Of a stretch of DNA of 64,000 nt, positions 1 to 64,000 are shown one piece after another. The notes below the pieces were generated by a model. The model saw only the letters and a program-made list of their open reading frames with translations, was not told the origin of the DNA and ran no database searches. A program made the position numbers and the translations under genes. Numbering within the stretch: position 1 is the stretch's first letter; each line of letters begins with the position of its first letter. The DNA is from Tubulanus polymorphus (taxonomy: Eukaryota; Animalia; Nemertea), in contig NC_134030.1 of the NCBI RefSeq assembly GCF_964204645.1, positions 5,250,778 through 5,314,777 of the forward strand, given 5' to 3'.

Positions 1-151
1 TTTCCTTGAGCTAACATTTTATTTGACATTTCGACTTTATCCTAAAAATCATCTTTCCTGAATGTATACAATTGTTTTATCCGAACAACACGGACAGAGT
101 TGACTTTGATAGGCTTGGGCTGTGAACTTCCAAAATGTCACTACTATAACT

Positions 152-215
152 CATTAGTATGGTAATCATCATGTCAGATGAAGCATTAGTATGGTAATCA
201 TCATGTCAGATGAAG
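152..215. repeat. Perfect 32-bp tandem duplication in an annexin intron
   Basis: cattagtatggtaatcatcatgtcagatgaag occurs at 152-183 and 184-215. Confidence 0.95.
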
Positions 216-222
216 TACGTAC

Positions 223-859
223 ATTTTTTATAAGTCTGTTTGATCATATTTAGTTGAGCATTCGTACGGGTGCATATAATCTCAATCAGAGTATCTTCAT
301 CCGTACCAAGACCCTGCAAAATAAGCGCGCCAATTAGTTTTTAAATTCGAGGCAAGAATGGACTGTAAATAATGTCTGAATCAAGGATTTTTAATTGTAT
401 CTTACTTTCATTGCTTTACGCAGTTCTGAAGCGTCATATTCATCTGGTGGAAGACATAATGCCTTACAAGTTGCTAAAAATTGTCCACTGATTTCGCTTT
501 TCAGTTCACTTATCAGATCCTAGAAAATTTGTTTATGAAATTTTTCAATATTCGACTTCTCAGTAAAGGTTTAGAGAAATTCAGCAATATTCTACCTTTC
601 CAAACATGGTCTTGAATTGCTTGACTATTTCTTGTCTTTGGTTACTGATTCTGTACCCGAGTACATCGATGATCGCTTGTTCATCAGTTCCTGAAATAAG
701 AAAAGATTCCAAAAATATATTGCACAGAATACTGCATTCGAGTCTATTCCAGTTACCAGTACATGTCAACTGCTTACCAAGACCCTTCATAGCCTTCCTT
801 AATTTCTCGCAGTCTGCTTCTTTATTAAATGGATCAGCCGGCTTCAACGTTCCTTCTTG
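223..859 (-). CDS. Annexin core, repeats 1-2 (gene continues off the left edge)
   Basis: Exons 859-778, 690-596, 519-406 and 313-223 have GT-AG ends and consistent phases. They translate [38 protein letters not shown]...[13 protein letters not shown]...[31 protein letters not shown], with two canonical endonexin K-G-x-G-T-D-E motifs. Confidence 0.96.
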
Positions 860-1242
860 CTGTAAGCAGATAAATTCACAATAATAAGAATAAGATTTCT
901 ATACCAACATGAAACAAATACAAAGGGGGAACTGCAAGTATAAATGCTAGTTGAGAGTGCTTCACTGACTTTTGAAGGAGAATAAAAGGATCAAATTCCA
1001 TAATCAAATTAATAGCAATCTACATTTTTCTATTTTTCACATTCAATTTATACATCACATATCATTAATAACAATTGAATCAACCTAATTATATTGCATT
1101 ATAAACATAAGTCAGGTTCTGTTAACTGATGACATTTAGAGAAATCTCTTTCAAAAAATTCATTCAACGCTTTTAAATGAAACCTGCTTTATACTTTAAA
1201 GTAGACTGTTATGCATATAATAAAAACGCTTTGAATTCTTAC

Positions 1243-1248
1243 CGCCAT
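1243..1248 (-). CDS. Candidate alternative start exon (Met-Ala) for a short annexin
   Basis: The minus strand reads aaatATGGCG|gtaaga, a phase-0 strong donor. Joined to exon 859 it gives MAQEGTLKP..., a typical short annexin N-terminus. Confidence 0.6.
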
Positions 1249-1669
1249 ATTTATAGATTTCAGAAAAAATTGTGCTAATCAGAACGATCCGATGGTCCTA
1301 GTATACCGTAGTTCAACTATGAGCTACTACTAAATAAGTACTGGGTGTGCACTTTGTTGCTATGTCTGGTAGGTGCCACTACAGCAAGTTTATGTAGGCT
1401 TGAACGAGCCCATTCTCGAAAGCTATTGTTATGCTAAAACGCATTCACTTCCTTGTTATATAGGCCTGCCAGTAATAGTTTTAAAAATTTACAGGTCACA
1501 TGGTAATAACAAATATTTCTAGTACGCATTGTGATTAATGCATTCATTTGCTTTTAATACAAGTATCATTGCTTTATGCATCCTGAACATTCTACTTGCT
1601 AACTAAACTATTTTAGGAAAATTTGAACTAACAGGAATTTAAGTTAATTAGTTGATTAACAGAACTGAC

Positions 1670-4561
1670 CTCATAATCTTCCGTTTCAAAGAAAGGCACA
1701 TACTCTTCGGGAGGTTTCTCTTTTTTTGGTGGTTTCTTCGTCTCTTCCTTCGGTTTCGATACCGATGGCTTTCTCTTCGTCTCGGGTTTCGGTTGTTCTT
1801 TTTTTGTCTGCGGTTTTGGCTTCGCGCCAGGTTTCACCATTTCAATAGTGATCAAGTAACTGCTTTCACCCTCATCAAAATCTGCATTCAATATCTGAAA
1901 AAGTTTAAAATATTCGTTTTTAATTTTCAGTTACAGGGGCCAGTTGCACAGTCATGGCTTACATCCAAAAATGGTCTTAAGATCTTAAGACTGGTCTTAA
2001 GACCGTCTTAAGACCGAACTCCACAGTAATGAGTTAAGAAATTGTTAAATAATAAACTGATTTTTACTCCTTTGAGTCAAATGTAAACATGAACTGTGGC
2101 ACTGGGTCCTGAAGACTTGTAAAAGAAATAACTTTCAGTTAGCCAACATGGAATAAACCTAAAAAAATTCATATTTACAAATATATGAAAGGACGATACT
2201 ACATGGTAAACCAAACAGCATTTGTTACAATATCAAAATTTCTCCCGAAATGTAACCATAGAATGCAAGATATAATCAACTATTTTCAACTGAATAAAGA
2301 ATGTTAACTTACTTTTCCAATTTGTGGTTCAGAAATGGCAGCTTTGAACGACTGATCTCGCTTGCAGTAATCGATCAAATGAGCATAAACATGTGACAAT
2401 TGTTTCCTTAATTGACCTACGTATTGAAACGAAGATATCGCAAATATAGATGGACTACCACTGGCAGATAACTTTTTAAAATACGTTTCAAAATCGTTAT
2501 CTTACCATTTCCAGGACTGACTGGCATAAGGGTAGGACCGTTTCCATTAATAACGTCCGCTGCTGGTTTTGGCGGTGCTTGAATCGCGGCGGTGGCTTTC
2601 TTTTTCATATCTTCCACAGCCAGGCGGACATCTTTAACGGTCATTTCATGAGTTTCATCGAGTTTCTGGCGAGAAAGAATCTCATAAGAATGAACTACGC
2701 AATTTCACCGCTTTCAAATTTCCCAACATCATAAACTCATGACTCATTTTTTTGACAAATTTTTTTATTTATTCATTTCATTTGGGGCACCCCCTGGTAG
2801 TCTCTAGACTTGGGGGTATCCTCTCAGTTAATTAAATTCTGTCAGCGTATTGAAATTATTTACGTATCTATTGAAAAATATAATTCATTCATTCATAGAA
2901 ACATTATCACATTATAAAACGGACGGACAAATTTGTATCAACAATATCTCAGTAGGTCGTAGACTATACCTGCATCACTTGATTAGTAACAGCCCCAAGC
3001 TGTTTAGCAGTAACTGCACCACCACCACCACCAAATCCACCTCCGGTAGCATTCGGATCTCTCTTCAACGTCGCGGCACCGTTTGAGACAGCGAGCTCCG
3101 TAATCATCTCGGGCGGCATACCCCACAGATTGATCTGCGTGCCCGAATAATTCACCGGATTGAAAGGCCCATCGACTGAACGAATTAAATGTATAAATTG
3201 AATCAATTAAACTGATTAATAGGACAAGTGGATAATTTCAATCAAGATCGATCATTTCTTACCATCATTGTTACCCTGAGTGTCCATCGCTCCCCATACA
3301 TTTCGTCGTTTCGCGGGTTCGAGTGCCAACATCTTTTTATCTTTATCACTTTCATCGGATTTTTCCTTATCCTCTTCTTTTTCTTTCTTTTTATTGTCTT
3401 TCGCTTCATCTTTCTTATCATTCGGTTTAGGAGCACCGGCGGTGACTTTCTTTTTAGGCGGGTTTTTCTTTTCTGGTTTTTTCGAGTCATCCTTCTTCTT
3501 TACATCTTCCTTTTTCGAAGCCTTCTTTGTATCTTTCTTTTTCTCATCGTCCTTATCACTTTTGCTCTTTTTGTCCTTTTTCCTATCCTTGTCGTTCTTG
3601 CCTTTTTTCTTTTTATGATGATGATCATCATCATCACTATCACTCTCACTCTCACTGGAGCTACTACTGCTGTCACTGTCTTTTTTATGTTTTTTCTTAT
3701 GTCTTCTTTCTTTTTCTTCTCTTCTTTTCTGTTTTTCTTTTTTCTCCTGCAAAATAAAAATTCATCATTCTAAATGATTTGAATTCACTCAATAGAACTA
3801 TGTAGTCCCGTGGCCAGACCGAGTATTAAGACATTATAAACGATGAAATTTCCTGAGAGTTTGCATCGCCGTTGCGATTGAGGCCTACCTGTTTCTTTGC
3901 TTCCCTGAGGCTACGTCTGAGACTGTCGCTGCGTTGTTGCCAAAAATTAATTTCCGAGTCCGACGACCACTCGGAGCTGGATGACAATTCTACAGTGTTG
4001 ACGTCATCCAAACCAGCAAAAAATTTATCGAGTTCAGACTGAGGATTCTCGACTTGGAATGTTTTCGTAACTACAGCACTTTCCTTGACACCATCACTGC
4101 AAAGATAGATATAATTGAAAATATTCATGTGGCTTAAAAAAGAAAAATGACAAGTAAAATATGAGGCATTTAAGGACTGTTTACTCAGCTACACACACCT
4201 AGACATTGCCAATGCTCGTACAGTTCTTCTTCCAGGCTTCAACGTAAAAGGACCTTTATATCGGAATGTTGTTTCCTTTCCACCGGGAGCTCGAGGTATG
4301 AATGGATCAGGACGAGATCCATCAGTCGTGAAGTACAGTTTACAAAACAATGTATCTGGAAACAAATTATAATTCATAGTTTCAAAGCTTAAATAGATCA
4401 CGTTATAAAGGATATCATAGTTTACTTTCAATTCATATCTAATACATACCGATATCAAGTTTAATCAGTGTGTCTGTGGAAATGTGATTTGATGGTTTAG
4501 AAAAGTCGGGCATCCGCAATGGCGTTATAACCGGCGGGGGAAGTGCACCGGCGGACGGCAT
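1670..4561 (-). CDS. DZANK1-like N-terminal region (Fn3-associated domain, K/D/E/S-rich linker, second DZANK1-like block); probably spliced in frame to the annexin
   Basis: Exons 4561-4450, 4355-4199, 4096-3889, 3746-3263, 3175-2970, 2665-2506, 2416-2313 and 1894-1670 total 552 codons with all phases consistent. MPSAGALPPPVITPLRMP...LYFTTDGSRP...TFRYKGPFTLKPGRRTVRALAMS...SAVVTKTF and VSPGNGQLRKQLSHVYAHLIDY...FKAAISEPQIGKILNA resemble recalled DZANK1 segments. Confidence 0.85.
1934..2111. mobile_element. PIF/Harbinger-like MITE
   Basis: Imperfect TIRs gggccagttgcacagtcatg / catgaactgtggcactgggtc with CWG flanks and internal gtcttaaga repeats. Confidence 0.6.
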
Positions 4562-4676
4562 CTTGTGACTAGATCTATCTAAAGTTTAGTTCCTGAACTC
4601 AGTGAGTTCTTGTTCGGGGGCTTCAAACTGAAATGAAAGATTGGAATTATCGTTTTGATTCTGATGATATCAACAA

Positions 4677-5067
4677 CGAAGTGGCTACTCGTACGGACCC
4701 GTACGAATAATTCCATAGGCTATTCGTACGCACCCGTCGGATAACTCTGGAATTATGTGTACGGGAAGGGATATGGTTAGGGTAAGGTGAGACTATATCT
4801 AGTTAAAACATTCGACCGACTGTCAGCGAGCTCGGTGGTCTAGTGGTATGATGCTGCGCTAGTAATTTACTGGCCCGGGTTCGAGTCTCGCTCTATCCGC
4901 TATTTTTCTCTAACTCTATTCTCCACACTTTCCTTCAAGTCGTGCACCTCTATACGCATGCGCGGCGTTAATCGGCCAATCAGCGACAGTTATTAGCGTA
5001 CAGATCCTAGTCCCGTACGAATAGCCTCCAGAGTAATCCGTACGGGTCCGTACGAGTAGCCACAGCG
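4677..5067 (+). mobile_element. MITE with 9-bp TSD (Mutator-like) carrying a tRNA-derived cassette, copy A
   Basis: TSD tatcaacaa at 4668-4676 and 5068-5076. TIRs are about 54 bp with a 25-bp perfect stretch gtggctactcgtacggacccgtacg. It lies in the 5'UTR intron of the DZANK1-like gene. Confidence 0.9.
4829..4907 (+). pseudogene. tRNA-derived (Thr-like anticodon loop) Pol III cassette, non-canonical cloverleaf
   Basis: A-box TGGTCTAGTGG at 4836-4846, loop CT-AGT-AA, B-box GGTTCGAGTC at 4878-4887, T5 at 4903-4907. The acceptor and anticodon stems do not pair. Confidence 0.75.
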
Positions 5068-5223
5068 TATCAACAAACAAATGGTCGGTGTCATGTCAAA
5101 AGAATGCCAATTTTAAAGTGCCTTTTTTACTTTGAATCAACATGACCAAGTGGAAAGATCGGGTAATAAGTTGCAGAGATCAATAAGAAATAGTTTTCAG
5201 TTCAGAAAATGACACATTCTTAC

Positions 5224-5523
5224 CCGAAACACGTCGAATAATGTATTTTTCTCAATTTTTCGCTCGTTTCTAAAAAGTTGTTTATTTCAGTTGTCAGGAG
5301 AAACGATCGCGGAATTCACTCGCAAAGCATCAAAACGCGGTCACAATCTGGACTCGATCGCGGCTAATTAAGCCAATAATAAGTCCATATCCATGATTTA
5401 TATTCTGGCACGCGAGGGTTAGTGAATTCTACGCTAGCTTTTAACTCGACAGGCGGCGCTTTCGTCGATTATTCCTGAATTTTTGCAAATTTTTCCAGTG
5501 ATTTTTGCGTCGAATCTTCAACA
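5224..5523. promoter_or_regulatory. Probable bidirectional promoter (DZANK1-like/annexin and PFDN5)
   Basis: Minus-strand donor gg|gtaaga at 5224/5223 matches an acceptor near 4628. The PFDN5 ATG is at 5524. The interval is CpG-rich and contains a CCAAT box. Confidence 0.55.
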
Positions 5524-7341
5524 ATGGCGGCTCCGAATCAAGTGGATATAACGCAGCTTAATGTTCAACAGTTGAGTCAATTATCACAACAACTGGAACA
5601 GGTATGTAAAATTCGATTACTGATCAAATTTCTGATTTATTACCTTTTTTAGGCCGTCCCCGTCCACCGTCGTCCCACACCATATACCCATTTTCTTTTA
5701 CAATAATTCTTTTATTGTAGGGCTCGTCAATGTTTACCCCTAGTATCATTTGAACCGTAGTTTTATCTGTGAACACCTACAGTTTTGATAATGCGTAGGC
5801 CGCAGCTCATGCATTTTGTTCATTTATTTCAGGAAATTAGCTTCTTCACAAATTCTCTAAAGTCACTGAAAATGGCTCAGCAGAAGTTCAACGAATCGCA
5901 GGAATGCCTCAATTCAATGAATGAAGAATCAAAGGACAAGGAAGTGTTAGTGCCATTAACAGGATCTGTATCCTTTTATATGAGTTGTCTATTAAGATAT
6001 TTGGTTTTTAATCCATAGTCCTTGTTAGTCATTTTTGGAACAAAGTGGATATTTAACCATTTACGGCTAAGTATTTACTTCCGCCATTATACCGTACATT
6101 ATTACTATATATATATAGTATTAACTAATAAAACTAACAATAAAATCATTATATTGGGTTTAGGGTTAGGGCTTCGATAGGGTTAGTGTTGAGAGGGTGA
6201 GAAGAGGGTCCAGAGGGTTCCGTTTTACCCCTAGGGATAGGATTAGGGTAAGGTGAGGTATTATACATAGTTAAAACATTCAACTGGTTTTCAGTGAGCT
6301 CGGTGGTCTAGTGGTATGACGCTGCGCTTGTAATTTACTGGCCCGGGTTCGAGTCTCGCTCTATCCGCTCTATTTTCTCTAACTCTATTCTCCACACTTT
6401 CCTTGAATTTTCGCGCACCTCTGTGCGCATGCGTGGCGTAAATCAACCAATCAGGGACGATGTATGGTATAATAGTGGAAATAAATACTCGGCCGTATAC
6501 AGTAAAATATCCACTGCATTTTTGGAAAGGAATTTGATATCAATAATCTACAAATTCACTTATTTCTTGTTGTCGGAATACTGGGACCATTTCCACGTTT
6601 CGGTCAAATATTTGAATACCTCAACCATGTATTCAATTCTGAACCAACAACTGCACAATCAGGTGTTGCTTGATTAGGGGTATTTCCTTGACAGTAATAA
6701 ATAGATGTATGTACCAGGAACTCTTAGCAATGTCACTGATGTACTCGTGGATGTAGGAACTGGTTACTATGTTGAAAAGGTATTTATTGCTGAATCATTG
6801 AACAACAAAAATGCAAAATCGAGAGTCAAATGTTGAATCTGTGGTTGCAATAATCTACATATCAATAACTTATAGCAATTCTTCATTTCCAGTCAATTGA
6901 AGGCGGTAAAAAGTACTTCAAGAGAAAAGTTGAGTTCATTACGAAACAGATTGAAAAAATACAGCCTATTCTACAGGAGAAAGCTAAAATGAAACAAGGT
7001 AATTGTAATAAACTGCTTGGGCAATGACAATCATTATCAAAATAAATCTAAAACTTAACTTAACTATTTTTATTCAGTTGAATTGTCATCGTTGAATTGT
7101 TATCACTATATTTTAATCCCAATTGGTATTTGAAATATAAGTCATTGACATAATGATCGTCCCAGCGCTGATGTCTTACAGAGATCGACTAAGAAACCTG
7201 TACTGCGGTACATGATATTTTCCTAAACTTCACTGATTTTGGTTTTTTTCGCTTCTTTTTGCAGCTGTTATGGAAATCTTGCAGTTGAAAGTTCAAAGTC
7301 AAATGTCCCAGCAGCAACAGCAAGGAGTGGCTCGTACCTAG
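5524..7341 (+). CDS. PFDN5: Prefoldin subunit 5 (156 aa)
   Basis: Exons 5524-5601, 5833-5967, 6705-6779, 6893-6998 and 7265-7341. Motif EVLVPLTGS|MYVPGTL...VLVDVGTGYYVEK. AATAAA at 7591. Confidence 0.97.
6041..6518 (+). mobile_element. MITE with 9-bp TSD (Mutator-like) carrying a tRNA-derived cassette, copy B
   Basis: TSD tttttggaa at 6032-6040 and 6519-6527. Imperfect TIRs of about 59 bp are unrelated to those of copy A beyond the termini. The core of about 215 bp is shared with copy A. Confidence 0.88.
6297..6376 (+). pseudogene. tRNA-derived Pol III cassette, copy B
   Basis: A-box at 6304-6314, loop CT-TGT-AA, B-box at 6346-6355, T4 at 6373-6376. It differs from copy A at 2 positions over about 74 nt. 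Confidence 0.75.
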
Positions 7342-8281
7342 AGATTCCGATATAGCTTCACTTCATTTCATCACTGAAATATTTCCCAAATTCCCAGCTA
7401 AAAGAAAATCACCCCGGTTATTGAGTGACTGAGATGAGGCAAAAGACATGAAATCATTTCTTTATTTCCTGACATTTCATATTCTTGATCTATGTGTGCT
7501 GGTTTTCCTCACAATTACTTACAAGGTACCGCTGGGTATAAAATATGTAGGATTTTGGCCTAAGACGATATGTTATAAATTCATTTATTTAATAAAATCC
7601 ACATTTTATTAGAACTTAGTTGTTGGTGTTTTTGTTGTGCATGTATTGTCACTTTCACTTGATGGAAAACGTAAGGATGAATGGGCAACAGAAAATGTAG
7701 ATTAGACTGGGGATCCAGCGTATGGCATTCAGAAGATATTTCCTACCTATCTATACCACTTGAACGGACCCTTTTACTTTTTACCAAGTTTAAGAAAGTT
7801 TGGATGAAGACTCAAGGCAAGGACGTAGGAGAAAATTCTGATGAGAGTTCTAGGACTAGTAGTTAGAAGTAAAATTTGACGGACATTTTTTGCTGTGCGC
7901 AGGACATATTTGTCCTTGCATGCGCATTTAGATCTTGATTTGCATAGACAATTTTGTCCAGTTCGCATGGATATTATCGCCTAAACATTACCGTTGGAAA
8001 GAACCTCGCATAAAACACTTCATGTCAACACTAGGCACCGTACTCGTGACGCGTCGTTCTGTCTGCCTAGTGACGTCGATATTCTGGTTTGTAGCGCTGG
8101 TTGTCAACTAGCTTTTGCTGTGTGTATGGCGACTTCCACAGTACTGTCATTTACACCGTGCACAATAACTTCTATGTCATTGATTTACCATTGATATAGT
8201 CGTCAACACTGTTTGATTGAGACTTACGCTTTGCAATATTTTGTACGATCACTTTTCATCGGGAGAATCCGGAGAAATAAG

Positions 8282-10126
8282 ATGACTACCATTCACCACC
8301 CGACTTCAAGACCGATCACAAACCAGTGCTTGTGGTAAGTAGGGATAAGACATTATAAATCGAATCGCGGATATCGCATTATCATCATATACTTTTAGTC
8401 TTTCTCTTCTGCTGCTGTGGTTTTGTCGAATGATCCTTATTTTTCTATTTCTTATATATGCACACACATATCGCTGGTATTCGAAATATCATTCAGTCTA
8501 ATTTCATGTTTCGATGAAAATGAATCATCGATTAGGGCAAATAGAAATTTTTCAAATCTGAAATTCTGTTCTGACAAATCAATTGAACCCGATCACATTT
8601 TGAAATGGATTCGGTTTCAATAGTCATCCAATATGTCTGACAAGGTTTCCATATCGAGTCATTTTTCGGTGACTAATAAATGTCGATGGTTATTTTTGTC
8701 CACGGGTCGTGGATTAACATTTGTTTGTTTAAACCTTTCCAGTGACTGCTTACGATAATGTATAATGTCAGTTTAAAGTTGAACTAATTTGCTAGGAGTA
8801 AATGAATGTATCGGCATGCTTTACTGTTTAATGTATATACTATATATGTCTGCAGTGTTGATCGCACCAAGGAATTAATTATTCATAAACCAATTTTCAA
8901 TTGTGTTTGTGCCCGTTACGTAAACGTTATTCAATCCTGGTCCTGGCGAATCGTATGCAATCCGACAAGAATTTCAGCAAAAGACGGAAAGTTCTTGAAT
9001 AAATGAATAATACGCATTATATTTGGAGCAATGTTCCCTTCGTTTAAAACTAAATAGCCATCATCAAATGAATATCGATACTAAACAAACGGATCTACAT
9101 ATTTGGCCCAAACGGTCCAGCCCTGTCATTAGTAAATACTTTTCAAACTTATATTTCAAATTTATATTTTAGGGGGTTTGAGCCATAAATTCCAACAAAC
9201 ACCCGGTTCGAAAGTCCTCAAACGTTTCTTAAAGGATTGTTCGTTATTTTCCAAGTGTTGTGTGAAAATTAATGGTTTGAATTTTTTTCTAGGGAGTGGC
9301 CGATTCCAGGAGAAGATTACGTACACGACAAAAGTACTTTTACCGTATGTATACAGAGTCCGCCTATGGACGAGATATCACTTTATCCTGATTAAAATTT
9401 AGAAATATTCGATAATAACTAGAAAAACCTCTGAGTAGGTTTTTGCAACTTTTTATTTTCTTTCTATAGAGAAACAATGCCATCAGAAGTTTCTACGTGG
9501 TACATCCGGATTGGATTTCAGAAGAGTTCAATCGACCACGGACGAACGGCAGACAAAATCTGCCTTGGCCCTGGGAGTTTCCTGGAGCTCGATCGATGTA
9601 CCAGTTGCCGACATCCTACTACAGAAAACGAGTACTGAATGAAATGAAAGTCGAAGACAACGCCCGTAAAGTGAACAGCGCTGATCCGCATTACAAAGTC
9701 GCCCACTCATCCCCGCCGCACATAAACAACCCGGCTGAAGTTCCGTACTCGAGCGTCGCGGAGAAACGTCCGATTCATCATCCGTGGGTGGAGCCGTGGA
9801 ACAACCAGCGCCCGACATTGAAACGCGAGCTTTCACTGCCCCCGCTTGACGAGAGACTTCGCAACGGCGATCTGGCAAAAAATCTACACCGAGGCACGAA
9901 TATCCAGTTCGGAACGGTGCAAAGGGAGGCCAGTACCGTGCCGTACTCGACTAGATTTCAGTTCGGGTCAGCGGTCAGCGCCGGCGCTAGTCCCAGGCGC
10001 TCGTTTCCCTACACGTACGCGCAGTCACAAAGAGAGGAGACAGCAACGGCGGCACCGACGAAGGAAGAAGCGGAAACTTTCAGGCGCTTGCATAACACGT
10101 ATATGACCGCTTGTAGTTGGAAATAA
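8282..10126 (+). CDS. Uncharacterised protein (about 253 aa)
   Basis: Exons 8282-8334, 9293-9344 and 9470-10126 join in phase: MTTIHHPTSRPITNQCLWEWPIPGEDYVHDKSTFTRNNAIRSFYVVHPDWISEE... The last exon is long, open and GC-rich. AATAAA near 10254. Confidence 0.75.
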
Positions 10127-10891
10127 TTAACGTTCATATGTGTTTCCACGCAGCAAATAGAATTTTATTTACGCTAGAAAGTCTCTGTGATATTCGCTTG
10201 CATGTAAATAGATTGCGGCTTTTTTCGTGTGTAATTTTGTTGTTTTTGTTTTTAATAAATAAATCTGGTAGTAAACGAATTCGGATTCTTCTGTGGATGA
10301 TGACTTAGGCCATAAGGATCCACAGGCCAAATCTCTACACATTATCCGATCTAGCAAACAAGGCCCTAGGAAAAAACAATGTACTAAAGAGCTCACGTGA
10401 ACCACCAGGGGTTGCGATAGCGATATATACCTGACACTAAGGTTCTCAGTGAACTGGAGCTGTTGCCACTCGTACGCCCGGGGCCGCGCATCCTCGGAGG
10501 ACGTTGCAATTATTCGCCACCTCAACTTCCACTCTCAGAACACCAACGAAACTTATAAAGCCCTATCTCACATTATGCTGAAATCCCTACTCCCGGACAA
10601 GATCACGAAAACTCAGCTGAACCATACACATTAATTAATGCGCGGAAGGTGGTCTCGAACCCGAGGCGGCGCGGTGCCCGTCGAGTGGCCCGCAAATGTA
10701 ATTGACTGGACCGTACGCTGCTGCCATCTGTTGATAAAAATCAACCAATCAGTGCCGAATCGAATTACATATGGCGACGGCCATGTCAAATTAATCCACG
10801 CGGTTTTTTGCAAGTAAAAACGACATTTTAGACGTTGATTAACTCTTTGATTTGTGTTGCACATATTTTAAGAGTAACTTAGATACGCGTG

Positions 10892-13458
10892 ATGGGTAAT
10901 GTAATGGCAGCTGGAGTACCTGGTGCAGCGGTACCGCCACCACCTCCCGGAATGGCACCACCGCCGCCGTCAACCGGTGCACCGCCGCCGGCCCCTGCAG
11001 CTACTAGTGTCGAAGAAACGCTAGATACTAACCCGAAATCTTTTGAAGAATTACATCGAAAATGTAAAGGTTTGTATGCAACCGATGACAAATAAAATGC
11101 ATGGGTCTAACTGCAGTTTGGGTCATCTATCCACTGGGTGGCGCTAGTGTTATTAAAGAATAGTGTTATGCCGGTAAGGTTAGGTATATACCCATTAGGG
11201 ACACCTAAACTGCAGTCATACCCTTAATTTAAATAATAAGACTAAGAGTAATACAATCCGCTCTCTATTTATCTACATAGCAAATTTATTTGTGACCCAC
11301 ACTTTAAAATCATGAAAGTCATGACGAATGAATGTGTTTTTTCAGAGGTATTCCCGACTCCGTTCGAGGGAGCGAAACTATTGATCAATAAAGGCCTGAG
11401 TAACCATTTCCAGATCAGTCACACGTTGACGATGAGTTCACTGCAGCCGTCTGGTTATAGGTTCGGTTGTACGTACGTAGGAACTAAATCTTACGGTCCT
11501 GCTGAGGTACGTATATTATTATTAAATCACTTATCATGATAATTTGATCGCGATTAGTAATTTAATCATGATTAATGAGCAGAGGGCATAGACCGCCCAA
11601 TAATGCATCCTAGGAGCGCCAAAATTTGGTCAATTTTTAATAAAAATTCTGATTTCCCGACATATTTTCCCTACGAGAACTGCCATCAATATTAATTTTT
11701 ATCAAATGGAAGGTCTTATGAAATTTATTTCAAAGGTCTAGAGGAACTTGTGCTATTTGTTAACTGTTTTATTCATCTGTATTTGCCTCAGGTATTTCCA
11801 GTGCTGATAGGCGATATTGATCCCAGTGGTAATCTCAATGCAAATATAATCCATCAGTTCAGTGAAAATATACGGTGCAAATTCATGTCACAGGTGAGAG
11901 ATAGAGCGGATTTGAAATTCAGGATTACGCATTTTTTTTTGAACAGCTGTGCAGCCCAAAAGTGACATTATACTTGCTAAGGCTAAAGAGATGATGGCTT
12001 GTTTCTCTTGATCGGCGGATCATCGGGTAAACCGCACTAAAATTTGTGATCCGTGCATTCCTATAGCTGCCGGGTCTACTAATGTTTTTAAAAAAAATGT
12101 ATGTAAGGGGTAGATTGGCGGCTGGTCGGGTCAACTTTTAAGCTCGGCAGAAACAAGAAATTAGGTATCAATTTTATTAAGCCTTAATAAATCATAAGAT
12201 GGGCCATCGACAAAAACTGCTGTTTTGATGTGAGCTTATTTGTCTTTGCATCATGTATTCCAGATTCAGGGCGGTAAAATGGTGACCAGTCAGTTAAGCA
12301 CCGATTACCGAGGGAAAGATTTTACTGCTTCGGTCACTTTAGGAAATATAGATATTGTTAATGAATCCGGTAAGCGTTTGACTAAATCATCAGTTTCTGT
12401 GCCATTCATAAAGTACTGCACGGAAAATCAGAAAATAATCTGAGTGTTGAAAATGGACCTAGCCAACCCGTAAGATCCCCTATATAACTTGAAATTGAAA
12501 AACTGTTAAATTTTGCATAAGCTCGTGCACTTTGTGAATAGGCATTTTCTTTATAACAAGTAGTTAATCACTGTAGTGAAATTTACGAGCTAAATGATGT
12601 AATTGTCATTTCTCAATTGGCAGGTATTGTTGTGAGTCAGTATCTACAAAACGTTACGTCTAAGTTAGCTTTAGGCGCCGAATTACTTTATCAATACGGG
12701 CCTCAGGTGCCTGGCTCGGAAATAACAGTTTTAACCCTCGCTGGTCGATATTTAGGTAAATTGTGCTCCATTCAACTCCGCAATAATCTATCGGTGCTTG
12801 ATAATTAATTGAACTTCATTTACGATGCAGGTAAAAACTGGCAATTAAGTAGCAATATATGTCCAGCTGCTGGTGGCGCGCACGCCTGTTACTACCATAA
12901 GATCAATGACAACTTACACGTCGGCCTCGAACTTGAAGGCAGCCTTCGAATGCAGGAATGCACCGCTACTGCTGGATACCAATACGAAATACCTAAAGCT
13001 AATTTAACATTCAGGGGTAAGTGAATAAAATCGACAAAGTTGATATCATTCTCGGGCACGGCCGGGTGCGCCGTCTCGACTTGTGTAAAAAATCACCTGA
13101 AATCTTGATTGATAATATCAGCCTGTTGCAGAGTCAAAATTGGCTCAAACTGCTTGTTATACCTATGTTTATTCAGTTTAACAGGGCCCTAATTCAATAG
13201 AACTCTGGTGATTATATTTTATTCTCGGATGTAGCTCGATACCCGAATAATTTGTAGCAAAAACTTTTACACGCGAGTTTAATGTTTACTGAAATATTTT
13301 CCTTTGATATCATTGCAGGCCAGCTAGATACTAATTGGTGTATAGGAGCAGTATTAGAAAAACAACTACAGCCATTGCCTTTCACGTTAGCAATCAGCGC
13401 ATATGCAAATCAAGTCAAAGCCATGTACAAGTTCGGTATAGGACTGATCGTAGGATAG
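10892..13458 (+). CDS. TOMM40: Mitochondrial import receptor subunit TOM40 (334 aa)
   Basis: Exons 10892-11069, 11346-11506, 11792-11893, 12264-12369, 12624-12755, 12831-13016 and 13319-13458. Motifs MGNVMAA, NPKSFEELHRKCKEVFP, NKGLSNHFQISH, GDIDPSGNLNA and KFGIGLIVG*. Confidence 0.98.
11103..11223. mobile_element. Short TIR element with GGTAAGGTTAGG core and CTCF-like motif in TOMM40 intron 1
   Basis: TIRs gggtctaactgcagtttggg / cctaaactgcagtcataccc. Motif ccactgggtggcgctag at 11131-11147. No clear TSD. Confidence 0.6.
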
Positions 13459-13895
13459 TAGATTTACCCAGATCTCCCGCTATGTCTGAACCTGAAAACC
13501 TGTTTTTAAGGACAGTTTCATTGAATAAGGACAGTAGTATGCTTCTGAATGCTAGGTGTAATTAATATTCAAGTGAACAGTGATATGCAGTGATATTTTT
13601 GCAGAGAAGTTGGATGAGCTGTAGATTATTTGTATAATTATATTATATTATCAGAATTTTCACTGAAATCTTGTGGTTTTGGATTTAGAATCAGTTTCTA
13701 CCTATTGCTTAGTTAGCTCCGACAAAATCTGATGATTCTTAGCCTTAGAGCGTATTGTAGTTTAATTTTCATTTTGATGGAATGATTTGACACGATTTTG
13801 TCCGTGCAACGTTATGAAAGCTGGGCGTAGAATCTGAGACTAATCTGTATTACTAGCTCACTAGCCTCGGCTGAAGCAATTACTGGTAAGTCGAA

Positions 13896-14313
13896 CAGGG
13901 TCCCTACGACTCCTTGATTCTTTAAAAACTCCTAAACAGAAAATGCTTTTAAAGGTTCTTGAAACTCCTTTGATTTGAGCAAAATGCTAGAAACTCCTTC
14001 AATTCTGAGAAATATGCAATTAGAAATGTTTGTACATACATGTAGTTGTACGGTGAACTATGCCTAAATTGGTGCAGTTGGGACCAGGATTTTCTCTTTA
14101 CCCTATTAGGCAGTTATGGAATTAGAAACCGACTTAAGTAAGTGTCAAGGATAAATATTTGCTAACAAAACCACTGAATTACTGGTTTACTGAGAAATAC
14201 ACAATACCAATTAATGATGCGGACACTTCCTCGAAATTTGAAATTTTTTCCATTAAAACGCCATGAAGACTCCTTATATCCAGCAATGTAATAACCAATC
14301 AGTAGGGACCCTG
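13896..14313. mobile_element. hAT-like MITE downstream of the TOMM40 stop (probably 3'UTR)
   Basis: TIRs cagggtccctac / gtagggaccctg. A related fragment starts near 31229. Confidence 0.65.
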
Positions 14314-14843
14314 TTGAAAATTTGCGCCGTAATTGTTAATGACCTGGCATATGAAGATGAGTGAAGACGAACAAAATCCAAAAATGCTCCGGTTTGTATT
14401 CCTGAAAAAGGCAACGATTTCGTCCTATTGTTGTTATCACTTTCAGTTTATTCATTGTGCTGAACATCTACTGTATATAACAATGAGGTCTTGTTCAATA
14501 GAGTTTGTGATTTTTTCAATTACCAGAAAAATGAGATCACAGGATTACAGAACAGAGGCAGGATAAAGTGTAAATTAAAGTATAATAATGTATGTAAAAA
14601 TGCATTGGTTTTTATTAAAAACTACCAATATAATCAAATGAATGTTGTCGCTTTGATTGAATTTAGGATCCCGAGATGTTGTAATCATGGACTACCGTAT
14701 AAACTAATTATTAGAATTTTAGAGCTCTGGTGTTTTGCGTCTTTATGTATAAGATCTGGGGTCGGGGATGAGGATTAGATTTCTTTATAAGAAAAATCTG
14801 CAAGTGGTAGCCTCTACTTTGTTATCCCAAAATACGTATACTC

Positions 14844-14968
14844 CTGCGCCCAGTTTCACGAAAAAGTTTTAAGCCTAACACGGCTAAGTTTGAATTGTCC
14901 TCATTGAAAACATGAAGTACGAGATTGGCAATTTCACCGTCAACAATTTGAGTGAAACCTGGTCCCTG
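14844..14968. mobile_element. Harbinger-like MITE (second copy at 49669-49837)
   Basis: TIRs gcccagtttcac / gtgaaacctggtc, CTG flanks, and shared internal ttgtcctcattgaaaacatgaag. Confidence 0.7.
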
Positions 14969-16607
14969 AGTCCCCGGGTTCACGCACAGCTAAATTTTCT
15001 AACTTTTACAATTCGGAAAGTCATTTGATTTAGGACGGTTGTCCCAACGACTCGAAAGTCCTATCGGCCAGGGCCACCCAGCCCATAATGTAATTGATCA
15101 TCGGTTTCTTGCTGTAAATAACAGACTGGATCACATTGCCCTATAGATGGCGACACTTTCTCATCGTGTAATGGCGTCTAAATAAAGTTCACGCCAAGTT
15201 GATAAGTTCATCGCGGGAATACTGGTTATTTTCGTCGTCGGATCTTACAAAACATAAGTGTTCAGGAGCGGATAGAATCGTTAGGTCAGGGTAAGTACAA
15301 TGATGTTGTTGTGCTTCGATGTCGTGCTTTAAATGAAGCGTCAATTCGATTGAAGTGATGTACAAACATTCCAATTTTACACCAGGGCAGGCTATACGTC
15401 GGTTTGTAGGAATAATATCGTAGATAGATAGTTAAGACTTTTGCTTATCTCTCAGTTCTCAATCTATCCTTTTTAATGTTCCGGTATAGTTCTGTTCGAT
15501 ACGGATCAATACATTTTGGCGTGGTAGCTGGTAGATTCTGTTCTGAAAAAAACAGTTCGTAAGTACTTTTTTGTTAAGGAAGGCAGTGGATGGTAGGGTA
15601 GTAGCTAGGATTCTAAACAGGATATTACACTTTTTTAAGCAGGAGCAGTAGAGGTCAGCTTGTTAGGGTAGAATGCGAGTAGAGTTAGTCACTGTCAGCA
15701 GCCAGGCTGTTCAGTTGGTTTTGATGATGTAATATTTCAGATCCTGCAGATTGTCAAGTTGATGCTACTCTCACTACCTACAGTAAACCTTATCATGTTT
15801 GAATGTTATTTAGTTTATGTGAGCAGTATCTTTAGAGGGTTGTATCCACATTGTGTATTTAACAAGATTGTCTGTTATCAAAGGGTGAAGTCCCTGGCAG
15901 CATCGGGGTGAATGGCCCCCAAGTAAATGTTGTAATCGAGTAAACCTTAGAAAGTAGTGACATTCTTCAGGCTTTTGAGAATAGTCAATTTTGCAGTCTA
16001 ATTAATAATCAGGCATTTCAGGCTGACGTTTTGAAGAAAGTGTTTGGCGAGAGTGTCCAGACCCCTAGATTAATTCCTGGTCTGGTTAGATTTATACTTT
16101 GCGGAAAAGTAAGGCCCAAAGGGTTTTAATGTGCTACTGAACTGTTCATAAATCTCAATATTCCTATGGGGAAATTGAAATGAATAAGCTTTGAAAAAAA
16201 TTAATGTTTTGGAAGGCAGACATGAATACAAGAGCACAGACAAATTTATGTTATTATTTTGTCATCTATCTCACTAGAAGGTTATAATGGCCCATATTTT
16301 AATCATCTTTGAATTGGAGGTTTAACCCAGTTCGTTCGGCAAAAAAAAACAACAACATTAATTTGTATGGGAAAACCTTGTCAAACAATGCGTAGGCTGA
16401 ATAGGAAACGGGTTGGCCTAGTTTTCAAACAAGGATGAAAGACTTCATGCTGGTTTGATGACCGTGACACTCAGATAGAAAAAAAAAGACTTGTCATTTG
16501 ATACAAGCTCTAAAGTGGCTGCTCGGGCGGTTTGGTAGTAAATTGAGAAGGATATGCGTTGTTAGATTGTTTCATCTCGGGTTTCTGTTAAAATGTTTTT
16601 GCAGAAA

Positions 16608-45813
<29,206 letters not shown>

Positions 45814-48800
45814 GCTAGATCGCCGTAGAAACATCGTCGCCCGAGCCCGGGACGTGCCCAGAATGCCAGAGCTACTACGACCTTCGGAATGAAATTCAAC
45901 AAAAAAAGACGGCAACGCGTCCCCGGCCTAGCTCATCGAAACAGTTTTAAAACAGTCTCAGTTTCTAGCGGGGGATTTTCTGATCTCTCGTCGTATTCGA
46001 TGAGGTTTATCTGCATCACGAAAACTGTTTGGTCGTATTTGTACTGAATATTTACTACGGTATAATATAGTACTATTATAATGTAGAACGCTTAGATTCT
46101 CGTAGCTTTTTTGAAACACAACTATTCTACTGTTATCCCCCGACGAGAGAGGAACTATCCTCCGTCTCGCGGGCAAGCGATAGGTATTGATCGTAGTGCA
46201 TGTAAACATGTAGTATGTAGTGAATATTTTTTAGAAAAATTGAAATATTGTAATCAGCGAGGAAGTGAGCTTTGGTTTTTAGTAAGTAAACTTATGGTTC
46301 ACCGAGAAGAAATCCTGCTTAGCGAGGTGATTCACGTCGATTCAATATTCTACGATTCTCCTCTCACTCGGTGTTTTTGTATATAAATATACATAGTATA
46401 ATTCGACGTATAATCATTTCATCCCCCGGGGAAAAAATATCGGGGACGTTCTTCGAACGAAAGAAAAAGCGCACAAAATTTACGAAGTAAATTATTATGC
46501 CACCTAATCGCGAGCACGCTTTTATATAAACGCTCGTCGTATCGATACGTAAAAAACTCTGTGTAGCGCTTTGGGGCCAAGCTCCGCGACGTCATCGTCG
46601 AGTTTTTAATATCGATGCTTTTCTGAAAGGTTCGGGCTCGTTATCAATCGATCTGTGAATTTTCAGCTGTGGTAAGAGTTCAACGACTGACTTCAATGTT
46701 TTATTAATGATAATGGAATTCATCGAGTGTCAAATGTCAAAATGTGATACATTCGAATGTAGTGTACAAGAAGCCACAGGTGCTCGATCCCATTATGTTG
46801 TTTTAATGTAATGTTTTAATTAGCTCATAATGTAACGAATTTCGACGTTTTATGGCGGCAAATTACATGCGTCATGTTGAAAACTATATAACTGAATAAA
46901 TATCACATTTTTACGGGCAGCAAACAAATGATGTCAGTCAAACGATGGCGCCTGGCACTATAGAAAAAAATATCAGTTTCGCATAAATTTTGAAAAATGA
47001 ACTCGACTGTTTCATAATGAATGTATCGGCGCAATAACTCGGTGTAAGAGAGGAATCGTAAAACTTCTTTATCTTGTAAAGTGATGTTCATATTTGGATA
47101 TATTAAGTGTTTATGGTATAATGATATATCTTGTGATCATTGAATGCTTTTACCGGTATCTTCAGCGTTGTACATAGAAAACACGTGTAATTCTGTTGTA
47201 TTCAAGTGAAAAAGTTTTCGAATGTCTGCTTTCTTAAAGCTGATACGCTACCTGGTGTCGAGTCCCCTACTTAGAAAGCCAAGGGTGGATTTTGGGGTTT
47301 GTCTCGGCCCAGCCTTCCCATTGAGGTGGCCTTTTTCGTCTAGACAACTGTTGCTAAAACCTTCAAATTTGAGGCTCATCCCCTCCGAATCTTTTTTGAT
47401 GTATTTCCTAAAAAATATCTTAACACTGAAGGTGGGACCCCGCTAGTGGCCTTTGAGATAGCTGCTTTATCTGAGAAATTTCTTCTCTTCTACACCTCGG
47501 CCTTTAAATTGTCCTAGATCTGCCCCTGTAAGCGAACTCGCCACCTAGTGGGCTTCAGTATAACCAATGTTTCCTCCTCCTAATCGACGGTTTTAAGTTA
47601 TGTTCTAATGAGTGATTCGGGATAATGAATGAAAGTTAGCGTGAAGATCTTCAGATTCAAACATCATCTGTCTGAGCTTTCAAGAGAGTTTATGTCTAGT
47701 TGAATTTTTGTTAATAAAACTTTTAGTCTGTCCTTGAAGTGAAATCACATTTATTTTTGTACCTATAAAGACAGCCGGTTCAGTTGTTGAGAGTTTATTT
47801 GTGTTGCGCACATATCATCTTTTATACTATTGTAATGTTATGATATTCTGTTGATTGTTTGATTGATATTAGATCGGTTTCGGAATGCAAGAAAATGATG
47901 TCATTTCGATCGCTTTCCGGTATAGTTTTAAATATGAAATAGTGATTTAGATTTGAAATATGTGATGAAACATGATTATGATCATAGACTGTGCTATTCT
48001 AACTATGATTCATAGAATGGTTGGATCCAGGAATTAGGGAGGAGGGGTAGTGGGTAAAAGAGCTGCTTATGATAGGGAACAGTATTTGGCGGCCCCCAGA
48101 AATTTTTCGAAAAGTGCCCTTTTTGCGAATATTGTTTTACAACTGCCCCTTTTCGGGTATCTCTGCCCCCTACCCCAAATTCAAATGCAAGTTACATCAC
48201 TGGGGAATGCTAGAAACAACTTTTCCCAGAATAATTTGAAATTCCTGACTCTTAAGACTTGATGATAATCCACATGCATTTTCTATGAGACCTGCGAAAT
48301 GTTTCCGGGTTTAAACGCACCTCTCTGGATCCACTACTCGATGAGTTAGATTTCTTTTTAAACCTGCGTAGTTTGTTAAGAGTGCGTGAGAAATTTTACC
48401 CGAAAGATATATATATATATATATATATGTGAAATAATCGTTTTAGTTTCTCATCGGCGAAGCATTCGTCGTCGATTAACATTCTAGAGATGTTTTGGCG
48501 AATTTCCATCAAATTTTATCAATGGTGTTAGTGTTTATTGAAAGAGTTTATAAAAATGAACATATTTTGAACTGTTGCCCTGTCAGTCAGTCAGTGAGTG
48601 TATATATCGGCGTTTATGTCTTAGCTTTCCTTATTTCGTAGATACGTCTAACGCGTTAATGTTTTGTATTCTGATGACCGCTGGCAGCTTATTACGCAGG
48701 GAAGTTTTGCTGTGAATTAATTCATTATGCTCTCGTCACCGAGATAGAGAGCCGCCCGATAGCTTTTAAGCAATGTAAATTAGTTGATAATGTTTTCAAG

Positions 48801-48983
48801 TCATATGCATGAAATATCGTAAAATAATTAATGAGATTGTTATTGAATACACGTACCTCAAAAGCAGCCTCTTCGTTAGATAGTTTCGGATCTCAACTAT
48901 ATCATTAGCCTAGTTGACGAACAGCCTTTACGTAGAAGTGTAACATGTAGAGCTGTAGAGCTTGGGACACTCGAATAAGACCT

Positions 48984-49096
48984 CGGGATCCAGTTCCACT
49001 GTTTGGAGTTAAGATTTGACTCCCGAGTTAAAACATCGAAAATGAACTTATTTTAACTCAGTCAGCTCTCACTCACAACTGTGGAACAGGGTCCGG
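48984..49096. mobile_element. Harbinger-like MITE (same family as 53403-53516 and 56797-56898)
   Basis: ccagttcca...ctgtggaac TIRs, 3-bp flanks, and shared gagttaa internal motifs. Confidence 0.7.
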
Positions 49097-49668
49097 AAGG
49101 CTTATTGCTAGGCGAGGCTTCACTGCCGATATGTGGGGTCCGCTTGGTCACACTTATTGAAGCAGTCGTTTGATAAATCATTAGCGCTTTCTGTTTTCAA
49201 ATAAAATGTAAATATATTTAAAAGTTCTATAGGATAACGATGATGTGCCTTCTATTAATCGAGAGTTCTCTGATTGTTCATTCACTTCCGCGTATTGAAT
49301 ATATAATGATTCTATTGATACATGTATAAATATATATATATATATATATATACATTTATTTTATTCTTTAACATAAATAAGAATATATACGACTATGATT
49401 ATAATGAATGTTGTAAATGATGACGATGATGAATTATATCGCGATATATAATTGAATAAATCTATATATGACAGTATAGTAATCGATGTTCTTCGTTTTC
49501 TGTGTGGTGTGGTTTTACTCCAAACCCGGGCTGCAATTGCCATTTACGACTGAGACGTACTGGGTGTCAACAGCGACGCCGAAAACCTCCAGCGATCGCA
49601 AGCGACACTATCGTGCATCAGTTGGTCAATTCTGAACGGGAAAAAGTAGTAAATAACCCGAGATGCCC

Positions 49669-49837
49669 CTGGGCCTGGTTCACGAAAAAGTTTAAGCTTA
49701 AAACGGTTTAGTTTGAATTGTTGTCCTCATTGAAAACATGAAGCAGGGAAGTGTGATGACATCACACTTCCCTGCATGAAGGAACCAATGGCAATTACAC
49801 CAAAAATTTGAGTTTAACTTCATGAAACTGGGCCCTG
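49669..49837. mobile_element. Harbinger-like MITE containing a 31-bp secondary insertion
   Basis: Homologous to 14844-14968, with CTG flanks. Confidence 0.75.
49744..49774. mobile_element. 31-bp perfect palindromic insertion with 7-bp TSD
   Basis: catgaag-[cagggaagtgtgatg a catcacacttccctg]-catgaag. The empty site is present in the paralogous MITE near 14911. Confidence 0.85.
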
Positions 49838-52800
49838 GTAGCTGGCAGTTTCCATAGTCGTGACATGTCTAAAGGTGGTCTTACATCTTGTAATATCAAG
49901 ACTAGTTTTATGTTCCAGGATTGGCTGTCGAACCAAGGTGGTTTTAGACTGTTCTCGAGTCACGATTGCAGGCACTCGGGTGCGCTTAGGTGATGACACC
50001 AGTCGGCAGAAATTCGCATCATAGTTGCGCTCCTAGTCTTTCTTATAGCACCTCACAAAGGTGACCTCTATTATTCTCCTTGTGAAAAGTAACTATGAGG
50101 CGCATACGTAGTTGGCAACTTTGCGGGATTCGAACCTCGCGGGTTATACATCATATGGTTATGAATAGTTGAGGCTCCGCAAAAATTGAATTTTTACCCG
50201 TGATTTACGGCGAATAAAAACGCAATTGATACAATTCGCACCCGTGTAAAAGTGTTGTTTATCATTTCTAATACATACTCGTTACTTTTATTCTGTACAA
50301 ATGTTCTCTTCGCGTGTTTCAAAAAGAAAGGACGCCCTACTGCCCGTCTTCTAAATCTGTCGCACAGACACAAAACGATGTTTATTACGCAAGTGAAGCG
50401 ATTCCCAATCGATACTTATCACTCGATTTCTAGGAAATCCGTTCTTTTACAATCGCGTAATTACCGACAGATAAAATGCGTTTTTGTAAACAGACGTGGA
50501 TTTGTGCGGATTTAAAAACGGTTTTAATGCCAATAAATTTGTGAAAACGGCGCGTCGTCAGCTGGGACAGTCGTACTGTACAATGATCGGTGACATCGGG
50601 CGTCGTGCGTCGCTCCGAATAATTACGAGAGTTGAATGTTATACAATTTTGTACAACAATGAGTACCGAGGTTATCATCGAAAAATGTAATATATAATTA
50701 TATAAAGTTTCGCACAGAAATGTCCAGATCAACCGATGTGCACAACTGTATATACACCCACGTTGTAGGCCCGGGTATAACATGGCTCCATGAGGTAGAT
50801 ACTATAGGTACCGCGGTATTCTTCTTTCCTTTTCCATAAATTTATTGTAATTATCAGTCACTTGCAATTCCGATTCAAGAAATTTATGGCGGGCTTTTTC
50901 GAAACTCGGTGTGTCGCTTGTTGAACAATTTTACGACTTATTTATGTTTCTGAGAACCCGCCCCGTAAGTCCGCGCGCGTGCGCACAAAATTACTGCGAT
51001 GGTTCGTTCTGAGATTGTTTTGCACCACCGCAAGAGTAGCCCTCGAGCAACGCGCAGTTTGGTCAATATTTTACCGCCGTATTACTGCTACTCCTTCACA
51101 AACCTTCCGAGTAACCATCATATAGAAGAAGGAAGAAGAAAATCCAAGAAAATCTAGGGGAGAAGAACGAAGAGAGTCTCAAGGTTTGACACGTAATCCA
51201 GTGTGCGCCGTCGTCGTCTGGAAAATACAACCGTAAGTTTTAACCAACTTAATCCATATCGTATTAGGTCGATCCTAATTAGGAGGTTTTTGCCACAAGT
51301 TCCTCCGCCTCTCTCCACGAACCATTTTACAATTTCTAACTGAACCCCTTGTTGTCGCTGTGCGGCTTTTTATATATACATCGTTCATAACATTTTATGA
51401 GGGTTATAATAACGCCATGATTCGGCAATTTCTTCGGTCATTTTCCGCGGAAATAAAACTCAAAACAGAAGGTGATAAAGGAATTTTATCTATACACTAA
51501 AAGACAGGTTCGAAATAGTTTGTTTACCCTCTGTGGTTTTGTTATGAGAATTTGAATTTCGACCAGTAAAAATGTTTCAGTTTTGATATAGGCCTATAGG
51601 ATGAACGTACATGTGTATAGTTTCATACCTCTGTCACAGGCGTTGTTGGAAGAATATGTATATACATATATATCTAATGAATAGTCTCGACTTCGTAGTC
51701 TCTATGGAGCAAAGCATATTCACCAGTTTACAAATATGATTTCATAAATATATCACATCAAAGGCATTGCGGAGATCAATAATACGTTTAAAATGGGAAC
51801 ATTCTGTTCATCGTTTTCTCATGACAAATATCGCGGTCCCCTTGCGTATAGATGATAAACCAAGCCGCTATCTATTTCAACTTTGCTGTAAAAAGATGAA
51901 TATCAAATGGCCGCTTTTTCCCGTGACATGAAAGCTGCCGCGCGCGCCAGTTGCCGAGGACCCGGAATCATTGAATCCTCTGAAGTTTGAAATCTGATTT
52001 ACGCGGTCTCCGGAGTTTGTGTCGTTTTTCACGAAGTTCCTTTCATCATTCACCAAAACGTTTTAGTGAAAGATTTATTTCAACAGCTGCGCGCCGCCTC
52101 CTTCTTCAGAGCAAGCCCTTGGTCATGTTACTTTTCGTTCACTGGTCTATCAAATCGATCTAGTTCAAATCGATCCTGAGGCTGAAATTTTTTTTTGTAT
52201 CAATATTTCTCCGTGTATATCCGAGGGCAAAGCTTTATTTCGTTATTTGACCCTGTTGCACCACCGCATCTGCCCAACAGGAAACTGCAGGGGTCGACCC
52301 AGGGGGGAGTGCAGGGGGAAGTTGCGCCCCCCTGAATCAGACCACAGATCCACCCCGGGACTGATTTTCAATTTAAAAAAGGGCGGTAGTTGAAGTGATG
52401 TTCGTTCTCTCAATTTGCAGGTGGACAAATGCAACAATCAGTAACGGGTTTTTGGCCCTTCCGAGCGAAGATAACCGATCATCAATCAATTCTTATCAAC
52501 TTTATGTTTTTGCAATAAAGCAAATTAAATTATTTCTGCGATGATAAAAGCTCAGATATGTTGACTAGATTTTTGTCGCTGATTAAACAACGCGGACAAA
52601 ATAACACGCAGAAACAACAGGACGTCGTTATCGGTTCAATAAGGGATGTGTTTTTATTAAATTTTGGCTGTGACTGTCGCGCTGAATACTCGTCTCATAA
52701 GTCGAAGATACGATCGCTAGTATTTACTTAGCATTAGAAATTGCGTACGAGATTAATGATAATGACAACAGTAATAATAGTTCAGGTGTTTGAGTGGGTC

Positions 52801-53323
52801 CGGGAGGGTCCACTTGAGGTAACATCGTCAAACTCGAAATACACGTCCGTCAAGGGCCCGCTGCATTGCCAATGCTTATATTTCAAGCCAGTCTAAGTGC
52901 CGTTTGGTTCCTGCCAGTCGAACGAATTAAGTGATTAGTACATTTTGAATCTACTACTCGCTTCGAGCTGAAAGCTAAAAATCATTAAGCTGTAAGGGCA
53001 GTTTCTTATTCTGAAGACTAGCAAATACTTGCCCACTGCAGCATGCGGGTATAGAAATCACTGAAATGCAATAATGTATACAAAATGATGTACAAAAATG
53101 CTATTTCTCCGGGTTTTTATTGACCATTGAAAAATGTTCACGCCCTTTGTAAATTCTACGCATATTTTCAATCTTATTGCCAAATTTGACCACTTTAGGC
53201 ACCGTGGCTTAAAATGAGTAACACGTGAAAAACATTTCCTCGCCACCGTCAATTATAGTAAGATGAAAAGTTTCAATGAAAAGCATATTGTGTAAAAAAC
53301 AGCTCTCACTATATCACTGAGTT

Positions 53324-53344
53324 CATAGAAGTGTAACTTCTATG
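53324..53344. mobile_element. 21-bp palindromic insertion with 7-bp TSD
   Basis: ctgagtt-[catagaagt gta acttctatg]-ctgagtt. Confidence 0.75.
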
Positions 53345-53402
53345 CTGAGTTCAACAGTAACGGTTTAGGAGTTAGTCTCGCGTTAGACCAATGGTCAGTC
53401 TG

Positions 53403-53516
53403 CAGGACCCAGTTCCAGAGTTGTGAGTTAGAGTTAACTCTGAGTTAAAATTAGTTCATTTTCAATGAGTTAACTCAGGGTCAAATCTTAACTCCGAACT
53501 GTGGAACTGGACCCAG
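53403..53516. mobile_element. Harbinger-like MITE
   Basis: CAG on both sides. TIRs gacccagttcca / tggaactggacc. Confidence 0.75.
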
Positions 53517-55596
53517 GTGACCAGTCTTTCAACCACATTCCTCTTAAAATGTAGTTATAAAACTGTTTCATAATTTCTAACTGAACAGAAAACTGACAGT
53601 AGAAGCTTTAGGGGGATTCGTGCCCTCAATGTGTTACGGGCTTGCGCTTTTATAGACTGCAGCAATTCTGAAATCAGTGTTTCTATTTATGGCTGGTGAG
53701 TGTTTTTCATACAATCAAGCGCTAATAAGTCATGATAAATGTGAATTCTATCATTTCCGCGTCGATGATGCGTAATTTCAGAAAACTTTCCTAATGAACT
53801 ATGATTTTCATCCATAAAACACAGTTCGTGTATACAACTCCCTCGTGGCCTCGGCGTCCAGTACCAATGAAAATAAAAAAGGTGAAATCTCATTCATTCG
53901 ACGTCATTAAATATTGAAGGCGCATCTGGCCTTCCAATTCAGGAGTGATTCCTCAAATATTGGAAGACTTTAAAAGGTGGCCCTATAAGCGTTCGACGTT
54001 AATGAACTGACCACTGCGTTGTTTGGAGAAAGGGCGACTAGAATACCGTTTTATGGTCATTGCCCGGCGTGAGGACAAACTTGAAACTGTTCTTTGCTCC
54101 CAAATCCGAGTTTTATGATTATTATGTTGTCTCTAGTTTGTAGATTCAATCCGATACATGTTCCACGTTTACGAGGTGATCCCATCTCTTTATATTTGTC
54201 CGGACATGGCGGCTTATAATAAGCATTGCGTATAAAATATTCATCAACGCTAACCCTTAAAAAACCCCGGCTACTCTTGGCCGCTCATTTCCCTTTAAAA
54301 TTTAGGGAGGAGGCCTCACCTATTGCTATCATGATTTGTACTGTCAAGATAATCAATTTCTTAGTTACAAAATCTTATTTTTTTCTCTGAGCCCGCCTTC
54401 GGGTTGATGTCTTTTTCTGCTGATCTTATTCGTCACTTCATCTCAATGAATGCGGTTTCGTAACGCGGGTAACTATATTTTTTTTCTCGATTTACGACTC
54501 ACCGTAATTGCAATCGTGCCGTATTTACTCGCCTCATCTCACGGGGACCCTTGTTTCGTTTGAGTCAATTATCCCGGGCTACGTTCGGGCCATAAACACG
54601 AATTATATATTTTTAAGAATCGAGTCCTATTAATTTGCATGTCTCCTCGCGGGTCGTTTTCCCGCGGCATCCGGCGTGAAGTATATTTTCGCGCGATGAA
54701 TTTTACATCCGGCTGGAGACTGATTGTAACCGAACTACACGCAGCCGCACGCATCACGTCTCATCGCCTAGTAGTAGTTACTTTCGATCTTATGTCACCT
54801 ACGCAATTAACTTAACAAACACCGCATCAAAACCGTAAACATTTGCAGTGGAAAATAAAACGAGTCATTTTATAACGCTGTAAGTGGTGATTAGTTGAGT
54901 TTAACAATCCATTGGTCGCGAATAAAACACAAACAAGCCGCCAGTTGCCACGACGAAAGCTCGCTGCTTCCGGACAATAAAGTCACGCCGAAACAATCGA
55001 ACGATCGATCGCTGATTATATTCAAAAATAAGGAACGAAACGTTTATATTTCTTGTTCGTTCTTAGATTTGTGTCGGCGGAGTTATTATTTATTTTATAT
55101 TTATTTTATCGAATCGGTTACGGGCGCGTTCACGGGTTCCGTCGTAAAATGCTAATTGAGGAAACGCTTAGCACTCAGATTAGAGGCATAGGTGTCGTAA
55201 AAATTAGTCGATATTGCGGTTTTATTCGAAGATCAAAATTACGGGAAGACGTCGATACAAGCGTGGCTGAGCTGCGATACGCGACGCGCCTGCTGCGCAC
55301 ACGTCGCAGACTCACATGCCCGTAAACTCGAGATTATTAGCCCGGTTAACCAAAAACAATCAACGCATTTCATTCCATTCAGAACCGTCATAAAAACGCC
55401 TCTTAAGTACTATTTGAGTACGCCTGAAAGAGAGAAAATGAATTAATTATCACACCTATTATGCAGTCACGGATTAGTTAAATCTGTTTTTTACAGTTCG
55501 TTTACGATCAATTAATATGCAAACATCGTAACATTGCGAACGTAAAGTGAACGGAGAATAAAGTGAATTTGTTATTGTAGACTTTTTCCTCTTTCA

Positions 55597-55831
55597 GGAT
55601 TCGAACCCGTTCGAAGACATCGCCTTCGATCAGGGTTCGAACCCTAGGTTTGAGCCGCTCCATGGCGCTTCGAAACCTTTCCATTTGATGCAGGTTCGAG
55701 TCCCGCCACTCGCTGCGCTACGCGAACTGATTATGGACGATGTTAACCCATACGCCCTCATCTTGATCTGATTGGGTTCGAATCCTTCAAATATTCTTTG
55801 CGACGTTATTACTCTAAGTGGGTTCGAATCC
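55597..55831. promoter_or_regulatory. Cluster of tRNA-type B-box motifs without recognisable A-boxes (candidate TFIIIC/ETC element)
   Basis: GGTTCGAnyC matches at 55597-55608 (minus strand), 55633-55644 (palindromic), 55693-55704, 55774-55785 and 55820-55831, plus degenerate copies. Confidence 0.55.
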
Positions 55832-56796
55832 TTTCACTCTCCGTACAAAAATCTAATTACAGAGCAATGTAATAAACAATTGCCGATATGGCAAACACGG
55901 ACAAAAGCCTCGTAATATATTTGTACACTTAGACCCACAGTGTCGAGGTTGTTAAGTGCATTTGGCGATACCGTGTACGTGACGACCCCGGGACTAGCGG
56001 CGCGCAAGTGAACGCGGTAACTTCTCACAAGTTCGGCTAAAATAAATTTGTACAAACTATTCTCCCTCTAGCTATGCGCGTATGTGAACGCGTTTTTACG
56101 ATCCTAGACGAACTTGGCACTTTTATCACCGATATTCGCGCACAGATATCATCACCCCGGAATGATATTGATATTGATAGAAAAATAAAATAAAAAACTA
56201 CGTATATACGACTCGTGTCGACTATTTTCGCGTTTACCGCAGCGGCACGTGTTATATTGGAGCTGAGGACGACTCGTAAAACGAGCTTTAAAAGCGATAA
56301 ATTATTCGAATTAACGGCTTCGGATATTCGTATAATTGATCGGTGGTTTTCATACAATTAAATAATATTCTAATTGCGTTTACGCAATCATAAAGAGACG
56401 TTACCGAAACGTTTGCGGCGAATGTTTCAATTCTCGTTTGTTTCTATGGGCTTCATCGGTTATAGTCTTAATAGGTTTTGCGACATGAAAAAAAAGTGCA
56501 GCAGGTGCAAATAACAACTGATTATTTTTGTGTCTTTTTAAGTCCCTTCAACGCCGACCAAAGCCTGGCGACCGCGTGAATTGGAAATAAAGCGTTGAAA
56601 ATAAAATAAATTGCCGTAACGATATTCTCTTTGATGGACCAATTCGTTAAAAAATTGAAAACACATAAATTCAAAACAGTAGCTCCGAAATGAGGCTTCG
56701 AATTAAAAAAAAACCACGTTTTAGAATTGTGATTTCTGAGGTTTAAGAAATATCTTTGTTTCTAATCCAACATGACGCGAGTTCAATGCAGATCCC

Positions 56797-56898
56797 CAGG
56801 ACCCAGTGAGACAGTTGTGATTTAGAGTTAACTCTGAGTTAAAGTAAGTTGAACTCGGAGAGTTAAATCTCCACTCACAACTGTGAAACTGGACCCTG
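56797..56898. mobile_element. Harbinger-like MITE
   Basis: Homologous to 53403-53516. Confidence 0.7.
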
Positions 56899-59240
56899 AT
56901 GGATAGACCACGTCAAGGTGAGCAATAAGTAAGACAACCTGACAACTTTAGCATCTTCAAGTCAGACCTGGGCCATTCTGGAAGATATCAAAGTGTCGCG
57001 TTGTATACGTAGTTAGTTTCTTGTTCTCTTTGACGTTTTCTATCCATCTGGGGAGCTGCATTGGCTGCTAGTATGCGATGCCGAAACAGTGTGGTCTTGA
57101 TAAAAAGACTTCTGGAAACTCAGTCAATTTGATTTTTCGCTTTTGGTGCAATCATTACGAATAGTTTTTGGTGTTATTTGATTGACGTGTTGATAAACGA
57201 ATATGTATTTATGACGTAAAAATGAATATATAAAGGAACTGGTAACTGGTAATATGAAGTTTATTTATTTGATACTTTTTTTACGAACAAGAAACAGTTC
57301 ACGCGGTACTTTGCGACCTTGTAGGCCCACATGAATATAATATATAGTAAACTGTAATGAAGCCAACGATAAAATTCGTAATTACTGCGTAAGGAGATAT
57401 TTACATAACGCGATACTCAGTAAACAATGGGGAAAACTACTAGATTTAATCCATATCGATGTAAAAAATGAAACACGGTCGCAAAGTTCTGATACTTTGA
57501 CGCAAAAGAATAACATATCGGATTCCTAGAAATATCTTGATTATGGGCACGATAATATGCCGAGATCTTCATCGTACCATGATTGTAACCAATCAGGCAG
57601 GTTGATAGGTTCATGGCACTCTTCGAAATTCTTTTTTTGCACGGAATAAGTACTTACAGCGTTTCATTTGATCGATCGGGTGAATTGGTTTTTTTAAAGT
57701 GTATACAGTATTATATGATAATCTGCTTCAATTTTGAAATTAACTGGTTTGTCTCCGCTGGCGCCAGACCTAACTAAATCCATTAATGTATTCATGCTTT
57801 CCCGGTATAACTAATAGGTCGTTGCTTATTAAAGCGAATAAAGTTCGACAAAATATAGATGAAATTTGTATAAATGTTATTCGCGTATTTCTGAATATGA
57901 AATGCGCATATATATAATTTGTTATGAATGTATTGATACGTAAAACACGATGTAACACGTGTTAATGACTGATTCTTAAAAACAATCCCCGAGACACGTT
58001 GCAAAATGTAGAGCGTTGTCATGCAACAGATAAATTTCAGCGAGATTTTTAATTATCATTTGCATACGAGACAATGAATTCATATGCGCACAAAAAGAAC
58101 AGCAAGTTTTGTTCATCGAGTTACGGGACACCATTTGTTCATGGCAAATTGGTAATTAAACATTTTTGCCAGCATAACTTTATTCACGATTTCGGTTCCT
58201 TTTTGAGAATGTCGAATAGATTCAGTGTTGCCTTTCATCGCAAAGTTCTTACGTTTCGTATCGTTATTAATGGATTTTCGATATTTAGTTCTCGGTATAT
58301 TACGTTATGGCGTTTTCGAGGATTTCGACGGTCCCCTGGAACTGGCCACGTGAGAATTTCCGCGAACAGCAGCCGGAAAATCGTAGCCGATTTCATTTTA
58401 ATCAATGCGTTATAGTAAGCGACCACACATGCGCAAACGGTGTAAACAAGCCGGGATCATACCGTGCAAGCGCATAAATCTATTGAGCTCATTGCAAATC
58501 AACTAGTGTTGCTCCGCCCTCACAATGAGCTCGTCGACAATCGGATTACAATAAACCGACTTGTTCATTCGACGAAGCCGATTTTGGGCTACGATTTTTG
58601 CCCGATTTTACTAACAATCCACTGCGCCAAATACGCGCTTCCCAGTCCATCGAATACTAGCGCCTAACAACCGCGGCATTTTTGTCAATTTTGCACCAAT
58701 TAGCGCGGCGTCGGAGAGTTAAAAACCATCATCTACCGTACGGCCGAATTCGTATCCCTCGCACGTTCGCGTTTATTTACGAGACGCACACGGTAACGAC
58801 AGAAAAAAGTTGTGCGTAGGACAGACAGGCCGTTAGAACCGTGGCAATTTAAGCTGACGGTGCTCGCGACGACTTTGCCAAATTTGCATAATGGTCTATT
58901 ATAGCATCACGATCCAAAAACTGTATCTGTTTACAAGTACACGATACCGTGTACGCTTTTGACCTCATCGTGCTCTTGGAAGAACCGAGTGATTTACGAG
59001 CAAATAGCGCCTGCCGGTAGGTGGTTTTTGCGTTGTAAAATTGCCAAGCCGCATCGCGATAAGAAAAGTCGAATAGCCCGAGCAGCCTCGAACGAAAACT
59101 TCACATCTTGCCCTGGCAGTTCGGTTTCGGGCCTCTACGCGTACCGTAGCGTAATTCAATTCTAGACTTGGCGTACGGGCGCTGTCTGAATTTGAGCCGT
59201 CGTTCGATCAAACATCCGGTAATGAGCTCCGCCGCACTCT

Positions 59241-59447
59241 CATTGGTCGTGACGTATGTCACGTGGCTTTAGTCATTCCGTGAAAAATAGTTCGTGAGCG
59301 TGAATCAACCTGGGTCAGTGTTGTAGTGTTTTGCAACCAAGCAATACAGGACAAAATTGCTTGTAAGGGTCATTTAACTGCACACATTCAAAAGTAACAT
59401 GACATTTTAAGGATTCTCAACAAATTTGGTCACCGCTTCTCGACTGG
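59241..59447 (+). promoter_or_regulatory. Probable promoter and non-coding first exon of the gene at 61117
   Basis: Reverse CCAAT, TGACGT and GTCACGTG motifs at 59241-59266. Strong donor ctgg|gtaagt at 59447/8 followed by (GT)n. Acceptor tttcag at 61031-61032. Confidence 0.5.
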
Positions 59448-61116
59448 GTAAGTTGCGATCTTGTTTTTTTCTCTTCTCGCGTCTGCTCTTGTTTGTGTGT
59501 GTGTGTGTGTGTGTGTGTACAGCGTGGCGTTTATCGCCGTGTCAGTTTTATGCAGCGAGCTATTTCGCTCGAGGCGAGAGTGACGTAAAACTCGATGATA
59601 GACGTTTTTTATGTTTACCGCATGTCACTATGATCATCGAAATCAAAATAAAATCCAATCGAAGAAGAATGTATTTCAGATGATGTTACGGTTCCAATAA
59701 AAGAGAAAACGAAACCCGAATCAAAGGAAGCTCATCCGCATCTCGTTAAATGTTAATTGTTCGTTTGTACATGCTATTTTGTATTTCAGTGAGTATAGAA
59801 ATTATAGGGCGATATAAACTATCAGGAAGTCACAGTTCGGATATGAAATAAATGCAATAGAATTTGAGGGCTTTTTTTATGAGATTACTAATTGCTGATT
59901 ATTCGATATATGTATATGTATATTTATATGAGATATCTGTTTTTCAATGTAATCGTTTGCATATCGTTGATCAAGATTATTGAAATAATACGCAGGCACG
60001 TTTCGAGGAACATTCTCGGGAAAAACGAACAATCGACTAAGGTTATAATTCAAACATTAGAATTCTTGACTCGAACCGAACAATATCAAAAGACCTATTG
60101 CACTGATAATATTATGATCGTAGTTTATGCCGTGTGTAGACAGATACTGGGTACGCAGCTGCCGTTTTGTCTGTAAGGATGATTTATATACTATATGTTG
60201 TACAGTGCAGTAGCCCGATGTCATTATCCAGATTTGGAAAACGAACTGTATTGTCACTTCGTCGTTTTTCAAGTCAACCTGTTTTGAATACTTTGGCGGG
60301 AGAAAAAAAACTAGATTAACACACCTCAATTGTGGGAAACAATTTTTAAACATTCTGCGATATGACGAAGTATATTCCAGTTCCATAGCGTGTTATGACA
60401 AGTCTCGCTGGCCCAGAATGAACACTATCACTCTTTTTGGGCAAAGTGCCCAGGACAGCCGTTAAAATGAGATAAAAGATGAAAGTTAGGTGTTTTTAAG
60501 AATTGAAACTTATTCGTAGGGAAAATGATCGAGTGATCGCGTGAGCATCATTCATTGTTGAACCATTGTTCCCGCGGTTGTAAAACTAGCTCGCGTAAAA
60601 CCAATCCATTTCTCGGTTTATTGCTCATAAAACGGCCCGGTTTCCGACCGTGTTCCGACCAAAATCCTCGAAGAGCTTGATTTTTGTGTATTTTTCTATC
60701 GAAGATAGCCTGCGCACTTCAAGGGGACATCAGCACTCCGAACGCTGAGCTACTAAAGATAAACAAACTTATTTGTTTTTGGTAGCACGTACAATGAATG
60801 AGCGTTCGATGTTCGTTTTCGGTCGTAAATCACGTAACCAATGAACGTTTGTGGTATTCAGCTCGGTTGTAAATCGATCGACATTTTCCTAGAAGACTTC
60901 CATGTTGTGCCAGTCAGGCGACGAGCTCGGAAAATCTACGAGCCGATTCCTGTAAAACATTCCGAGAAACCTTACTCACGGGAAAATATATTATCACCTC
61001 GTCAAACAAAACGCTCCTTTTTATCGTTTCAGAAAATAGTGGTTGATATTTCCGCGAAGGGATCAAGTCACCGAACACCGAGTTTATCTCATCGCTACAG
61101 AAAACACGCCGCAATC

Positions 61117-61612
61117 ATGGACGCTGCGGGCAACCTTCTGGCGCACGGGCGTCTACCAACTTATCAGCCCATGAGCTCGGCTGGGACCACGCTATTGTCG
61201 ACGGGACCCGAAGTCAGCCGACAACTTATACCTAGTCAAAACGGATGGAACTATAGTCAAAGTGAAGCCGCCCTGGCGCCTCACAATACGTGTAATTTCC
61301 CTTACACAAACTTGTCATCAAATTCTCCGGCAATCACAAATAAGCCGACTTACGGCTCGGCATTCGCTAACACGGACTTCGGTTTACCGAACTGCCAACA
61401 GATGCAAATAAATAGTGTGAACAGTGCTCTATCGGCTCGGGGCTTTCAGTTTTACCCGGGTGATATGTATCCGAGTAGTGGACACACGGGTATGCACAAT
61501 GGGGGACTATTTACTGATCTCAACTGTTCATCGATGTCGATGTCGACGATACCAAGACTGTCGCACGAGGAAAGCGTCGCATTGGTCGAAAATGCCAACA
61601 ACGGTGTCTCAG
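61117..61612 (+). CDS. First coding exon of an unidentified gene, possibly a developmental transcription factor (no diagnostic domain in window)
   Basis: atcATGG start, 165 S/N/P/Q/Y-rich codons (MDAAGNLLAHGRLPTYQP...VENANNGVS), and a phase-1 donor cag|gtaggt. Confidence 0.7.
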
Positions 61613-64000
61613 GTAGGTTCAACATTCTCAGCAACTGCGGTGGGCCTGCGTCGGGTCTGGATTTCCAGGGGTTGATTATGTTTGTTAACATTTTCTCATC
61701 AGACTTCCTCTGATATATAATACTTAGCATTAATATGGATTCGTGGAACCTTGCCATTACTATGAATTATATCGATTTCAAAGTCCAAAACTTTGGTAAC
61801 TAATAAATTTCGGAATGTGTACGCACGACGCGAACTGATAAATGGCGCCAAAATGGCATCGTCCACGCGTTATCCACGTAAATCGCGCGAATGACAATAA
61901 CGTTACTAACACTTTGTAACCTAAACCGACACAGCGATGACTTTCGGCAGGCAGCAGTTCTGTGGCGGAACGATCTTCCGTAACTATAAATCTTATAGGG
62001 CATGAATGCATCAACGTTCTCGGTTTTCTGTTAGCAGAAGATAAAAGGATCGATAGCTCTTCAACTGGTTTTCACTAACGTTTTAATCTTTAGTTTGATA
62101 TACGTGACGCGCAGTTCTTCAGTCATCCCATCAGCCATGTTGATGCTGTGTAGGTTACCGCGCACAGCCACACGGATGACTGTCCTCTTATTCCACGTGA
62201 AACCTTTCATGTAACCTACCCATAAATCCTGTGTCTGTGATTTATACTCGCAAATTACGTTCTCGGATCCGCGTTGGCGCGCGGCATATTATTGTACGGG
62301 CCTTTTTGCATTGACGACGTATAGTTTCTGAATTAGCTCCCCAATGAGCCATCCAATCTAGATTTTCTTTGTGTTATTTTTAATTCGTCGACTTCGAAAT
62401 AGTCCCAGTAGTTCTCCGAGCGAAATGTGCTACGTAATAGCGCTCTTATTCCGACGTCTAGTCCGCGTCACGCGATAGAACAGAAACGTCAACACTACTT
62501 GTTCAAAATAACTTCGCATTATATACTGTCGATGATTTTTCATACCTTTAAACGCTAGCACAGCGTTAACGGTCTCGAAAACAGCACACACCTTTTGACA
62601 ATACGCAAAAACATCTATTCTACGGCTATAATTCAATTCATTATCAATTGATTATAGCAGTGCGATGTATATACGCAAATACAGCACAAACACGCGGGTA
62701 TTTTATGACTTATTACGGTCGTTATTTAAGGTTCTAAACTGGCGCTATTAAAGCCTTGTTTGATTGCATCTTTATTGCACACATATTTAACCTCGCCCAT
62801 AAACTGTCACGATTCGTGTCTCCTCTTCACAAATTATAACATCCATATTGGAATGATTTGTGGCGACGGTTAACACGAAGCATCGATAGATAGATAGAGA
62901 GAGAGGGATCGAGGGTGTTGCCGGCTATGTTGGCTGGATTTGACCGGGCGTCCAAAGGCATTAACTTCATCTTATTAGAATATCCATATAATACCTCATA
63001 ATGGCCAAATCTGGTATTAATCTAGGAGCCCATTATGGAAGCTTCCATCTAACTGATTATAGGTTAGATTGATTGATACTGTTCTGGCTGCAGCTGATAC
63101 GTATCTTTCGTCCACTGATGCAAAACTGGTGGGTTCGACCCCAGTCTCGGTATTAAGCTTAAACTGGTCTTATTTCTTGGGATAAGTCGCCGAACTTATG
63201 GTTATTACCTTAGATCTCGCCTGTGGAACTTAGTTCCCAGGGTGATTTGTCTGGACCGGTTCGTTGATTGGAATTCCTCGTTATTGTAACCAGGTTGGTC
63301 GACGCGCTGGAATGACCATTGCTCCGTCACACAACATGGCAACTGACGATCGAGAAATTTAATTAGTGGTCATTCATTATTCACCGAGTTGTCTAATTGA
63401 ACTTCTGGAGACTTCGGAGAATGTGTAATGATGAAGAATTTCGAACAAAAGAAAGTATCGAACGATTGTTTCATCGTGACGTGTCAGAAGTGTTTTCAAT
63501 TGCCCCGACAAATGTTTTCAAACACAGTAGCATGTTACTGGTATTTGAGTTTGAATACGACACGTGTTTGAAAACATGAAGCTTTGTTGCACCGGTCGCA
63601 CCTCTTGTTCGCGTCCTCGAAGTACGCGTGCGCGCGCCCGACCGTCGACAGCTTTTCAACGGCGTTCGTTCAACGCGCCGTTTCATCGGTAAAAACGAGG
63701 AATCGATATCGACGTGGTGAACGAAACGACGATTTACGGCGCTCGATTTCATAATATTCCGATCGCGGAATTTGCCAATAAATCAATCGCGAGAATCACC
63801 GAAACACTGGCTGGCGCGCGAGAGGCTGATTTACGAGTAGCGAGTACAAATCAGCGGTTTATCCAGTACGTTGTAACGAACCGGCTGAGATAAAGCGTTT
63901 CATCAGTAACTTCAATATGGGAATATGAGTCTTCATCTTTATCCCATTAAAACAAATCTCTTTCTCCTTCACAAATGATTTCATATTCTTATTGAAAATG

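Follow-up and report, generated by a model that had tools for sequence, protein, structure and literature searches.

Two MITE families of MULE type in the ribbon worm Tubulanus polymorphus share a decayed tRNA-gene-like interior between different terminal arms

Two families of small, non-coding mobile elements in the genome of the ribbon worm Tubulanus polymorphus carry the same decayed tRNA-gene-like interior between terminal arms that differ. An interior that stays constant across exchangeable arms is unusual, and it has published precedents; we regard the elements as MULE MITEs of a variant kind, for which coral CMITEs and human MER6 are the precedents and any function is putative. One copy of each family, A and B, lies in a window of 64,000 nucleotides, which is the whole stretch of DNA that was analysed (Table 1), and the families were followed through the 268 Mb genome. 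In the reading that we think probable, A and B are non-autonomous MULE MITEs whose interior is a passenger, family A came about by replacement of the arms, and the copies decay neutrally.

Table 1. Features of elements A and B and of their surroundings in the window
Feature	Position	Strand	Remarks
Putative first exon, divergent gene	4436..4561	-	ATG 4561; direct reading, translation
Left TSD of A, TATCAACAA	4668..4676	.	9 bp, direct reading
Element A, copy of MITE family A	4677..5067	+	391 bp; family consensus 399 bp; non-coding
A left arm	4677..4766	+	End CGAAGTGG; palindrome TCGTACGG-AC-CCGTACGA at nt 13-30
Shared core, A version	4767..4987	+	8-bp deletion relative to consensus
tRNA-gene-like unit in A	4829..4899	+	A box 4836-4846, B box 4878-4888; decayed stems
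T5 run after tRNA-like unit in A	4903-4907	+	Direct reading
CGCATGCGC, NRF1-like palindrome	4955-4963	+	Direct reading; motif match alone
CCAATCAG, NF-Y-like box	4976-4983	+	Direct reading; motif match alone
A right arm, terminus CCACAGCG	4988..5067	+	
Right TSD of A, TATCAACAA	5068..5076	.	9 bp, direct reading
Prefoldin-subunit gene	5524..6779	+	Exon 1 from ATG 5524
Prefoldin exons on either side of B	5833-5967, ~6708-6779	+	Exon-by-exon search
Left TSD of B, TTTTTGGAA	6032..6040	.	9 bp, direct reading
Element B, copy of MITE family B	6041..6518	+	478 bp; consensus 484 bp; non-coding; in prefoldin intron
B left arm plus leader	6041..6232	+	TIR ~6041-6100, then AT-rich spacer
B leader portion common to types C and D	from ~6135	+	
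Degenerate TTAGGG-like tract in B leader	6157-6186	+	
Shared core, B version	6233..6458	+	tRNA-like unit 6297-6367
B right arm, terminus CCACTGCA	6459..6518	+	Family consensus terminus CCACTGCG
Right TSD of B, TTTTTGGAA	6519..6527	.	9 bp, direct reading

Direct reading confirmed both window copies as TIR elements with perfect 9-bp TSDs, as the initial annotation of this DNA had described them, and an examination of coding potential found no ORF longer than about 55 aa in either. Genome-wide, family A counts about 50 copies of 389-400 bp that lie about 3% from their consensus, and family B about 300 copies of 437-493 bp at about 10%; B-type elements of about 180 bp, too small for the core, also exist. 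Flanks of 9 bp matching at 8 or more of the 9 positions accompany 70 terminus pairs, versus 0 in a control with offset flanks. The target consensus is T-W-N5-W-A, and none of 45 TSDs has G or C at position 2, 8 or 9, while 31 of the 45 begin with T. TSDs of MULE/MuDR elements measure about 9 bp (8-11); the elements described here, with TSDs of this length and TIRs, are small, non-coding, multi-copy and homogeneous in length, as non-autonomous MITEs of this superfamily are.

The two window copies had been thought to bracket a bidirectional promoter. Element B is situated within a prefoldin intron, not upstream of the gene; the prefoldin exons, searched singly and unjoined, match positions 5-47 and 50-73 of Pfam Prefoldin. 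The putative ATG of the divergent gene is 116 bp from element A.

Arm complementarity in the window copies extends over 55 nt at 85% in A and 56 nt at 82% in B, and the consensus arms reach scores of 67-82, where shuffled sequence averages about 12.8. When the arms of A are compared with those of B past the first 8 nt, the score is 12 and the shuffle mean 12.2. To this extent the TIRs are unrelated, as initially stated, but every arm type keeps the 8-nt ends, which differ between left and right in the same way throughout, and has a palindrome in each arm at nt 13-30 or thereabouts; a GCTATT motif near arm nt 42 is common to A, B and C, and the arms of B, C and D are weakly related to one another (p about 0.01). 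The similar extreme ends, first given as CRAAGTGG...CCACWGCR, are upheld as 8-nt ends shared by the two consensuses (CGAAGTGG...CCACWGCG), while the deviating ends of the window B copy, CAAAGTGG and TGCA, are private changes relative to its family consensus.

Between these arms, positions 91-319 of consensus A align to positions 193-424 of consensus B, over 229 bp and with 93% identity, which bears out the claim of a strongly conserved core inside differing TIRs; this core and the 8-nt ends are all that A and B share. Arms of four types (A to D, with at least two besides A and B) surround the core, and types B, C and D have an interior of about 330 bp in common. The right-hand boundary of the core is the same to the nucleotide in A and B, its orientation relative to the AA/CW asymmetry of the ends is the same in A, B and C, and an intermediate variant, GTTAATCAGCC, is found in A-type and B-type copies alike; these features suggest common descent of the interior. 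The A box, B box, oligo-T, CGCATGCGC and CCAATCAG reported for the core were all found by direct reading, and its 33-nt NRF1/CCAAT module has 150 matches in the genome. Long outer inverted repeats at loci L011, L015, L023 and L024 were considered as extra TIR types and rejected, as they are other elements: at L011, L023 and L024 the outer repeats enclose an entire A copy that has a TSD of its own, and at L015 the right arm of the A copy is truncated. Rfam matches to MIR807, RUF1 and mir-1788 at L070 were likewise discarded; they score far under the threshold and come from hairpins in an adjacent palindromic repeat.

The tRNA-like part of the core keeps its A and B boxes and a T-run, yet it is not a tRNA. 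The Rfam tRNA model aligns over 71 of 71 positions with the loops conserved, but the score of 11.9 bits stays below the threshold of 29 and many positions do not pair; the acceptor and anticodon stems are decayed, as had been noted. ARAGORN found no tRNA in the unit and its folding z-score is -0.63, so that a functional tRNA gene was rejected. The box sequences are identical to those in real tRNA-Glu and tRNA-Pro-like genes of the Tubulanus genome, the spacing of the boxes is normal, and a T5/T4 run stands 4 nt past the unit. A Thr-type contrast of anticodons (AGT versus TGT) had been read from the two copies, but the TGT of the window B copy is a private substitution, because the consensus of family B has AGT; type D has AGC there, the D-arm string agrees with Pro-like genes of the same genome, and we rejected both a Thr identity and a meaningful anticodon contrast.

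Hallmarks of tRNA-derived SINEs are a tail of LINE type or of simple repeats, TSDs that vary in length, and the lack of both TIRs and a Pol III terminator inside the unit. The elements resemble SINEs and tRNA pseudogenes in their tRNA-derived unit, a head whose A and B boxes are intact although its stems have decayed, and they differ from SINEs in moving by TIRs with a fixed 9-bp TSD, in having a terminator after the unit and in lacking a SINE tail or variable TSDs. It had been allowed that the core might occur mostly without TIRs or 9-bp TSDs; all full copies seen are bounded by both, and no copy seen has a SINE tail. We judge it very improbable that the core came into unrelated MITEs by independent insertion, be it as a tRNA-derived SINE or as the tRNA-headed telomeric passenger of a Penelope-like element. 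Such an origin would fit the TTAGGG-like sequence with which the core opens and the longer degenerate TTAGGG tract of B, C and D, and human MER6 offers a case of SINE parts inside a MITE (PMC6887750). The identical right boundary in A and B speaks against it, as does the consistent framing of full copies by TIRs and 9-bp TSDs, and the run of four to five T after the tRNA-like part would halt Pol III before the rest of the core. Both pattern tests of a telomeric origin were negative (no core start inside telomeric arrays, and no match in which three TTAGGG units precede the A box by 30-60 nt).

Conservation within families is flat and copies decay evenly along the element, in keeping with neutral decay after insertion. 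In family B the conservation of the tRNA-like part is 0.88, against 0.91-0.95 in the arms; the comparison of copies thus shows none of the extra conservation of A and B boxes on which the initial annotation had made its reading depend, and individual copies show no sign of host function. Only between the founders of A and B is the tRNA-like part better conserved, with differences at 1 of 71 positions versus 18 of 161 elsewhere (p = 0.009). Such a founder bias is not predicted for a purely passive passenger.

The initial annotation had taken the core for a selected cassette of Pol III/TFIIIC and NRF1/NF-Y elements, which would yield a small RNA or serve as an insulator or as a signal for open chromatin. 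On this reading the arms could vary without constraint, and the cassette would persist either through a benefit to amplification or through co-option by the host. One core in four arm types, the founder bias and an A box like that of real tRNA genes, at normal distance from the B box and with the T-run close behind, are all consistent with it. So is the finding of a second family member no more than about 3 kb away at 10 of 74 sampled places, which could mean a preference for open regions. Among copies, however, boxes and core are no better kept than the arms, the short B-type elements have no room for the core, and the motif matches are short; we consider this reading possible but unlikely. 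Distinctly unlikely, in our estimate, is that the tRNA-gene-like unit and its NRF1/NF-Y-like flank form a portable amplification module, kept or repeatedly moved between otherwise unrelated sets of MULE arms. If it were true, binding of TFIIIC/Pol III and of promoter factors would keep master copies accessible to the transposase or steer insertion to open promoters, and it would be the interior of a MITE, not its ends, that comes under selection.

A candidate for the transposase-bearing partner was found by coordinates only. A-type ends (at least 21 of 23 nt) stand inverted at C1:20094175 and C1:20102021-20102043, a pair that spans 7.87 kb and encloses PF10551 (MULE) matches of 67 and 31 bits, placed by coordinates only. 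PF10551 matches of the same score class, again by coordinates only, lie 1.1 kb inside the A-type terminus C4:17669626 and 3.6 kb from the A-type terminus C9:8495656, which makes three MULE matches of one score class at 1-4 kb from A-type ends; the remaining 52 include none near an A-type end among the ends listed. The search for an autonomous MULE with matching ends, as first recommended, has thus yielded a candidate on C1; judged by coordinates only, the A-type ends of the MITEs are shared with this element and its putative MULE-type DDE transposase. Together with the 9-bp TSDs, MULE-domain matches inside or beside A-type ends support the original assignment to a DNA-transposon family of Mutator/MULE kind. 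The open frames around the domain matches measure only 148-396 aa, and the MULE-bearing copies may therefore be dead. The C1 candidate has AA-type ends on both sides, whereas the MITEs show the AA/CW asymmetry. For family B, near-perfect B termini were compared with the MULE matches, and none lay near one, so that no partner was found.

The core could also be the promoter or 5' region of autonomous MULEs, constrained there, each MITE family being a derivative by internal deletion. The layout, in which the left arm and the NRF1/CCAAT-like motifs are followed directly by the right arm, fits the loss of a gene body, and the MULE domain begins about 0.9-1.1 kb from the terminus. Against this, the matches listed with up to 2 mismatches include none in C1:20094175-20102043, whether to the 40-nt B-box segment, to the 33-nt NRF1/CCAAT module or to the inner A arm; the core is therefore not a piece of the C1 element, and we find an origin by deletion quite improbable.

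Under the passenger reading that we favour, a MULE transposase supplied from elsewhere would bind the shared 8-nt ends, CGAAGTGG on the left and CGCWGTGG on the right (reverse complement), and would probably recognise family-specific subterminal sites as well. The element would be excised and would enter a new 9-bp target that is rich in AT, roughly palindromic and of the above consensus, and repair of the staggered cut would give the 9-bp duplication. The 229-bp interior would travel along as a non-coding passenger, consisting of a decayed tRNA-gene-like, putative Pol III unit with its own T-run and of about 55 nt upstream and about 100 nt downstream of it. It would already have been present in an older MITE lineage, from which B, C and D would have their common 330 bp or so. 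In the younger family A, a left-truncated piece of it would have come between a new pair of arms, likely by recombination or template switching in gap repair; these arms appear to match the ends of the still recognisable MULE-bearing element. Once inserted, copies would be left to neutral decay.

Classical Mu/MULE families have conserved long TIRs and variable interiors. The Tubulanus elements resemble MULE MITEs and Pack-MULEs in their 9-bp TSD, TIRs, AT-rich target, non-coding nature and ends shared with a PF10551 element, and Pack-MULEs also in their foreign, non-transposon interior; they differ in that the interior is shared and the arms are not, and in a cargo that is tRNA-gene-like instead of gene exons. 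A conserved interior over TIRs is not without precedent: Acropora CMITEs show this pattern, as several MITE families with an interior more conserved between families than the TIRs and with a short terminal motif kept (Wang et al. 2010, PMC2872659). CMITEs are piggyBac-related, with TTAA TSDs, a length of about 100 bp, TIRs of 13-14 bp and a 75-bp interior of unknown origin (PMC2872659). The core at 93% between A and B, with arms at shuffle level beyond 8 nt, agrees with them in these respects, while the Tubulanus elements are of MULE type, 400-480 bp long, with TIRs of 55-60 bp and a tRNA-like unit, of which none is described in CMITEs. MER6/MER6A of primates is a composite MITE in which DNA-transposon ends surround a SINE-derived interior (Luchetti et al. 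2019, PMC6887750), and this composition of transposon ends around a SINE-type or tRNA-like interior is common to both; unlike the Tubulanus elements, MER6 has Tc1/mariner ends and a single TIR type, and of the SINE it carries body and tail but no tRNA head (PMC6887750). What A and B have in common with CMITEs is a pattern, not ancestry.

It is usually the ends that define a MITE family, and annotation pipelines use them for clustering; for the phylum Nemertea there is, to our knowledge, almost no transposon annotation. With its constant interior and exchangeable arms, this family group therefore tests how MITE families are born, by arm replacement or as fresh deletion derivatives. It also probes whether the interior of a MITE matters for amplification, a possibility left open in the coral CMITE paper (PMC2872659). 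The question is tractable because a transposase-bearing partner seems to survive in the genome. Finally, about 500 sites, some of them in promoters and introns, receive from the group a Pol III-type box pair together with NRF1/NF-Y-like motifs, and the group is therefore a candidate source of regulatory variation.

Direct reading of the window confirmed what the initial annotation had described for its two MITE copies, elements A and B, namely their coordinates, target site duplications (TSDs), terminal inverted repeats (TIRs) and common interior. The TIRs of element A are 55 nt long and 85% complementary, those of element B 56 nt long and 82% complementary, and the two interiors form a long direct repeat of each other; neither element contains an open reading frame of more than about 55 amino acids. 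Element A is flanked by divergent start codons at 4561 (minus strand) and 5524 (plus strand), and element B lies within an intron whose bordering exons, searched separately, match positions 5-47 and 50-73 of the Pfam Prefoldin profile.

Elements A and B of the window and further arm types (C, D) found around the same core at fetched genomic loci (L numbers)
Feature	Position	Length	TSD on either side	Basis
Element A	4677-5067		TATCAACAA	direct reading
Element B	6041-6518		TTTTTGGAA	direct reading
Type C	L070:2116-2555	440 bp		fetched flanks
Type D	L053, L032, L003			fetched flanks

Both elements belong to repeat families of the 268-Mb assembly, a genome that is eukaryotic by its composition, its introns and the genes near the elements, and is not human. 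A first look gave at least 470 candidates for the A core, and at least 323 and 504 for the left and right parts of B; pattern counts indicate about 45 to 60 copies of A and about 300 of B, with 150 to 165 close matches to two core segments. The 90 loci fetched represent 74 distinct places and yielded 23 full copies of A and 22 of B, and the consensus ends of both families are CGAAGTGG...CCACWGCG. Matching 9-bp flanks were found for 70 terminus pairs, compared to none in a control with offset flanks. Reconstruction of the empty sites defines the target as T-W-N5-W-A, G and C being absent from TSD positions 2, 8 and 9 in 45 sites for a background G+C of 39%. Family A is the younger, as its mean identity to consensus is 97.0% versus 90.1% in B. 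Insertions cluster, since a second family member lies within about 3 kb at 10 of the 74 sampled places where about one is expected, as would fit Mu-type elements, which prefer open regions close to genes.

Some copies have a more complex history. At four loci (L008, L016, L021 and L026, at C11:12.91 Mb, C8:14.30 Mb, C5:1.21 Mb and C2:3.46 Mb, C numbers designating assembly sequences), an A copy occupies the same target, TTGATTAAA, within common flanks, the target being intact in the first two and kept at 7/9 positions in the others; this copy evidently entered a larger repeat, which later multiplied across four chromosomes carrying A with it. Nesting within the same element group occurs at L063:910-2352, where an A copy is inserted in the TIR of a B copy (TSD TACGGTTAA). 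Three copies of the core (C4:8950730, 8958350 and 8965970), all with one and the same substitution, are spaced, from coordinates only, by exactly 7,620 bp, which suggests a tandem duplication or a larger core-carrying repeat unit. Two B-type elements of 409 bp, both perfect at their ends and 12,223 bp apart (C9:12189982-12190390 and C9:12202205-12202613), are probably part of a segmental duplication.

The consensuses, 399 bp long for A and 484 bp for B, align only at their 8-nt ends and over a core of 229 bp (A 91-319, B 193-424; 93%); past the ends, the alignment score of A and B arms is at the level of shuffled sequences. The ends are themselves unequal, the left one being CGAAGTGG and the right one, as its reverse complement, CGCWGTGG; with respect to this asymmetry, the core faces the same way in A, B and C. 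The interior common to types B, C and D exceeds that of A by about 105 nt, in which lies a degenerate TTAGGG-like tract; two pattern tests of a telomeric link for it were both negative. The arms of B, C and D are weakly related to each other (p ~0.01). Arms that differ in sequence still keep a common architecture: in A, B and C, a short palindrome spans about nt 13-30 (TCGTACGG-AC-CCGTACGA in A, CCGTATACGG in B, CCGGATCCGG in C) and a GCTATT motif lies near nt 42. A near-perfect 90-nt hairpin repeat adjoins the type C element (L070:2024-2113); its miRNA-family matches are spurious and well below threshold, and it is probably another palindromic MITE.

How did one core come to reside between different arms? 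Its right-hand boundary is the same to the nucleotide in A and B, and an intermediate core variant is present in both A- and B-type copies; both observations favour an A interior that descends from the older lineage, and speak against a SINE having inserted more than once independently. Family A probably arose when the arms around a left-truncated interior were replaced, via recombination or via template switching as gaps were repaired.

A Mutator-like element (MULE) very likely mobilises family A, the candidate partner elements being known by coordinates only. The assembly contains 108 matches to a 23-nt A-terminus pattern and 56 to the Pfam MULE profile (PF10551). Two variant termini (21/23 nt), inverted and 7.87 kb apart (C1:20094175 and C1:20102021-20102043), enclose two PF10551 matches of 67 and 31 bits. 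The sole other matches of that score class (63.7 and 64.3 bits) are also near termini, one lying 1.1 kb inside that at C4:17669626 and another 3.6 kb from that at C9:8495656. The terminus-to-domain distance is alike on C1 (0.9 kb) and C4 (1.1 kb), and about 0.2 pairs within 4 kb are expected by chance from 108 termini and 56 domain matches in 268 Mb. For B, no partner was found among MULE matches and B termini. Among the matches listed, the B-box segment, the NRF1/CCAAT module and the inner A arm are absent inside the C1 element, so that the core is not simply a piece of this autonomous element.

The core holds a decayed tRNA-gene-like unit, and neither ARAGORN nor Rfam at normal settings detected a tRNA in the elements. 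Applied to a 111-nt stretch alone, the Rfam tRNA model aligned end to end at 4829-4899 with 11.9 bits (threshold 29); the D, anticodon and T loops are present and most stems are broken, and the fold is not better than that of shuffled sequence. The A-box string occurs unchanged in genuine tRNA-Glu and tRNA-Pro-like genes of the same genome, and the D-arm string matches the Pro-like ones. The threonine identity and AGT/TGT contrast read earlier at the anticodon position carry no weight, as both consensuses have AGT and type D has AGC. A run of five T (four in B) lies 4 nt past the unit, as in a tRNA gene; it would halt Pol III ahead of the remaining core, and the core as a whole is therefore not SINE-like in build. 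Another repeated tRNA-like type, with the same A and B boxes and a different middle, has at least four copies in 0.4 Mb (C1:31284231-31677682), possibly as a separate tRNA-derived repeat family, and one A copy has a genuine tRNA-Arg(ACG) gene (L014:2468-2542) about 0.7 kb away.

The core had been proposed to be kept as a Pol III/TFIIIC and promoter-motif cargo, a reading under which the A and B boxes should be conserved in excess across copies. Such an excess is absent for the boxes, the core and the promoter-like motifs, and conservation in family B is lower in the tRNA-like part (0.88) than in the arms (0.91-0.95); individual insertions thus look neutral. The founder sequences of A and B differ at 1/71 positions in the tRNA-like part and 18/161 elsewhere (Fisher p=0.009), which may reflect constraint on the master copies and leaves the cargo idea standing, at low probability. 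Two inverted pairs of B-type termini, separated by only about 180 bp (C8:6515987-6516169 and C7:12732231-12732408) delimit short B-type elements too small for the core, which is thus dispensable for being B-type.

Each half of this organization has a precedent. Coral CMITEs are piggyBac-type families whose interiors are better conserved across families than their TIRs, of which only a short terminal motif is kept; both transduplication and a role in transposition were raised for them (PMC2872659). In human MER6, a MITE with mariner ends encloses the body and tail of a SINE (PMC6887750). The A/B group differs from them in bringing both patterns together, and we found no described case of this in the literature for a MULE-type family with a tRNA-gene-like unit. 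Its novelty lies in the combination of known patterns, a CMITE-like interior and a MER6-like composite, in such a family.
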